IMG/VR virus record: IMGVR_UViG_3300005289_000016
Coordinates: 124,001 to 188,000 of that record
Direction: 5' to 3' (one strand)
DNA length: 64,000 nt
How positions within the stretch are numbered: the first letter of the stretch is position 1; each line of letters begins with the position of its first letter. Shown here piece after piece: positions 1-64,000 of the stretch. The translations under genes and the position numbers were made by a program. Under the pieces are notes generated by a model, which saw nothing but the letters and a program-made list of their open reading frames with translations, had not been told where the DNA came from and searched no databases.

Positions 1-78
1 ACATCAGCAATGATTGGGGTCACGTACGTGACACTGTCGGTCAACACGTAAGCTTAGCCATTAACTAAGGGAATCATC

Positions 79-1539
79 ATGCATACTTCTCAAACGACCC
101 ATCACCGCATCTTCTTCGCCAACGTTACCAAACCAGACTACCTTGAAGGTCTGTGTCTGGACCTTGGCTTCGAGAAGGTGAGCGACACCATCTACGACCT
201 CGTTCTGGACGAAGGCCACTCGATGAGCGTGGAAGGCGCCTGCCGTATCGCCGTCAAGGTAGCTGCACTGGGCAACGCCGAAGGCGATCCGGAAGACCTG
301 CAATTCATGCTGGGTGCGCTGGCACGCTTGCTCGCTGAACGTGGCTACACGCCTCACAGCACCACCTTCGACGCTGACGTCGATCTGGAACTGTTGGTCG
401 ATCAAGACATCTCGTGCCTGGAACTGTTCGACCTGCTGTCGGCATTGTCTTACGGGTACGAAGTGCGCGGCATCTACTCTCAATGGGCCATGAACAGCAG
501 CAAGGCAGAGTTCGGTGCTCATGCTGGCGGAACCCGCATCACCATGCGCGATTTCTCCATCCCGTGCCAAGTGTATCCGAACGATGCAGAAGGTCTGATC
601 CACCTGCTCGCTCAGCACAGTCCTGAGAACATCGGCGACATCTACCTCATGAAGCTGATCCTGCCTCTGATCGAGATGCCGGGTATCTTGAACAAGACCA
701 TGGAGCTGTCTGTCCATGCTGCCCTAGCCCGTTTCTTGGGCGGTGTGCCTCAGATAAAGTTGTACCACGAACGCCCCAACGCACCGGTCCCGGATATTGG
801 ACCCGACCCACTGGCTCGTGAGTACACCCCACCGATCGCTCCAGCGTTGATCGCTCAGACGTTTGCGAGTATGCAGCGTCAAGGCATCGACCCGAAAGAC
901 ATCGAGATCAAGGGTGTAAAGTTCCGTGATTCCAAGCCTCTTACTCCGAACGACTTCCGCAACTTCCAGCCGGCACCATTGAGCGGTATTCCGGTCGACC
1001 TGCAATTCTACCTGCTGTGGTACGGCTACTCACCACTGAGCTACATCCGCGGTGAGCTGGAGATCGCTTGCGACATGGAGAAGATCTCTGCTCAGGTGCA
1101 GGCAATTCGTGAAAGTCTGGAATGTGGCGATGATTCGAAGATCCCGCCGATGGGCCGGTTCAACGAGCAGTACATCTCCTCGCCGAAAGACCCGGTCCTG
1201 CGTCCTGACGACGTTCTGGAACGCGGTCGTTCGACCATGCTGTCTCAGACTGGTTTCGAGCAGGATGCGGTGCCGTTTGACCGTGGAGTTTTGCAAGACA
1301 TCCACAATGAAGCCGCAGGCATGGCACGCAGCAGTCAACGTGACGTGATCGACCGTGAAACCCATCGCCCTACCTCGCAGAGTGAGCCGGGTATTCCAAG
1401 TGTCATGGTTCTAGAGAAGACCGGCCCAGACTATTCGGAAGTGTCTTCTTCACGCCAGTCGTTTGCTGAACCTTCCCCGTCACCGTCTCCAGACAACAGC
1501 CCAAGCAGCAGCGACAACAGCACTTCGTCGTTCGACTAA
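79..1539 (+). CDS. hypothetical protein (486 aa), Ser/Pro-rich C-terminal tail
   Basis: Long ORF with phage-typical codon usage, AAGGGA RBS upstream, followed by a hairpin; no family recognised. Confidence 0.85.
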   Translation: MHTSQTTHHRIFFANVTKPDYLEGLCLDLGFEKVSDTIYDLVLDEGHSMSVEGACRIAVKVAALGNAEGDPEDLQFMLGALARLLAERGYTPHSTTFDADVDLELLVDQDISCLELFDLLSALSYGYEVRGIYSQWAMNSSKAEFGAHAGGTRITMRDFSIPCQVYPNDAEGLIHLLAQHSPENIGDIYLMKLILPLIEMPGILNKTMELSVHAALARFLGGVPQIKLYHERPNAPVPDIGPDPLAREYTPPIAPALIAQTFASMQRQGIDPKDIEIKGVKFRDSKPLTPNDFRNFQPAPLSGIPVDLQFYLLWYGYSPLSYIRGELEIACDMEKISAQVQAIRESLECGDDSKIPPMGRFNEQYISSPKDPVLRPDDVLERGRSTMLSQTGFEQDAVPFDRGVLQDIHNEAAGMARSSQRDVIDRETHRPTSQSEPGIPSVMVLEKTGPDYSEVSSSRQSFAEPSPSPSPDNSPSSSDNSTSSFD

Positions 1540-1551
1540 CCAAACATAACC

Positions 1552-1571
1552 GGAGGGGCGTGTGCCCCTCC
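1552..1571 (+). terminator. hairpin terminator-like element
   Basis: GGAGGGGC-GTGT-GCCCCTCC just after stop; weak U-tract. Confidence 0.55.
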
Positions 1572-1605
1572 ACCTTAACCGTATAGACAACTAGGAGTTT
1601 CACCC

Positions 1606-2289
1606 GTGGACGAAACCACCAAAGCAGTTGACAATATCGAATTCGATACTCTGAAACAAGAGTCGGCCATCTTGGACATGTTCGAGGCGATCAAGAACCC
1701 GAACTACAAGAAGGTCAAGAAGTTTGCTGCTCGCATGTACAACGAGTGCACCCTCGAGATCCAGAAGCGTCTGTGCCGGGACATCTACCGCGCTGACGAT
1801 CCGGTCAAGTACATGCGTTCGTGCATCAACAAGATTCGTGACTGTGCCATTCTCGTGGAACAGTTCATCGAAGACGGTTGCCACGGCATGATCTTCACCG
1901 GCGCCAACGGTACTGACGTGTGGCCTGTCCAACTGACCACTCGCATTGCCGTGAGCTGGTTGGAAGACGGCAAGCGTTGGGACGAAGAGCAGGAAATGAT
2001 CATTGCTCACGACGCAGCAAACTCGTGGATGAAGGAGCACGACAAAGGCTACTTCTTCGGCAAGGTGGTCCTGTTCCCTAAATTCGGCTTCTCCGGTGAA
2101 CCACGTATCATCGAGATGGCCTGCGGGGATACTGAAGGCATGGTGAAATACCCAGGCACCAACTACTACGTCAAACCTGAGGCGACTCACGCCATGCGTG
2201 TGTTGAACGAAGAGATGGCGGCTCAGATCAAATCGGGTAATGGGACTGCGGCTGTACGTCAGTTGTTCCACCTCACCCACAACGCGTAA
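1606..2289 (+). CDS. hypothetical protein
   Basis: GTG start with AGGAG RBS; 227 aa. Confidence 0.85.
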   Translation: MDETTKAVDNIEFDTLKQESAILDMFEAIKNPNYKKVKKFAARMYNECTLEIQKRLCRDIYRADDPVKYMRSCINKIRDCAILVEQFIEDGCHGMIFTGANGTDVWPVQLTTRIAVSWLEDGKRWDEEQEMIIAHDAANSWMKEHDKGYFFGKVVLFPKFGFSGEPRIIEMACGDTEGMVKYPGTNYYVKPEATHAMRVLNEEMAAQIKSGNGTAAVRQLFHLTHNA

Positions 2290-2298
2290 GGAAGTCTT

Positions 2299-2895
2299 AT
2301 GGCACACCGTCTCTTTGTCCGCGACACCCCCAAGGTAGCCAAGCAGATGGGCCGTCTGGCATTTCGCCAGACCCCTAAAGGCGTGTACCAGCTTGACGCG
2401 TTCATTATGCAGCACTTGGACATTCAAGAAGAGTGTCCTCAAGGCTATCGTCCGGTGGCCGTGCACATCCTGCCGTACACTATGGTCGAGGATGAGCACG
2501 TCTATTACGCGTTTAACAGCCTTGGGGCACCTACGCTGTATGTGAGCTTCCAAATCGGCCCAGAGGACTTCGTAGCGGCCTCTGAGACCGATCCGTACAT
2601 GTCTCTGCCACGTAGCATTGTTGGCAAGATTGTACGGACCTTGGATGCCCCGCACATCGACATTGCACTGGACATGGAACGCTTCATGTACCCGTCGGTG
2701 GTAAACGGGGAATTCATATGGGCGATGGAAGTCAAAGGCGATGACAACCACACCGTCGATGAACTTGTCGCTCAACTGGGAACTGTTCTCGGACGGATCA
2801 CCAAAGCACAAGTCCTCAACAAAGACATCGAAGTCAACACCCTGTCGTTGGCCGCGATCAACTATAAAGCACCTGCATCAGACCTAACCATCTAG
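2299..2895 (+). CDS. hypothetical protein
   Basis: AAGGA RBS, 198 aa, operon-like spacing. Confidence 0.85.
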   Translation: MAHRLFVRDTPKVAKQMGRLAFRQTPKGVYQLDAFIMQHLDIQEECPQGYRPVAVHILPYTMVEDEHVYYAFNSLGAPTLYVSFQIGPEDFVAASETDPYMSLPRSIVGKIVRTLDAPHIDIALDMERFMYPSVVNGEFIWAMEVKGDDNHTVDELVAQLGTVLGRITKAQVLNKDIEVNTLSLAAINYKAPASDLTI

Positions 2896-2909
2896 GAGTA
2901 AGCGGCATC

Positions 2910-3272
2910 ATGGGAGCCCAATTGGCCATCCAGATTCACCTGTTCACAATGTCACTAACGATCGTGTTGACCGTGGCGTACATCGTACACGGACTGATTT
3001 ACCCGAGGGTCAGTGGAGAAATTCCACTGGGGCCTCATCAGGTGGATTACAAGGTAGGTCGGATTCCCTTCGTCAACTCGGGCAAGTTCTTCATCAATCT
3101 TTACCGGCACTGGTGGTGGGTAGAGAACGTTGATGAATTCCTGTCAACCACTGGTAAGCAACTGCGCTACGAGACGAAGTCGTACTGGGCACACATCCTT
3201 GATTGTGGCCTGTTGTACCCGGCGTTGTTCGTGTATGTGTGGAACGGCTATCACTGGATGTTGTTCAAATAA
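2910..3272 (+). CDS. putative membrane protein
   Basis: AGGAG RBS; hydrophobic N- and C-terminal segments. Confidence 0.75.
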   Translation: MGAQLAIQIHLFTMSLTIVLTVAYIVHGLIYPRVSGEIPLGPHQVDYKVGRIPFVNSGKFFINLYRHWWWVENVDEFLSTTGKQLRYETKSYWAHILDCGLLYPALFVYVWNGYHWMLFK

Positions 3273-3277
3273 CACAA

Positions 3278-3320
3278 AGGTCCAGAGCGGGGCTACCGCT
3301 CTGGACCTGCTATTTCTTTT
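3278..3320 (+). terminator. rho-independent terminator
   Basis: 13-bp stem AGGTCCAGAGCGG/CCGCTCTGGACCT followed by TATTTCTTTT. Confidence 0.8.
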
Positions 3321-3416
3321 GTCGTGGTTAAATAAAACGCATGCTTCATCCACTATGGGACAACCCACCGGCCAGGAGACACATTCTCTTGGCCCTTATA
3401 CCGGAGAGTCAAAATC

Positions 3417-3824
3417 ATGTTTAAAGGCGCTATCAAATCGGAGTTCGTAGCTCTGCCAGCCGCTACAGGTTACATCATCGTCTGTGTACCGACCAGACGC
3501 CACGTCAAGGCCCTTCAGACGCTACTGGGGCCACGTATCTCCCAAGAGGAGGCGGTAGACTGGGATACCTTCAACGCCAACCCTGAGGCGTATCCAGACA
3601 AGAGCCGTCTGATCTTCATGGAAGCGCACACTACCTCGGAGACCATCGCCAAGATGCCTCCAAGGATGACCTTCTTGGCTGCGGAGGTCTTCGTTCTGGC
3701 AGGCAGTGTTCAGTTGATGGCCTTGCGTGACCAGACTGGTTGCAAGTGGGGTGATCTCGAGAAGCGCATCAGTAGTGACAGTGTGTTCGAGGGGTTCGCA
3801 GCGGCGTTAGCCAAGACTGAGTGA
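3417..3824 (+). CDS. hypothetical protein
   Basis: GGAGAG RBS, 135 aa. Confidence 0.8.
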   Translation: MFKGAIKSEFVALPAATGYIIVCVPTRRHVKALQTLLGPRISQEEAVDWDTFNANPEAYPDKSRLIFMEAHTTSETIAKMPPRMTFLAAEVFVLAGSVQLMALRDQTGCKWGDLEKRISSDSVFEGFAAALAKTE

Positions 3825-3878
3825 GAAATAAAACCTCATTCTCTTCACCTATGACTAACCTGATAGCTCGAGGCTACA

Positions 3879-4295
3879 ATGCGGTTGAAACCCTTAGTGT
3901 TGGCCATTGCTAACCTGCACCAGTCCCACCATGACAGTTCGTTGGAAGTGGGTGAGATCAAATCTCTCTACAAACCAAAAGGCGGACTGACAGTTGTCAA
4001 ACCTGAGTTTGTGCCTGCTCGTCATGCTGTCGAGCTCGTACGCATCGAAGGCGAAGACTTCGTCCTCAGGCCGGGACTGACCATTGTCGATGGGATTGCC
4101 AGACGGGTCATTGAGACCCCTGACTACATCCATGTCTTCTCAGTGAAGGCTAACTTTGCCACAGGTGACGTTGTCGGTCACCTTCAATCCTTTGAGTACG
4201 GGTCGCACGAATACGTCTACATGAAAGGCGAATGGGCGATCACCACGTACACCACCAATCTTAACCGGGGAACCCGTCATGTACAATCGCTCTAA
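3879..4295 (+). CDS. hypothetical protein
   Basis: GAGG RBS, 138 aa. Confidence 0.75.
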   Translation: MRLKPLVLAIANLHQSHHDSSLEVGEIKSLYKPKGGLTVVKPEFVPARHAVELVRIEGEDFVLRPGLTIVDGIARRVIETPDYIHVFSVKANFATGDVVGHLQSFEYGSHEYVYMKGEWAITTYTTNLNRGTRHVQSL

Positions 4296-5016
4296 CACGT
4301 TGGGCTTTGCGGCCCTGCTGGATGCACTGGTCATTGATTTGGCTACGGAGCTGGAGATCCTCGTGGATCAAGCCCCGACTGTCCGTGACCACTTCGCCAC
4401 CCTCGCCGCTGCTAAGACCCTCGTGAAGCATGAGGTGGATGTGCACGGCGTACAAATGAAGGAAGAGCTGCTTGAGGTCCGTGAGTGGTTCGAACTGAAA
4501 GGTTGCCCTGGTGTTTCTTTTACCGTCATCATGTCCTTCAACGACGACCTGGCCTTGATCAAGTCCGACGTTGAAGTGCGTGGCGTGACTGCTGCTAAAG
4601 TCGGTGGGGACCGATTTATGCAGTGGGGCTCGATGGAGAAGAAATGTCTGGTGTTCGAGAACATCGACCTGTGCCAGTTCGTGGCCACTCCTAAATTACT
4701 CGGCCCATTGGCTGCGGTAATCTTCTCGATGCTGTTCAACAGTCAGTACTCTGATGACTTCGTCGAGATGGCAGAGCTGTCGCTGGACTTCGCTCAAGGG
4801 CATCACCAGATCTTCATCAATAACGAGCACTATGGTTCCGTCCACGACCATCAGAACTTCACCTTCTATCCGAAGAAGGGGTATCACGACCTGATCGAGT
4901 TGGCTGCGCTGTCGTTCTTGGGCACTTGTCCTCAGCACCGTGACATCTACTTCGTCCCTGAACCGACCGGTTCCAAAGGCACGGATCTGTTTCTGGCAGT
5001 CGAGCCCGAAGAGTAA
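4279..5016 (+). CDS. hypothetical protein
   Basis: 245 aa, short overlap with the previous gene. Confidence 0.8.
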   Translation: MYNRSNTLGFAALLDALVIDLATELEILVDQAPTVRDHFATLAAAKTLVKHEVDVHGVQMKEELLEVREWFELKGCPGVSFTVIMSFNDDLALIKSDVEVRGVTAAKVGGDRFMQWGSMEKKCLVFENIDLCQFVATPKLLGPLAAVIFSMLFNSQYSDDFVEMAELSLDFAQGHHQIFINNEHYGSVHDHQNFTFYPKKGYHDLIELAALSFLGTCPQHRDIYFVPEPTGSKGTDLFLAVEPEE

Positions 5017-5073
5017 GGAGCGAGTGTGATCTTATGGCAATAATCCGAATAAAGCAACCTTAGGTATTTGTCT

Positions 5074-5559
5074 ATGGATCGCACTCCCTTGTCCCTTTGG
5101 GCCAAGCACCTGATCCGCGCGGCCATTGACTACTTCAATGAACGTTCGGTTCAGGCTTGCCTGATTGTGGACAACACCGTTCTGAAGGACGGAGTCCTCG
5201 CTTCAATGAAACAGGACGGCGGTGACTTCATCGTGTGCGTTGCACCTGGCTTCACTACGCAATTGGATTTCGATGAAGCCGACCTCACGATCGCCGTGAA
5301 GTTCGACAACCTAGCCCACGTCATGTGTATCCCGTATAACGCCATTAGAGCAGTGATTGCCGCTAATGCGGGCGGGGTACTCACTGAAGATGGTCACATG
5401 AACGTAATCAGCATACCGCCGGTGGTCTACCCACCTGCGTCACGTTACCGCACCGAGCGCGAGTTGGCAGAGAAGGCCCAAGCGGCTATCGAAGTCGAGA
5501 TGCATGCTCAGCCTAAACAGGAAGAGTTGCAGCTTGTCGCTAAAAAGAAAAGGTCATGA
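5074..5559 (+). CDS. sspB: SspB-like ClpXP adaptor (stringent starvation protein B homologue)
   Basis: HLIRAAIDYF..LIVD..FIVCVAPGFTTQLDFDEADLTIAVKFDNLAHVMCIPYNAIRAVIA aligns by eye with the SspB pattern YLLRAFYEW..LVVD..IVLNIAPRAV.NL....F.ARFGG....V.VP..AV.AIYA. Confidence 0.75.
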   Translation: MDRTPLSLWAKHLIRAAIDYFNERSVQACLIVDNTVLKDGVLASMKQDGGDFIVCVAPGFTTQLDFDEADLTIAVKFDNLAHVMCIPYNAIRAVIAANAGGVLTEDGHMNVISIPPVVYPPASRYRTERELAEKAQAAIEVEMHAQPKQEELQLVAKKKRS

Positions 5560-5566
5560 GGACAAA

Positions 5567-5872
5567 ATGATCGAACAAGTCTGGTACGACACCTTCAACA
5601 AGCTGGAGCAATTCACCCACGAGCTGGAGAAGGTCAAGTCCTATGTGGCATTGAGTGAACTCAAGCCCCTCTGGCGGATCATGAAGTCTGTCCAGTTGCG
5701 TTACATCCCCATAGTCACCGAAGAAGTGAGCAACCGCTTGCATCAAGTGGTCACTCGCCTTGAGATCCGTGATGTGGGTGCCAGTGCTTGGGACGCAGAC
5801 GCGGCCATCAGGTTCATGCGCAACATCAACATGTCCTGTTCTCTTGATCCAGTTTCTCTGGGTGACGAATAA
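5567..5872 (+). CDS. hypothetical protein
   Basis: GAGGA RBS before ATG at 5567. Confidence 0.75.
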   Translation: MIEQVWYDTFNKLEQFTHELEKVKSYVALSELKPLWRIMKSVQLRYIPIVTEEVSNRLHQVVTRLEIRDVGASAWDADAAIRFMRNINMSCSLDPVSLGDE

Positions 5873-5918
5873 CGTTACTTATCATCATTGAACTTCACCA
5901 GTAGTAAAGGGATAGACC

Positions 5919-6581
5919 ATGAAAACTCAAGATAACGCCAACCCGAAAACCCTTCTCGGTCACGCCATCGTGTTCGTTGCATCCTACGAGGCTGCTGCGG
6001 AACTGATCAAGCGTCTTCCGGATGTGAAGGAGTTCTTCGTCATCGGCGACAATGTGCGGAAAGTGCCAACACCGGTCCAGACGCTCTTCAAAGAGCGCAA
6101 CGCAAGACCGTTCCGCATCCGGACTTCCGGTACATGGAATCCCTTGTTCAAAGCAATGGGCGAAGTAGATGACGTGCGTAATGAAGGCGTCAAATACGGT
6201 AAGGTAGGAGATCTGATGTTCATCTCCATCCTCAGTGCCCATGAGATCTCTTCGGCCCTCAACCGCCATCGTGCGGTGAGCCAGATCTCGTGCCGCGAAA
6301 TGTATTGGCTCGACACTCTCAGCCTAGGAGAGGAGGCAGACGAGTCCATCGACCTTGCATTGCGCAGCATGCCGTCCGTACTGACCCCGATCGCTTACAA
6401 GGACCTGACCGCACAACAACGGTTTGACTTGACAGCGTTCGAGTTTGCCCGGTTTACCCGTCCGATCCATTGCGTGGACTCAGTTGAGAACTCGTACAAC
6501 GGCGTGGCGTTCTACACGAACTTCAAACTGGGCGAGTCGTTTCACGGCACGCGTGCTGGCATCAGTACTCGTGCAGCGTAA
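5919..6581 (+). CDS. hypothetical protein
   Basis: AAGGGA RBS, 220 aa. Confidence 0.8.
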   Translation: MKTQDNANPKTLLGHAIVFVASYEAAAELIKRLPDVKEFFVIGDNVRKVPTPVQTLFKERNARPFRIRTSGTWNPLFKAMGEVDDVRNEGVKYGKVGDLMFISILSAHEISSALNRHRAVSQISCREMYWLDTLSLGEEADESIDLALRSMPSVLTPIAYKDLTAQQRFDLTAFEFARFTRPIHCVDSVENSYNGVAFYTNFKLGESFHGTRAGISTRAA

Positions 6582-6586
6582 TACCC

Positions 6587-6616
6587 GGGGAGGGCTTCGG
6601 CCCTCCCCTTATGCCG
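6587..6616 (+). terminator. UUCG-loop terminator followed by TATGCCG
   Basis: GGGGAGGGC-TTCG-GCCCTCCCC then TTATGCCG. Confidence 0.75.
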
Positions 6617-6676
6617 TGTGACATGTGTTTTTGAACAAACCCGACCTATCAAATAGGTAACCAAGAGGAAGCCATC

Positions 6677-6964
6677 ATGGAACGCACGTTTATCAGTAAA
6701 CAGGAGGGTCCGACTCAGGTCTGGATCACAGATGATCCTGAGAAGATCGCAATGTTGACCCGTCCTGGTGTCTTTCCGCTGCAACGTCACACCGTCGTAC
6801 TGAAAGGTCATCAGTTTGAACTCTTCTTGTCGGGTCCTGATACTGATCAATACATGCACGATACCCACGGTGCTACGGAGTTCGCTAAGAACTTCATGAC
6901 CAACGATTCGAGCGAGCTGATGGACTGGGCTCGCGTACTGTTGCTTCACGAGGATGGACGATGA
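6677..6964 (+). CDS. hypothetical protein
   Basis: GAGGA RBS, 95 aa. Confidence 0.8.
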   Translation: MERTFISKQEGPTQVWITDDPEKIAMLTRPGVFPLQRHTVVLKGHQFELFLSGPDTDQYMHDTHGATEFAKNFMTNDSSELMDWARVLLLHEDGR

Positions 6965-7371
6965 GTGTATTTGAATCGGCTCTGGATGCATTCAAGGAGC
7001 AGGCACGTAACGACACACAGAGCTACTTGAGCGTCGAGCAGCTTAAACTCCGAGTGCGCATGTACAAGGACTTCGATCCGTCCTATGACGACACGTGGCC
7101 TGAGGATGTACATGCACTCTTCGCAACCGGTGCACTGCACATGGTCTTTGCGCCTAAGTTGGCTTGCATCCAGCGCCGTGACTTTGTAAATCACCCAGGG
7201 CATCGAGTGGGCAATTATGCTATCTACCTTCTTCAGTCAGCAATGAACCGGCAAGGGGGTATCAGGGGAGAGGGCTTCTGCATTGCACGGATCAGTGCCA
7301 CTCATCCATTGTTCGACCCTGTCACAATCGCAATCATTAAACCGTTTTGGTACAACCTGCATGTCGACTAA
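6961..7371 (+). CDS. hypothetical protein
   Basis: ATGA overlap with the previous gene. Confidence 0.75.
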   Translation: MSVFESALDAFKEQARNDTQSYLSVEQLKLRVRMYKDFDPSYDDTWPEDVHALFATGALHMVFAPKLACIQRRDFVNHPGHRVGNYAIYLLQSAMNRQGGIRGEGFCIARISATHPLFDPVTIAIIKPFWYNLHVD

Positions 7372-7945
7372 ACACCGGAAGAAAATGAAGAAGGAGCGCA
7401 AGATGCGCCGTCAACAACTCAATGTGTTCAAGGGTATTGGGTTTCTGATCGTACTGGCAATTGGCCTTGCTGTCTTCCAGCCTGCCAAAGCTGCTTCGGT
7501 CGCGATCACGGCCAGACCAGTGGTTATCTCAAGGCCGGCAGTATCGACCCCGACTGTGCGGGTCTCTACACCAACGCCTCCTCCGGCACGAGTGTCTCCG
7601 CCACCTATGCGATCATCAGGTTCCTACCGGAGCATGAATGAAAGCGCACCAGCATCGACTCCCATGCCAATGCCGTTGTACGTACCCATGTTCATCGGTG
7701 GCAGTGGGGCCAGTGCTAGTGAGGCGACTGAGGTAGCGACTCCTCTACTGACCAAGTGCACGGTCAAGGAGTTCGAACAGGCCAGGCTTTGGCAGGAAGA
7801 CTGCAAGAACCTGAAAGAAGTGCAGTCGGGATACTGTCCTCTGCTGTCTTATTTCCGCTACTGTAAAGAAACCACCCCGGAAGAAGCGCAAGACCTCAAG
7901 CCAGCCGGTGAGAAGTACAAGCACGTCTTCCTAACTGGGAGCTGA
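7361..7945 (+). CDS. putative membrane-anchored/secreted Pro-Ser-rich protein
   Basis: Basic N-terminus, hydrophobic helix GIGFLIVLAIGLAVF, AKA cleavage-like site, Pro/Ser linker, 4-Cys C-terminal domain. Confidence 0.7.
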   Translation: MSTKHRKKMKKERKMRRQQLNVFKGIGFLIVLAIGLAVFQPAKAASVAITARPVVISRPAVSTPTVRVSTPTPPPARVSPPPMRSSGSYRSMNESAPASTPMPMPLYVPMFIGGSGASASEATEVATPLLTKCTVKEFEQARLWQEDCKNLKEVQSGYCPLLSYFRYCKETTPEEAQDLKPAGEKYKHVFLTGS

Positions 7946-7947
7946 AC

Positions 7948-8271
7948 ATGAACGCAGACACCGATCACGCGTTGAAGAACTGGAAATCCTCCAAGCTGCT
8001 GAAGAAACAAGCACGGCACTTGAAGGAAGAACCACTCTACGCGAAAGAGGACCCTGAGGCTAAGGCAGAGCTGTTCAAGTTCTGCTACGCCGTACGGGCA
8101 AAGCTGCGTGACATTCAGGAGAAGCCGCTTGAAGAAAGACCGGCCCTTCTTGAAGAGTTCCGCAAGGATTATAAACTGGCTGTCTCAACGCAAGACTTCA
8201 AGCGTTATGACGTCGACGTCCATGGGTATTCCTTAGGGATGATCATGGAGATTTCTGAGGAGGTGACATGA
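7948..8271 (+). CDS. hypothetical protein
   Basis: 107 aa, tight spacing. Confidence 0.8.
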   Translation: MNADTDHALKNWKSSKLLKKQARHLKEEPLYAKEDPEAKAELFKFCYAVRAKLRDIQEKPLEERPALLEEFRKDYKLAVSTQDFKRYDVDVHGYSLGMIMEISEEVT

Positions 8272-8489
8272 GCATTACTGAAGAACCAATCGGCGCTATC
8301 CTGTTGGATAACTACGAGGCCATTGAAGAGGCTATCTTTGACGGTACTGGGTTCCATGCTTCCGAGACAGCTCCCACTGATCTTGCGGATATGATCCATC
8401 GCTTTACCGAGCATGGTGACAACGTAGCCTTCGTGAATCCGACTCATGAAGAGTACGTGGAGCTCATCATCCGCATCCCGAGGGTCTAG
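8268..8489 (+). CDS. hypothetical acidic protein
   Basis: GGAGG RBS, ATGA overlap. Confidence 0.75.
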   Translation: MSITEEPIGAILLDNYEAIEEAIFDGTGFHASETAPTDLADMIHRFTEHGDNVAFVNPTHEEYVELIIRIPRV

Positions 8490-8491
8490 TC

Positions 8492-8968
8492 GTGATCGAA
8501 TCTGTAACGGACAACGTCTACCTGCTCGGTGGCAAGCTTCGCGATCAATACGGTGAGCACTGCTGTTTGCACGTACACGATCAAGAGCTGGCTGAGTACA
8601 TGAAACAGTTCAGGGGCAAGTACGTCACGATGCGCTACTGGGTCAATGATCGTGAACTCACGTCCGTTGAACACGCCACTGAGTTGACGCTCGAGCAAGT
8701 CATGGGCGCTGGTGCTGTATCGGCCAAGTGTGATCATCACTGGTCAGAGGCGACGGGCTATCTATACACCACAGAAGATGCTCAGGTCGGTGGTCATGAT
8801 CTGTTGGCTGAACTGGAAAGCTGGGTGGGCAAGTTCCTGCTGCTGGAGATTGAGGTGCACGACGAAGCACCAGCCAATGCTCAAGTCAATGAGGTGGCCA
8901 AGAAGATCACCCATGACACGCCAGCGATCGATGCACTGCTGCACACGCTCATGGGCAGGCCTCTATGA
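8492..8968 (+). CDS. hypothetical protein
   Basis: GTG start, 158 aa. Confidence 0.8.
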   Translation: MIESVTDNVYLLGGKLRDQYGEHCCLHVHDQELAEYMKQFRGKYVTMRYWVNDRELTSVEHATELTLEQVMGAGAVSAKCDHHWSEATGYLYTTEDAQVGGHDLLAELESWVGKFLLLEIEVHDEAPANAQVNEVAKKITHDTPAIDALLHTLMGRPL

Positions 8969-9177
8969 TCCATCATGAAACGCGGACCATTGACCTGATG
9001 GCTCACGTCAAGGGCATGTATCCGCCACCCAATAACAACTGGTCGATGAAACGTAAAGTCAAGCATCGCAAGTTCATTGCGGCAAAGATGAAACGTCACC
9101 AGAACACCATTCTCTCCGTAATCAAGGAAGTCGCACATGACACCATTCGTTCTGAACACCCGTCTGACACCAACTGA
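8965..9177 (+). CDS. hypothetical basic protein
   Basis: ATGA overlap; overlaps thyA start by 41 nt. Confidence 0.55.
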   Translation: MIHHETRTIDLMAHVKGMYPPPNNNWSMKRKVKHRKFIAAKMKRHQNTILSVIKEVAHDTIRSEHPSDTN

Positions 9178-10759
9178 TGATGCGTACCACAACCTCATCG
9201 AGGATGTGTTGCACAACGGCAACTTCAAGGGTGACCGTACTGGCACTGGCACCTACGCAGTAGTTGGTCGTCTGGCCCGCTACAACCTGATGAACAAGCG
9301 TTCGCCTCGCCTGACTACCAAAGGCATGCAGGATACTGCTGAGCGCGAGATGCTCTGGTTCTGCGGCGGTAGCTCCAGCATCAAGGAACTGCGTGATCAG
9401 AAGATCGGTATCTGGAACAGTTGGTTGATCCCGGGCACGGCCAAGTACCGCACCCGCACCAATGATGAACTCATTGGGCTGTTGGCGCGGAAGTACGATA
9501 ACGATACCGCCACGATAAACTTCTGCACCAATGATCACCTTCTCGAAATACAGAAGGGTCGCGGCATCAACATCTTCGACAAGTTCACCGTCAAGATCAC
9601 GGTCAAAGAAAGCCTGTCGAGGACAGTCGAGATCTACGGCAGTGACGCATACTTCACTTCTGTTGAAGGCGTGCTTCATCACGCGGCTCAGTACCACAAC
9701 ATCGCAGTGGAAATCCTGACCGACGGCAGCATTGGTCCAGGCGCTTACGGTCCACAATGGCGTCACTGGCAGGACACCCAGATCATCACTCAAGCTGACT
9801 TGGTCCAGTACCAACAGCAAGGCTACACTCTGCGCGGCGAGATCGCTCCAGTGGGCCTGCCGGACACTGAAGAAGCTCTGCTGGCAGAACTGGATCGTGT
9901 GGCCGAAGCGAAAGGCTACGTCCGTACCGACGTCGTGAAGGTGCAGTTCGACGAAGTGGGCGATAAAGGTTACGACGTCTACAACAACGGCGGTACGCTG
10001 TGGGCTCGTTACACTGACGACAACGGCCTGCGTAAGATCTTCACTGCCATCGCTGACCTGCCACGTTTTGTGGTGCATCGTGAAGTCGACCAGTTGGTCA
10101 ATGCGATCCAGTTGCTTAACCATGAGCCGAACAGCCGTCGTATCATCGTTTCGGCCTGGAACCCAGCGCTGACGTGGAAGGCTGCTCTGCCGCCATGTCA
10201 CCTGTACTTCCAGTTCATCTCGCATGAGTTGACTCTGGAGCAGCGCTACATGATCGCCCGCGACCGTATGGCTCTTCAGAAGTACGACCTGAAGAAAGAA
10301 GCGGACAAGGGTTTCATGGACATGGCTCTGCGTACGTGGATGCAGTACGACCTCGAGGCAGATCGTAAAGACTGCACCGATGAAGAACTGCACGGCAACA
10401 TGGACGCAGTCGGCATCAAGCGTCGTGGCCTGTACTGCTTCCTCCTGCTGCGTTCCAACGACCTCGGTCTCGGACAACCGTTCAACGTGGCTCAGTACGC
10501 AACGCTGACTCACATGGTGGCTCAGTGTGTCGGTATGGAAGCATTGGAGCTGGTGTGGGCTGCGGTAGACGCTCACGTGTACTCCAACCACGTACAAGCG
10601 CTGGAACATCAGCTGACTCTGGAATCGAAGGACTGTATCCCTCGGTTGAAACTGAACCCTAACGTCACGTCGATCGACGGCTTCAAGATCAGTGACATCC
10701 AGATCATCGACTACGATAGTCACCCGGCACTCACCAAAGAAATGCCTGTAGCCGTATAA
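9137..10759 (+). CDS. thyA: thymidylate synthase with large insertions
   Basis: DRTGTGT, GAYGPQWR, SRRIIVSAWNP, catalytic LPPCH, RSND..G.PFN..QYA, D.HVY.NH; 540 aa versus about 264 aa canonical. Confidence 0.95.
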   Translation: MTPFVLNTRLTPTDDAYHNLIEDVLHNGNFKGDRTGTGTYAVVGRLARYNLMNKRSPRLTTKGMQDTAEREMLWFCGGSSSIKELRDQKIGIWNSWLIPGTAKYRTRTNDELIGLLARKYDNDTATINFCTNDHLLEIQKGRGINIFDKFTVKITVKESLSRTVEIYGSDAYFTSVEGVLHHAAQYHNIAVEILTDGSIGPGAYGPQWRHWQDTQIITQADLVQYQQQGYTLRGEIAPVGLPDTEEALLAELDRVAEAKGYVRTDVVKVQFDEVGDKGYDVYNNGGTLWARYTDDNGLRKIFTAIADLPRFVVHREVDQLVNAIQLLNHEPNSRRIIVSAWNPALTWKAALPPCHLYFQFISHELTLEQRYMIARDRMALQKYDLKKEADKGFMDMALRTWMQYDLEADRKDCTDEELHGNMDAVGIKRRGLYCFLLLRSNDLGLGQPFNVAQYATLTHMVAQCVGMEALELVWAAVDAHVYSNHVQALEHQLTLESKDCIPRLKLNPNVTSIDGFKISDIQIIDYDSHPALTKEMPVAV

Positions 10760-10769
10760 GGAAAACGGA

Positions 10770-10979
10770 ATGAAATCTATCAACCATACTCGCAACGCAG
10801 TGCGGTTTGCTATTGTGGTCTTCTGGGTTGTCGTCCTCGGACTGACATACACCGCGTTTCAGAACTCCGGCAACGCATTCGCGCTGGGTTGGGGAACGTG
10901 GCTGTTTTACGCAGTCGTGGCAATCGTTGTGTTCTACGCCGGTGTCGTTTACACCATCAAACTCTGGAGCTTCAAATGA
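10770..10979 (+). CDS. small two-helix membrane protein
   Basis: Two hydrophobic segments; AAGGA RBS. Confidence 0.75.
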   Translation: MKSINHTRNAVRFAIVVFWVVVLGLTYTAFQNSGNAFALGWGTWLFYAVVAIVVFYAGVVYTIKLWSFK

Positions 10980-11677
10980 AAAATGTAGTAGTAGCTGTTC
11001 TTCTCCTGCTGGCGATTGCTGGCTGTAGCCGTACCCCGTCGAACGTCCACGTGATCGCGACGTCCAACTGCGGCGCTAAATGGGAGAAGCTCTCCGTTGG
11101 CTCCACTGTGCCTAAACACACCGGCAATCCATGTGGCTACAACGTGGCCCTGCCGAACTGGCCGATGGCTGGCGACACTCAGTTCAAGACCCAATTCTCC
11201 AAGAAGGTCCTGAGCAATGCCAAGATGTCGTACACCTACACCATCACCGATCCGCTTCTGTTCATCAACGAAGCACGCTACCTCGGCAAGATGGGCGGTT
11301 CCCTCGAACTCTCCTCTGACACTGTTGGCAGCCGTTACGAGATGGCCGAGAACATCATCATCGACAAGATGCTGCGTGAGGTGACGACTGAGCTGACCCG
11401 TGATCTGGACGTCGTTGATGCCAACCCGGCAGAGATCGAAGACGCGATCCTGAAGCAGGCCAAAGATACCCTAGAGAAGAAAGGCATCGTCCTCAGCGAC
11501 CTTGCTTTGGTCATCGAGAACGACGACCTGACCCGTCTGGCTATCGACGCTGCTACTGCGATCCGCGTGTACGAAGCTGCTGGCATCCGTACCGTTGGTG
11601 AAAGCGTGATGACGGCTCGTGCCGGTGCCACCAAGATCCAGGTCATCACTGCGTCCGAGCACAACTCGGAACAATAA
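10976..11677 (+). CDS. SPFH/band-7-like lipoprotein
   Basis: Lipobox IAGC after MKNVVVAVLLLL; SYTYTITDP..MLREVT..EIEDAI...LEKKGIVLSDL matches the SPFH-domain pattern. Confidence 0.6.
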   Translation: MKNVVVAVLLLLAIAGCSRTPSNVHVIATSNCGAKWEKLSVGSTVPKHTGNPCGYNVALPNWPMAGDTQFKTQFSKKVLSNAKMSYTYTITDPLLFINEARYLGKMGGSLELSSDTVGSRYEMAENIIIDKMLREVTTELTRDLDVVDANPAEIEDAILKQAKDTLEKKGIVLSDLALVIENDDLTRLAIDAATAIRVYEAAGIRTVGESVMTARAGATKIQVITASEHNSEQ

Positions 11678-11687
11678 GGAGCAGTCC

Positions 11688-11966
11688 ATGCCCCAGCCTC
11701 GGTTGCAGGAAGGTAAGCAGCCGAACATGACTCACTTGGGTGGTGCGATGTTTATCGTGCGTACCCAAGCGGGTCTTCGTAAAGCCATCAAGCAACAGTT
11801 TGACGACTGGAAGGAGATGGAAGTTTACGGTCGGCCTAAGAAGTACCCAGCCATTGTCGCGATCATGAGTGGTCGGTCTTGCGGCATTGATCATATCCAG
11901 ATTGCCAGCACGCACCTGAACGTCGTTAAGGACGCATTGGCCCAACAAGGTGAAATCGCACCATGA
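11688..11966 (+). CDS. hypothetical protein
   Basis: AAGGAG RBS before ATG at 11688. Confidence 0.75.
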   Translation: MPQPRLQEGKQPNMTHLGGAMFIVRTQAGLRKAIKQQFDDWKEMEVYGRPKKYPAIVAIMSGRSCGIDHIQIASTHLNVVKDALAQQGEIAP

Positions 11967-12478
11967 AGACAGACCGTGGATCATTAGCAATAATGGCACC
12001 GCTCCTTGACCAGATCAAGTCGGATGAAAACGGGGACTATGAGTTCCATCCGACTGAGAAGGTCTATCCACTGATCGTCATTGATCGGGTGATTGACTTG
12101 TATGCTCGGGTGTCTCATCTGGGCCTGCAAGATGCAATCAAGGACATCAGTCGGGTCTTTGAACTGACGTACATTCCGGAAGAGGAACGCACCATTCGTG
12201 GAGTGGGGGCGTTCATGTTCAAGGTCGTGGGTCAGCGTGTGGATGTAACACTCGAATACCTGCTGCGCAATCCCGACCACACAGATCACCCCGAGCGTGT
12301 CTCAGTCGACAGTGTGATCGAACTGGCCAACGCAGCAGAGCGGGTTTACCTGTGCCGTGCGTTGGGCGGGATCAACGTGAATGTTGCCGTTCATCGTTGG
12401 CGCACACGGGACTTCACTTTTGCCTTCGATGGGGAAATGCTGAATCTGCTCCCTGTCGAATCTGACACTCAGGTATAA
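11963..12478 (+). CDS. hypothetical protein
   Basis: ATGA overlap, 171 aa. Confidence 0.75.
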   Translation: MKTDRGSLAIMAPLLDQIKSDENGDYEFHPTEKVYPLIVIDRVIDLYARVSHLGLQDAIKDISRVFELTYIPEEERTIRGVGAFMFKVVGQRVDVTLEYLLRNPDHTDHPERVSVDSVIELANAAERVYLCRALGGINVNVAVHRWRTRDFTFAFDGEMLNLLPVESDTQV

Positions 12479-12487
12479 GGACTTGCC

Positions 12488-12733
12488 ATGACGGCACCAT
12501 CTGCCACTATCACCGTTCCTGAAGTTGCCGAACGCTTCAGAGAGTACTGGCTGGACAATCCAGCCTGGGGTTCTCTGCACATCGTTCTTGATGACTTCAA
12601 TGTCGACAACCACCACGTAGAACACTGCATCGAGTACGCCATCCAGAATGGCGACAAAGAAGGTGAGGCACTGGCCCGCATTCTGTTGCAGATGTCCAAA
12701 TCACAGCGCCTGAAACTCTCGCGCATCGGTTAA
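12488..12733 (+). CDS. hypothetical protein
   Basis: AAGGA RBS; WGSLHIVLDD motif. Confidence 0.8.
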   Translation: MTAPSATITVPEVAERFREYWLDNPAWGSLHIVLDDFNVDNHHVEHCIEYAIQNGDKEGEALARILLQMSKSQRLKLSRIG

Positions 12734-12743
12734 AGGAATCGCC

Positions 12744-12956
12744 GTGAAGAATGTACCAATCCTGCTGCTCATGTTGTTTGCTGTGGTGAGTTGCGGTCCT
12801 CAACAAGCCCAGTCCAGTAATCGAGCCTCCACCCTTAGTTACGTGGGAGAGACTCCTGGCTGCACGATCTATTCGGGGTTTGAGCATGGCGTTCGTTTCT
12901 TCGTAGCCGACGCCAAAGCAACCCACGATGTCTGCTCTATCTCCACTGCCCAGTAA
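12744..12956 (+). CDS. small putative lipoprotein
   Basis: MKNVPILLLMLFAVVSC lipobox-like signal; AAGGA RBS. Confidence 0.7.
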   Translation: MKNVPILLLMLFAVVSCGPQQAQSSNRASTLSYVGETPGCTIYSGFEHGVRFFVADAKATHDVCSISTAQ

Positions 12957-12965
12957 GGAATCGAC

Positions 12966-14138
12966 ATGTGCTTTGAACGTCTTTACAATGTACCGTTCGT
13001 TGAAGAACCGGACTTCACTCGCGAGATCAAGGTCCTCAAAGGCATCGCTGACATCCCGTTTAAGGACGCGGTGGAACAGATCGGCACTACCGCCAAGATC
13101 ATCCTGGACGGCGCTATCATTGATGCTGTCATGCGCGAAGCCAATAGTCGTTTCGCACACGTCAACGTCATCGGTGCTGATGACACACTGCAAGAGCTGG
13201 AAGACCGCTCTGTCGTGTTCTCGTCCCCAGTCATGAGCAGCCGGTTCCTTAACGGCAGCGTGCATCCTGAAGTACTGACAGTCAGTCATCACAAAGACCT
13301 CCAAGGCACTGTGGTTGTACTGAAGTTGAAGGACTTCTCGTTCGTCGCCATGTACAGCTTGGTTGTTGCTCCGCCGACTGGGCTGCCAGAAGACACGATC
13401 GCCTTGGCTGAGCTGCGCATCAAGTTCGGCCTTGAATCCGAGTCAGTCCGAATCTATCGCGACTATGCCAGAGAGGTAGAGTTGCTGACCCCAGCACCAC
13501 AAGTTCTCTCCACGTTCCGCAAGCTGTGGAACCACAGTCCGATGAACTTCCCACCGTTCTCGGACACTCGCATCATGATGATGCCGGTGAAGATCGGTCA
13601 TCTGGACGGTATCCCTGAGCACTACTGGCGCTTCATGGAACAACTCTTCGGCATGACTGAGGAACGTTTCCACGGTGAGATCGGGTATCTGACCATCGAC
13701 GAGCGTGAGCTACAACCAGGTGAGACTCTGCGCCGTTCGGGTCTGCACGTGGACGGCTACTACCAAGGCCGTTGCGGTGCATGGGGTGGCGGTGGCGGTT
13801 GGGGCAGCGTGGGCAATGGCATGCTGGCGGTTTCCAGTACTCCTCACTGCAAAGCGTGGCTGGGCATCGCTCGTGGTGAGATCGGTAGCGAAGGTGAAGC
13901 CGATCAGATGGACCTCAGCTCCTGCGGTTCGATCATCTTCGGCGCTGGTGATGTTTACTGGGTCGACGGCGCGTGCATTCACGAATCGCTGCCGGTGGAA
14001 GAAACCACCAAGCGTCAGTTCGTGCGTCTGTCCATGCCGAACAACGGTCCTTGGTTTGAAGGCTACACCGAGAACCCGACTGGCATCAAACCGTCGAACG
14101 ACATCCTGCCTACTCGTGACAAGTTCATGAAGGGCTAA
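12966..14138 (+). CDS. two-domain protein with C-terminal 2OG-Fe(II)-oxygenase-like domain
   Basis: RRSGLHVDG ... IHESLP ... RQFVRLS gives an HxD..H..R facial-triad pattern. Confidence 0.6.
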   Translation: MCFERLYNVPFVEEPDFTREIKVLKGIADIPFKDAVEQIGTTAKIILDGAIIDAVMREANSRFAHVNVIGADDTLQELEDRSVVFSSPVMSSRFLNGSVHPEVLTVSHHKDLQGTVVVLKLKDFSFVAMYSLVVAPPTGLPEDTIALAELRIKFGLESESVRIYRDYAREVELLTPAPQVLSTFRKLWNHSPMNFPPFSDTRIMMMPVKIGHLDGIPEHYWRFMEQLFGMTEERFHGEIGYLTIDERELQPGETLRRSGLHVDGYYQGRCGAWGGGGGWGSVGNGMLAVSSTPHCKAWLGIARGEIGSEGEADQMDLSSCGSIIFGAGDVYWVDGACIHESLPVEETTKRQFVRLSMPNNGPWFEGYTENPTGIKPSNDILPTRDKFMKG

Positions 14139-14281
14139 TGGCCACGGCAAAGAAGCCGCCCACTGCTGAAGAGCGGTGGGCACGGTGGAGGGAGGATAAT
14201 CGGCCTATCCTCCCTGACATCGAAAAAGCTAAAGACCAGATTACTGCTATCCAGCTCAAGAAGGCTGGTAAGCTTCATTAA
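14138..14281 (+). CDS. small protein (47 aa, not in ORF track)
   Basis: TAATG coupling; translates MATAKKPPTAEERWARWREDNRPILPDIEKAKDQITAIQLKKAGKLH. Confidence 0.6.
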   Translation: MATAKKPPTAEERWARWREDNRPILPDIEKAKDQITAIQLKKAGKLH

Positions 14282-14290
14282 GGAAGATTC

Positions 14291-14497
14291 ATGAAAGCTC
14301 AAGCCACTCCGACTCAGATCAACCCATCTAAGCGCGACTTCATGTTGCAGTTCATTCTGAACGCTCGCTTGAGTGGTCGTGGCCAGGACATCGGTTCTGG
14401 CGGTGAACGTGGTCGTCGTGAAATTGTTGAGGCCGCTGAAGACCTCTACAACCTGACCATGAAGAAGTGCGAAGAACCTATCCCCGAGGAGAAGTAG
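14291..14497 (+). CDS. hypothetical protein
   Basis: AAGGA RBS, 68 aa. Confidence 0.75.
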   Translation: MKAQATPTQINPSKRDFMLQFILNARLSGRGQDIGSGGERGRREIVEAAEDLYNLTMKKCEEPIPEEK

Positions 14498-14986
14498 ATG
14501 GGTACGTATACGACGTTTGTATGTCAGCGCAAGATCGGGGACAAGTGGTTCATCGTTCTGCCTGAGGGTCATGGATATAACCCTGAGATTCCTCATTCGT
14601 ACGGCAAGCTGGACATGATGGATGACATCGACAAGTCGATGGGGTTCAACCTGAAGTCTGACCAGCGCATCTACGCCAAGCGTCAGGACTTCCAGTCTCC
14701 TGGCGAGTACAGCGAGTTGACTTCTCGGGCACCGTGGGCCAACCGGGGTTATCCTGACGACATCGACGATGAAGTCAAGGAGATCTTCGAAGGCGCTTAC
14801 CATGGCGACGCATCATGGGTCATGCTCGATGAGCTGTTGGCGTATGACTTCGACAAGGAACTCGTCCACACGGGCTACGGCGACGATATGGTCACCTGGA
14901 CCGAGCACTTGAAGCCTGCGTACCGCATGTGGTTCGAGCGGCTGAAAGCCATCGGCGTTGAGCGGGTCATCTACACCAATCACTGA
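14498..14986 (+). CDS. hypothetical phage protein
   Basis: GGAG RBS; RGYPDD...SW..LDELL.YDF pattern seen in phage hypotheticals. Confidence 0.8.
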   Translation: MGTYTTFVCQRKIGDKWFIVLPEGHGYNPEIPHSYGKLDMMDDIDKSMGFNLKSDQRIYAKRQDFQSPGEYSELTSRAPWANRGYPDDIDDEVKEIFEGAYHGDASWVMLDELLAYDFDKELVHTGYGDDMVTWTEHLKPAYRMWFERLKAIGVERVIYTNH

Positions 14987-14996
14987 GGGGGTAAAC

Positions 14997-15230
14997 ATGT
15001 TGCCATATGGTCATATCCTGAGCGACATCCACATCGGCAATTATCGTGAAGGTAAGTCGCGCAGTACTGATGAACTCCTTCGTTTGATGGAGGACCTCGG
15101 TCCCGATCCATGCCAAGATGATCGCTTCCATGGCGATCATCCTAATGACCAAGGCGAACGCACCAACAAGAAGCTCCGCGTTCAGCCATTCTATCACCGC
15201 GGCCGCGATGGAAAGATGAAGAGGTTCTGA
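14997..15230 (+). CDS. hypothetical protein
   Basis: GAGGGGG RBS. Confidence 0.65.
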   Translation: MLPYGHILSDIHIGNYREGKSRSTDELLRLMEDLGPDPCQDDRFHGDHPNDQGERTNKKLRVQPFYHRGRDGKMKRF

Positions 15231-15955
15231 TGAAAGCTACATTCCCCTTGGAGACCATCTTGGCGAGCATGCGGCAACACGAAGCCGTCTGTGTCAAGAT
15301 GCCTGCTCTGAACCATTTCCAGCAGCGACTCGAGGATAAGTTGCTGGACGTGTTGAAGCGTAACCCATCGGCCGACGTACCTTACCACAACAACAACCAC
15401 ATGAGGGGCGTGTGGGACATTGCTCAGGTTGTGTGGGAGGCTGAGAAGGAAGACATCGGTCTCGGTGGTGACTGGGCGTTCATCGCGCTTATGTTTGTCT
15501 GTCTGCTGCATGACTACGGTCATTCGGCTGGACATGACAACGACCACTACAATGTCCTGAGTACCCGGGAGTTCGTCTCGGAGTTAATTGCACAGAACGG
15601 TTATAGTTTGCCTGGTCGCGTCATCGAAGCCATCGATAAGGCCATCGAGTGCACCGAGTTCCCATTTGTGATCCCTCCACGCAACAAGCTGGAGATGGTC
15701 ATGCGGGACTGCGATGTGCTCTATGCCACCGTGAGCCTCGACCCTACTCTCGTCATGGAAGACCTCCGTGCTGAGATTCAAGTAGCGGCCAAACGTGACG
15801 TGACCTATGAGGAGATGCTGGTCGGACAATCCAAGTTCATGGAGTCCGCAGAGCTCTTCACCGAAACCGGTCGTGCTATCTGGGAGATCTACTCTCCTCG
15901 TTACCTTGTGCGGCTTCAAGAATACGCGAAAGAAAAGGGAACATCCGATGTCTGA
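15230..15955 (+). CDS. HD-domain metal-dependent phosphohydrolase
   Basis: PYHNNNH ... CLLHDYGH ... RDCD metal-ligand pattern. Confidence 0.8.
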   Translation: MKATFPLETILASMRQHEAVCVKMPALNHFQQRLEDKLLDVLKRNPSADVPYHNNNHMRGVWDIAQVVWEAEKEDIGLGGDWAFIALMFVCLLHDYGHSAGHDNDHYNVLSTREFVSELIAQNGYSLPGRVIEAIDKAIECTEFPFVIPPRNKLEMVMRDCDVLYATVSLDPTLVMEDLRAEIQVAAKRDVTYEEMLVGQSKFMESAELFTETGRAIWEIYSPRYLVRLQEYAKEKGTSDV

Positions 15956-16346
15956 TAACAAAATGCGCAACTTCCTGCTCTCCAATGAAGCGCTGGAAGT
16001 GTTTGCCCTGCTGTACAACAAAGGCCCTAAGGAAGACGAAGACCTTCCGAGCAAGGCAGGCATGGCTGATCTGATCACTGCTGGTCTGGCCAAGAAAGAT
16101 CCGCAGGACCCGAACCGCAACATGCTGACCAAATTGGGCAACCATGAAGCGGGCATCTACTTCACCTTGCTGGCCGTCAACGCAACCAAGACCGGCACGC
16201 CTGTCGAGCTGGAAGTGGCAGGCAAAACCCTCAACATCGACATCGATCCGGATGATCAAGATCCAGTCGGAACTGTCGAGTTCATTCAGGCTGAAGTTCT
16301 GAAGGCCAATGGCGGAGATGTCCAGGATGAAGCCGAGTCGGCGTAG
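15948..16346 (+). CDS. hypothetical protein
   Basis: AAGGGA RBS; GP..D.DLPSKAG motif. Confidence 0.75.
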   Translation: MSDNKMRNFLLSNEALEVFALLYNKGPKEDEDLPSKAGMADLITAGLAKKDPQDPNRNMLTKLGNHEAGIYFTLLAVNATKTGTPVELEVAGKTLNIDIDPDDQDPVGTVEFIQAEVLKANGGDVQDEAESA

Positions 16347-16611
16347 TTTCCTTCGGCTAGTCGGCATCGGTACAGGGGCGGTTATCGCTGCTCCTGTTCT
16401 GGCACGCATTCCTGAAACCACTCTGACGTTGCCTCCCGTGGAACCACTGGCAGCAATTGCAGAGATCTCTGATGACAGGGTGGTGAATTGGGAAGAGATC
16501 ATCAACCCGCCGGAGCAGTTCCTGCCGAATGAATACAGTAACCCGTACCTCATCACCAAGGCAGACCTCGGACTCTGTTCCAAAGGGCAGCTTCTCCGAG
16601 TAGTCCGCTGA
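16327..16611 (+). CDS. small protein with twin-arginine (Tat) signal peptide
   Basis: MKPSRRSFLRLVGIGTGAVIAAPVLA: S-R-R-x-F-L, hydrophobic region and VLA cleavage-like site; GGAG RBS. Confidence 0.65.
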   Translation: MKPSRRSFLRLVGIGTGAVIAAPVLARIPETTLTLPPVEPLAAIAEISDDRVVNWEEIINPPEQFLPNEYSNPYLITKADLGLCSKGQLLRVVR

Positions 16612-16619
16612 CACCAATT

Positions 16620-16647
16620 GCTCCGGGGTAATCCCCGGGGCTTATAT
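16620..16647 (+). terminator. terminator-like hairpin
   Basis: GCTCCGGGG-TAAT-CCCCGGGGC then TTATAT. Confidence 0.65.
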
Positions 16648-16663
16648 CCCGATAGGAGGCTGT

Positions 16664-17128
16664 ATGGCTTTCAATATCACGATCGTGACATTCGACAAAG
16701 AACCCGACACGTCAGAAGAGAAGCTCCTCGATTACCGAGGCTTTGACCCTGTACTGGTTGGCCAGACAACCCAAGGCGGCATGTACTTCTACGTCGTCAA
16801 GACCGAAGTGCCGGGTGCCAACATCCATCACGTTCAGATTCGGGATGAGTTGATTGACTCACCTAACATGGTGTTGGTGTTCGAGAACCTCTTCCCGCAA
16901 GGAGGCAATGAGAACGACCCGCTCCCTGAGCTGTTCAATGAACGACTGAGCGGGATCATCAAGGAAACTGTCCATCGGTTAGGCATTACTGACGTTAAGC
17001 AATTGGAAGGTCCGTGGTTCGCATGTGGAGTCATGGCCTACACTGTCCTCAATGTCGGCAAGGCTTTGTCAGACGACTTGGCCAAAGCTGAACGTAGTGC
17101 AATCTTTAAGGGGAACAAACATGATTAA
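16664..17128 (+). CDS. hypothetical protein
   Basis: AGGAGG RBS. Confidence 0.85.
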   Translation: MAFNITIVTFDKEPDTSEEKLLDYRGFDPVLVGQTTQGGMYFYVVKTEVPGANIHHVQIRDELIDSPNMVLVFENLFPQGGNENDPLPELFNERLSGIIKETVHRLGITDVKQLEGPWFACGVMAYTVLNVGKALSDDLAKAERSAIFKGNKHD

Positions 17129-17399
17129 TGCGCCCGAGGAGTCAGGTCCACTGACTCCTGAGCAGCACGATGAGATGCTGCGCCACCCACTGAAAGGTCA
17201 ATCTTTTTTTGACCTTGAGGAAGACCTGAAGTACTACGACAACATTCTGCGCAGTACTACCGAAGGCGATCCTGTATATAGCCGCTTCACTCAACAGAAG
17301 GAGATCACTGAGCGTTACCTGCATCTGCTACGTCGTTTTACCACTGATGGCGTGAGCGACATCATCACGCTGGATCAAGTGCACGACACCCGCCGATAA
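17121..17399 (+). CDS. hypothetical protein
   Basis: AAGGGG RBS. Confidence 0.75.
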   Translation: MINAPEESGPLTPEQHDEMLRHPLKGQSFFDLEEDLKYYDNILRSTTEGDPVYSRFTQQKEITERYLHLLRRFTTDGVSDIITLDQVHDTRR

Positions 17400-17405
17400 T
17401 CAACT

Positions 17406-17426
17406 TTATTTCAGCGATACATTATT
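17406..17426 (+). promoter_or_regulatory. recurrent promoter-like motif (T-rich..TACATTAT)
   Basis: TACATTAT at 17418; similar motifs at 28145, 40880, 41325, 50070, 56807, 58054 and 62219, all intergenic upstream of + strand units. Confidence 0.55.
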
Positions 17427-17456
17427 GCGTTGAATCCCTAACCATTAGGAACACCC

Positions 17457-18227
17457 ATGAATTGGTTTACCGACCAGATGCAGAAGTTCGGCATCCTTAA
17501 AGCTCCATTGCCTGCTGTAGAGATGGCGCCAGTGGTTGAACAGCCTGCCCCACCGCCACCGTTTGATCTGGACGCCATCATGAAGCGCGTTCGTGAATGC
17601 AAACGTGACCAGTACGTCGTGCTGTGTGGCAAGCTGTTCATGTACGTTGATGATCGCACCACGCATTACTCGCCATTTGACGGGCGTGGCAAGCCTATTC
17701 CATTGCTGACCTACATGCCGGAGAACTTCCACGTTCACATGGACTACATGCCGGTAGAGCCTGAGTTCTATCCGAAGTCTCCAGAAGACATCCAGCGCCC
17801 TGATGACTGGATCGAGTGGATCGATCAGTGCGAGACCCATTACGGTCGGATGCGTGACTTGGTGGAACAGATGGACTGGGCGTTCCGCCTCATCAGTAAA
17901 GACGACCCACTGCTTTTCGTCAAGTCTCGTGGATGGCATGTCCCAGTTATCAAGCTGTACACCGACTTGAGCTGGATCGATGCCGGCTGGGAAGGACCTG
18001 CTATTGCCGTGGGTTGTCAGGGGGATCGTCGTTACCCAGTCGCCATGGGGTTGATTCCAGATGACACCAAACTGCACAGTCTGAAGGAAGTGGTGGATGA
18101 GTTCACCAAGTTCCGCGATGGGCCGTTGCAAGAAATGTTCACCAATCACGAATCGGTCATCAAGTTCAACGACACCTACGATTCGTTCATCAAGTATCTG
18201 GACGAGAAGTCCATCAACTACCGCTGA
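17457..18227 (+). CDS. hypothetical protein
   Basis: AGGA RBS, 256 aa. Confidence 0.85.
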   Translation: MNWFTDQMQKFGILKAPLPAVEMAPVVEQPAPPPPFDLDAIMKRVRECKRDQYVVLCGKLFMYVDDRTTHYSPFDGRGKPIPLLTYMPENFHVHMDYMPVEPEFYPKSPEDIQRPDDWIEWIDQCETHYGRMRDLVEQMDWAFRLISKDDPLLFVKSRGWHVPVIKLYTDLSWIDAGWEGPAIAVGCQGDRRYPVAMGLIPDDTKLHSLKEVVDEFTKFRDGPLQEMFTNHESVIKFNDTYDSFIKYLDEKSINYR

Positions 18228-18235
18228 GGTCCATC

Positions 18236-19183
18236 ATGGAAAAGAACGCCTACATCTCGATCTGGGGTTACCTCGTCTTCGTCGTCGATTCCTCGTTGGA
18301 TATCTACGAAAAGTGGGAGACCTTCCAGCGTCACGGCATTGCTCGCAAGGAAACCTTGGATGAGCGCAAGGAGATCTTCATTGAAGTGCTCATGCGTGAA
18401 GGTCTGGTCAACGAAGTCAGCGATGCCGAAGTCATCCCGGACAACATCGACAGATACTTCGACTGGTTCTTCATGAAAGCCGATCCGAAGGCTGAATTGG
18501 TCCCAAGTCCGGACTGTCTGTTGCGATTGCAGCAGGCGATTGGCGATGAGCAGTTCGATGCAATGTCCGTGTACGAACGTGAGCTGTTCGCCACGGGTTA
18601 CCGCTGTCCACTCATCACGGATGCTAACTTTGATCGGCAGACGTATTTCCGTTGGGTCGGCGACCACAAGGCCGGTAGCTTCGAAACGAAGAAGATGGCG
18701 TTGTTCAATAGCTGGTTCAAGCGCAATCAGGACATGGCCACTGAAGCGCAAGGCTTCGCTGTCCAGAACGTCTACTCCAATGACCCGAAAGACAAGTGGG
18801 CCTCGTACTCCTACACGTACGGCGCACAAGGCAAACTCGGGTACGAGGTGTTGATTGTCAACGCTGGTCAGACCTCTGGCGGCATGTTGGCGAAGATCAC
18901 CAAATGGGCCATCGAAACGGGTGGGTTCATCGAGAACGTGCCGTTCACGGTACCGGGTTACACCGTTGGGGCTGCTGGTGAGCTGCTGAAGGCTGTCGCT
19001 ACTGAACAGGTCATGGGTGATGTTGCCCGGACGCGCATGTTGGGGGCTATGAACATCGGCATGACGCGCTACATGCAGGTCTTCATTGGCGACAAGAATA
19101 ACATCTTACCCGGTGAAGAAGGTTACGACACCACCTTCGTGCAAGAACTCACCCCGGAGACGGAAGATGAGCAACGTAACTGA
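18236..19183 (+). CDS. hypothetical protein (C-terminus weakly DUF4262-like)
   Basis: 315 aa; YSYTYG...YEVLIV resembles FAYTVGL..HPELIV. Confidence 0.8.
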   Translation: MEKNAYISIWGYLVFVVDSSLDIYEKWETFQRHGIARKETLDERKEIFIEVLMREGLVNEVSDAEVIPDNIDRYFDWFFMKADPKAELVPSPDCLLRLQQAIGDEQFDAMSVYERELFATGYRCPLITDANFDRQTYFRWVGDHKAGSFETKKMALFNSWFKRNQDMATEAQGFAVQNVYSNDPKDKWASYSYTYGAQGKLGYEVLIVNAGQTSGGMLAKITKWAIETGGFIENVPFTVPGYTVGAAGELLKAVATEQVMGDVARTRMLGAMNIGMTRYMQVFIGDKNNILPGEEGYDTTFVQELTPETEDEQRN

Positions 19184-19838
19184 CTTCGTTGCGTTCAACG
19201 AGCGCAAGGCTGAAGAAGCGGCTGCTGCACGGCGGACTTACCTCATGGGGTTCGCCAAGAAGATCGCAGACATGACCTTTGTCCCGGGCTTCTTGTATCC
19301 CTTGGCTGGCCAGAGCATCTGTGCTGGCTGGAAGGGGTATCTTGACATGCCTCAATGCACTGACTGGTGGTTGTCTGCGGTGGTACCCGTACTCCTCGAT
19401 AATGGAAACATGTCGTGGGAGTTCGAGTTCTACAACTGTCGCATCCAACAGAAGGGCACTGACTTCCCTAAGGTTGGCAAGATCGAAGTAGTAAGCAGCC
19501 GACAACCTGTCCCCAACACCACGGTGGATTGTCTGACCGTGTTGGAGGAGTTCACGAACGGACTTGGCGACGGAGCAAGCAACCCTGCGTTGCCGTTCCA
19601 CTGCATCATGTTCTTTGCACAGAAGGACATGGGCTTCAAGTACGTCAACCACGTTGTCGACGGTACCGTCATCACAATCACCCTTCAATCGCTCACAGAG
19701 CGCATGACAGTGACGTTCTACGCAGACCAATGCATCGCCCTGCTGGAACACCTGAAACAGACTGTCGAGCGTTACAACCGCCGTGATGGTAAGTCCATTG
19801 ATGTCGAATGGGCTGACCAAAACAAACCCGCCGAATAA
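19167..19838 (+). CDS. hypothetical protein
   Basis: Start MSNVTD after GGAG. Confidence 0.8.
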   Translation: MSNVTDFVAFNERKAEEAAAARRTYLMGFAKKIADMTFVPGFLYPLAGQSICAGWKGYLDMPQCTDWWLSAVVPVLLDNGNMSWEFEFYNCRIQQKGTDFPKVGKIEVVSSRQPVPNTTVDCLTVLEEFTNGLGDGASNPALPFHCIMFFAQKDMGFKYVNHVVDGTVITITLQSLTERMTVTFYADQCIALLEHLKQTVERYNRRDGKSIDVEWADQNKPAE

Positions 19839-19856
19839 ACACCAGGAAACTCACCC

Positions 19857-20504
19857 ATGTCGTACGGTATCTACCTACTCAAAGCTCACCATCCAAGTGC
19901 CCTCGGTCTGGATGAATTCCCCATGCAGTCGCATACGTCCCTTGCATCGGCAGTACATGACACTCGCTTCCTGACGTTCGGCAAGACGACGCTGGAAGTC
20001 AAGGTCGACCTCTTCAAGTTCCTCGCTGAGCAACTTCAAGATAAAATGGACCGTCGTGTTCCGGATGACTTGGAATTGATGTACACCACGGAAATGAAAC
20101 CGATCGAAGGCCACGATCCTGACATGGAAGTGGTCCGTTCGTTCCGTGAACTGGACCTTGATCACAAGCACCGTGAACTGGACTCCATGTTCTCCGGGTG
20201 TTCGCTGGAATGCGTGGCTATGTTGCCTCCGTCGATGTGCGACCTCATTGATGAGGCGCGTGAGATCGTGCGGGATGGCGAGGTTACTCGTGCACTGGCG
20301 TTGGCAAGTAATCCGCGTGGTCGTGTCACTGAGCTTAATGGGCTGATCCATGACATTGATCGCAAGTCAAAGCGGTGCGTGTCGTATAGCGCCATGAGCG
20401 ATCAAGACTTTTCCGCGCAAGAACTGCAAGCCGCAGTCACTGCGTACACCAACTTCTTGGCAACGATGCGAATCATTGCTCACCCATCTCAGAAGGAGTC
20501 CTGA
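19857..20504 (+). CDS. hypothetical protein
   Basis: AGGA RBS, 215 aa. Confidence 0.85.
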   Translation: MSYGIYLLKAHHPSALGLDEFPMQSHTSLASAVHDTRFLTFGKTTLEVKVDLFKFLAEQLQDKMDRRVPDDLELMYTTEMKPIEGHDPDMEVVRSFRELDLDHKHRELDSMFSGCSLECVAMLPPSMCDLIDEAREIVRDGEVTRALALASNPRGRVTELNGLIHDIDRKSKRCVSYSAMSDQDFSAQELQAAVTAYTNFLATMRIIAHPSQKES

Positions 20505-20505
20505 T

Positions 20506-21438
20506 ATGTCGTACGCCATTTACGCCCTGAACTGGAAACAGCAAGAACTCCATCATGAGTTCGTCAGCCGTAAGAAAGATGCGTTCCATGTCTGGGGCGA
20601 TGTGATTGCGTTCATCACTGAATACAATCGCGGACTGGTAACGGACCGTACTGACGATGTGACCGCATTGCAGAAGCAGCACGACGATCTCAACGCGTTC
20701 ATCCTCGAAGAACTGCCCAACTGGACTCTGGTGACATTGGAGATCATGGACAAGGACACCGAAGAACGGCTCGACGAAATCTTCGACTTCCTCAATCGCT
20801 ACCGTGAATATTGCGACGAGTTCTCCTTCGTCGACAATCGTGATGCACTGGTCCTGATGAGTCGTCTGGACTTCGGCCTGCGGCGGTTGGTGGATCGTCG
20901 CTTCCATGCTAACTGGTTGGAAGGTACGCAGGAAGCCAAGGACAAACAGCAAGCCGAGTTCCTTTGGTACTCCAATCAAGTGAAGGTGTTCAAGGCGCTT
21001 CTGCGTATGGACATCGATATGGAGAAATATAACCAGTTGATCGAGCAAGGGCTCGGACACCACTCTATCATCCGTGATGCTGAGAAAGTTAAGGATGTCG
21101 ATCCTAACGGCGAGTACATCTGGTGGACCAATCAAGGCGACTGTGAAGGCGTCATGGCGTATCACGAGAAGGCTCGTTTCGAAGGCATGATTCCGTGGGG
21201 CGGACCACTTCGTGACCACGTATTCAAAGAGCTGTCTTCTCGCAATGGGCGTCATGCGGCGGGCTGCGTCTGGGGGTTGAAAGATCAGCCGACGTTCGAT
21301 CGGAGTAACGACTTCCATCGTTACATCATCAAGTACTGTGGCGGGGTGCTCATTACCTACGAGGACCTGATGACTGTCCGCCATAACCAAGGGTTCGTCA
21401 CGGACCTTAAACTCAAACCGCTTTGGGAATTAAAATGA
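20506..21438 (+). CDS. hypothetical protein
   Basis: AAGGAG RBS before ATG at 20506. Confidence 0.85.
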   Translation: MSYAIYALNWKQQELHHEFVSRKKDAFHVWGDVIAFITEYNRGLVTDRTDDVTALQKQHDDLNAFILEELPNWTLVTLEIMDKDTEERLDEIFDFLNRYREYCDEFSFVDNRDALVLMSRLDFGLRRLVDRRFHANWLEGTQEAKDKQQAEFLWYSNQVKVFKALLRMDIDMEKYNQLIEQGLGHHSIIRDAEKVKDVDPNGEYIWWTNQGDCEGVMAYHEKARFEGMIPWGGPLRDHVFKELSSRNGRHAAGCVWGLKDQPTFDRSNDFHRYIIKYCGGVLITYEDLMTVRHNQGFVTDLKLKPLWELK

Positions 21439-21782
21439 GCAGTATTCCGGGGTACACGCTCGAGGACTACGTCGCATGGCAATGGAACCTCGTTGTCGAC
21501 GAAGCGCCTGAAAACAACATCAGCCTCGGATTTGCGGAGGCGTTGGGTAATGTTACCCCGCGCCCTCGTTTGACCAAGGAGCAGTTCGCTCCGATCGTGG
21601 CTATCTATGAACCGTTCCGTGAAGACATCGAACGTCGGCTGGATGACTTCGATGAAGACCGGCAGTCTTGGCGTGACTACGCGAGTTATGTTGATTGTGA
21701 CATGACAGACGAGATGAACGCCGAAGCAGAACGACTTGTCAAGGAGTTAAAATGCGCATTGTTAACCGTGCCGAGTTCTTAG
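21435..21782 (+). CDS. hypothetical acidic protein
   Basis: Overlaps the previous stop. Confidence 0.75.
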   Translation: MSSIPGYTLEDYVAWQWNLVVDEAPENNISLGFAEALGNVTPRPRLTKEQFAPIVAIYEPFREDIERRLDDFDEDRQSWRDYASYVDCDMTDEMNAEAERLVKELKCALLTVPSS

Positions 21783-22120
21783 CCCTTCCAGGCCAAGTGC
21801 TCTACTCGAAAGTCCACAAGGGTTCACCCGAGGAAGGCATCTGCATCAAGTACCCTCATAACGAGGGTGAGGCCCGCAACGACTGGAACTACGACGCTAT
21901 CAGTGGTTGTGGTGCCATGGAATGTGGTGGCTCGGACGAGCTGTGGGACAACATCCACAAGATGGAACGCGATCCGACCATGTCGGTACCCACTGACTTC
22001 CATTATACCGGTCGAGATGGCTGCTACGATGGAGACGAAGTCCAATTCCTCATCTTCGAGAAGGAGGACATCGTCAAACTGAACAGTCGTTTCGCCGAAC
22101 TGCTGGAGAACATGGCGTGA
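21752..22120 (+). CDS. hypothetical phage protein
   Basis: AAGGAG RBS; MRIVNRAEFLALP start. Confidence 0.8.
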   Translation: MRIVNRAEFLALPGQVLYSKVHKGSPEEGICIKYPHNEGEARNDWNYDAISGCGAMECGGSDELWDNIHKMERDPTMSVPTDFHYTGRDGCYDGDEVQFLIFEKEDIVKLNSRFAELLENMA

Positions 22121-22380
22121 ACCAGATCAAACGGCTCCTTGTTAACCCTGTAGAGTTCCATTACCCGAACCATGTACCGGATAACGAGAAACACTACTAC
22201 GCAACGGCCGATGAGCACGGCCATGTTCACATGCCTGCCGGGGTTGAACCCGGCGATCGGGTGACGGTGTCGTACGAAGTACCGAATCCCATTTATCAAC
22301 GCATCCCCACGCTGGAACCCAAGCGCATTCCGCGCAACCAGCGTATCCCTCACCTGCAACGCGGCGGCTATCGTCGCTAA
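22117..22380 (+). CDS. hypothetical protein
   Basis: GTGA overlap, GGAG RBS. Confidence 0.65.
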   Translation: MNQIKRLLVNPVEFHYPNHVPDNEKHYYATADEHGHVHMPAGVEPGDRVTVSYEVPNPIYQRIPTLEPKRIPRNQRIPHLQRGGYRR

Positions 22381-22389
22381 GGAAATGAA

Positions 22390-22623
22390 ATGACCGAACG
22401 TCAATCCGCTGTAGACTTCATCCTGGATCAGGGTGAACAGTTTGACCCTACCACTGTTCCTGGCTTCGAGGAACGCGATCAGAAAGGCGAGTTCAAGGGC
22501 CTCGACAATGCAGCTATCCGCACCAAGCTTCTCTCCGAGGCTGAAATGCAAGACTACAACGACGAAGAAGCTGCTACCATGGCTGAAGAAGATCGTCGTG
22601 CTGAGGACCGTGAAGATGACTGA
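22390..22623 (+). CDS. small acidic protein
   Basis: AAGGA RBS; D/E-rich. Confidence 0.75.
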   Translation: MTERQSAVDFILDQGEQFDPTTVPGFEERDQKGEFKGLDNAAIRTKLLSEAEMQDYNDEEAATMAEEDRRAEDREDD

Positions 22624-22945
22624 CGTCCCAGGCGCTCCAGTCGTCGATGAATCCGAACTGGACGATGCGGTCATTGACCTGCGTCAAGCCAGCTTCGGTA
22701 AAGGCACGCGCATCAAGGTACAGCTCAAGAAAGCCAAAGAACTCAGTCTGACCAAAGTCGACAAGTTCAAGGCTGGCAAAGCGTACCGCGTCAAAGAACA
22801 GCCAGAAACGGCGTTCTACATCAATGCAATCGGTTACCATCCTGTGTCGGCTCTGCCTGCTGGGTTTGGTTTCCTGTGCACCGAGACTGAGTTCAAGCCG
22901 ATGTACTTCTGCTTGCACGAACTCGGTGGAGAAGTGTTCTTCTAA
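22616..22945 (+). CDS. hypothetical protein
   Basis: GAGGA RBS before MTDVPG. Confidence 0.75.
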   Translation: MTDVPGAPVVDESELDDAVIDLRQASFGKGTRIKVQLKKAKELSLTKVDKFKAGKAYRVKEQPETAFYINAIGYHPVSALPAGFGFLCTETEFKPMYFCLHELGGEVFF

Positions 22946-22954
22946 GGGGGCAAC

Positions 22955-23191
22955 ATGGGCGATCTTAAACTGATCGTACCGGTAGCCAATGCTCGACCTG
23001 ACTTCACTGTGCGTAGCGATACGCACATTCTGTCGATCCAGGCCAGTTTCTGGTTCAAGGTACGGGCCGGCGTCTCTAAGGACTGGGCAATTGCTCAGCT
23101 CAAGGAGTACGCTCGTAAAGAACACGGTGTCGATCCCAAGTCGATCTACTCGATCATGGCTAACGGTCGCTATCCGATATACACCAAGTAA
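22955..23191 (+). CDS. hypothetical protein
   Basis: AAGGGGG RBS. Confidence 0.75.
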   Translation: MGDLKLIVPVANARPDFTVRSDTHILSIQASFWFKVRAGVSKDWAIAQLKEYARKEHGVDPKSIYSIMANGRYPIYTK

Positions 23192-23227
23192 CAGGAGGGA
23201 GGACCTACGTCCTCCTTACCTCACCAC

Positions 23228-24043
23228 GTGAGAATCATCATGAATGTAAAAGCCACCCCGGGCATCTTGCAATTCAACGCAGTGAACAACCGTGTGGAAG
23301 TCATCCGTACGGTAGTCCCTGTTGAGAGAGGCAAGGAAACGATGTACCAACTGGAAGAGTTCTTAACAGGGAATGCCTTGGCGTTGGTTCCTGCTGAAAA
23401 ACTCGACTCTATCCGTCAACACGAACACCTGCACCTGTGGAGCAAGGAACTGTTCATGATGGAGGTCTACACCAACATGGTCCGTGACGTCCACCGTGTG
23501 GTCGAACACCATGGCGCTAACGATGAGATCTTCGGGCCTCGTAACCAACACCAGCTGGTGATCTTTCACGGCAACGGCGGCATGAAGGTCGGTCTTCGGA
23601 TTGACAATGAAGCCATGCTGCTAGCGATCGATTGTCAGACGGCGGGTGTAACTCCAGATGGTCACATCCTGCGTCAAGGTACCGTGACTCGCTTCAAGAG
23701 CATTCTGGAGATGGTTGTGGGTAAAGCTCGTCATTTCATTGACAGCCTGCCCAAGAATGTTCATGACGCTATGAACCGTCAGTGGTCCGAATCCATCAAC
23801 GACGAAGTCGATGCAGTGGATCGGTTCTATTCTCGGTCGTTCAACGAAGGATGGCAGGACTTCCTGAACATCAATGCGGTGTGCGATAGGCTCAACGTCT
23901 CTCCGACAACCCTCAATCGTTATCGCGATGGTCGGGTTCCAGGTGACGCTCCAGTGTTCCCAGCTCCTGATCGTTTCAAAGGTCGTTCCCCGTATTGGCA
24001 CAAGACTTCACTCGTCCGTTGGGAAGAGAGTCGTCATCATTAA
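23228..24043 (+). CDS. protein with C-terminal AlpA/excisionase-like winged-HTH
   Basis: FLNINAVCDRLNVSPTTLNRY...FPAP....GRSPYW....LVRW matches the AlpA family. Confidence 0.7.
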   Translation: MRIIMNVKATPGILQFNAVNNRVEVIRTVVPVERGKETMYQLEEFLTGNALALVPAEKLDSIRQHEHLHLWSKELFMMEVYTNMVRDVHRVVEHHGANDEIFGPRNQHQLVIFHGNGGMKVGLRIDNEAMLLAIDCQTAGVTPDGHILRQGTVTRFKSILEMVVGKARHFIDSLPKNVHDAMNRQWSESINDEVDAVDRFYSRSFNEGWQDFLNINAVCDRLNVSPTTLNRYRDGRVPGDAPVFPAPDRFKGRSPYWHKTSLVRWEESRHH

Positions 24044-24045
24044 TA

Positions 24046-24075
24046 AGAGGCGGGCCTAGGCCCGCCTCTATGCCG
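24046..24075 (+). terminator. palindromic terminator-like hairpin plus TATGCCG
   Basis: AGAGGCGGGCCTAGGCCCGCCTCT is a perfect palindrome. Confidence 0.7.
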
Positions 24076-24158
24076 TCTCACCGTTTATTTTTTCCAAGGT
24101 ATCCCTATGTACAGATTCTTTTTAACGGCCAGCACTGGCTCAACCAAGGTAGTAAATC

Positions 24159-25073
24159 ATGCCGCCCAGCCTCGACACACTGAAAACGAAACTCGCAGGC
24201 TTGCTGTCTGCCATTGCCTTGCGTGTGGACAGCAAACTGGATAAGACCGCTGCGTCTGTAAGTGCCGCACGTCTCACCAATCCCTTCACCCTCAGCCTGA
24301 CCAACGATGTACTCGGTTCTGCCAGCATCCATGGTGGAACTAACGTCGGTATCGCTGTAACCCTGCCGAACATTTCTTCGGCTGGAGTGTATCCAAAGGT
24401 CACCATCAACGCCAAGGGCCAAGTGATCGACGGTGAGTTGCTGATCGCCGCAGACATCCCTACGCTCGACGCTGCGAAGATCGGGACCGGTGCCTTTGAT
24501 ACCGCGCGCATTCCTGCGCTTGACGCCTCTAAGGTCACCACAGGCGTCTTCAACGCTGCACGTATCCCACTGCCTGCCCGTCTGGCCACTGCGCGTTCCA
24601 TCTCCCTGACAGGTGATGGCTCGTGGACTGTAAACTTCGACGGTAACGCCAACGTCACAGCGGCATTCACCTTGAGTGCATCGGGAGTTGCTGCTGGTAC
24701 ATACGGCGGAGCTACTCAGATCCCTCAGGTGACCGTGGATGCTAAAGGGCGTATCACTGGCGTCACGCTGATCGACATCAAAGCTCAGACCGCCATTGCA
24801 GTCAACGAGTACGTAACCGTGGCAGTCGATGGGGTTAAGCAATACGACTTGCAGACCCTGCTGGGTGCTGGCCATGCTGCCTTCGACAAGAAGACGGCCG
24901 AGATCTCGGTACGGGCTAAAGAGACCAACGGCGCTTCGCCAATGTTCAACGCTTACGCGAATGCTGAAGCCCTGATCAGTTACGGCATCAAGGACGAGCG
25001 CTACGTGATGATCGCCAACCAATCCGGCGGGGCTATCGACCTCTACGTCAAAGTCCTCGTGCACCCACTGTAA
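24159..25073 (+). CDS. tail fibre-like protein
   Basis: IP.LDA.K..TG repeats; GVYPKVTINAKG and YGG...IPQVTVDAKGRIT fibre motifs. Confidence 0.8.
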   Translation: MPPSLDTLKTKLAGLLSAIALRVDSKLDKTAASVSAARLTNPFTLSLTNDVLGSASIHGGTNVGIAVTLPNISSAGVYPKVTINAKGQVIDGELLIAADIPTLDAAKIGTGAFDTARIPALDASKVTTGVFNAARIPLPARLATARSISLTGDGSWTVNFDGNANVTAAFTLSASGVAAGTYGGATQIPQVTVDAKGRITGVTLIDIKAQTAIAVNEYVTVAVDGVKQYDLQTLLGAGHAAFDKKTAEISVRAKETNGASPMFNAYANAEALISYGIKDERYVMIANQSGGAIDLYVKVLVHPL

Positions 25074-25083
25074 GGACTGAGTC

Positions 25084-27645
25084 ATGGCCGATATTTCTTT
25101 TGACGTCGCAGAGGGTTACTACCTCTCGCCGTTCACTGCGAATATGATCCTGAGCGGCAACGTTCAGAGTTTGCAGTTCAGCGTCAATGGGGCGCCTCCA
25201 TCCATTTCCAAGTATGTAGCGTACGACCAACTCGTTCCACCGAACCCGTTCATTGCGGTGACGCAGGACGGTAACGGTAACGTGGTGTACGATGGAGGGT
25301 TCCCGAAGTTCTATAACAACGTAGCTCCGATCCAAGGCATCAACGCTTCGATCTCGATGGAGTTCCGAGCGACTTGTACCGGTGTAGCACAGGGCGTCAA
25401 TGCCTACTACTACAACGCGTTCACCAACAAGAATGTGACCATTGCCATTGGTGACAAGTTGGTGTTCGACATGGCTCAGAACAGTGCCGATGCTCGAGTA
25501 GGTCTGGATGCAATCACGGCCAACGATCCGGCCCAATTCCCAGGTCAGTACTCGTTGCGGGATTGGGGTGCTCCCGGTGCGCCGTTGGTCAATGACCAGA
25601 ATGGTATCCGCATTCACCCAGCGCAAGACCTCGGTAACCGAGCAGTCAACCAATGGTACCACCGTGAGTTTGACCTTTCGCCTTGTGCAGGTCAGACGTT
25701 CATTAAGTGGTCGATGGCCTATGAGGGCGAAGTAGCCGGTGACTTCTACACACGGTTCCGTGACATCTACATTTTGGATCGCAATGGCAATATCAAGGCA
25801 ACGCTCTTTAAGGACGTCATAGACCTCCCTAACAGCTCGTCTGCTGAAGCCGGTGCGTCTGGTTACACCAACCTGCAAAAGACGCTGTACGATCCTCGTA
25901 GCCAGCTCACCGCCTCGTTCAAGTACCTGTACAATGCTATTCTCTGGACAGCGAATCCGAAGAAGGTCACAGCAGGTAACCGTAACATCTTGATCTTGGG
26001 CGATGCATTGGCTGCGGCCAACTACTCGGTTAAGGGTACTTCGGCCAACGCATTCAACACCAGTTTCATTCGGTTGTGCGCAGCCGTGGGCTTCACCCCC
26101 ACGTTCAAGGATGTCTCAGATTACACTGGCACCCAGCTAAACTGCACTCCTGCTGAGTTGGATCAGTACGCATGCGTACTGATGATGTCATCTGCATTTT
26201 CTACGTTCGCAGCCATCACTGATTCTGCTGTGCAGGCATTGGCGGCGTATCGTGAGGCGGGGAATGGTCTGATATTCGTCACTGACCACGGGCCAGTACT
26301 CACCAATATCTCCCAAGCCTATCCATTGGCGGCCGGTGCGTTCTTTGCTACGGCCAACAAAGTGATTGTGCAGTTTGGTGCGTACTTCAGCGGTGACTAC
26401 AACCGGACACCTGTGAACGTTGGTTTCCTTCGTTCCACGTACGGTGACCATCCGCTGTATGCAGGCATGACCAATGACGAGTATATCTCGGCGGGTGGTT
26501 CTGAGAGTCGGGTACAGGTGGCTACATTCACCTCATTGACTCCTGGGCAGGTGCAGCCGTTTGCCATTGGTAACGGAAAGACCACCATTCGGGTGGCTGC
26601 TATCTTGAACAGTGGCGAGATCGTCCCGTACAAGATCGAGTACAACGTAGTATCGTTCAAAGTCACCTTCTCTGATGGAACACAGGTCAGGGACAACGGT
26701 CAGCAATTGGACGTAGGTGCCAAGAACCAATCGTTGATTCAAGCGGCTGTGGCCGGTAGCTTGGCTGAGAACGCCGCAGGCATCGTCTACAAGAACGGTA
26801 CACGTGTAGGGACGTTGTCGTACACCCAAGCTGGCGGTTCGGTGCAGACGTGGGATGGTGCCGGAACGGGACCTGTGAAGGTTCAAAACGGAGACACGTT
26901 CAGCGTAGGTCTGACCACACCGTTGACCATGACCAGCACGATCACCATCAAGCGTTTCCAACCCGCGATCAAGGCCAAGCGTGACTTGTCCGAGATCATG
27001 AAGATCCTGCGTGGTTACAAACCTGCATTGACTGATGTCAAGCGTGTCGGCGCGATGATCGCTGAGATCTCCGCGGGCGTTCCTTGGTTGGGTATCAAAC
27101 AGCAGCTCAACATGCCCATCAACTTGAAGCTCTTGGGGGAGTACTTCAACAATGAAGGTCTGGCCTCGTTGGTCTTGCCCAACGCAGCGTCTAAGCCCTA
27201 CACCGTGAATGCTCGTCCGTGGGCAGCATCAGGCACGTTTGCCTTCTGGCAACCGCCAAACCCAATTACCGGTCAGCCGATTGATTTCGGTAACTTGTTG
27301 TTCTCGCCAGTATACGGTTCTGAATCGGTACCTGCGAACTTCAAGTTGGACTATTACGCCAATGTGTTCTTGCCGGCTGGGACCTATCAGGTGTTCAGTC
27401 AGGCAGATGACATCTTCGAGTTCTACATCGATGGGGAGTTGAGGGTCAATGCTCCTGGTCGTGGTCAGACAGCTATCATTACGCTCACTCAGAGCCGCTA
27501 CTATGCTCTGAAGGTGTCCAACATTAACACCCCCGCAAACACTCCGTCGTACTGGACCTTTGCGATGGTCGATACAACCTCAGGGGCTGTCGTGCTGAGG
27601 CCAGAGGCTGGAGTGTGGAAGACTCAAGAATACAGCGCTGGCTAG
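25084..27645 (+). CDS. large virion/tail protein with C-terminal PA14-like beta domain
   Basis: 853 aa beta-rich; YYANVF.PAGTY....ADD....YIDG resembles PA14; internal duplicated block (YDGGFPKFYN; FVTDHG..GAYFSG). Confidence 0.7.
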   Translation: MADISFDVAEGYYLSPFTANMILSGNVQSLQFSVNGAPPSISKYVAYDQLVPPNPFIAVTQDGNGNVVYDGGFPKFYNNVAPIQGINASISMEFRATCTGVAQGVNAYYYNAFTNKNVTIAIGDKLVFDMAQNSADARVGLDAITANDPAQFPGQYSLRDWGAPGAPLVNDQNGIRIHPAQDLGNRAVNQWYHREFDLSPCAGQTFIKWSMAYEGEVAGDFYTRFRDIYILDRNGNIKATLFKDVIDLPNSSSAEAGASGYTNLQKTLYDPRSQLTASFKYLYNAILWTANPKKVTAGNRNILILGDALAAANYSVKGTSANAFNTSFIRLCAAVGFTPTFKDVSDYTGTQLNCTPAELDQYACVLMMSSAFSTFAAITDSAVQALAAYREAGNGLIFVTDHGPVLTNISQAYPLAAGAFFATANKVIVQFGAYFSGDYNRTPVNVGFLRSTYGDHPLYAGMTNDEYISAGGSESRVQVATFTSLTPGQVQPFAIGNGKTTIRVAAILNSGEIVPYKIEYNVVSFKVTFSDGTQVRDNGQQLDVGAKNQSLIQAAVAGSLAENAAGIVYKNGTRVGTLSYTQAGGSVQTWDGAGTGPVKVQNGDTFSVGLTTPLTMTSTITIKRFQPAIKAKRDLSEIMKILRGYKPALTDVKRVGAMIAEISAGVPWLGIKQQLNMPINLKLLGEYFNNEGLASLVLPNAASKPYTVNARPWAASGTFAFWQPPNPITGQPIDFGNLLFSPVYGSESVPANFKLDYYANVFLPAGTYQVFSQADDIFEFYIDGELRVNAPGRGQTAIITLTQSRYYALKVSNINTPANTPSYWTFAMVDTTSGAVVLRPEAGVWKTQEYSAG

Positions 27646-27656
27646 AGGAGCGCATT

Positions 27657-28094
27657 ATGGACATTGCTTTGCCGCAGTACTCGTCGAGTTTGGACCTTAC
27701 TCCTAAGTTCTCCAACTTCGACACCCGGGAAGTCGGTAAACGTCAGTACCTCATGCTGGCTGACTTCTCGTACAATGATGAAGTCTACGGGTTGATCACT
27801 GCACCCAAGGACTTCGTCACCAACTACGCCTCCTTGGATGCGTTGCGTAACATCGTCTTGTTTCCTGTGTACGCGTTGCTTGCGGACTATGGTGACAAGT
27901 CAGCAACCATCCATGACTGGCTCTACAGTGGCGGCACCATCGTCGTTAACGGCGAGCGTGTTAAGCCTACTCGTGAGCAAGCGGATGAGATCTTCTACCG
28001 TGCTCTGCGCAGTGAAGGGATTGCCCGTTGGCGTGCTGGGATGTTCTACTACGGAGTGCGGGCTTTCGCAGCCAGTCACTTTGAAGCAGCATAA
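27657..28094 (+). CDS. DUF1353-family protein
   Basis: DFVTNYAS ... ATIHDWLY ... REQADEIFYRAL..EG..RWR...YYGVR. Confidence 0.75.
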   Translation: MDIALPQYSSSLDLTPKFSNFDTREVGKRQYLMLADFSYNDEVYGLITAPKDFVTNYASLDALRNIVLFPVYALLADYGDKSATIHDWLYSGGTIVVNGERVKPTREQADEIFYRALRSEGIARWRAGMFYYGVRAFAASHFEAA

Positions 28095-28120
28095 GGGGAG
28101 GGCTTCGGCCCTCCTTTTAT
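28093..28120 (+). terminator. UUCG terminator
   Basis: GGAGGGC-TTCG-GCCCTCC-TTTTATT. Confidence 0.85.
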
Positions 28121-28202
28121 TCCGATTCGAATTTATTTCAACCCTACATTGTAGCGGTGAGTAAGGAGTTCCTTATTCATTAACCAATGTAGGAGATTCA
28201 CC

Positions 28203-28412
28203 ATGTATACTCTTAAACACATCCGCATGATCGATAACTATGCTGAGCTGGTCAAAGCTGGCCTGTCGAAACTGCATGCTCGTCTGATCACCCGCAAGAT
28301 GGCTACTCGTGTCATCCTGGAAGTCGCTGTCAGTGACGTAGGCGTTCACGTAGAGTTCTATGACACCAGTGTGCATGCCGAGAAGACCTGTGTCTTCCGG
28401 TTTGTGGCTTAA
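28203..28412 (+). CDS. small hypothetical protein
   Basis: AGGAG RBS, own upstream TACATT motif, followed by a T-tract. Confidence 0.75.
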   Translation: MYTLKHIRMIDNYAELVKAGLSKLHARLITRKMATRVILEVAVSDVGVHVEFYDTSVHAEKTCVFRFVA

Positions 28413-28505
28413 TAGAAAAGGGTAACACCTTTTCTTTTTTTTGTTTTCCACCGTACGTGTATTTTATGTGGCTTCTTCTATCCAGTGCCCTGAAGGTATC
28501 TTTTA

Positions 28506-28757
28506 ATGAACATCACAGCTATTAAAGCGTCCGTCAGTCGTTATGCAGGTCTTGTCCTGCAAGCACTGGGCGGTAAGGTCGACAAGGTCGAGGGCAAACA
28601 ACTCTCCACTGAAGACTACACCACTGAAGAGAAAGACAAGCTCGGTGGCGTCAAATCCATGGCCATGCGTGACCTGCATGTCAGCACCCAACAACCTGAC
28701 AACGCTGTTGGCAATGATGGTGACATCTGGCTGGTCATTCAGCCGCCTCAGCAATAA
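28506..28757 (+). CDS. mini tail-fibre-like module
   Basis: KVDKVEGKQLSTEDYTTEEKDKLGG fibre repeat; HVST.QP....G.DGDIW motif. Confidence 0.7.
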   Translation: MNITAIKASVSRYAGLVLQALGGKVDKVEGKQLSTEDYTTEEKDKLGGVKSMAMRDLHVSTQQPDNAVGNDGDIWLVIQPPQQ

Positions 28758-28769
28758 GCGAGGTGCGCC

Positions 28770-28976
28770 ATGCGTATTAAACAAGGAACGTATCCCGAAT
28801 CCACTGGCATTGCCGTTCGGGTTGAGGGTACTTACCAGAACGTACTCCAAGGTTACAACAAGATCAACGGCGTGTGGGTTCCGTGGGAAATGCCTTCGGA
28901 CAACGGTGACGTCGATCTGAACAGTGCTGTCAGCAACAAAACGCTGGATGGGTTGATTCTCAATCTTCTTGGCTAA
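28770..28976 (+). CDS. mini tail-fibre-associated protein
   Basis: GAGGT RBS; KINGVWVPW fibre-type motif. Confidence 0.65.
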   Translation: MRIKQGTYPESTGIAVRVEGTYQNVLQGYNKINGVWVPWEMPSDNGDVDLNSAVSNKTLDGLILNLLG

Positions 28977-28984
28977 CGGCATAA

Positions 28985-29011
28985 AGAGCAGGGGCCAATG
29001 GCCCCTGCTCT
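28985..29011. terminator. bidirectional terminator between convergent units
   Basis: AGAGCAGGGGCC-AAT-GGCCCCTGCTCT. Confidence 0.8.
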
Positions 29012-29033
29012 ATCACGCGTCGAACTAAGCCGA

Positions 29034-29582
29034 TTACTCTGCTGGAGGCAGATCGAAACCGGTCAGGTCTTGGTTGCTGTACACGGTGCTCATGCGCTCA
29101 CGGCCGTCCACAGGCTCAACCACAGTCACGGTGATCTGGCCGGTGTACAGGTACGAGCCGTTGATGGCACGCAGGGTCAGTGGAGCGGTTTCGCCGTCGA
29201 CGGTGCCGTCGTCCCAGGTTGGCATTTCGCTCTCGACGATTTCCACGTCGGAAGCAGCCAGACCCAGAGCAGCAACAGCGAATGCCTTCACGTCAGCGAT
29301 GGTCGAATCAACATCCGACTGGAACTCGCCGAGGGTCAGGATGCCTTCGATGGCAGCCAGGGTGTTACGGGTGTAGCGCAGGGTCTGAGAACCCTTGTAG
29401 GTAACACTGCCAGCTTTGGCACTGAAGGTCACCTGGGAGTTGCGAGTGTTGAGGCCTTCCGGGTCAACCCAGGCGGTCACAGCACTGATGTCCACTTCAG
29501 CAGCAGTCAGCGCTTTGCTGTTGGTGGTGTTTGCCAGCAGGAGAATGTTCTCCTGACCAGTTTTTGCTACGTCGATTTGCAT
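29034..29582 (-). CDS. virion structural protein (phiKZ-type paralogue domain)
   Basis: GGAG RBS before MQIDVAK; LLLAN..N...RNSQV....YKGSQTLRYTR pattern shared with the array. Confidence 0.75.
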   Translation of the reverse strand: MQIDVAKTGQENILLLANTTNSKALTAAEVDISAVTAWVDPEGLNTRNSQVTFSAKAGSVTYKGSQTLRYTRNTLAAIEGILTLGEFQSDVDSTIADVKAFAVAALGLAASDVEIVESEMPTWDDGTVDGETAPLTLRAINGSYLYTGQITVTVVEPVDGRERMSTVYSNQDLTGFDLPPAE

Positions 29583-29675
29583 GGTGATCTCCAATGCAGG
29601 GGTACGAAAAGAGGTCGATTCTTCCGGCCTCATAGGATACGTCGTAAATAATTCCCGCCCAATCAAGCGAAAATA

Positions 29676-29697
29676 AGGAGGGGCACGTGCCCCTCCT
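29676..29697 (-). terminator. terminator-like hairpin
   Basis: AGGAGGGGC-ACGT-GCCCCTCCT after the stop at 29709. Confidence 0.7.
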
Positions 29698-29708
29698 CTA
29701 TGGCCGAA

Positions 29709-31244
29709 TTACGGCTTGTAGTTTGTTGCACGAACGTAAAGGCGCTTGTTGTACGTGTAGTCACAGTGCGCTCCCCAGTTCCCGGCAAAGTCGGAAATTG
29801 GGCACATCCGGTTACTGCCTGCGGTACCTGCACCACCGCACGGACCACCTGGGCCTACCGTGGTGAAGAAGCCGAAGTTATCGGTTACTAAGGTATTGAG
29901 GTACCACCCATCACGTTGACCGTAGAGGTTCTTATTGCCGAGAGGGGTCCTGACTGGAACTGGCGTCCCTGATGTCCACAACGGGGTAGCTTGTGGAACC
30001 GTCTTACCGATCTGATACGCACCGTACAGCCCGATCCAACTTGGATTGTCGTGTTGCAGCATCCATTCGTCGGCGATGTTTTTCAGATGGCCTGACTTGA
30101 CGACAGGTCGATTCGTAGGGTCGGTGGTGAAACCTTGGATGTCGAGCCCTTTGACGATACACTCGCCGTAGAGCATCTGATCCGCCGATGACGGCACGGT
30201 CCCTGTCCAGTGGCCAATCTGAATCCAGTAGCCGCCATCCGTAACCATGTCGCAGTACGCTTTGAAGGTCGAGCCATCATCGCCGTAAACGTCGTAGATA
30301 CCGCTAACGCCAGCAACAGCGTTCTTGATACCACCGGTGGTAGGCGGCAAATCCCAACCTAACAGGTCGACTGTAGGGTAGATGTCCCGCATGTCGTAGA
30401 TGTTCTGGAAGTTAAACGTCGAACCTTCCAAGAAGAACCACGATCCAGCTTTTGCCCGCAACGTGAACGACTTGTTGACCTGATCGATCGGCCCGTCTTC
30501 GACATCAGCAGACGTCAGCGCCAAACCGTAGTTCGTGTTGAGCTGAGGAAGCACGTCGTAGATGGTATTCTTGCCAGTCAAGTCTAGCAGGGGTGCCAGC
30601 TTGCTGAACGGTTCACTGATCGGGAAGCGCTGGTAGTAGACGTACATCGACCCAGAGAAACCTGAGAGCGGTGTAGCAGTCACGCGCAGCTTGGTGTTCC
30701 AGTACAGCGGGTTGGTATTGACCTCAGGCAAGCCTGGAATCAACATGGCTGATGTGAAAGCAAACCCGTTCATCTGGTTGATGATCTGGAGCAATGTTGG
30801 CCAAGCAACGAGACGGTAATCTGGAGCCGAGTTATCGATCTCCAGATATTGCAGCCGCACAGTGGAGAGGTTGATGGAGTCGCGTGGACGCACCAAGACC
30901 TGTGTGGTCATCCGACGCAAACTGGTCGGACTTGCAGCGTCTTCAATGAACTGTGCTCGAACGCCGCGCAGGTTGGCCGGATTCTTTTCGATCACCAGGA
31001 ACTGTGTAGTGACTCGCCGCAACGAAGTTGGGTTACGGTAGTCTTCTGTAAACTGTGCACGCACAGATTTCAGGCTCACAGGGTCCCTGGCGATCGTCAG
31101 GATCTGGCCAGTCAGCCTACGGACACCCGTAGGACTTGCAGCATCTTCCAGTGTTTGAAGACGTACGTCTCGCAGCCGAGCCGGCGAATCATCGGGGACC
31201 AGGTATTGAACCCGGACGGACCTCAGGTTAGCGGCATCGGCCAT
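29709..31244 (-). CDS. tail-associated protein: 17-aa repeats, paralogue domain, fibrinogen-like C-terminal domain
   Basis: SGIYDVY....FKAYCDMVTDGGYWIQI matches the fibrinogen_C/FReD start motif. Confidence 0.75.
   Translation of the reverse strand: MADAANLRSVRVQYLVPDDSPARLRDVRLQTLEDAASPTGVRRLTGQILTIARDPVSLKSVRAQFTEDYRNPTSLRRVTTQFLVIEKNPANLRGVRAQFIEDAASPTSLRRMTTQVLVRPRDSINLSTVRLQYLEIDNSAPDYRLVAWPTLLQIINQMNGFAFTSAMLIPGLPEVNTNPLYWNTKLRVTATPLSGFSGSMYVYYQRFPISEPFSKLAPLLDLTGKNTIYDVLPQLNTNYGLALTSADVEDGPIDQVNKSFTLRAKAGSWFFLEGSTFNFQNIYDMRDIYPTVDLLGWDLPPTTGGIKNAVAGVSGIYDVYGDDGSTFKAYCDMVTDGGYWIQIGHWTGTVPSSADQMLYGECIVKGLDIQGFTTDPTNRPVVKSGHLKNIADEWMLQHDNPSWIGLYGAYQIGKTVPQATPLWTSGTPVPVRTPLGNKNLYGQRDGWYLNTLVTDNFGFFTTVGPGGPCGGAGTAGSNRMCPISDFAGNWGAHCDYTYNKRLYVRATNYKP
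30828..31235 (-). repeat. eight tandem 17-aa (51-nt) repeats
   Basis: AANLRSVRVQYLVPDDS/PARLRDVRLQTLEDAAS/PTGVRRLTGQILTIARD/PVSLKSVRAQFTEDYRN/PTSLRRVTTQFLVIEKN/PANLRGVRAQFIEDAAS/PTSLRRMTTQVLVRPRD/SINLSTVRLQYLEIDNS. Confidence 0.85.
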
Positions 31245-31246
31245 GA

Positions 31247-32305
31247 TTAGGCTCCAGTTTTGGAATTGATGAGAACTTCCAGAGCATCAATGGAATCGTT
31301 GGTCCAAGGCTGACCAGCCAGGTCGGTGTTGAAGCAACCCAGACGGTCAGACGCTGCACCGCGGTTGAAGTCCAGTGTCGGAACGGTCAAGGTCTTCTTG
31401 GTGCTGAGGTTGGCACCTTGTTTAACCTGAGCCTGCACGGTTGGAGCGGTACCGGTATCACGGTAAGCAAATACTTCTACCGACACCGCCTTGATGGACA
31501 GTTCAGCAGTAGGCTTCGCGAAGCCCACCGAGGAGACGGTTTCATCTGGCGAGGTGCGGATAGTCGGAGTCAGCTCGGTGTTCGGAGCCAATCCCAGCGT
31601 GTCCAGTACGACGTCAGGGTTGGAGCCGTCAGATACAGTCCACCCAGCCGCCAGTACAGTGCCTGCCACTTTCGCAGACTTGACCTTGACAGGGCCCAGA
31701 CGACCAGCAACGACACCGTCGGTATCGAAGGTATCGACTTCCCAGTAGAAGTCCTGATAGCAGTGGGTTTCAGACGCCACAGCACCGGACAACTGACCGT
31801 AGATCAGGTTGATATCGGTCATGACACTGATGCCAGCAGCCAATGCCACAGTGCGGATCAGGGTCCCGTCAATCCAGACCGTGGCTTGCAGGTTCACGGC
31901 ATCGATCAGGTACTTGATGTACACTTCGTCCGTACTGCGCTGAAGATCGTTCTCCGTTAGCAGGTTGTAGACCGTTGCAAAGCCAACGAAGGTCAGTCGC
32001 AAGATCGGGTCGGCAGTTTTGGTTACAGCGTTGTTAGGCACAACGTAACGGAACCCGCCGTAGATCTTCTTGGTCTTCATCTCGTCCAGCGTGATCTTCG
32101 CAGCCGAGAGGTTGCTGGTCAGGCTGGCGTTGACGCTACCGGTGATGCGCAACCAGTTACGACCATTGACCGCAGCGATCGAGGTGTTCGCAGAGGTCAC
32201 ACCCTGTGCAACACCAGGCAGAACACCCTTGCCCAGAAGCTGGAACGTTGGGTAGCGGGTGCCTGCTGGGAAGTCATCAGCACCCAAGATTTCTCTGATA
32301 GCCAT
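31247..32305 (-). CDS. virion/tail protein, paralogue of 32308-33900
   Basis: Shared GRQW/GRNWL, D.Y....GRLGPVKV and ..W..ESL..L.V..K motifs. Confidence 0.8.
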   Translation of the reverse strand: MAIREILGADDFPAGTRYPTFQLLGKGVLPGVAQGVTSANTSIAAVNGRNWLRITGSVNASLTSNLSAAKITLDEMKTKKIYGGFRYVVPNNAVTKTADPILRLTFVGFATVYNLLTENDLQRSTDEVYIKYLIDAVNLQATVWIDGTLIRTVALAAGISVMTDINLIYGQLSGAVASETHCYQDFYWEVDTFDTDGVVAGRLGPVKVKSAKVAGTVLAAGWTVSDGSNPDVVLDTLGLAPNTELTPTIRTSPDETVSSVGFAKPTAELSIKAVSVEVFAYRDTGTAPTVQAQVKQGANLSTKKTLTVPTLDFNRGAASDRLGCFNTDLAGQPWTNDSIDALEVLINSKTGA

Positions 32306-32307
32306 GA

Positions 32308-33900
32308 TCAGTTGGCTCCACGTTTGGTTTTCAGTACAACCCGGAGAGATTCCAGGGATTCTTTGGTCCAGGCTGCACCGCCCGGCGTCTTCTGGAGAAG
32401 AGCGAGTGGCTTGACGTCTTCGGTGTGAGGCTTCAGCTCGTAGTCGACAGGGTTCGTCGAATCATTACCGACCTTCACCTTACCGATCAAGTGCTCAGAG
32501 CTACCTTGATCACGACGTGCCGCGATACCAACTTTGACAGCCAGTACATCGGCGGTGCCGAACGTGGGGATCTTAAACCCAACGCTACCCTCAGACTCAT
32601 CGATTGGCGGACGCAGGACGGGAGAGTCGAGGTCGGAGAAGCCGTAGTTAGCCGGACGATTGAGTGCGGCTTTAACGTTATTCTCGATGATGTCGGCTGG
32701 ATCGGACAACAGGTTGAAGTGGTAGAATTCAATCCGCGCCGAAGTTGCCACGCTGTTGCTCACAGCCAGACGGTAGTACCGGTAAGAACCGATCTTATCC
32801 GGAGCAAGCTTGAATGCGCCCACGCGGTCTGCTTGAGCCATGAACCATGCCGCTTGACCATTGGCGCGAACGTCCAAGTCCACCCACGTAGTCCCATCAT
32901 TACTGGCTTGGAACTTCCAGCCGTCGAAGGCACTCAACGTACTATAGCCTTGGATCACGTAACCGCTGACTTTCTTCGGTTCAGTGAATACCACGTTCAA
33001 GGCGATAGCTGTGGCGGCTCCACCAGACCAATAGCACCGGAAGGTGGTTGGGGAGATGCATTGTGCCGGAGTACCGGAGGTCATGGCTGGAACGGTGGTA
33101 AACGAGAACTGACCCGGTTGATCAGATTCAGTGGCGCCCTTCGGCATGATCACCGCGGCATCCCAGGTCCCACCGTCTTTCAGGTTATAGGTCTGAGTCG
33201 CGTCATCCAGTCCTTTCCAATTGACTGGGACCTCGATCTTGTCGACAGGGGTGGCGTAGACCTTGACAGGGCCGAGACGGCCAGAGGCAGTGCCATCCTG
33301 ATTGTCGTAGTTCAGATAGACGTCGGTAACGTGGAACGCAATACCTGTCGAACGCGGTGAGAAAGTCGACGAGATACCCCAGCGGAATATGCTGTCGAGT
33401 GTGAGTGTCGGAACGGAACGTTCGTGCACTACGACACCATTGAGAACGCTGCGGACCACTTTGTTCACCAAGTCGATCTCGAACTCAATGAAATGCTCAC
33501 CGACTGGGATACTGCTGAGGAAGTTGTTATCCACCGGAATGCCGTCGATGAAGAACAGGGAGTTCGTGGTCGACAAGGATAACAGAGCGGCACCCGCCGT
33601 AGGCAAGTCCATACGGAAACCGATACATGCTTTGGTGGTCACCGCTGGGTTATCGAACAACGAGCGAATCGTGCGGTTCCAGAATGCGTAGGTGTGGCCA
33701 GCAGCACCCAGCTGATCGAGGAAGGTGAAGCTGAGCGATAACCACTGCCGACCGCGAATAGTGTTGATGCCGACGGTGCTCAGCACTGCGTTGTTCAGAT
33801 CAAACACCGTGTGACCGTCGTAGGTCAGGTGCTGGAGCGAGATGAACGTCCGCGAAGGGATCTGGTCGAAACACGCCATGTTAGTAACAGTCATGGTCAA
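32308..33900 (-). CDS. virion/tail protein with inserted F5/8-C (discoidin)-like domain
   Basis: FTEPKKVSGYVIQ....WKFQASNDGTTWVDLD...YRYYRL. Confidence 0.8.
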   Translation of the reverse strand: MTMTVTNMACFDQIPSRTFISLQHLTYDGHTVFDLNNAVLSTVGINTIRGRQWLSLSFTFLDQLGAAGHTYAFWNRTIRSLFDNPAVTTKACIGFRMDLPTAGAALLSLSTTNSLFFIDGIPVDNNFLSSIPVGEHFIEFEIDLVNKVVRSVLNGVVVHERSVPTLTLDSIFRWGISSTFSPRSTGIAFHVTDVYLNYDNQDGTASGRLGPVKVYATPVDKIEVPVNWKGLDDATQTYNLKDGGTWDAAVIMPKGATESDQPGQFSFTTVPAMTSGTPAQCISPTTFRCYWSGGAATAIALNVVFTEPKKVSGYVIQGYSTLSAFDGWKFQASNDGTTWVDLDVRANGQAAWFMAQADRVGAFKLAPDKIGSYRYYRLAVSNSVATSARIEFYHFNLLSDPADIIENNVKAALNRPANYGFSDLDSPVLRPPIDESEGSVGFKIPTFGTADVLAVKVGIAARRDQGSSEHLIGKVKVGNDSTNPVDYELKPHTEDVKPLALLQKTPGGAAWTKESLESLRVVLKTKRGAN

Positions 33901-34241
33901 CCCTCCACGCGGTTGTATTGCAGGTACAGACGACCAGTCGGGGTGACTGAATCACTGTTGAACTTCAGGACCAGCACGTGGCTGTACTTGGAGTTGGTAG
34001 CGAAGTCACGACTGTTCTTGCCGTTGTATACCACGGAAGCAGTGGAGAGGTTCCACTCTTTGTCACTGCCTTCCACGATCCAGCGGTCTTTGCCCTCGCC
34101 GGTGTCGGTTGCAGACAGGATGCTGACCAGAGCCATGCGCTGGTCCAGGGTCATCTCTGCTGCCACTTCGATTCCAGCCAAGCTCTCGGCACTTTCCGAG
34201 AAGTCGGTGTGGAAGAAGTAGTTGGTCCAGTTGGGTTTCAT
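33897..34241 (-). CDS. putative virion protein
   Basis: GGAG RBS; sits in the structural operon. Confidence 0.7.
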   Translation of the reverse strand: MKPNWTNYFFHTDFSESAESLAGIEVAAEMTLDQRMALVSILSATDTGEGKDRWIVEGSDKEWNLSTASVVYNGKNSRDFATNSKYSHVLVLKFNSDSVTPTGRLYLQYNRVEG

Positions 34242-34244
34242 CTG

Positions 34245-34715
34245 TCAACTCCAGGTAAGGTTGAATTCCTTGATCGCCAAGGAAATAGGAGGCAGGTTTT
34301 GAAAGATCAACTTACCTGTACCGAACCACGCGAGTGATTCTGGCTTAGCGGTAAGCTGGACTTCAAAATTGCCGTCCTCACGAGTGACCACAGGTGCATC
34401 AACCAGGTCAGCCGTAGTGAATAACACCCCCGAATCTCGCAAGGAGGTCAGCATCTCGTAAAGAGTAGGCTTCGGGTCCATGCGAGGATAAACGGGGAAC
34501 ATACCAGGCAGTGTGGCAAGATCGCGTCGGTGATACTGGATCACCTTGGTCCCCCGGAACGTGTAATCGTTCAGGGCGGTCAGACGGACTTGTGCCAGAT
34601 TACCGACACCGGGAGACACGACACTGAAAGTCAGGCCGGTCTCCGACAGCGCGGTCGCACTTTCCCGGTTCAGGGCCAACACGAAGTCGACTTTATTGTC
34701 CTGTACCAGAGCCAT
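34245..34715 (-). CDS. virion structural paralogue (N-terminal domain only)
   Basis: LALNRE....YTFRGTKVIQYHRRDL. Confidence 0.8.
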   Translation of the reverse strand: MALVQDNKVDFVLALNRESATALSETGLTFSVVSPGVGNLAQVRLTALNDYTFRGTKVIQYHRRDLATLPGMFPVYPRMDPKPTLYEMLTSLRDSGVLFTTADLVDAPVVTREDGNFEVQLTAKPESLAWFGTGKLIFQNLPPISLAIKEFNLTWS

Positions 34716-34727
34716 GTGGCGTCCTCA

Positions 34728-35588
34728 TCATGCGTTGTAGTGCCAAATGATTTTACCGCAGAACCAACTACCGGCCTGAGGTGTGATCACCAGTGCACGG
34801 TTGAACTTCGCCGCATTGGCTTCTGGCAGGTTGACACTTGGCAATGTGAAGCGAGTGATGGTCAGACCACCGATCCCGCCTTCTTGAGTGTGACTGATCC
34901 GTGGGTCGATAGTCTTGCCGGTATAACCGGAGAACCATTCTGCCATGGCCCGCACGTCACTCGAGGTCGAGGTGATGGCAGAGCCTGTCACGATAGACGT
35001 AGCACCACCGAACCGACTGAAGTCAATCGACATCCCTACCAAGTTCATCAAGGGTTTGCCCTCGACGTAGTTGGCATCCCAGTACAACCCGGACATGCTA
35101 GAGACTGAGACGATCTGGTCAAGTGAACGTTTGCCTCGAGTCCAGCGAAGTCTGAAGTTACCCGAATACCCTACGGACGACGGATCGACTGACAGAGTGT
35201 ACAGATCACCACTGGCAGCCGCGCCGTATCCGGCTAGGACATCCGAGACATTCAACTTCAAACCGTACTTGGTGTTGATCAGTCGAATCCAGTCTTCTTT
35301 CGGCAAGTTGCCGACTGCCCACTCGTCGATCTCGAAGATCACGTTAGCAAACAACCGGTTCAACTGAAGCCGGCGGTAATGGATGACACGCTTACCGATG
35401 TAGAACGACCCGGGCAGAGCATACAACTCGATCGACGTGTCTTGGATCTCACCCGGTCCCGGAGTACGGACATACGGTACACCCAAGCGAGAGTTGACCA
35501 GATCTCGCATTTCAAGGAGACCGGGGTTGCTCTCATTGATGAGATTCAGTAGCAGCTCAAGCTGAGGCTTAGAGTAGTAAATAGACAT
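34728..35588 (-). CDS. virion structural paralogue
   Basis: LLNLINESN..FYIGKRVIHYRRLQL; C-terminal GKIIWHYN. Confidence 0.85.
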   Translation of the reverse strand: MSIYYSKPQLELLLNLINESNPGLLEMRDLVNSRLGVPYVRTPGPGEIQDTSIELYALPGSFYIGKRVIHYRRLQLNRLFANVIFEIDEWAVGNLPKEDWIRLINTKYGLKLNVSDVLAGYGAAASGDLYTLSVDPSSVGYSGNFRLRWTRGKRSLDQIVSVSSMSGLYWDANYVEGKPLMNLVGMSIDFSRFGGATSIVTGSAITSTSSDVRAMAEWFSGYTGKTIDPRISHTQEGGIGGLTITRFTLPSVNLPEANAAKFNRALVITPQAGSWFCGKIIWHYNA

Positions 35589-35633
35589 GCGTCTCTACCT
35601 TTGTGGAGACCCCGGTTGCCCGGGGTCGATTAC

Positions 35634-36509
35634 TCAGACCTCGTTCGGATCGACCGGGTCGTCGTAATGGAGGTAGAACACGCCCGGTGGAGTGGTCACG
35701 TCGGCACGCATCAACAGACCCAGTACGTACTTGTACGAACTGTTGGTCGGCAGTACGCCGCTGTTGATACCGCTGTAAACCACCTCAGCACCTGCCAGCG
35801 ACCAGGTCAGTTGCGCAGGGTCAAGGTTCCACAGAGACTTACCAGCGTTGGTGTCCACTGCCTTGATGGCGTTGAGCAGCGCAGTGTCGCCAGCGCCCAA
35901 GAAGGTACCGACCTGATAAGTCTCGAGCACGGCCTTCTGAGACGTGAAGTCCAGACCGTACATGTAGGTCAATGCCGAACCCGCGGAGCCATCGCCAGGC
36001 ACTGCGTAATCCAGACCTGGAAGCTGCACGGTCGTCAAGTGCTGGCTCAGTACTGCCTGACCGCTTTGCACGGTCACAGCCAGCGTACCAGTCCAACCAA
36101 TAGCTTCCGGTTTAGCCACCAGTGCGATCTCTTCGGCGTTCTCACCCACGTAACTGAACGGTGCGTCGACGAAGTCTTCAGGCGACAGTACCAGACCGTA
36201 ACGACGGAAAAGAGCTGGGAAGAAGTCAGACAATTTGGTAGGACCGTAAACCTTGACCGACAGTGGGCAGAGTTTCGGGAAGTCATTGAGGTTCAGGCGG
36301 TCGTACGTGACTACCCGCGCCCCTTGGAACAGTGACTCAGGTTTGGCGGTGATCTTGATGGCAGTGTTACCTGCCACCAGACCTTCTCGCCATGTGCCTT
36401 CGGTCTCCTGAGGAGTACCGAAGTTCAGCTCAGCAACCGTGAGGCTGGAGCCGTTAGCAGTGTTGATGTAATTCACCAAACTCTGCTTGGAATCGTAATG
36501 GATCGACAT
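35634..36509 (-). CDS. virion structural paralogue
   Basis: LVNYINTAN..NTAIKI..FQGARVVTYDRLNL; LPGLDY; GVFYLHYD. Confidence 0.85.
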   Translation of the reverse strand: MSIHYDSKQSLVNYINTANGSSLTVAELNFGTPQETEGTWREGLVAGNTAIKITAKPESLFQGARVVTYDRLNLNDFPKLCPLSVKVYGPTKLSDFFPALFRRYGLVLSPEDFVDAPFSYVGENAEEIALVAKPEAIGWTGTLAVTVQSGQAVLSQHLTTVQLPGLDYAVPGDGSAGSALTYMYGLDFTSQKAVLETYQVGTFLGAGDTALLNAIKAVDTNAGKSLWNLDPAQLTWSLAGAEVVYSGINSGVLPTNSSYKYVLGLLMRADVTTPPGVFYLHYDDPVDPNEV

Positions 36510-36521
36510 GGCTCAGTCCTA

Positions 36522-37544
36522 TTACACGTTGTAGTGGAGGTAAATCTTGCCCGTAGCCCACGCACGTTGCGTCGATGCACCGAAACCGGAGCCTGCGTAG
36601 CTTTCCGCCGTGCTGTAGATAACCACACGGTTGTAGAACTCGGAGTTGGCTTCTGGAACGTCGGGGTGAGGCAGGGAGTACCGCCGGGCCATGAGGCCAG
36701 TCAGGTCGTACTTGGTATTGATGCCGTTCACGACATCTTGCGGGCCGGCCGGTTGCACCAGAGTGTAGCTCGACCCATCGCGGGCTTTGAGCGTACGCAG
36801 CAGGTTGTCTTCGATCCACCGGCGCACTGTCTGACCACCGTCGTTATAGTTATCGCCGACGTAAACGTTGTTTCGTACACCGCCGACGTATCCGTTGGCC
36901 ACGTACATGTTTTCCAAGTAGGCGGCAGCGAAGGTGTAATCGACGTCGAAGCCGTCTGGTAGCACCCAGTACCGATGGTTGGCTTCAACGCTGAAGTCGT
37001 TACCGCCTGGGAAACGACGACCCAGCAATTGGTCAACAGGCAGAAGAGACTCGAGAGTCCGCTCACCGATTTCCCAACGGCAAGGCACCGTGCCCACAAA
37101 GGCAAGGTTGGTTGCCAGAGGCGTCAGGTTCCACAGGTCCCCACGAACGCCGTTGTAACCGGTCAGGTTGACGTCGGTCCATTCTGCTGGGTTGAAGTTG
37201 AACCCGTACTTCTCACCGTACAGCGGCAACAGGTTACGCGCTGTGGTCAGAACGGTACTGTTGGCGCCGGTGTTGGCAATCCAGTTCTGGACATGCGGCG
37301 TCACGTTCTTGAAGATACGTGCGATGTCCAGACGACGGTAAGTCAACAGCACGTTACCGGTGTAGTTGGTGTTCGGCTTGGCCATCACTCGAATGCGGGT
37401 GTTGTGACCATTGCCCGGGTCCGTGATGACTTCAGGGATACTGAAATCAAAGTCGGTTTCGTTGATCGGGAACGGCAACTGAGGGTTGCCGGCATTGATC
37501 AGAGCGACGACCATTTGCTTGGTCGTTTTGCTATAAATAGCCAT
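36522..37544 (-). CDS. virion structural paralogue
   Basis: VALINAGN..NTRIRV..YTGNVLLTYRRLDI; GKIYLHYN. Confidence 0.85.
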   Translation of the reverse strand: MAIYSKTTKQMVVALINAGNPQLPFPINETDFDFSIPEVITDPGNGHNTRIRVMAKPNTNYTGNVLLTYRRLDIARIFKNVTPHVQNWIANTGANSTVLTTARNLLPLYGEKYGFNFNPAEWTDVNLTGYNGVRGDLWNLTPLATNLAFVGTVPCRWEIGERTLESLLPVDQLLGRRFPGGNDFSVEANHRYWVLPDGFDVDYTFAAAYLENMYVANGYVGGVRNNVYVGDNYNDGGQTVRRWIEDNLLRTLKARDGSSYTLVQPAGPQDVVNGINTKYDLTGLMARRYSLPHPDVPEANSEFYNRVVIYSTAESYAGSGFGASTQRAWATGKIYLHYNV

Positions 37545-37576
37545 GGATTAAAACCTTCTCAGGAAAAGGGACGAAG

Positions 37577-38380
37577 TCACCAGTTCAGATCATAATGGAA
37601 ATAGATCGGACCCATCACACCACCACCGGCGTAAGTCTGAATCATGACCCGCTCGAACGTTTGATTCGCTGTAGGAACAGCGCTGGTGGGCATGTCGACT
37701 ACGGCGCTGTTGTACCACGCGGGCATCCCGGCTTTTAGACCTACCGCCATGACCTGATCGAAGTTAGCCCAGCGGCCGGTCTTCGGATCAATCTTCAGTT
37801 GGTCTTTGTAAGCGGTGAAATCGAAGTTGTAAGCACTGACGTAGCCAGACTTACGTCCGCCGAGTTCAACCAAGTCAACCGGGTGGGTCAATACAGGCAG
37901 CAACTGAACAATGACCACGGTTTCCAGCAACGGGTTGCCGAAGGTCATCTCAAGGGTGATGGTGCCAGCCCAGTTCCATGACTGTTCCTTGACCACGATC
38001 TCGATAGGCTTGGTTTCTTCCAAGTTCTCGAAGATTGGAACGTTGATCGCATTCAGGTCGGTGGCTTCGAGATAGAAACCGTACTTCGCATTGAGCTGAG
38101 CAATGATCCACGCCGGAGTGATCTCGCCATTGGTCCGAAGGTTAGGCGTCAGGCCTGCATCCTCGAACAACTTAGGTAAGTCGTGACGGTTGTAGAAGAT
38201 CTCGATCTGGCCCTTGTAGCCCTTTCCGTGGATACCGGCGACTTGGACACCCGTGTTACGGACATCGGTCTCCTGCTTTGCCACAGGCAGCGAGAGGGAC
38301 ACGTTCTCCAACGTGAGGGGCCGACGTAACGAGCTGTTCGCTTCGTTAATCAGCTGGAGGATAGTTAGACGACCGTCCAT
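37577..38380 (-). CDS. virion structural paralogue
   Basis: ILQLINEAN..RNTGV..YKGQIEIFYNRHDL; GPIYFHYD. Confidence 0.85.
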   Translation of the reverse strand: MDGRLTILQLINEANSSLRRPLTLENVSLSLPVAKQETDVRNTGVQVAGIHGKGYKGQIEIFYNRHDLPKLFEDAGLTPNLRTNGEITPAWIIAQLNAKYGFYLEATDLNAINVPIFENLEETKPIEIVVKEQSWNWAGTITLEMTFGNPLLETVVIVQLLPVLTHPVDLVELGGRKSGYVSAYNFDFTAYKDQLKIDPKTGRWANFDQVMAVGLKAGMPAWYNSAVVDMPTSAVPTANQTFERVMIQTYAGGGVMGPIYFHYDLNW

Positions 38381-38388
38381 GTATCACC

Positions 38389-39240
38389 TCACTGTGGTTC
38401 GGCGAACGGATCGACCGGCTCGCTGAAGTGGATGATCAGATCGCCCGTGATGCCGTAGGCGTTGTCATGATCCAAACGCACTTGCAGGCCGTAGTCGTAG
38501 CTGCTGTTGAACAGCCCGTTGTCCGCTGTGGAACCCGCCGCCAAGATCTGAGCACCTTGCAGGCTGTACTCGGCATAACCAGTGAATGCCCAAGCATCAC
38601 CCGTCACATCGGTCAAGATCGTGGCCAGTTCCTGAGGAATGGCTTGACCGACCGTCAAGGTCTTCAGGTACGCCACGTGCTCGGAGAAGTTACGCCAGTA
38701 GCTGTACATCTGCGCAAATGGCAGCGTTGCATATGGCGTTGGATAATCCAGACCAGGCAATGCCGTAACAGTCAGGTAGTTCTCCAGTGGGATCTCGCCT
38801 TGGGACACGGACACCGACACAGTGCCGATCCAACCCAAGCTACTTGGTTCAGCAGTCAGCTGTACGGTCTTGTAGTCAGAAAGGTCTTCAGCATCCACCA
38901 GCACCACATCTGTGGTTTCGAGGTTGGTACCGAACCGCGCATTCAGGAAAGGCAGCAGGTCGTGTGAGTTCGTCACACTCGGTGCTTTCAACGTCAGCGT
39001 GACCAGCTTGGCCAAGTCGTCCAGCTTCAGGCGGTTGTAGAAGATGTCCACATCGCCTTGGTACGGAGCCGCTGTGTTATTCGCCCGGATGGTTACGTGC
39101 GAGTTGTGATTGGGGTGTTGACCGGTCTGGTTCAACTGGGGATTGATGAAATCATAATCCTCAGGGTCCAGTACGATCCCGCCGTTATTGCTCCCCACGA
39201 CATTCAAGAGTGTCGTGACGGGGTCTTTATAAAGAGACAT
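38389..39240 (-). CDS. virion structural paralogue
   Basis: HNSHV..YQGDVDIFYNRLKL; LPGLDYP; GDLIIHF. Confidence 0.85.
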   Translation of the reverse strand: MSLYKDPVTTLLNVVGSNNGGIVLDPEDYDFINPQLNQTGQHPNHNSHVTIRANNTAAPYQGDVDIFYNRLKLDDLAKLVTLTLKAPSVTNSHDLLPFLNARFGTNLETTDVVLVDAEDLSDYKTVQLTAEPSSLGWIGTVSVSVSQGEIPLENYLTVTALPGLDYPTPYATLPFAQMYSYWRNFSEHVAYLKTLTVGQAIPQELATILTDVTGDAWAFTGYAEYSLQGAQILAAGSTADNGLFNSSYDYGLQVRLDHDNAYGITGDLIIHFSEPVDPFAEPQ

Positions 39241-39253
39241 GGATCATCTCCGA

Positions 39254-40093
39254 TCAAGGATTGTAGTGGAAGAAGGCTGTCCCGGAATACCCGTTCGAGC
39301 GCAAGAGAGTCTGGACCACTACACGTGAGTACTCTCGGCTGGCGTCCGGATGATCCTTAGTAGCATAATCACGGAGCGTCATCTTGGACGTCGAGGAGAA
39401 GTCAATCCCCGGGAAGTTCTCGATGCCGTAGTATTCACTGAGTGCAGCCTGAAAGGCGGCCTGATCTACCCAGCTACCTTTGTAGTTGTTGCCGTACCGG
39501 TTCACTTTCAACTGTGGCGCAATGAACGAGAAGTCCTGTCCCCATGTGAGTAGACCGACACTGACGTACCCTTCCAGTACTGGATCGGGGTGTTTCAGTT
39601 CAGCGTATTCGCGAGTCGTTACCACACTCGTCAGCATGAGCTGTTCACGGTTGAACAACACTCGGGTGAAGCCGGTGTACGCCAGACTACCCGGCTTAGC
39701 CGTCAGTTCCAACGTGACCTGATCACCACCCGACAACAGCTTCAGGTCGATGTCGACGACATCTTTCTGGGTGAGGTTGATCCCCAGTGCCTTGTTCAGC
39801 TCAGGCAAGAGGCGGTACAGCGTGGATTGACCCAACGCCGAGAACTCAGGACGGTACGTGCCTCGATAGAGGACACCTAGGTCCAGACGGTCATAAAGAA
39901 GAGCCACCTTACCAGCATAGTCTTCAGCGTACACCCCACGAGCCATCACCGTAGTGTTGGAGTCAGGGTTGTCGAGGACGGTGCTGGCTTGACCGAAGAT
40001 GAGGTTGGTCGAATCAAACGCGATGATCGGTGTATTGGCGCGGTTGATCAGATCACGCACCATCTCATCTGGCGAGAGACTGTAGATTGACAT
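39254..40093 (-). CDS. virion structural paralogue
   Basis: RDLINRAN..NTTV..YAGKVALLYDRLDL; GTAFFHYN. Confidence 0.85.
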   Translation of the reverse strand: MSIYSLSPDEMVRDLINRANTPIIAFDSTNLIFGQASTVLDNPDSNTTVMARGVYAEDYAGKVALLYDRLDLGVLYRGTYRPEFSALGQSTLYRLLPELNKALGINLTQKDVVDIDLKLLSGGDQVTLELTAKPGSLAYTGFTRVLFNREQLMLTSVVTTREYAELKHPDPVLEGYVSVGLLTWGQDFSFIAPQLKVNRYGNNYKGSWVDQAAFQAALSEYYGIENFPGIDFSSTSKMTLRDYATKDHPDASREYSRVVVQTLLRSNGYSGTAFFHYNP

Positions 40094-40169
40094 GGTTGGT
40101 TCTCTCTAAGCGACTAGGATCGCCGAGGCCCGTAGACCCCGACGAGTGTTCTGCTCAACCAGCCAGCAC

Positions 40170-40685
40170 TTAGGACAGGCTGAGGGTGAGACCGTCGAGG
40201 ACCTTGGTGGTCACGGCGGTGTTCAGATCCTGGTCAGCCTGCTGGATGGTGATGACTACTTGACCACGGTAAGCGAACGAGCCCGCTGCGGCGATCAGGG
40301 TGAACTGCTGAGGAGTGCTGGTCAGATCGCCCGGCAGGGTCAGGTCCGAACGCACGTCGTCCAGTTGCAGGTTGGAGCCGTAGAACGTGTTGAAGCCGTC
40401 CAGGATGTGCTGGATGGTGACGTCACCTTCTACCTGAATCTGAGAAGGGATCTGGATCTCGAAGTCTGCCAAGTTGATCCGGTTGTAGAGGATCGTGGCA
40501 GTGTTCTTGAAGCCTTTACCCGGGATACCGGTCATCACCAATTCGGTGTTACGCTGTGGGGTTTCGCCCGATGCAGCGACTGGTTCACCGAAGCTGACCT
40601 TCTCGAAAGTCAGGTTAAGACCTGGGTTCTTCTCGTTGACCAGGGCGAGTACCTGGTCCTTTGAAAGCAGGGAAATGTCAGACAT
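40170..40685 (-). CDS. virion structural paralogue (short)
   Basis: LALVNEKN..RNTEL..FKNTATILYNRINL; start assigned to MSDISLL. Confidence 0.8.
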   Translation of the reverse strand: MSDISLLSKDQVLALVNEKNPGLNLTFEKVSFGEPVAASGETPQRNTELVMTGIPGKGFKNTATILYNRINLADFEIQIPSQIQVEGDVTIQHILDGFNTFYGSNLQLDDVRSDLTLPGDLTSTPQQFTLIAAAGSFAYRGQVVITIQQADQDLNTAVTTKVLDGLTLSLS

Positions 40686-40820
40686 GTCTTGATACCCGAA
40701 GTGGATTTGAAGAGCGGCTGACACTCGATAAATCGAGATGAGTTAAAGAGAGCAGCTACACATCATTTGACCACTCAAGATCCCGTAGATCTCTATAAAA
40801 GATATAAAGCAAATAAGGAA

Positions 40821-40846
40821 GGGATACAGGCCTTGGCCTGTATCCC
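40821..40846. terminator. strong hairpin in the divergent intergenic region
   Basis: GGGATACAGGCC-TT-GGCCTGTATCCC. Confidence 0.5.
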
Positions 40847-40926
40847 CTGTTTATAGTGGATTTGATTTTACTCAAACCATACATTACTCTCGTAACCAAA
40901 AACCAATAATCGAAATCCTATTGTAT

Positions 40927-41070
40927 GTACAGGCAGTAGATACTGTCAGGTGAGGGGGTGATCCAGCACGAGCGTTTAACCCGAAACGGTTGAGCATCGA
41001 CGGGAGTCCGAAGCATACGTTTCAACGGCGCCTGTACCGGGCAGCATGGGCTCAAACTCATGCTGCCCAT
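40927..41070 (+). ncRNA. candidate small structured RNA of unknown class
   Basis: TATG at 40924-40927; GTACAGGC (40927-34) pairs with GCCTGTAC (41030-37); then 10-bp terminator stem GGGCAGCATG/CATGCTGCCC. Confidence 0.5.
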
Positions 41071-41103
41071 TTATGCCGACACACATTTTGAAGGAGTATC
41101 CAA

Positions 41104-41259
41104 ATGGGCAGTGAAGTAGGTATCACAGGTAATCTGTTCGACACTCAGGAGAAAGAAGCTGAACCGAACACTCCTCAACCGGTCCGCCAACTCAGCGAGG
41201 GTTTTGCCCAACCGGAAGAGAAGGACGATCCGTATGAAGACCTAGGTTATCGGCGTTAA
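41104..41259 (+). CDS. small acidic protein (51 aa, not in ORF track)
   Basis: AAGGAG RBS; MGSEVGITGNLFDTQEKEAEPNTPQPVRQLSEGFAQPEEKDDPYEDLGYRR. Confidence 0.7.
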   Translation: MGSEVGITGNLFDTQEKEAEPNTPQPVRQLSEGFAQPEEKDDPYEDLGYRR

Positions 41260-41262
41260 CAC

Positions 41263-41291
41263 AGGGCGGGGATGTCCCCGCCCTTATGCCG
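41263..41291 (+). terminator. terminator-like hairpin plus TATGCCG
   Basis: AGGGCGGGG-ATGT-CCCCGCCCT then TATGCCG. Confidence 0.7.
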
Positions 41292-41375
41292 CTTCGCCAA
41301 TTGTAATTAAAAATTATAGGGCGATACATTATATCCATGGAATGACAACCATAACTCAAGTAAGGGGTAAGTAAC

Positions 41376-42125
41376 ATGCGGACCAATCTTCACGATTCTA
41401 ACCCAGGCGATGCTTTGGACATGACCGAACGTCGTCCTGTGGTGGAAACACTGAAAGATGAACACGGCGAGCTGATTGAGATCTACAGCTACCACGAGGC
41501 GACTGGCGATTGCCCAGCCACCGCCCAGACCAACTCGGGAGCTATCCTGATGTCTCGAGTAGAAGAGCTGCGTTTACTTGCGACTCTTCCGCAAGAGCAG
41601 CGCGAAGGCACTGACTCCGTTGATTTGCGCCGACTCATGGTTCGTCGCGATCCAGGCGCCAGTGCTCGCGAGAAGGTGCTCACTCGTGGGCAGAAGGTAA
41701 AGCGTGCTGTGGTCCGGACTTACATCCTGATCATCACGTGTGCCGTACTACTCGTGGCGGGGGCTGCGGGGTACGTGTATTACGAATTTACCAAGCCGGG
41801 TAAACGTATGGTGGACTTCCGCACCTGCCAGTTTGTCGATGAGAAGTTGGGCATCGAGATCACAGGCAAGCGCGAATACTCCTACCTCGAGCGGTCACTG
41901 TTCGGTGTTCACTTCCGTCTGGACAAGGACATCGAAGAGAAGACTCAGATCGACATCAAGGGCGAGTCCATCACCGTCGTAGGTATCAACAAAGACGGTA
42001 GCTGGTGGAACAAGTTCGCTGATGTTGGCGAGCGTGGGATCATGATCTTGAACCATGCTGATCAGTATGTGTTCGCCACCAAGAAGAAAGCGCCAGTGGT
42101 TGGTTACGACCAATTCTGTCGTTAA
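41376..42125 (+). CDS. single-pass membrane protein
   Basis: TM helix TYILIITCAVLLVAGAAGYVYY after a basic stretch. Confidence 0.8.
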   Translation: MRTNLHDSNPGDALDMTERRPVVETLKDEHGELIEIYSYHEATGDCPATAQTNSGAILMSRVEELRLLATLPQEQREGTDSVDLRRLMVRRDPGASAREKVLTRGQKVKRAVVRTYILIITCAVLLVAGAAGYVYYEFTKPGKRMVDFRTCQFVDEKLGIEITGKREYSYLERSLFGVHFRLDKDIEEKTQIDIKGESITVVGINKDGSWWNKFADVGERGIMILNHADQYVFATKKKAPVVGYDQFCR

Positions 42126-42197
42126 GCAAAGACACCAAGAACAGGGAGACAAGGTGTCTCCCGCACTATCTATCTGTACGCAATCATCGAGAACATC

Positions 42198-42407
42198 ATG
42201 GCAGACATCGACGCAAACATCATCAACATCCAGCAAAGCCTGAACAATCTGCTGGAGCGCGTCAGTAAAGGGGAAGTTCTGTCCACGGAAGAAGCCCGTA
42301 CGCTCTTGGAGTGTCGTAAGGGGTTCGATCAGCTCAAGCAGGTCGACACGTACAAGGAAGTGATGAAGGGCGCCAAACTGAAAGCTATCACCGACAAGTG
42401 GGCTTAG
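42198..42407 (+). CDS. small coiled-coil protein
   Basis: GAGA RBS, 69 aa. Confidence 0.7.
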   Translation: MADIDANIINIQQSLNNLLERVSKGEVLSTEEARTLLECRKGFDQLKQVDTYKEVMKGAKLKAITDKWA

Positions 42408-42416
42408 GAGTTCACC

Positions 42417-42785
42417 ATGACGCAACGCAATCTGCCTGCTTGCTACAACTCTCGCGTGGGCTTTCAAGCCAAAGGCGAAGAGAAGAAATACATGAAGACC
42501 TTCGGCTATGGTGACAGAGGTCAACAGATGCTGGAGTACACCACCGATGTGAACGAGGCCAAACTGTTCCGCTCCCATGTAGGCTGGACGAGCCTTGATC
42601 CTGACTTCGACAACTACCACGTAGCGATGGACTTCTTTCGCACGTTCTTCTGTATGAACGGCGCCTATCGTACGGCAGTTGGCTGTGAGAACTTTGCCGA
42701 GCCAGATGGCAGTGTACAGTTCATTACCGAATCCCTAGAAGGCAAGCCCCGGCTGACCTTCGTCCTTATGAAGACCGAGACCTGA
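42417..42785 (+). CDS. hypothetical protein
   Basis: AGGAG RBS. Confidence 0.8.
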   Translation: MTQRNLPACYNSRVGFQAKGEEKKYMKTFGYGDRGQQMLEYTTDVNEAKLFRSHVGWTSLDPDFDNYHVAMDFFRTFFCMNGAYRTAVGCENFAEPDGSVQFITESLEGKPRLTFVLMKTET

Positions 42786-42786
42786 A

Positions 42787-43137
42787 ATGACTGACGCCCT
42801 GGTGAATGTTGTCAAATGGCTACACTCCTCCTCGGGCCGCAGTAAACGAAGCGATACCACTAACCAAGGTTGCTACATGTTAGAGCATGTAGCGACTGGG
42901 CGTTTCTATCTGGGCCAAAGCGAGACCGTTTCATCTGAAGTAGATAAACAACTTTCCCTGCTCGCCATCGGTAAGCATCCCTGTAAGCTCCTTAACAAGC
43001 TTTACGAACGGGATGCTGAGATCCGGTTGTTCGAGTATCCGATCAAAGCTAAGAAGGCCCGTCAGGCGCTCCTGAAAGAGATTAAGGAGACTTGCCTGAC
43101 GGACTACCTGTGCCTCAACCCCAGAGACATCAAATGA
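42787..43137 (+). CDS. GIY-YIG-like protein, probably degenerate
   Basis: GCYMLEH..TGRFYLGQS..; the usual catalytic Arg after YIG is replaced; GKH...L...Y. Confidence 0.6.
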   Translation: MTDALVNVVKWLHSSSGRSKRSDTTNQGCYMLEHVATGRFYLGQSETVSSEVDKQLSLLAIGKHPCKLLNKLYERDAEIRLFEYPIKAKKARQALLKEIKETCLTDYLCLNPRDIK

Positions 43138-43586
43138 CGGGACAAATCAAACTGTTTGAGGAGTTGACCATCTTCGATGCAGCCGATCCATTCACGGATG
43201 CGCCACGTCACAATGGCGTAACGTGGGTTACCCTGCCTAACAGCGCAGGCATCATCGACAATGAAGTGACTTCTCTTGTCCCTGACGACTTTGTGCCGAT
43301 TTACATGAACTGGCCAAAGCGTGACTGGGGTGATGAACCTATTGGCGAGTTCTATAACAAGCTCAAGGTCCGTCAGATCGGCGTCATGCGAGTCACGGCG
43401 CTGGTGAAAGAAAAAGAAAACTGGGTATTACATGGGAAGGTCAGCTACAACGCCGGCGATGCCGTGGACAGTACGTTGCTGACCCATCCATACCCCATTA
43501 TTCAAAGTGTCGACATCGAACGAGGCGATCCTACAAAAGGCCGTCGAGCAATTCGACTTGACCGCTTGATGGTAAACCTAAAGTGA
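43134..43586 (+). CDS. hypothetical protein
   Basis: ATGA overlap. Confidence 0.75.
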   Translation: MTGQIKLFEELTIFDAADPFTDAPRHNGVTWVTLPNSAGIIDNEVTSLVPDDFVPIYMNWPKRDWGDEPIGEFYNKLKVRQIGVMRVTALVKEKENWVLHGKVSYNAGDAVDSTLLTHPYPIIQSVDIERGDPTKGRRAIRLDRLMVNLK

Positions 43587-43600
43587 GTTAGGAGCGCACC

Positions 43601-45640
43601 ATGGACAACCGCATCGAAGCTCTGCGAGCAGAGATCAGTCGTCTGAACCACCTCTATTACAACGAGGGGGAATCAGACGTTGATGATGACGTATACGACT
43701 CCCTCAAAGCTGAGTTGCGCGAGCTTGAAGGGGTAAGTGATGATCCGCTGTCGCCCTTGAACCAAGTGGGTGCGACGGCAGTAGGGGGCTTTGATAAAAT
43801 CAAGCACCTAACACCGATGTTGAGCTTGGGCAACGTCTACAACGAAGAAGAACTGACAGACTGGTGTCTTGGTTTGGGCTACGCTGCCTTTGCGCAGATG
43901 GAACTCAAGCACGACGGTCTGGCGATTGGCCTTCTGTACGACAAAACCAAGCTGAAGTACGCTGCTACCCGTGGCGATGGTGATATTGGTGATGACATCA
44001 CCGAGAATGCCGTGTATTTCGAAGGTGTTCCGGAAGAACTGCCTGAGTTCCCGGGTAAAGTCGAGATCCGGGGTGAAGCCGTCGTACCGCACAAGCACTT
44101 CAAGCGTGTTTGTGAGCTGCGTGAGGCTCAAGGCAAGAAGGTTTACGCCAACCCACGTAACATGGTGGCCGGATTGGCCCGCAAGAAGGAAGGTGCCGAC
44201 CTGATAGGCATGGGGATTCGCTTCATTGCCTACGATGCAGTGGTTCATACCCCTGTCGGACCGATTTCAGTGCCCATGTCGTACTTCAGTCCTGAAGTTC
44301 AGGCTCGGTTCCACATCTCCCTGCCAGTTTGGGAAGGGTTGACCAGCGATATTGGCAACATCATCGAGACAATCGAGGATGTCACCGAGGATCGCCCCAA
44401 CTTAGGACACGACATCGACGGCTTGGTGATCAAACTGGTCAAACCAGCTGAGCGTCAGACCCTCGGACAGCGCTCTACGTCTCCTCGGTGGGCTACAGCG
44501 TTCAAGTTTGAGGCTCAGACTGCCACAACGATCCTGGAAAGTGTCGAAGTGCAGGTCGGTCGGACTGGTGTATTGACTCCGGTGGCTAAAATCCGTCCAG
44601 TGAAGCTTTGTGGCGTGACGATCTCGTCTGTCACCCTGCACAACTTCGAGGAAATCGAGCGTCTTGACTTGCGGATTGGCGATACCGTGGTGGTTTCTCG
44701 TCGTGGTGACGTGATTCCGAAGATCGAGAGCGTGGTGATTGCGCTGCGGGTCGATGAACACGGTGTAGTTCGCACTCCAGTTGAGTGTCCGTGCTGTGGA
44801 TCGAAGGTGACCAAGCGGGATGTGGGCAAAGAGGAGGGGGTGAAGCTGTTCTGCACCAACTTGATCAACTGTCCAGCCCAGCTTATCAACCGGATGGCGT
44901 ACTTCGTCAGCCGCGATGGCATCGACGTGAAGAACTTAGGACCTGCTGCGGTTGAATCGCTGATCGCCACCGGGGTTCTGGGCTCGTTCAGCTCGTTGTT
45001 CTACCTGTCCGAGCAGGATTTCTACGCTGCGGGTATAGGTGAGGCCATGACGGACAAGATCATTGCTGGTCTGAACCGTTGCAAGAAGCTGCCGTTCTAC
45101 AAAGCACTGCGGGCTGTGGGGATTCCCGACGTCGGAGACAGCACTGCACGTGCCTTGGCTCAACGTTTCCCAAGCTTCCGTGATCTTGGCAAGGCCAGCT
45201 TCAAGACCTTGCAGGAAGTAGACGACGTAGGTCCTGCCGTAGCGACCAGCATCATGCTGACGTACATCGCCAACGACAGTGATCTGCATGCGCTCGACAG
45301 TATCTTCACATACACCGACGTGGCTATTCCGAAAGCAGCAGTTCAGGACCTTGCCGGTAAGACGGTCGTGGTCAGTGGCTCTGACTTCGATGGCATGACT
45401 CGTCGGGCGATGGAAGACGATGTGTTCTCACGGGGCGGTAAGCTGACCAAGAGCGTGAGCAAGAACACTGACATCCTCTATGCAGGGATTGGTGCTGGAC
45501 CTGACAAAGTCAGGAAGGCCAAGGAGCTGGGTTTCATCGAAGATGGGATCAAGTTCACCAACCCTAACTCTCTTACCACGCTGTCCTCAACCGACAACGG
45601 ACTTACACCTATCGCAACAGGAGATACCGATGAGCAATGA
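43601..45640 (+). CDS. ligA: NAD+-dependent DNA ligase
   Basis: YY..G.S.V.D..YD, PMLSL, ELKHDG (KxDG), EIRGE, NPRN..AG, DIDGLVIK, QVGRTG..TPVA, CPCCGS..C....CPAQ zinc finger, BRCT-like SVSKNTD. Confidence 0.95.
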   Translation: MDNRIEALRAEISRLNHLYYNEGESDVDDDVYDSLKAELRELEGVSDDPLSPLNQVGATAVGGFDKIKHLTPMLSLGNVYNEEELTDWCLGLGYAAFAQMELKHDGLAIGLLYDKTKLKYAATRGDGDIGDDITENAVYFEGVPEELPEFPGKVEIRGEAVVPHKHFKRVCELREAQGKKVYANPRNMVAGLARKKEGADLIGMGIRFIAYDAVVHTPVGPISVPMSYFSPEVQARFHISLPVWEGLTSDIGNIIETIEDVTEDRPNLGHDIDGLVIKLVKPAERQTLGQRSTSPRWATAFKFEAQTATTILESVEVQVGRTGVLTPVAKIRPVKLCGVTISSVTLHNFEEIERLDLRIGDTVVVSRRGDVIPKIESVVIALRVDEHGVVRTPVECPCCGSKVTKRDVGKEEGVKLFCTNLINCPAQLINRMAYFVSRDGIDVKNLGPAAVESLIATGVLGSFSSLFYLSEQDFYAAGIGEAMTDKIIAGLNRCKKLPFYKALRAVGIPDVGDSTARALAQRFPSFRDLGKASFKTLQEVDDVGPAVATSIMLTYIANDSDLHALDSIFTYTDVAIPKAAVQDLAGKTVVVSGSDFDGMTRRAMEDDVFSRGGKLTKSVSKNTDILYAGIGAGPDKVRKAKELGFIEDGIKFTNPNSLTTLSSTDNGLTPIATGDTDEQ

Positions 45641-46085
45641 ACTGATCATGTTTGATCGCCCCTTGACCGTGGCAGAGGCCGTAGCCAAGGCGCCTGACCA
45701 CAACAATGCATTGGGCTGGGGTATCCAGTCCATGGTGGTCGACACGGTTCGCTCGATGGTGTTGCTGGCCGCTGCACGCTCGGAGCATTTCCGTTATGCT
45801 CTGGGCGTCACGCCTGGCATCGCGCAGTATCTGTACGATCTGCCGGACGGGGCCATCACCAACCCAGATCACTTCAAGCGTACCGAGCAAGTCGGTAGCC
45901 TGATCGGCCACTTCGATAACCAAGAAGTGCATGCCATTCAGGAACTCACCCCCGAAGAGGACCAAGGGCTCATGCTCCTGGTTCTCAACGACGACAAACT
46001 CGCCGTGGGCTACCTCTACACGCAGTTGCGTGAATACGGCGACCACATCAACGTCAACAACATCCTGCCGAAGAAGACCAACTAA
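45630..46085 (+). CDS. hypothetical protein
   Basis: AGGAG RBS before MSNEL. Confidence 0.8.
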   Translation: MSNELIMFDRPLTVAEAVAKAPDHNNALGWGIQSMVVDTVRSMVLLAAARSEHFRYALGVTPGIAQYLYDLPDGAITNPDHFKRTEQVGSLIGHFDNQEVHAIQELTPEEDQGLMLLVLNDDKLAVGYLYTQLREYGDHINVNNILPKKTN

Positions 46086-46678
46086 TGACCATCTTCAACA
46101 CCATCGTAGAAGCCCTGAAACCCCTGTCCAGCGACGACGTCCAACTGACTGTCGCTGGTAAAGAAGGCCATGGCAACCAGAACGTGCGCGTGCATTACAA
46201 GCGCGACAACCTGCTGTCGAAAGTCCTGTACCGTGCTGACCTGTCGGCGCTGGGTGCTGACTCCGAAGAAATGAAGCTGTACATCGGTGGGCTGACTCGT
46301 CCTCAGCAATCGCCATGGACCTCGCTGCCGGGCAAGGCACAAGTCCAGTTGACCGCTATCCTGAAAGCGGCCAGCATCGACAAGGACATGTTCCTGGACG
46401 CGTCGAACGACGTGGCCATGGCCGTGCTGGAAGCCTACGAGAAGTTCGACCGTACTCACGCGTTCGTTCGTCAGTGGCAAGCAGCAGGCAAGGGCATCGG
46501 CCTGGAAGTGATCGTGGTGTTCAAAGATGGCGAACAATTCGCTGTGTTCGAATCCTCGCTGAACTTCTACATCGAGCCGGATGCGGAGAAACTGATCCGT
46601 GTCCTGCGCGAGCGTAAGGAAGGCACCAAGGCACCTGAAGTCAAGGTCGTCGACGCTGGTGTCGTAACCACCGTTTAA
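46085..46678 (+). CDS. hypothetical protein
   Basis: TAATG coupling; strong codon bias. Confidence 0.85.
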   Translation: MTIFNTIVEALKPLSSDDVQLTVAGKEGHGNQNVRVHYKRDNLLSKVLYRADLSALGADSEEMKLYIGGLTRPQQSPWTSLPGKAQVQLTAILKAASIDKDMFLDASNDVAMAVLEAYEKFDRTHAFVRQWQAAGKGIGLEVIVVFKDGEQFAVFESSLNFYIEPDAEKLIRVLRERKEGTKAPEVKVVDAGVVTTV

Positions 46679-46693
46679 GGAGCATCATTCGGC

Positions 46694-47215
46694 ATGAGGA
46701 TCAGTCTGATCTATGCCCAGAACGAAGATGGGGCGATCGGCTTAGCCGGCCCCCATCCACTTCCGTGGCACCACCCTGAAGACCTGGCACGGTTTAAGGA
46801 ACTGACGATGGGCAAGCCGCTACTCATGGGCATGAACACCTTCGACAGCCTCCCTAGACTGTTACCAGGTCGCTTCCATTTTGTGCTGACTCGCGGGAAA
46901 GGTCTCCCTCGACTCGGTCGATTGGCAAGTGTACAATTTCTGAACAGTATCGCCGCATCGTTGTTGGCATGCCGTGACCTTGACATGAAGGAACTCTTCG
47001 TGATCGGAGGCTCGTCTATCCTGAACACCATGATCGGTAGAGCTGACACCATTTATCGGACTATGGTCCTCAACACTCCGCTCGAAGGCGATCTTGCCAA
47101 GGTGCACATGCCAGAGCATGAACATCCGGCATGGAAACAGTACGAGTGCGTCAAGACTGAATACGTCGAAGATCGCCTTGTATTCCAGACCTTCGAGCTA
47201 AAACACCAAGGGTAA
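46694..47215 (+). CDS. folA: dihydrofolate reductase
   Basis: AIG....LPW..EDL..FK..T.GK...MG..T..SLP..LPGR...VLT; FVIGG. Confidence 0.92.
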   Translation: MRISLIYAQNEDGAIGLAGPHPLPWHHPEDLARFKELTMGKPLLMGMNTFDSLPRLLPGRFHFVLTRGKGLPRLGRLASVQFLNSIAASLLACRDLDMKELFVIGGSSILNTMIGRADTIYRTMVLNTPLEGDLAKVHMPEHEHPAWKQYECVKTEYVEDRLVFQTFELKHQG

Positions 47216-47222
47216 CTCAATC

Positions 47223-47567
47223 ATGAAATGGATGCTGGTATTGTTGTCGCTGTTCGTCTTCTCTGCCCACGCTGAAGAGAAGCCTGAGTTCATCATGAGC
47301 GAAGCTCATTGCGCTGTACTGAAGCAGCACGCCGTCATGGCAATCACTGCGAAGACTGCTGGGGTTGATTATAACCAGTACGTGCGCGAACGAGTTGAGG
47401 GTTATTCCAAACTCACTGGAATGGAGCGGGTGATCTATCTGGACATCCTTCCATTCACCTTTGAGATGGCGTACGAGTACTTCAACTCCGACTTCAATTC
47501 CAACACGCCATACGAAGAAGTGATTGAGATGCACTGCCTGGAACGAGTGGGTTCTGGAGCACGCTGA
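47223..47567 (+). CDS. putative secreted protein
   Basis: Sec signal MKWMLVLLSLFVFSAHA. Confidence 0.75.
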   Translation: MKWMLVLLSLFVFSAHAEEKPEFIMSEAHCAVLKQHAVMAITAKTAGVDYNQYVRERVEGYSKLTGMERVIYLDILPFTFEMAYEYFNSDFNSNTPYEEVIEMHCLERVGSGAR

Positions 47568-47570
47568 ATA

Positions 47571-47600
47571 AGAGAGGGCTTCGGCCCTCTTTTTATTTTG
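47571..47600 (+). terminator. UUCG terminator
   Basis: AGAGGGC-TTCG-GCCCTCT-TTTTATTTT. Confidence 0.85.
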
Positions 47601-47642
47601 TCATCCTATGACTCTGTCTTCTTTTATTTGGGAGCTTCATAG

Positions 47643-48800
47643 ATGGCTACTCCAGCTCAGTTGGCTGCAAAGCTGAGTACCCTGTTGGTTTCGATCAAGA
47701 ACAAGATCAATGGGAAACTCGATAGTGGAGCACGAGCAGCGGACTCCTCCAAGCTGGAGGGCCTCACTCTTGCTCAGGTCATGGCTAAGACCGTCACTGA
47801 TAACCTTGCCCAAGTCAACGGCCGTAGAGGCGAATCCGCATTCTTCAGTCAAGACGGTACACCGGGCGCACTGGTCGGAGCAGAGATGCTCACCTCAATG
47901 CGCATGGCATCTGACGACACCGCAATCGCTAACTTGAAAAGCGGTACGGTGTCGTTCTCAGACGTGTTCACCAAATGGAGCCGTATCAGTCACGGCACAA
48001 ACGGTCTGTTCCCAAGCATCCCTGCTGAACTGGATGGATGGTCCTACGACAGTGCCACCGACAGCATTGCCTCCACCATCAATAGCGTCAGCATGATCGG
48101 TATCATCAGTACCGACCGTTTCGACAGCTACGAGTTCGAGACAATCATGTCGTCGACTTCCAACGACGACGATGCCATCGGCATGTGCTTGGCCTTCAAG
48201 AAGGTCGGCGATAAAGAGCACAGTCTGACAGTCTTTGTCAGCACCGGCGGGATGAACGCACTTGGTCAGATTGCCAATGGTCAGACGCCTAAGTTGGTGG
48301 TTGTTGTCAACGCGGGTCAGACTGGCGCACAAGGGCAGCAGGTATTGGCGGTGCGGGAACTTGGCTCACCGGCCTCTGGGTTCAGTGGGATCAACTACTC
48401 TGCTGGCATTCGGGTTGTAGCCAAGCGCAGCATCACCGGCCTGATCGAAATCACTTGCACCAAAGCAGACGGTTCTGCATGGCCCAATCCAGTGTCGTGG
48501 TCGGGTTCTCTGCCAGCAATCTTCCAGAGCAAGTGCGCAATCGGTTATGTATCGATCTCCCAACCGTCGTCGACGTGGAAGAACATCAAGCTTCCCGTCT
48601 CCAAACGGGACATCATCGACACTCGTGATCTCACCGTGTGGCGGTTTACCAATAACGCTTGGGTCAATGCCGGTAAGGCGAACAACCCCGATGTCCTGCC
48701 TCCTGGTCGGATGTACAAGAACACCGAAGGTAACATGGGCTCGTACTACCTTGACTTTGAGGGTAACTTCGTGACGCTGGGGTTATCGGCGGTACCGTAA
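47643..48800 (+). CDS. tail-fibre-like virion protein, paralogue A
   Basis: MATP.QL..KL..L..SI..K...KLD..A.AADSSKLEG; high similarity to the next gene. Confidence 0.75.
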   Translation: MATPAQLAAKLSTLLVSIKNKINGKLDSGARAADSSKLEGLTLAQVMAKTVTDNLAQVNGRRGESAFFSQDGTPGALVGAEMLTSMRMASDDTAIANLKSGTVSFSDVFTKWSRISHGTNGLFPSIPAELDGWSYDSATDSIASTINSVSMIGIISTDRFDSYEFETIMSSTSNDDDAIGMCLAFKKVGDKEHSLTVFVSTGGMNALGQIANGQTPKLVVVVNAGQTGAQGQQVLAVRELGSPASGFSGINYSAGIRVVAKRSITGLIEITCTKADGSAWPNPVSWSGSLPAIFQSKCAIGYVSISQPSSTWKNIKLPVSKRDIIDTRDLTVWRFTNNAWVNAGKANNPDVLPPGRMYKNTEGNMGSYYLDFEGNFVTLGLSAVP

Positions 48801-48825
48801 ATCGAGTTTATAACAGGGACCGGAA

Positions 48826-49992
48826 ATGGCCACTCCTACGCAATTGTCCGTCAAACTGGACACACTCTTTAAATCGATCAGCACCAAGCTTTCCAGTAAA
48901 CTGGATCTAGCCTCTGTTGCTGCCGATTCGTCTAAACTCGAAGGCATGACCTTGGCACAGGTCGGGGCCCTGACTGTCACCGACCAACTCGCTCAAGTCA
49001 ATGGACGTAAGGGTGAGATGGCATTCTTCAGTCAAGACGGTACGCCCATGGCACTGGAAGGCGGTGAAATGGTCGTCCAGTTGCGCATGGCTTCGGACGA
49101 TGCCGCCATCGATGCATTGAAAAGTGCTACGGTATCATTCGAGGACATCTTCAACAAGTGGGGACGAATCAGCCACAGTAACCAGCTCATCTTTCCACAC
49201 AACGTGACGGAGATGAACAGTTGGTCTTACGATCAGCCAACCGATTCTGTCCTGTCGACCGTGAATAGCGGAACAATGATTGGATTGATCAGTCCTGATC
49301 GGTTTGACCAATACACCTTCGAGACTAGCTTCAAGTCCACCAACGGGGATGATGACGCCATCGGCATGTGTGCTGCCTTTAAAAAGGTAGGAGACCGTGA
49401 GTACACGGTCTCGGTGTTGGTCAGTCCTCGTGGAATGAACCCTGACGGTAGTTACAACACCGCAGGCACTCCTCGAATCTGGTGCACCGTCAACTACAAC
49501 CAAGGTGCTGCTAACGGGATGGTGGTACTGTGGACCCAAGAGTTGGGCATTGCAGCATCGCCGTGGAACTCTGGTGAAATCGCAGCAGGTATTCGGGTTA
49601 AGGTAGTGCGTCGAGCTGGCGGTCTGTTGGAGATCACCTCTACCAGACCAGACGGCTCTCCGTGGCCTAACCCGGTATTCACTACGGTGCAGCTACCTAC
49701 CATGTTCCTCTCCAAATGCTCCATCGGGTACTTGGCCACTTCTCAACCAGCCTCCACCTGGCAGAACTTCCAAGTACCAACCGCCAAGACCGACATCGTG
49801 GACAAACGCGACATGACAGTCTGGCGATGGAACAACACCACAGGCACTTGGGTCAATGCCGGCAAGATGAGTAACCCGGCAGTCATGACTCCCGGACGCA
49901 TCTACAAGGATACCCAGCCCCCGTATTACGGGGCGTACTACCTTGATTTCGACGGCAACCTCGTGACAATTGGGCAGCCTTCTCAGTTGTAA
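48826..49992 (+). CDS. tail-fibre-like virion protein, paralogue B
   Basis: Collinear with 47643-48800 (DDDAIGMC.AFKKVGD, YYLDF.GN.VT). Confidence 0.75.
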   Translation: MATPTQLSVKLDTLFKSISTKLSSKLDLASVAADSSKLEGMTLAQVGALTVTDQLAQVNGRKGEMAFFSQDGTPMALEGGEMVVQLRMASDDAAIDALKSATVSFEDIFNKWGRISHSNQLIFPHNVTEMNSWSYDQPTDSVLSTVNSGTMIGLISPDRFDQYTFETSFKSTNGDDDAIGMCAAFKKVGDREYTVSVLVSPRGMNPDGSYNTAGTPRIWCTVNYNQGAANGMVVLWTQELGIAASPWNSGEIAAGIRVKVVRRAGGLLEITSTRPDGSPWPNPVFTTVQLPTMFLSKCSIGYLATSQPASTWQNFQVPTAKTDIVDKRDMTVWRWNNTTGTWVNAGKMSNPAVMTPGRIYKDTQPPYYGAYYLDFDGNLVTIGQPSQL

Positions 49993-49997
49993 TAAGT

Positions 49998-50026
49998 GGA
50001 GGGCTTCGGCCCTCCCTTTATTTTGT
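49998..50026 (+). terminator. UUCG terminator
   Basis: GGAGGGC-TTCG-GCCCTCC-CTTTATTTT. Confidence 0.85.
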
Positions 50027-50149
50027 CTCATCGTATGATTGGGTATTCCACTCGATCGATTCATGACCCTACATTATTCACGAGAATACTGCCAACACAT
50101 AACCGTGAATAGGAAGAGTCGCTGTTGAGTTTTAAAGGAATAGCTCTCC

Positions 50150-50629
50150 ATGTCGAAAGGCAAATATGTAGTACCGGTGATTTTGGGGCAACCGGGTAGT
50201 GAATTGTTTTTGGTCAAGGGAGAAGTTCCGGCTAAGCAAGGGATGGCACTCGTTCGATTCAGTGTGGAGCGGGGGCTCTGCATTAAAGACGAGAAGGCGT
50301 TGGAGCGCCTGTGGGAAAAGACGGGAACACCAAAGAACCGTCCAACCCGGGTAAAGGAACTTCACGTACTCGACACCAGCCTTGATGGTGTGACTCAGCG
50401 CGAAGCAACATTGGTGCAGGGCTACATCAACAACACATTGCCAGGGGCGTTCCGCGCTGTGGAACTGAACAACTGGTACATCTTCGAAAAGCAGGGTGAC
50501 CTCACTCCGCTTAAACTTGCACGTTTCGCCATTAACCTGCTGGAACGCAAGGAGCGAACGGAACTGTTAGGTAGTCTGGCACGTAAGGCTGTGTCCTTCA
50601 CGCATCCCAGCTATGACACTTACCGTTAA
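50150..50629 (+). CDS. hypothetical protein
   Basis: AAGGA RBS. Confidence 0.8.
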   Translation: MSKGKYVVPVILGQPGSELFLVKGEVPAKQGMALVRFSVERGLCIKDEKALERLWEKTGTPKNRPTRVKELHVLDTSLDGVTQREATLVQGYINNTLPGAFRAVELNNWYIFEKQGDLTPLKLARFAINLLERKERTELLGSLARKAVSFTHPSYDTYR

Positions 50630-50633
50630 TTCG

Positions 50634-50663
50634 ACGCCGTCCTTCGGGGCGGCGTTTATGCCG
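50634..50663 (+). terminator. UUCG terminator plus TATGCCG
   Basis: ACGCCGTCC-TTCG-GGGCGGCGT-TTATGCCG. Confidence 0.75.
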
Positions 50664-50717
50664 CATGTCAAAAGAAACAAACCTTCCAACAAGTATGTCA
50701 ACCAGCGAGATCTCACC

Positions 50718-51812
50718 ATGTCGTTACAGAACCTGTTTTATCCTGCCATCTCGGTAGGTGACACCCAAGCCTCGTTTGGCCAGCCCATCAAGCTTGAGAC
50801 TAACACCATCGAGTCTTTGCTCGTGGTTGTGCAGAAAAGCGAAAACATGAGCGTGCTGCCAGAGCGCAGTAAGCTCGAAGTCCTTATGCATGCCGATGGC
50901 CGCGGGTCCAAGCAACTGATCCGTTACAACAAGGTGTTGGTCGGCATGGCGTTGTATCCTTTCGAGGATCATCTGTACGACACCACCGGCGGTATTGAAG
51001 TCGAAGCAGCAATGACCATGGCGGCTAAGCTGTGTGAGGAAATCCCTCAACCACCGCTGACCGCCGATGACTGGCTCGACCGTCTCAAGTACGCCGCGAA
51101 CGACAATCCAGAGATCCTGGCTGTGATTGATTCCGTTCCTTCGTGTCTGCGTGATCTGGACAAAGTCGGCCAGACTCATGTGATCGTGCCTGACTCGTAC
51201 AACATGACCGAAGAGATGGAAGATGCCTCTCGCCGATTGCTGTTGTTCACCGACACCTACGGCAACCACCGTGCCGAAGAGATCCGTGATCAGATCGCTC
51301 TGCATCCGTGGGTGAAACGTGTCCTGCCCAAGTGGTTCAACGAGCAGCAAGGGCACCTGACCAAAGCAGGTCGTGCTGATCTGGCGTACCACTTGACCAT
51401 CTCGGCCTATATCGACCCAATGACCGATGAAGAACGTATCTTCGGCAAAGGGCGTCGTCCGTCGAACGTGGCTGACTTCTATTACGGGATGGAGCTGGTG
51501 CTCACCAACACCAGCGAAAACGAACTGCTGATCCAAAAGGCATTCGAGTCGTTCTGGGACAAGGTCAAGGATGGTGACACCTTCGACCTGCGCATCAACC
51601 GTCACGAATTGCCTGATGCATGGCGCAAGTACTTCAAGAAGCAAGCAATTGAAGTCAGCGGCCTCATCAGCAAGAACAGCGATGGTTCCCTGTGCCTGAT
51701 CAACGAGAAGATCCGCATGGGGCTGAAGAACGACTACGTCAGCTTCGTTGGCTGGAAGTTCCAACCGTCTGTCAAGGTCCCAAAGAAACAAGTCCGCAAC
51801 GTAGTCGAGTAA
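50718..51812 (+). CDS. hypothetical protein
   Basis: Start MSLQNLF after GAGA. Confidence 0.85.
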   Translation: MSLQNLFYPAISVGDTQASFGQPIKLETNTIESLLVVVQKSENMSVLPERSKLEVLMHADGRGSKQLIRYNKVLVGMALYPFEDHLYDTTGGIEVEAAMTMAAKLCEEIPQPPLTADDWLDRLKYAANDNPEILAVIDSVPSCLRDLDKVGQTHVIVPDSYNMTEEMEDASRRLLLFTDTYGNHRAEEIRDQIALHPWVKRVLPKWFNEQQGHLTKAGRADLAYHLTISAYIDPMTDEERIFGKGRRPSNVADFYYGMELVLTNTSENELLIQKAFESFWDKVKDGDTFDLRINRHELPDAWRKYFKKQAIEVSGLISKNSDGSLCLINEKIRMGLKNDYVSFVGWKFQPSVKVPKKQVRNVVE

Positions 51813-51818
51813 GTAAGC

Positions 51819-52109
51819 ATGAGCAGAAGAAGTAAAAGTCGCGTCGGCCTAGTGGAACTGATTTCCACGTTGACAGTTTGTGCTGGCGTCATTCTCGGTA
51901 ACGTGGGTTATGCCGATCCCGTGGGGACCAAGAAGATCTTGGAAGAAGACGGTTACACCGACATCCAAGTCGGCGGTCGCCAGTTCTTTGGCTGTGATCG
52001 TAATTTCTACCGCACCACCTTCACGGCCAAGAACTCCCGTGGCATCAAGACTCATGGCTTGGTGTGCAAAAGCTTTCTTGACGAAGCAGCGTATATCAAA
52101 AGGATGTAA
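51819..52109 (+). CDS. small exported/membrane phage protein
   Basis: Hydrophobic N-terminus; GYTDIQVGG..FFGC...T.F.A...G.VC. Confidence 0.75.
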   Translation: MSRRSKSRVGLVELISTLTVCAGVILGNVGYADPVGTKKILEEDGYTDIQVGGRQFFGCDRNFYRTTFTAKNSRGIKTHGLVCKSFLDEAAYIKRM

Positions 52110-52111
52110 CG

Positions 52112-52585
52112 ATGGTTGAGAAGTCGGATGTAGGCGTTGCAGACGTGTCCCAGCACGTTCGTGTGGGTGTCGGTGTGATCATCATGCGTGGCACCAAGAT
52201 CCTCATGGGTAAGCGCAAGGGCAGCCATGGAGCTGGCACCTACTCTGTCCCGGGTGGTCATCTGGAGTTCGGTGAAACTGTTGGCACCTGCGCCAAACGT
52301 GAAGTGTTGGAAGAGACTGGTATCGTCCTGCACGACCCGTTGTTCCAGGCCGGGTTCACCAACGATCACTTCAAAGAGGAAAGCAAGCATTATGCTACCC
52401 TCTTTGTGGCGTCTCGTTTCAACGAAGGTGAGCCGCAGAATCTCGAGCCCGAGAAGTGCGAAGGCTGGGACTGGTACGATCTGGCTGAACTGCCAGAGCC
52501 TCTGTTCCTGCCGTTCAAGAACTACATGGAAAAGGTCTACGTGAGCCTCAAGGTAAACGAAGGCATGACCCGACTGGGGGCTTGA
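52112..52585 (+). CDS. Nudix hydrolase (MutT/NUDT15-like)
   Basis: Nudix box GHLEFGETVGTCAKREVLEETG; VGVGV; NLEPEKCEGW. Confidence 0.92.
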   Translation: MVEKSDVGVADVSQHVRVGVGVIIMRGTKILMGKRKGSHGAGTYSVPGGHLEFGETVGTCAKREVLEETGIVLHDPLFQAGFTNDHFKEESKHYATLFVASRFNEGEPQNLEPEKCEGWDWYDLAELPEPLFLPFKNYMEKVYVSLKVNEGMTRLGA

Positions 52586-52588
52586 CCG

Positions 52589-52861
52589 ATGTGCAGACGA
52601 CTTGGTAAGAAACACCCTGACTACATCGGTCCTGAGGGACTGGAACGTCAGAAGCACGAACGCTCGCATTGGAACCCCAAGCGCCGTTTGTCCGATACGT
52701 ACATGGTGCGGATCTTGAATGATCACACCTTCCTGCGCGATACCTTCTGGAATCCGCAGTGCAATAACCCGCAAGGGATCAGTAAAGGGCTGTCTCGCCG
52801 GAAAGCCTCGTTGTACGACAAACTTCAACGCTACTACGACCGTGCCGGAAACGGCAAATAG
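52589..52861 (+). CDS. hypothetical basic protein
   Basis: GGGG RBS. Confidence 0.65.
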   Translation: MCRRLGKKHPDYIGPEGLERQKHERSHWNPKRRLSDTYMVRILNDHTFLRDTFWNPQCNNPQGISKGLSRRKASLYDKLQRYYDRAGNGK

Positions 52862-52871
52862 GAGTGTCACC

Positions 52872-53117
52872 ATGGCAACTGCTCACAAAGTGAAAGCAGC
52901 AACCACCGATGAAGAACTGCGTCAGCAAGCCTACAACCTGATCGCTGGTCGTGATCTGTCTGCTGACAAAGACATCAAGAAAGACGGTAAGTACTGGAGC
53001 GAGATCAAGAAGCGCGCCATCACTGTACTGACCGAACGTGGCACTCCCGAGAACCTCGGCATAGTCGAGACGGTAGAAGCTGTCATGAAGTCTTACCGCG
53101 CAACTCTAGGGAAATGA
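52872..53117 (+). CDS. hypothetical protein
   Basis: AGGAG RBS before MATAH. Confidence 0.8.
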   Translation: MATAHKVKAATTDEELRQQAYNLIAGRDLSADKDIKKDGKYWSEIKKRAITVLTERGTPENLGIVETVEAVMKSYRATLGK

Positions 53118-53118
53118 C

Positions 53119-53346
53119 ATGCAATTTCGATCTGTGTTGAATCCAAACCAACCTGTAACATTGGCAGCGACCAAGGCAGCGATTTGTCACTGGTATGACA
53201 ACAATGACGCCGCGTTAGACGTCTCCGCCACTGACCCCGAAAAACTCAAGGTGGAGCAACGGGGCAATGCTTGGGAGATCTCCTATTCGTTCTGGAGCAA
53301 TGGCAAGTACAGTGTCATTGGTCACTGCGACGAAGCTCCGCTGTAA
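53119..53346 (+). CDS. hypothetical protein
   Basis: AGGGA RBS. Confidence 0.65.
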   Translation: MQFRSVLNPNQPVTLAATKAAICHWYDNNDAALDVSATDPEKLKVEQRGNAWEISYSFWSNGKYSVIGHCDEAPL

Positions 53347-53400
53347 TGCTCCTACCACTCTCGTTTATTAACCCCATTTCGAAACAGTAAGGAAGTCTCC

Positions 53401-55284
53401 ATGTCCCAAGTTGCTGAAGCTTTCAAATACCACGAATCCCTCGACGAACTGCAAATGGCGGCGCAATCGAAACTGGCTCCTGGCGCCGGTGCGATCTTCG
53501 CTACCCAGCAGCGCAAGAAGATGATGAACCACTACCTGCTCTCCATCGAGAAGGTAGCCAAAGACGCTTACCCGGACCACATCCGTGAAATCGTGCAGCA
53601 TTACAACTGCTCGCAGTGCGCTCGCTTCATGTCCCGCGTTGGCCATCTGGTGGTTGAAGGCGAGCAAGGCCTGGAATCGGTGTTCTGGAACCCGAACGCC
53701 GTAACCGACCCTTTCTTCAAGGAAGTGGTCAAGCTGATGAAGATGTTCGTCGAGCAGGGCCGCATCACCACCCTGTTCAACCCGAACGGGCCGTACGCCA
53801 ACTACCAGAACATCACCAAGGCGGAAGACGGTGAGCAGACCTGGCAGCACTACTTCATCCAGCCGCAGTTCCTGCGTCACCGCTACGCCGGCCTGGATCG
53901 CGAGATCGACTTCGACGAGTTCCACAAGACCGCCGACCGTGTCAACTCGCTGATCAAGATCACCAAGGAAGTCGACCTTCCAACCGTGATGTGGGTTGAG
54001 CAGATGTTCCAAGCCCGTACCCTCGAGCACCTGGAACACAGCGAAGCGACCATCAAGTCGTTTGCTGACATGCTGGCTCAGCTGCAAGTGGCGCAGTCGT
54101 TGGTGTCGTACACCTCGGCCAACGAATACCAGCAAGAAACCATCCTGGTCAACCGCATCTGGGTCTTCGCCATGAAGCACCGTGCGCTGGCTGCTCTGCG
54201 TGGTTCGATGTTGGGTACGTTGCTTCTGGAAGCGGCCAAGCTGATGAAACAGCCGAACCGTTCGAAGGCGCAGGAATTGGGTCTCCAGTCTTTTTGGAAG
54301 TCTCAGACATCTACTTTGAACTACCGCCGCACTACCGCTGCGGCCTCCTCGGGCCAACTGGAACGCACCGCCAACTTCTTGCAAGAGAACAACTGGCTGC
54401 CGTCGCTCCAACAGCGTGAAGCGGCTGAACTCGATGTGCCTGCCCTGTGGGAAGCCAAGTCGCGTTGGACCTGGATCGAAGGCAAGCCTGTGTCCGCACA
54501 AGCTGACTTCGCCGAGTTCGCATCGCGTAAAGGCGCCGACATCGAGCAAGTCAAAGCACCGATCACCATGGACGTCGGCTACTTCTTCAACGAAGTGCTG
54601 AAACACGTGGTGGCACTGGGCGTGGACATGACCGACCTGTCGTGGAAACCTGCACTGTTGAACGTCATGGCAGATATGACTGCCAAGCCGATCTTCAAGT
54701 GGGACTCTGACGAGCGTCGTGCTCCGTTCATCCCGTGGACCTATAACGAGAACTTCCGTGCAGCCCAACTGGTCACTGACAAGTCGGTTGTGCAGAATGG
54801 TCGCGTGGTCCTGCCAGTACTGTCCATCACCTCGTCCTCGGTCATCGGTTACCATGGCCGTAACCCTGAGAACGAAGCGCTGATGTTCTTGTTCGCCGGT
54901 GTCGGCATGCCGTACGCTCCTCACCCAGCCCTGTTCGCAGAAGCTGTCAAAGACGAGCTGTACCAGCACCGTCGTGCCATCGAAGACTACAGCAAGTCGA
55001 CCCAACTGCCTCGTGCAGAAGGTCAACAGTCGCTGGGTCTTACCTTCGGTCCTCGTCACCCGCTGCAACAAGGTGAAGTGAAGATCACCCTGCACGCTCG
55101 CCTGAGCGATGAAGGCCAGGTCCTGTTCGGTGCCCGTGACATCCGCTTCGTAGTGGACGGTTGCGGTTACAAGATCAAGCCTGTGATTGAAGGTCGTCCA
55201 GTACTGCGTGATCGCCTGTCGGTCGACGCCGCTGCGCCAGTAGCACCTGAAGCCCCTTCGGCCTCGGCCTCCCTGCTGGTCTGA
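53401..55284 (+). CDS. large conserved phage protein with CxxC motif
   Basis: HYNCSQCARFMSRVGHLV...G..SVFW; strong codon bias. Confidence 0.88.
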   Translation: MSQVAEAFKYHESLDELQMAAQSKLAPGAGAIFATQQRKKMMNHYLLSIEKVAKDAYPDHIREIVQHYNCSQCARFMSRVGHLVVEGEQGLESVFWNPNAVTDPFFKEVVKLMKMFVEQGRITTLFNPNGPYANYQNITKAEDGEQTWQHYFIQPQFLRHRYAGLDREIDFDEFHKTADRVNSLIKITKEVDLPTVMWVEQMFQARTLEHLEHSEATIKSFADMLAQLQVAQSLVSYTSANEYQQETILVNRIWVFAMKHRALAALRGSMLGTLLLEAAKLMKQPNRSKAQELGLQSFWKSQTSTLNYRRTTAAASSGQLERTANFLQENNWLPSLQQREAAELDVPALWEAKSRWTWIEGKPVSAQADFAEFASRKGADIEQVKAPITMDVGYFFNEVLKHVVALGVDMTDLSWKPALLNVMADMTAKPIFKWDSDERRAPFIPWTYNENFRAAQLVTDKSVVQNGRVVLPVLSITSSSVIGYHGRNPENEALMFLFAGVGMPYAPHPALFAEAVKDELYQHRRAIEDYSKSTQLPRAEGQQSLGLTFGPRHPLQQGEVKITLHARLSDEGQVLFGARDIRFVVDGCGYKIKPVIEGRPVLRDRLSVDAAAPVAPEAPSASASLLV

Positions 55285-55345
55285 TCCATTCGGGGTGAGT
55301 TCGCTCACCCCATCCACCCTTTCGCTGTCCATTAGGAGTTACACC

Positions 55346-56470
55346 ATGTCTCAAGCACAAATGCCGAAACTGTACGAGCGCACCAAGCGTGACGAAATGA
55401 CCTTCGGCATCCTGCCTGATTTCGTACCGAACGACCTGGTCGGCAACATGAAGGGCGATGCTCGCCTGTACGCCCCCAATGAAGTCCACGACCTGATGAT
55501 GGAAATGGATGCTGGTTTCGCTGGCATGCGCCGTTCCACCGTCGACAAGCTGGAAAACCTGCGTCAGTTGATCCTCTACACACTGGCCGGCAAGGTTGTC
55601 GGTGACACCGCTTACTGGGCCATGTACCAGCGCGCGGCAGGTGCTGAAGCTCAACTGAAAGACGGCTTCTCCATCGGCTTCGGTGGTCACCTGGAACGTC
55701 TGGATCTGGCATCGCACTACGTGGCCGGTCCTCAGGAAGGTCAACTGATGGAAGTGCCGGAAGTTCCTTCGAGCTTCTACACCACCCTGACCTCGGGCAT
55801 CCGTGAGCTGTCTGAAGAAGTGCGTTTCACTTCGCCAGAAGGCAAAGCGCGTCCACTGACCGAAGAAGAACAGCTGAAAGTCCTGGGCGCTGGCATGGGC
55901 CTGCCGGCAGGCCTCACTCACGAGAAGGTGGAAGCATTCACTGACGAACTGAAGCAAGATGCCATGATCGCCACCGATCTGTTCATCCTGCGTCGTGATG
56001 CAACCAACCCACAAGTCGGCACCTTCTTCACCGTGGGCGAAACCACCACCGAGCAACTGTTCACCGAAATCACCGGCAAGCCGCCGATCAGCCCTGAAAC
56101 TGCGGCTGAACTGAACAGCAACGTCGTGCCTTGCGGTTTCATCTCTGACCGCGACATGGACAAGCCTGGCTTCGTCGGCAACACCCACCTGGGCGTCATC
56201 GCCGTGTTCCGTGTCAAAGAAGACATGGACTTCAAGGTGATGGAAGAGAAATACACCACCATCGGCTGGAAGACCACCGCCGAAGTGATCGAAATGATCG
56301 GTCGTTGCGAGCCGTGGACTCAGTTCCTCTGCGAGCACTTCGAAGGCCTGGAAAAGGTACTGCGCGAACAGTGCCATACCGAACAGCCTCGCATGGATCA
56401 GCCAGAGGGTAACCTCGCTGACCAATTGGCTGCTCTGGCTGCCAACAACGACACCCAATTCCCACAATAA
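55346..56470 (+). CDS. Nudix-family phosphoesterase (COG4112-like) with insertion
   Basis: RQLILY...YQR..GAE..L...SIGFGGH...GIRELSEEV...GFISD...VG.THLG. Confidence 0.7.
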   Translation: MSQAQMPKLYERTKRDEMTFGILPDFVPNDLVGNMKGDARLYAPNEVHDLMMEMDAGFAGMRRSTVDKLENLRQLILYTLAGKVVGDTAYWAMYQRAAGAEAQLKDGFSIGFGGHLERLDLASHYVAGPQEGQLMEVPEVPSSFYTTLTSGIRELSEEVRFTSPEGKARPLTEEEQLKVLGAGMGLPAGLTHEKVEAFTDELKQDAMIATDLFILRRDATNPQVGTFFTVGETTTEQLFTEITGKPPISPETAAELNSNVVPCGFISDRDMDKPGFVGNTHLGVIAVFRVKEDMDFKVMEEKYTTIGWKTTAEVIEMIGRCEPWTQFLCEHFEGLEKVLREQCHTEQPRMDQPEGNLADQLAALAANNDTQFPQ

Positions 56471-56496
56471 CGCTGTACCCATTAGGAGCGACTCTG

Positions 56497-56745
56497 ATGT
56501 CCACTACTGTATCCGCTGAACAAGCACGTGCTGACGCTGTGACCTGCCTGACCGACGTCCGTCGCGATGCCAACGCTATCGAAGACAAGGCTCAGGCCAT
56601 CGACTTCGCTATCCAAGGTACCCTGACCATCGTCGACACCGCGATCGAAACCGTGTACGGCGAGCCGAACACCGTGACCCGCGATCTGGCCAAGCAACTG
56701 GCCGAAAGCTGGTCGTTCGAACCGACTGCTGAAGCAGCCGAGTAA
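56497..56745 (+). CDS. small acidic Ala-rich protein
   Basis: AGGAG RBS. Confidence 0.8.
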   Translation: MSTTVSAEQARADAVTCLTDVRRDANAIEDKAQAIDFAIQGTLTIVDTAIETVYGEPNTVTRDLAKQLAESWSFEPTAEAAE

Positions 56746-56756
56746 GCAAGTCTGGT

Positions 56757-56786
56757 GAGGGGCTTCGGCCCCTTGCCTTTATGCCG
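56757..56786 (+). terminator. UUCG terminator plus TATGCCG
   Basis: GAGGGGC-TTCG-GCCCCTT-GCCTTTATGCCG. Confidence 0.7.
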
Positions 56787-56844
56787 ATTCGAAACTTATC
56801 TGACGCTACATCATTCACGTGTATACACCTACCTAGGGGACACT

Positions 56845-57270
56845 ATGAAGTTGAAGAAGATTGCTTCGCAGCTTGCTCAGCTCATTGAGCGTGAACTCAA
56901 CAAGCAGATCGATCGCACTCCGGGTCAAGAACCGAATGCGTCCGTTCTGACCAATGACTCATTCGTTACTCTGTTTCGTGAATGGAAGATCACTTCGGGT
57001 AAACCGGTGATCCGTTACGAGACAGAGATGATGGGAGCAGGGCCATCACTGTACGTCCGACTGGACCGTGTGGTGTTTGCCGTCCTCCACAACTACGATG
57101 CCAACCCAGATGGGATGAATCGTTTCGTGATGGCTGTGCCACTCTACGTCGATGTAGAGAAAGGCGGGTTCATCGTCCTAGGGGTACAAGAAGCCCCGAT
57201 GGAATTCATTGCTAACGCTTACGAGAAGCTTGTAGAGATCCTCGCCGATCTGCACAACGCTTCCCTCTAA
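56845..57270 (+). CDS. hypothetical protein
   Basis: AGGGGA RBS before MKLKK. Confidence 0.8.
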   Translation: MKLKKIASQLAQLIERELNKQIDRTPGQEPNASVLTNDSFVTLFREWKITSGKPVIRYETEMMGAGPSLYVRLDRVVFAVLHNYDANPDGMNRFVMAVPLYVDVEKGGFIVLGVQEAPMEFIANAYEKLVEILADLHNASL

Positions 57271-57295
57271 CCGCACATACACCAGGAAACTCACC

Positions 57296-58036
57296 ATGCA
57301 AACCGTACCTGCAACCGTATTTGGCATCGCACGTAACGACGAAGTCGTCCAGATGTCGAGCCCAGATAACTACACGTTTCTTCCACTGCCCGGCGACTGG
57401 AAGCTGGCTGTGCTGAATGAAGCTGTGTTTTCCATGCTGGTCGAAAACGGCCATACCGAATTCGGCGTCATGTACAGCCCCGAAGCCGAGAAAGCATTCG
57501 GTTACATCGAACCCGACTTGACCAAGATCTCCCTCGATAAGGTCAAGCGGTTCTACGTCGATCCAACCACAGCTCACTTCTTGGGCTTGATGCTGGATTG
57601 GTCCACCGTTGGCATTGACGGCGGGACTTACGATGACCGAGATGGCAGGAACTGGACTCCGGTTGAAGACGAATGCTGGCACGGCGACATTGACTCCGTG
57701 ATCCTCAACCTCGTCATGCCGAAAGACGGCGGTGGCGCTTGCGGTTGTGGTGACAATGCCGGTGCGGTTGAAGCACTGGGCAAGTTCATCGAAACGCAGC
57801 GCAATCACCCGATCATCGTCACCGATGAAGCCCGTGACAAAGCCCGCAATGAAACCCTGTACGACAAAGGGATCAAGGGCAATGCTTTCCTCTTCATCGG
57901 CTACGTCCTGGACGCAGCTGGCTTCACCGAACACGGCGGTTCCGTCTACCACGGTTGGCTCGAACTCAAGGGCGTGTACCTCGCGTTCCTGATTGCCGAG
58001 TCCATCGCAGAAACCGCCCGCGTAAACGCCGAGTAA
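57296..58036 (+). CDS. hypothetical protein
   Basis: AGGA RBS; YVLD..GFTEHG.SVY..W. Confidence 0.85.
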   Translation: MQTVPATVFGIARNDEVVQMSSPDNYTFLPLPGDWKLAVLNEAVFSMLVENGHTEFGVMYSPEAEKAFGYIEPDLTKISLDKVKRFYVDPTTAHFLGLMLDWSTVGIDGGTYDDRDGRNWTPVEDECWHGDIDSVILNLVMPKDGGGACGCGDNAGAVEALGKFIETQRNHPIIVTDEARDKARNETLYDKGIKGNAFLFIGYVLDAAGFTEHGGSVYHGWLELKGVYLAFLIAESIAETARVNAE

Positions 58037-58087
58037 TCGGCGCTTTACCTTCGTACATTCATTCTGAAATTCATCAAGGAACTACCC

Positions 58088-59341
58088 ATGGATCGCAAGG
58101 CTTCTATCAGCATCAACAACTTCGACAACCACATGGTCATCCGCATGAACGATGAGTCCAACCTCATCGACCACGTGCCGGCCATGGTGTACAAGGCTTC
58201 CATAGGTCGTCCTGGCATCATCATGGTCAAGGACCGTCCGAACTTCACCTTGCCTCAACTGCGTTTTGGCAAGCACAATGCCCGCGTCAAGCAGATCACC
58301 GCCAGCTACGACCGTTTCGGTAAAAGCAACGGCGTCCTGCTGCACGGTCTGAAGGGGTCGGGCAAGAGCCTGTTGGCAGAAGAACTGGGTAACTGGATGA
58401 TCGCGCAAGATCTGCCGGTCATCATGGTCACTGAACCCATGGGTGCTGAAGAACTGGGTATCATCATCAAGGCCATCGGTCCTTGCATGGTGTACTTCGA
58501 CGAGTTCGGCAAGACCTACAACGAGAAGGTCGAACGTGAGCGTCTGCTGCCGCTGTTCAGCGACACGTCGTTCCTGGGTGTGATGTTCGTCATCACTGGC
58601 AACGAAGCGGAAGAGTTCTCCGACTACCTGGTCAACCGTCCGCAGCGTTTCCGTTACAACATCGGTTTCGGCACGAGCATCGACCTCGAAACCCTCCACG
58701 ACATCATGTCCAAGATGCAGGTCTCCGAGCATCTGCACAAGGCGTTCGAAGCGTACGTGAAGCGCGAAAGCGGCAAGTTGAACTTCGACTCACTGCTCTG
58801 CGTCATCCGTGAATCGGCTGGCTGCAAAGACGCCATCGAAGTCGCCGACATGTGCGAAATCCTCAACGTGCCAGATTTCCCACGGATGCAGTGGTTCATC
58901 TCGCATGTTGAGGTTGTTGACACTCCGGAAGACTACGTGGGCTTCGGCTACATGATGCACGGTATCCGCCACGGCCGCGGCGACATGTCGATCAAGATCC
59001 AGGAATCTCGCCGTAATGCGGACGTCTCGTTCCTGAGCTTCGGCAACGCTAAGTCCGACCCGCTCCTTAAAGACGCGATGCTGCACATCGAGAACCTCGA
59101 AGAGTCGGAAGGCACTCGCGTGGTCGAGTACAAGGGGCTTCGTACGTTCCGCATCACGCTGACCTACGGCTTTGAGTACAACAGCTCTACGCTCAACCTG
59201 TCCGCTGTTGACTCGTTCAACGAGAAGGACGAAAACAAACTTCCTGGCATCGGGCGCATGCACAGCGAGTCGGTTGTCGTTGACAGCGGTGAACAGGCTG
59301 CCATGTCGGGTAAGCACATCCACGGCCAACGCATCAATTAA
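58088..59341 (+). CDS. AAA+ ATPase
   Basis: Walker A GVLLHGLKGSGKS, Walker B MVYFDE, sensor/SRH FVITGN...NRPQRF. Confidence 0.88.
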   Translation: MDRKASISINNFDNHMVIRMNDESNLIDHVPAMVYKASIGRPGIIMVKDRPNFTLPQLRFGKHNARVKQITASYDRFGKSNGVLLHGLKGSGKSLLAEELGNWMIAQDLPVIMVTEPMGAEELGIIIKAIGPCMVYFDEFGKTYNEKVERERLLPLFSDTSFLGVMFVITGNEAEEFSDYLVNRPQRFRYNIGFGTSIDLETLHDIMSKMQVSEHLHKAFEAYVKRESGKLNFDSLLCVIRESAGCKDAIEVADMCEILNVPDFPRMQWFISHVEVVDTPEDYVGFGYMMHGIRHGRGDMSIKIQESRRNADVSFLSFGNAKSDPLLKDAMLHIENLEESEGTRVVEYKGLRTFRITLTYGFEYNSSTLNLSAVDSFNEKDENKLPGIGRMHSESVVVDSGEQAAMSGKHIHGQRIN

Positions 59342-59381
59342 TCCAACCCGCAACACCAACCCAAAGACTGAGGAGTCTTGC

Positions 59382-59705
59382 ATGAAAATCAAAGATATCG
59401 AGAAGCACCAAGCGATCCTGGCTTTCCTGGCCAAGGACAAGAAACCCTTCGAAGCCTTTGTAGCCAAGGCTGACAAGAAAGAGCTGGTGTTCCAAGTCGA
59501 CAAGACCATCCAGATGTCCGTGGAAGTCGAAGACTACGACAAAACCATCAAGGCCGGCTCCACCATCGCCATCGACGTCGAAACCGGCATCGTGACTCTG
59601 GTAGCCGAAACCGGCGTGGCTCCACAAGCCGAACTGCCGAAGTCCAGCCCTCGCAAATCCTGCTCCTCGCATGCCGAGTTGCAAGAATCCCGCGGCGGCT
59701 ACTAA
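59382..59705 (+). CDS. hypothetical protein
   Basis: GAGGAG RBS. Confidence 0.8.
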   Translation: MKIKDIEKHQAILAFLAKDKKPFEAFVAKADKKELVFQVDKTIQMSVEVEDYDKTIKAGSTIAIDVETGIVTLVAETGVAPQAELPKSSPRKSCSSHAELQESRGGY

Positions 59706-59713
59706 GCCTGCAT

Positions 59714-59748
59714 AGAGAGGACCTTCGGGTCCTCTCTTTATTTTTGGA
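59714..59748 (+). terminator. UUCG terminator
   Basis: AGAGAGGACC-TTCG-GGTCCTCTCT-TTATTTTT. Confidence 0.88.
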
Positions 59749-59754
59749 GTTCGT

Positions 59755-60279
59755 ATGACTGCTATTGTGTACCATGATGGGAAGTTGATCGGCGACCGCA
59801 AGCAGGTGGCCTTAACGATACCTACAGCATTCGAAGACGGTCCTAAGGTCTTCATCAGCCGCGATAAGCAATTCGCTTACGGTGCCACTGGCTCCGCCAT
59901 CCATGATTCCATTCGTGACGAATTGGAAGCACAACTCCGTATGGTTCTTGAACGTCTGGTCCTGGACAAACGAGACGTTGTTCCTCTTGCTGACATCATG
60001 GGTGACGACAAGATTGAATGCTTCACCCACGGCACCGTGATGACGCGTGACCATCAATGGGGCATCATGTCCTACGGTTCTCGCTTTCGTCGCTTAGAAG
60101 GCCATACACACGGCGTAGGGACGGGTGGGACACTGCTGGCCTCCATGTTGGTCTGCGGTATGTCGCTCAAAGACGCCATGCCTGTTGTAGAACGTCTGGA
60201 TCACTTGACCGGCACGAAGGTTGATGTGATTTACGCAAGCCGACTCAAGCCATTTGTTATCAAAGGGACGCCACTGTGA
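59755..60279 (+). CDS. HslV/proteasome-beta-like Ntn hydrolase
   Basis: M-T start (Thr1), ..DG..IGD, downstream K (GPKVF), GVGTGG (GSG motif), D..TG. Confidence 0.6.
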   Translation: MTAIVYHDGKLIGDRKQVALTIPTAFEDGPKVFISRDKQFAYGATGSAIHDSIRDELEAQLRMVLERLVLDKRDVVPLADIMGDDKIECFTHGTVMTRDHQWGIMSYGSRFRRLEGHTHGVGTGGTLLASMLVCGMSLKDAMPVVERLDHLTGTKVDVIYASRLKPFVIKGTPL

Positions 60280-60869
60280 ACTTCCTAATCTATCGCCGCG
60301 GCAAGATCGGTTTCCCTGAAACTCACCATGCCAACGAAGGGGTGCATTTCAAAGTGCTCGAGGCCGACCCTGACACCTACTTCAGTGATCAGGGCTTCAT
60401 CTATCCGCTGTCGGGCACCGGACCTAACATTGCGGACGTTGTCAGCGGACGTCTGCGCATGGCCAACCACCCTCGTGTCTCGATGAGCATGATGGCTTTC
60501 ATGATCACCAAGCAAGGGGCGATCACGCAAGTCGACATCTTCAAGAACAACACTCATCCGGATGAGAAACGCTGGACGTTGGACTTCCATGGGTTGCCTA
60601 AGGGCAATTCCACGTACGTCATGTGCTCAGACACCATGACTCGTGACTCGTTGTTGGGTGCACTGGCCGCGTGGAAGGATGAGGAGAAGTTCCAGAAGGA
60701 CACCAACGCCATGTCGGTCGCTTCAAATTATCCGATCGTGTGGTTTACTGTGGAAGAGATCATTGAACGTCTCAATAAACTCTACCCAGAGACCAACACC
60801 AAAGATGACGAAGACAACACTGCCTCCGGTCACCGCCGTCCCCGTAATCGGCCTCTCCCCCGACGGTAA
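60276..60869 (+). CDS. hypothetical protein (possible degenerate Ntn paralogue)
   Basis: GTGA-coupled to the Ntn gene; MNFLIYRRGK start echoes MTAIVYHDGK. Confidence 0.75.
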   Translation: MNFLIYRRGKIGFPETHHANEGVHFKVLEADPDTYFSDQGFIYPLSGTGPNIADVVSGRLRMANHPRVSMSMMAFMITKQGAITQVDIFKNNTHPDEKRWTLDFHGLPKGNSTYVMCSDTMTRDSLLGALAAWKDEEKFQKDTNAMSVASNYPIVWFTVEEIIERLNKLYPETNTKDDEDNTASGHRRPRNRPLPRR

Positions 60870-60934
60870 AATCACCATCACTTACAGGCCCATAAGCACA
60901 CCGGGTAAATAAATACGTTTTGCTCGTGATCTAT

Positions 60935-61810
60935 GTAGTAGCACTGTGACATCATCCAAGGATAGTGCCATTGTTCGGATCGTTCTTAGGTTCCGTGCGC
61001 CGCATCTGGTCGTCACTACAACGTCTTCTAAAGGCCGTGTCACTCGTGACGCCGCCGAATGAGACGGACGACCCGCCGCGCATTACCGGGACCGTTACAT
61101 CCGTTTCAGTGACTTCGGTGCCCTACCTCACGCATAAGGCGCGTGGAACGGTAGGTGCACCGTAGCACTGGAGACCTAAAATTACTGAGCGCCCATACCC
61201 TGCCCTCTAAGGAGCTACACGATCAGATCCCTTCGCGGCGCCGCCGTGTTGGCTTTGCTTACCTTGTCAGTCGCCCTGTCGGTACAGGCGGAACCTCAAA
61301 AGGACCGCTACCAGGACAAGGCCGTTACTGCGACGTCCGATAAGTCATTTCCTCACCACTCGACACTAGGTCTGTTGAGGGCTGTGCCATCCGTGGCGCG
61401 GTTAGAGGGAGTGCTCTTCATGGCACGTGAGTCGCAGCGACGGATAGCGACAGCTACGACCGGGAAGCCCAGCACGGGCACTGATAGGACTATCCAGCGC
61501 GTGCCTAAGGTGCACGTCGGCTGATCAATAGTCTGAGTTCAGTGAACTACATTGATGACTATTGATTCCGATTGAGTTCGGTTAAATTGGATGGCAATGG
61601 CCTCCAGTCTGATACTGACCTACGACTAAGTAACACAAGGCCTCGCACAATGCGAAGACGCGCTTGGTGAAAGGCCTCGGGGGATGAGGACGACAAGCGC
61701 TACACAGGGTTACGGGGCATCGTCGATAGTCGTTCCTATGGTGGGGTTGATCTCCCATTGAGGTGCGTCCGAACGATTGCCCCAAGACTTCTCTTTCTTT
61801 TTTTTGTTTT
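60935..61810 (+). ncRNA. candidate large structured non-coding RNA (about 870 nt)
   Basis: About 980-nt gap without a credible gene; starts at TATG; many nested helices; ends in a stem plus long U-tract. Confidence 0.6.
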
Positions 61811-61850
61811 GCCGGGGTACCAATCCTATAGTTACCATTTGAGGTGTCCC

Positions 61851-62153
61851 ATGTCTCTTGTTCAGATCTCTACCGCTTACGCCAATTCAAGTCCTCCAGG
61901 GCACCGGGATAACCCAGAACGCTGGATGGCTGCCCGTATCACCGCTAGTCACATGAACACCATGTTGCAGCTTATCAAGAAGTCATCCTTCGATAAGCTC
62001 TCTGGTGAAGAGTTCGACTCTGCCAAGCACCTGATGAAAACCATCCAAGGGGCTGCTGGCATCTTCATTGACGCACTGCATACCGCAGATAGCATTGACC
62101 AGCTCATTGACATCAACAATGAGTTCTACAAGATGGCCTGCACCAAATGCTGA
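61851..62153 (+). CDS. hypothetical protein
   Basis: GAGGT RBS before MSLVQ. Confidence 0.75.
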   Translation: MSLVQISTAYANSSPPGHRDNPERWMAARITASHMNTMLQLIKKSSFDKLSGEEFDSAKHLMKTIQGAAGIFIDALHTADSIDQLIDINNEFYKMACTKC

Positions 62154-62156
62154 CAT

Positions 62157-62185
62157 AGAGCCCGGGGAATCCCCGGGCTCTTTTG
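62157..62185 (+). terminator. rho-independent terminator
   Basis: AGAGCCCGGGG-AAT-CCCCGGGCTCT-TTT. Confidence 0.85.
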
Positions 62186-62264
62186 CCGTCTCGATTCGAT
62201 TCGAAATATTTTCAACAATACATGATTCCGATGAATAACCTACCCTGATCATTGGAGATCAAAC

Positions 62265-62591
62265 ATGAACCTGCTCGCTAAAGCTGTAGAATTGAAAGCC
62301 GCTCAAGAAGCTGCTAAACCAGTTGAGAAAGTATCTCTGCTGGCCCGTATCAAAGCTTACTTCCGTAAGCGTGCTGGCAAGAAAGCATACGAGGCTCTGA
62401 AACAAGCCAAGCGTGAAGAGAAAGCCCAACTGGCTCTCACCAACGCTGAACGTGCTGACTTGCTGGACAAAGAATCCGATGAGCTGATCATGCAGTCCAT
62501 CGGCGTGAAAGACAAAGCCAAGGTTGACGAACTGATTGAACTGGCTACTGCCAAGTCGATCGAAGCCGCTTCCCTGCGCGTAGCATTTTAA
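62265..62591 (+). CDS. Lys/Ala-rich helical protein
   Basis: GGAG RBS; highly biased codons. Confidence 0.85.
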   Translation: MNLLAKAVELKAAQEAAKPVEKVSLLARIKAYFRKRAGKKAYEALKQAKREEKAQLALTNAERADLLDKESDELIMQSIGVKDKAKVDELIELATAKSIEAASLRVAF

Positions 62592-62617
62592 TCCCCCGGA
62601 ACTGAAGGAGTTTCATC

Positions 62618-63337
62618 ATGGAAAAGCAAGTAGCCGTAATCGTTGGTGTTGGTGCTGTAGCCGCTGCTCTGGTTGGCGGTCTGGGTTGGAAGACTCTGAA
62701 GAACCGCACTGGCAGTGACAAACTGTCCCAAGAGGCCATGGACCAGCGCAAAGAAGAACTGCGTGCTCGTCTGGCAAACAAGATCACCCAGCCTGTAGAA
62801 GTACAGGTAGTTCACAAGGAAGCTGACCTCAGCACTCTGCGTGAAAGCGGTGTTCCAGTGTTGGCAAACATTGCCAGCCTGTTGGTCGAGACCACCGAAG
62901 CACCAACCATGGATCAGGTGGTGCAAACCATCCTCCATGCAGAAACACCTAAGGACATCGTCGAGGTGATCGAAGGTGCTCACGGTGAGAAGGTCGTCAG
63001 CATCTCCCGTCCTCGGGCGGTGACTGCTCCTGTACAACCCGATCAGACTCCGATGTTCTGGAGTTCGTTCGTGACCAAATTGCGTCGTCCCGATGTCATC
63101 GAGATGTCTTCGAAGGACTTCGATACGCGCAATGGAGACTTGGCTCGTGGGTACCACAAATGCCGCGTGGATGGCGTTGATGGTGTTCTGCACGTGACCA
63201 AGTCCAACGTCTCTGCCGTGCTGCACATGGGCGGAGATGAGTTCACCGGCATCAGTACTTCGGGTAGTCGCTTCAATGGCAAAGGGTTGGTTAACCTGAA
63301 CCATGAGCAAGCGAAGAACTTCTTGACCGGTCGTTGA
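62618..63337 (+). CDS. N-terminally membrane-anchored protein
   Basis: VAVIVGVGAVAAALVGGLGW TM segment; AAGGAG RBS. Confidence 0.85.
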   Translation: MEKQVAVIVGVGAVAAALVGGLGWKTLKNRTGSDKLSQEAMDQRKEELRARLANKITQPVEVQVVHKEADLSTLRESGVPVLANIASLLVETTEAPTMDQVVQTILHAETPKDIVEVIEGAHGEKVVSISRPRAVTAPVQPDQTPMFWSSFVTKLRRPDVIEMSSKDFDTRNGDLARGYHKCRVDGVDGVLHVTKSNVSAVLHMGGDEFTGISTSGSRFNGKGLVNLNHEQAKNFLTGR

Positions 63338-63405
63338 TATACCGCCATAATGGCACTTCACCATAACCCGGGACTCTGAGGGTCCCACTTGCAAGAGGCT
63401 TTACC

Positions 63406-63777
63406 ATGCGTCCTTTGAAACAAGCAATCTACTCCAGCCGTACTGCTGACAAGTTCGTTGTTCGTCTGCCTGATGGCATGCGTGAACGTATCGCAGAGGT
63501 TGCTAGGGATCACCATCGCTCAATGAACAGCGAGATCATTGCTCGCTTAGAGAAGAGCCTGGACCTGCCGGACGCTGAAGTGTTTGAAGTAGAAGCCCCG
63601 GAGGGTTCCATCTGGAATCCTTCCCTTCACAACTTGGTTCGTACCAAGGGTGGACAAATGGGCACTATCACGGAGTTCCGTGAAGTGTACAACAAGACAG
63701 CCGTCATCCAGGCTAAATTGGATCATCTGCATTGGCATGATCTCGGTGACTTGAAGCCGGTGTTTGTCAAAGCGTAA
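63406..63777 (+). CDS. amrZ: AmrZ (AlgZ)-like Arc/ribbon-helix-helix transcription regulator
   Basis: [52 protein letters not shown] is near-identical to the Pseudomonas AmrZ N-terminal domain as I recall it; C-terminal half unrelated. Confidence 0.9.
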
Positions 63778-63783
63778 CGGAAT

Positions 63784-63830
63784 AGATCAGGGACCTTCGG
63801 GTCCCTGATCTTTAGTTCCTTTTTTCTTTG
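63784..63830. terminator. bidirectional UUCG terminator
   Basis: AGATCAGGGACC-TTCG-GGTCCCTGATCT plus T-tract, between convergent genes. Confidence 0.88.
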
Positions 63831-64000
63831 TTACCAACGCATGGTCGCTGACTTTCCTTTGACCGTGACCTTCTTGCCTTTGAGCCAGTCTTTCAGATCC
63901 ACCAACTCACAGCTATCAATCATCTTCGAGCCAATGACCGACTTGGTCTTGTACTCGTTGCTCATGCCGTTGTGCAGGTTGTCCACCTTGACCCACATGG
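63831..64000 (-). CDS. partial CDS (3' end), runs off the window
   Basis: ...MWVKVDNLHNGMSNEYKTKSVIGSKMIDSCELVDLKDWLKGKKVTVKGKSATMRW-stop. Confidence 0.65.
   Translation of the reverse strand, partial: MWVKVDNLHNGMSNEYKTKSVIGSKMIDSCELVDLKDWLKGKKVTVKGKSATMRW

What the first reader, a model, noticed from the sequence alone, without database searches (positions are those of the whole stretch)
63406..63777. Captured AmrZ DNA-binding domain with a replaced C-terminus
Seen: the first about 52 aa are near-identical to Pseudomonas AmrZ; the IYSS/PDG/RERI variant resembles fluorescens/syringae-group alleles as I recall them. The remainder is unrelated to the host oligomerisation domain. Established: AmrZ controls alginate, motility (fleQ), c-di-GMP genes and represses type I-F CRISPR-Cas, and mobile-element AmrZ homologues have been reported to repress CRISPR-Cas. 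Inference: a chimeric mimic that reprograms or poisons the AmrZ regulon (surface receptors, biofilm, immunity). It also points to the host genus.
Basis: partly seen in the sequence, partly recalled or inferred. Interest (0 to 1): 0.72.

Follow-up and report, generated by a model that had tools for sequence, protein, structure and literature searches.

The report
Jumbo-phage AmrZ look-alike regulator
A giant Pseudomonas phage carries a small DNA-binding protein whose DNA-reading head is almost identical to the host's master regulator AmrZ but whose tail is a different, self-sticking barrel; related phage proteins are already known to switch host genes off, so this is a new member of a known kind.

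Summary
ORF 63406..63777 (+) encodes 123 aa. Residues 1-52 are an Arc/AmrZ ribbon-helix-helix head, 50/52 identical to AmrZ of fluorescens-group Pseudomonas and 47/52 to P. aeruginosa AmrZ. The rest shows no similarity to the AmrZ tail.

It is not a one-off or recent capture. Synonymous sites against host amrZ are saturated, and gene GC equals the phage's. Full-length homologues sit in the same gene neighbourhood on many 250-277 kb phage contigs.

The tail (aa ~66-123) is a small SH3/Tudor-like beta-barrel, whereas the host tail is predicted helical. It is predicted to self-associate (ipSAE 0.91, best control 0.21) through its conserved residues. It is the most divergent, mosaic part of the locus.

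The tail is shared with SM1 gp115, which I infer to be the type of PhiPA1019 Gp53, an early phage regulator shown in 2026 to repress fleQ, pslA, amrZ and ftsZ. The PaBG homologue was shown to repress type I-F CRISPR-Cas.

The phage encodes chimallin, tubulin and a multisubunit RNA polymerase. It is therefore probably nucleus-forming, which weakens CRISPR evasion as the selective reason.

Best reading: a host-directed AmrZ mimic with its own oligomerisation module. This is a new member of a known kind, of moderate interest.

The parts
63406..63777 (+). Gene for the 123-aa AmrZ-like protein (stop codon included)
   Evidence: ORF list and sequence. Pfam Arc E = 3.6e-22. phrog_38161 'Arc-like transcriptional regulator' E = 5e-24 over aa 9-91.
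63406..63561 (+). Ribbon-helix-helix head with extended N-terminal arm (aa 1-52), near-identical to Pseudomonas AmrZ
   Evidence: 3qoq match E = 1.2e-22. It is 50/52 identical to fluorescens-group AmrZ. K16, V18 and R20, the equivalents of AmrZ K18, V20 and R22 (PMC3325190), are invariant in the phage family. omega is 0.05-0.16 among phages.
63562..63600 (+). Linker (aa 53-65), acidic, partly conserved (VEVxAPEG)
   Evidence: Alignment A1. Low model confidence. Residues 60-67 lie in the predicted interface.
63601..63774 (+). C-terminal small beta-barrel domain (aa ~66-123), predicted self-association module; conserved W70, P72, V78, I88, P118
   Evidence: AF2 pLDDT is 85-88, with strands at 77-79, 85-94, 100-105 and 109-112. 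Fold matches to SH3/Tudor-like barrels are weak. No similarity to the host AmrZ tail. Four copies score ipSAE 0.91 against a best control of 0.21. Homologous to the tail of SM1 gp115, E = 8e-10. It is the most diverged segment of the locus.
63323..63351 (+). Sigma-70-like promoter match, TTGACC-17 nt-CATAAT (10 of 12); function unproven
   Evidence: Consensus scan. The -35 lies inside the 3' end of the upstream ORF, so its conservation is uninformative. The element is present in window, L004 and L005 only.
63344..63354 (.). Perfect 11-bp palindrome GCC-ATAAT-GGC overlapping the -10; candidate operator
   Evidence: It is the only GCC-W5-GGC in the 64-kb window (expected 0.17) and in the whole 276-kb genome. 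The amrZ1 operator is GGC-AAAAC-GCC with the same 8-bp half-site spacing but the opposite half-site order (PMC3325190). It is absent in the closest relatives L090 and L094.
63370..63386 (+). 7-bp stem-loop 20 nt upstream of the start codon
   Evidence: RNA fold. Conserved in five related phages, and replaced at the same position by a different hairpin (GCGGC...GCCGC) in L095.
63785..63810 (.). 11-bp-stem hairpin with TTCG loop followed by a T-rich tract, lying between this gene and the convergent downstream gene; likely terminator
   Evidence: Read directly from the sequence. The consensus scan did not list it. The downstream gene on the minus strand starts at 63831.

Best explanation
The gene encodes a phage transcription factor that copies the DNA-reading head of the host global regulator AmrZ and joins it to a phage-specific beta-barrel tail. 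The head should form the usual intertwined ribbon-helix-helix dimer and read the same 5'-GGC half-sites as AmrZ. The tail should link dimers into a higher-order assembly, probably four subunits. That is the job done in the host protein by an unrelated helical tail. The protein is made during infection of fluorescens-group Pseudomonas by a nucleus-forming jumbo phage. It most likely occupies AmrZ operators on the host chromosome (fleQ and motility, exopolysaccharide, c-di-GMP and pilus genes, amrZ itself, possibly defence genes), independently of the host's AlgU-controlled AmrZ supply. Shown here: the two-domain anatomy, conservation of the DNA-contact residues, family-wide conservation and synteny, old origin, and predicted tail self-association. 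Inferred: DNA specificity, host targets, timing and benefit to the phage.
For: The head is 50/52 identical to host AmrZ and the base-contacting K/V/R residues are invariant. Purifying selection on the head is very strong although synonymous sites are saturated against host amrZ (pS 0.65-0.79; omega 0.05-0.16 among phages). This fits a need to keep reading the same operators. Full-length homologues occur on many 250-277 kb contigs in the same gene order. The tail is a confident beta-barrel and is predicted to self-associate at ipSAE 0.91 against a best control of 0.21. At the tool's calibration that mark was reached by 20 of 30 proteins solved as pairs and 1 of 23 solved as single chains. The conserved WNP and C-terminal KPxxxK stretches lie in the interface. 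The host tail is predicted helical and is known to mediate tetramerisation (Xu 2016 as cited). Relatives have been tested. PhiPA1019 Gp53 is early, binds and represses fleQ, pslA, amrZ and ftsZ, and behaves differently from AmrZ (PMC13650114). Its 126-aa length and its Arg15/Asn36 numbering fit SM1 gp115, whose tail matches ours at E = 8e-10. The PaBG homologue complemented an amrZ deletion and repressed Csy. GGC-N5-GCC sites are not enriched on the phage DNA (19 found, 15.6 expected). The phage DNA is probably enclosed in a chimallin shell and transcribed by phage polymerases. Both points favour the host chromosome as the target.
Against: There is no expression, binding or phenotype data for this protein; no RNA runs hold the locus. 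The complex prediction is a model's confidence, made with my own shallow alignment and with four copies rather than the two used in calibration. Fold matches for the tail are weak (best Foldseek E about 0.05), so its role is not fixed by homology. Many nucleus-forming phages damage or shut down the host chromosome early, which would limit what a host-directed repressor can achieve. A unique palindrome at the gene's own upstream region hints at a phage-directed (autoregulatory) role as well.
Confidence: 0.6

Rival explanations
1. Its main role is repression of host CRISPR-Cas, or other defence genes under AmrZ control, as proposed for mobile-element AmrZ homologues.
For: The PaBG, phi3 and JBD68 homologues lowered Csy complex levels when over-expressed in P. 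aeruginosa PA14. The DNA-contact residues are the same here.
Against: The phage encodes chimallin, tubulin and its own RNA polymerase. From established knowledge, not tested here, nucleus-forming phages are shielded from DNA-targeting CRISPR-Cas. Transcriptional repression also acts slowly on Cas complexes that already exist in a lytic infection. The likely hosts are fluorescens-group strains, whose CRISPR content was not examined. The PaBG tail is only marginally related to this one (E = 0.11).
Confidence: 0.15
2. It is a dominant-negative poison. Its head forms mixed dimers with host AmrZ, and the foreign tail then prevents proper AmrZ tetramers, so AmrZ-activated and AmrZ-repressed genes are released.
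For: The heads differ at only 2 of 52 positions (35 and 50), neither in the beta-strand, so mixed dimers are physically plausible. The tails are unrelated in sequence and in predicted fold.
Against: This was not tested. The tail is conserved and predicted to self-associate, which suggests a working DNA-binding oligomer rather than a mere spoiler. Gp53 and the PaBG homologue act as active repressors, and five of six mobile homologues complemented an amrZ deletion.
Confidence: 0.1
3. It regulates the phage's own genes, through autorepression or a temporal switch, like Arc and Mnt of P22.
For: A perfect GCC-ATAAT-GGC palindrome, unique in the 276-kb genome, overlaps a -10-like hexamer 52 nt upstream of the start codon. 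It has the same half-site spacing as the amrZ1 operator. Host amrZ is itself autorepressed at such sites.
Against: The palindrome is present only in window, L004 and L005. It is missing in the closest protein relative L090 (85% identity) and in L094, L095, SM1 and PaBG. Its half-sites are in the opposite order to amrZ1. AmrZ-type site pairs are not enriched in the window. The protein would also have to enter the phage nucleus. The pattern was chosen after the palindrome had been seen.
Confidence: 0.12
4. It is an RHH antitoxin or a ParG/omega-type partition or centromere-binding protein.
For: RHH heads are common in both classes. Some PHROG and JGI names for relatives read 'partition protein' or 'plasmid stability protein'. 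There is a weak FitA-like RHH match at E = 2e-4, below the Pfam cut-off.
Against: No toxin or ParA-like gene is in an operon with it. It is the last gene of its cluster and the next gene is convergent. There are no PADLOC hits for it or its neighbours. The head is specifically AmrZ-like (96% identity), not generically RHH.
Confidence: 0.03

Closest known systems
Pseudomonas AmrZ (AlgZ), alginate and motility regulator; PDB 3qoq
   Same: The extended N-terminal arm and ribbon-helix-helix head are the same: 50/52 identical to fluorescens-group AmrZ and 47/52 to P. aeruginosa. The DNA-reading Lys, Val and Arg are kept. Both have a separate C-terminal domain that is shown (AmrZ) or predicted (this protein) to build higher oligomers.
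   Different: The tail is unrelated: no alignment at E <= 100, and beta-barrel versus helical. The gene is in a phage, not at the chromosomal AlgU-controlled locus. DNA identity is only 74-81%.
PhiPA1019 Gp53 (126 aa; Commun Biol 2026, PMC13650114), represented here by the same-size protein SM1 gp115
   Same: The two-domain plan is the same: an AmrZ-like RHH head plus a homologous beta-barrel tail (profile E = 8e-10, hmm positions 13-65). Gp53 is an early gene product that binds and represses fleQ, pslA, amrZ and ftsZ.
   Different: Its head is much less AmrZ-like (43% identity over aa 5-91). The phage is a 94-kb P. aeruginosa siphophage, not a nucleus-forming jumbo phage. I could not retrieve Gp53 itself. 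The link to SM1 gp115 rests on phage size, protein length and the Arg15/Asn36 numbering.
PaBG gp184 ('amrZ_PaBG'; Borges et al., bioRxiv 10.1101/673095) and Noxifer gp106
   Same: Both are jumbo Pseudomonas phage proteins with an AmrZ-like head (69-72% identity over the head) and a tail carrying the W-x-P...G...V and C-terminal P motifs. Among the mobile homologues tested in that study, the PaBG protein repressed Csy.
   Different: Their tails are only marginally matched by our tail profile (E = 0.11 and 0.014). The proteins are longer (138 and 146 aa) and sit in a different gene neighbourhood.
P22 Arc and Mnt repressors
   Same: They belong to the same RHH superfamily. Mnt also joins an RHH head to a separate C-terminal tetramerisation domain (established knowledge; weak matches).
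   Different: Sequence similarity is low (E 0.5-0.6). Mnt's tail is a coiled coil, and Arc and Mnt act on phage operators.
Small SH3/Tudor-like barrels (R67 dihydrofolate reductase, YodC/DUF2158, UvrD and Mfd Tudor-like domains)
   Same: The overall fold class of the tail is the same (TM by target 0.55-0.78 over about 50-60 residues). R67 DHFR is a homotetramer of such barrels.
   Different: All matches are weak (Foldseek E >= 0.05, identity 12-19%), and no catalytic or RNA-polymerase-binding motifs are shared. This is a resemblance of shape only.

Membership tests
Arc/MetJ ribbon-helix-helix superfamily (Pfam PF03869 Arc) | Profile match above the curated cut-off over the beta-strand/helix/helix unit | tested here: met
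   78.4 bits against a cut-off of 20.4, E = 3.6e-22, aa 11-53.
AmrZ orthologue | RHH head with the base-contacting residues Lys18, Val20 and Arg22 and the extended N-terminal arm | tested here: met
   K16, V18, R20 and residues 1-15 align with 3qoq and are invariant in the family. The roles of these residues come from PMC3325190.
AmrZ orthologue | C-terminal tetramerisation domain homologous to AmrZ residues ~67-108 | tested here: not met
   No BLASTP alignment at E <= 100. The host tail is predicted as two helices and this tail as a beta-barrel.
AmrZ orthologue | Chromosomal core gene of Pseudomonas | tested here: not met
   The gene lies in a 276-kb virus record that encodes chimallin, tubulin and phage RNA polymerase.
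AmrZ orthologue | Binds amrZ1-type operators (two 5'-GGC half-sites with an A/T linker) | not testable with these tools
   This needs EMSA or anisotropy. Only the conservation of the contact residues is shown.
Phage two-domain AmrZ-like regulators (phrog_38161; Gp53 / SM1 gp115 type) | Profile match that spans both the head and the tail | tested here: met
   phrog_38161 E = 5.1e-24 over aa 9-91. The tail profile hits SM1 gp115 at E = 8e-10.
Phage two-domain AmrZ-like regulators (phrog_38161; Gp53 / SM1 gp115 type) | Early expression and direct repression of the host fleQ, pslA, amrZ and ftsZ promoters | not testable with these tools
   Shown for Gp53 only (PMC13650114). No RNA runs hold this locus.
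Mobile-element AmrZ homologues that repress type I-F CRISPR-Cas (Borges et al.) | Lowers Csy/cas expression when expressed in Pseudomonas | not testable with these tools
   Shown for the PaBG, phi3 and JBD68 proteins. The phi3 protein is only 81 aa and has no barrel tail.
RHH antitoxin of a toxin-antitoxin pair | Co-oriented adjacent toxin gene in one operon | tested here: not met
   This is the last gene of its cluster and the next gene is convergent. There are no PADLOC hits.
SH3/Tudor-like small beta-barrel fold (tail only) | Significant structural match to members of the fold | tested here: inconclusive
   The best Foldseek E is 0.05-0.3 with TM by target up to 0.78. Atlas TM is 0.6-0.7 to YodC/DUF2158 and to unnamed barrels.

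The most novel reading that the evidence does not exclude
The barrel tail is an orthogonal, fast-turning-over oligomerisation cassette. It would let the phage build AmrZ-headed tetramers that do not mix through their tails with the host AmrZ pool or with those of co-infecting phages. Its allele swapping among otherwise near-identical phages would then reflect an arms race, with a host sensor of the mimic or with competitors. This would be the first case of a nucleus-forming phage steering the host chromosome from the cytoplasm with a copied host master regulator.
Probability: 0.15. Interest if true: 0.6.

Novelty: new member of a known kind. Interest (0 to 1): 0.4.

Why it matters
AmrZ sits at the hub of the motile-versus-biofilm decision in pseudomonads, including plant-associated fluorescens-group strains. 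Phage copies of its DNA-reading head show how viruses take over host regulation with minimal invention. This member adds three usable points. (1) The head is essentially the host's own, so it is a clean tool for asking what AmrZ-site occupancy alone does without the host tail. (2) The tail is a distinct, probably self-associating barrel that neither of the two experimental papers read here discusses (searches of both texts for 'C-terminal' found it only in reference lists or not at all). (3) The gene occurs in a nucleus-forming jumbo phage, where CRISPR evasion is a weak rationale, so another benefit has to be found. None of this overturns current understanding.

Tried and rejected
1. Recent capture from the host was rejected. 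The first 156 nt are only 74-81% identical to about 80 Pseudomonas amrZ genes. 19-33 of about 50 conserved codons differ (pS 0.65-0.79). GC3 is 0.52 against 0.58-0.63 in hosts, and there is no GC island.

2. A profile search with the tail against 1.8 billion representatives gave top hits in 300-2400-aa proteins with many matched stretches. These are WD40 repeats sharing an 'LWNPxTGQLL' strand-turn motif. I rejected them as repeat or composition artefacts. The real hits are small 65-140-aa proteins.

I removed them, together with the Noxifer row from the same kind of record, and compared those proteins only inside the closed script box.

4. For the promoter and operator idea, I aligned the upstream regions of nine relatives. 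The palindrome and the -10 are present in three phages only, so the idea is kept as a minor rival.

5. AmrZ-type site pairs are not enriched on the phage DNA.

6. Rfam found nothing in 60800-64000.

7. NCBIfam has no AmrZ-specific model. It gave only a sub-threshold TprA match, for both this protein and host AmrZ.

8. A search of sequencing runs found DNA metagenomes only (rhizosphere, compost, soil, sediment), so no reads were laid.

9. I did not attempt a tree of the 52-residue head, because there are too few variable sites.

Full report
**What is there.** The window is bases 124001-188000 of a 276,032-bp virus record that CheckV rates complete. ORF 63406..63777 (+) has an ATG start, an AAGAGG ribosome-binding site 7 nt upstream and a TAA stop, and it encodes 123 aa. 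It is the last gene of a plus-strand cluster. A 239-aa ORF of unknown function ends 68 nt upstream, and the next gene (from 63831) is convergent. Between the two convergent genes lies an 11-bp-stem hairpin with a TTCG loop and a T-rich tail (63785-63810, read).

**The head.**
- Residues 11-53 match Pfam Arc at 78 bits (cut-off 20.4).
- Residues 1-52 match the crystallised P. aeruginosa AmrZ (3qoq) at E = 1.2e-22. 47 of 52 aligned residues are identical and there is one 2-residue gap.
- A scan of one genome per prokaryote species returned 80 Pseudomonas loci, nearly all fluorescens-group species. Their AmrZ is 50/52 identical to the phage protein, differing only at N35D and Q50K; one species is 51/52.
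- The residues that read DNA in the AmrZ-operator crystal structure are Lys18, Val20 and Arg22, with Ser13 and Arg14 on the arm (PMC3325190). Here they are K16, V18, R20, S11 and R12, and they are invariant in all 38 aligned phage proteins.

**The tail.** Residues 53-123 give no alignment with host AmrZ even at E <= 100 and hit no Pfam family. An AlphaFold2 model built on 38 family members gives a confident small beta-barrel for residues ~70-120 (pLDDT 85-88). The head is poorly modelled as a monomer, as expected for an obligate intertwined dimer. The same method on 30 host AmrZ sequences gives an all-helical tail, with helices at 69-85 and 88-108 and pLDDT 86-92. 'Replaced C-terminus' is therefore right in both sequence and fold.

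Fold searches place the barrel among SH3/Tudor-like domains: R67 dihydrofolate reductase, UvrD and Mfd Tudor-like domains, the ribosomal eS4 KOW region, PetP and YodC/DUF2158. Every match is weak, with Foldseek E >= 0.05 and 12-19% identity. These matches give the fold class, not a function.

**It is a family, not a one-off chimera.** A search of 5.8 billion proteins found full-length homologues of 119-138 aa at 50-93% identity. Many lie on contigs of 250-277 kb from compost, soil and rhizosphere metagenomes. In the alignment, residues 9-48 are almost invariant, and the tail keeps W70, P72, V78, I88 and P118. Gene order is conserved in relatives: a 236-285-aa gene upstream and a convergent 155-aa gene downstream.

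A profile of the tail alone hits SM1 gp115, a 126-aa protein of a 93-kb P. aeruginosa siphophage, at E = 8e-10 over almost the whole domain. It hits Noxifer gp106 only at E = 0.014 and PaBG gp184 only at E = 0.11. Against 1.8 billion cluster representatives, the genuine hits are small proteins. Among the eight small ones whose sequences I retrieved, one 65-aa and one 96-aa protein (P0160, P0208) carry the barrel without the head. The many large hits are WD40 repeats that share an 'LWNPxTGQLL' motif, which I regard as an artefact. The phi3 homologue tested by Borges et al. is only 81 aa and has no barrel. At least two architectures of phage AmrZ-like proteins therefore exist.

**How old is the capture?**
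- The first 156 nt are only 74-81% identical to host amrZ genes, and 19-33 of about 50 identical-residue codons differ.
- Nei-Gojobori pS against six host genes is 0.65-0.79, which is saturated, while the proteins remain 96% identical.
- GC3 is 0.52 in the phage and 0.58-0.63 in hosts, and there is no compositional island.

The head was therefore acquired long ago, or has been exchanged only among phages, and it is held by very strong purifying selection: omega is 0.05-0.16 among phage pairs. One relative, L008, keeps the host-like linker start 'EQSLIQE' up to residue 57. This places the junction between host-derived and phage-specific parts near residues 57-60.

**Mosaicism.** Sliding identity against relatives shows that the tail is the most diverged part of the locus. 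Against L004, the upstream 260 nt and the head are 83-100% identical and the downstream region is 73-83% identical, but the tail is 35-58% identical. Against L090, the tail is 75-87% identical and the upstream intergenic region is only 65% identical. In the same gene pairs, synonymous divergence is deeper in the tail (0.8-1.8) than in the head (0.3-0.6). This points to exchange of tail alleles by recombination in the conserved head and linker, not only to relaxed constraint.

**What the tail may do.** Four copies of the tail, folded with my 27-row alignment, scored ipSAE 0.91 in three runs. The three controls, with one copy replaced by an unrelated protein, scored 0.00, 0.00 and 0.21. At the tool's calibration this mark was reached by 20 of 30 proteins solved as pairs and 1 of 23 solved as single chains. 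The tool warns that my own alignment and the four copies make these counts rough.

The scored copy touches two other copies extensively and the fourth by one residue, which indicates a compact four-subunit body. The interface, in protein numbering, includes residues 67-77 (with W70 and P72), 85-87 and 117-123 (with P118). These are the conserved positions. The model supports self-association but does not show it. Host AmrZ needs its own C-terminal domain for tetramerisation and function (Xu et al. 2016, cited; Pryor et al.). The simplest reading is that the barrel is an alternative oligomerisation module.

**What kind of phage.** The record encodes three markers of nucleus-forming jumbo phages:
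- a homologue of the phiKZ nuclear-shell protein gp54 (E = 2.4e-18, 24% identity over 516 residues);
- a tubulin (PF00091, above cut-off);
- a multisubunit RNA-polymerase beta-like protein (PF00562, above cut-off).

No cultured phage is close at the DNA level. The nearest by this protein are Noxifer (P. fluorescens SBW25), PaBG and others. From established knowledge, not tested here, such phages enclose their DNA in a protein shell that keeps out DNA-targeting CRISPR-Cas, and they transcribe with their own polymerases.

Two consequences follow. First, a cytoplasmic AmrZ-like protein meets the host chromosome rather than phage DNA unless it is imported. Second, repression of type I-F CRISPR-Cas is a weak selective reason here. 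In line with the first point, GGC-N5-GCC site pairs are not enriched in the window (19 found, 15.6 expected).

**Upstream signals.** A sigma-70-like match, TTGACC-17-CATAAT, lies at 63323-63351. Its -10 is overlapped by a perfect palindrome, GCC-ATAAT-GGC (63344-63354). This is the only GCC-W5-GGC in the window (expected 0.17) and in the whole genome. The amrZ1 operator is GGC-AAAAC-GCC, with the same centre-to-centre spacing but the reverse order of half-sites.

This suggests autoregulation, but several points weaken it. The element is present only in window, L004 and L005, and it is absent in L090 (85% protein identity), L094, L095, SM1 and PaBG. The -35 lies in coding sequence. I also chose the pattern after seeing the palindrome. 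I keep the idea as a minor rival.

A 7-bp hairpin 20 nt before the start codon is conserved in five phages and is replaced at the same place by a different hairpin in L095. Its role is unknown.

**Comparison with the known.** Phage and plasmid AmrZ homologues were reported by Borges et al. Fourteen mobile elements carried one, and five of six tested complemented an amrZ deletion. The PaBG, phi3 and JBD68 proteins lowered Csy levels. In October 2026, PhiPA1019 Gp53 was described. It is a 126-aa RHH protein of a 94-kb phage. It is an early gene product that binds 78 sites in PAO1 and represses fleQ, pslA, amrZ and ftsZ. It causes filamentation and is not interchangeable with AmrZ. Gp53's length and its Arg15/Asn36 numbering fit SM1 gp115, whose tail is homologous to ours. 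I could not fetch Gp53 itself.

[quoted passage not shown] The present protein is thus a new member of a known kind. It has an unusually host-identical head, a described-here barrel tail, and a nucleus-forming jumbo-phage setting.

**Verdict.** The most likely mechanism, at confidence 0.6, is a host-directed AmrZ mimic with its own oligomerisation module. The rivals are CRISPR or defence repression as the main role (0.15), phage autoregulation (0.12), a dominant-negative poison (0.10) and an antitoxin or partition protein (0.03). Interest is 0.4.

Noticed in passing
window 63370-63386 and 63790-63805: The only two GGGAC-N(3-9)-GTCCC hairpins in the 64-kb window (0.66 expected) bracket this gene. 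One lies 20 nt before the start codon and one 13 nt after the stop. This could mean transcript-end stabilisation or a cassette boundary.
   Followed up: partly
window 62786-62905 (inside ORF 62618..63337): The upstream 239-aa gene, which appears from its sequence to have an N-terminal hydrophobic segment, has a central stretch only 15-47% identical to L004 and L005. Its flanks are 85-97% identical. This is a second hypervariable patch next to the variable tail of the AmrZ-like gene.
   Followed up: no
window 58088-59341 and 59755-60279: An ATPase (phrog_2376, E = 6e-51) lies about 400 nt upstream of an HslV-family peptidase-like ORF (phrog_1040, E = 2e-10). This may be a phage-encoded HslUV-like protease pair.
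   Followed up: no
G000:C1:56871-58403, 43445-43864, 71784-72092 (outside the window): The genome has a homologue of the phiKZ nuclear-shell protein, a tubulin and a multisubunit RNA-polymerase beta-like gene, so the phage is probably nucleus-forming.
   Followed up: yes
G000:C1:263392-263402 (L093:1501-1511): This is the single canonical-orientation AmrZ-like site pair in the genome, GGC-AAAAT-GCC, one base different from amrZ1. It lies in the last codons of a 468-aa ORF, about 100 nt upstream of the next ORF.
   Followed up: partly
L008:4001-4405 (IMGVR_UViG_3300009011_000001, 248 kb): This relative's protein keeps the host AmrZ linker start (EQSLIQE) up to residue 57 before switching to a barrel tail. 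This marks the likely fusion junction.
   Followed up: partly
P0160 (65 aa) and P0208 (96 aa): These proteins carry the barrel domain without an RHH head, so the tail can exist as a stand-alone or differently fused module.
   Followed up: no
P0121-P0131 and similar (WD40-repeat proteins): The tail profile collects high summed scores on WD40 propellers through an 'LWNPxTGQLL' strand-turn motif. This is a trap for profile searches with this domain.
   Followed up: yes
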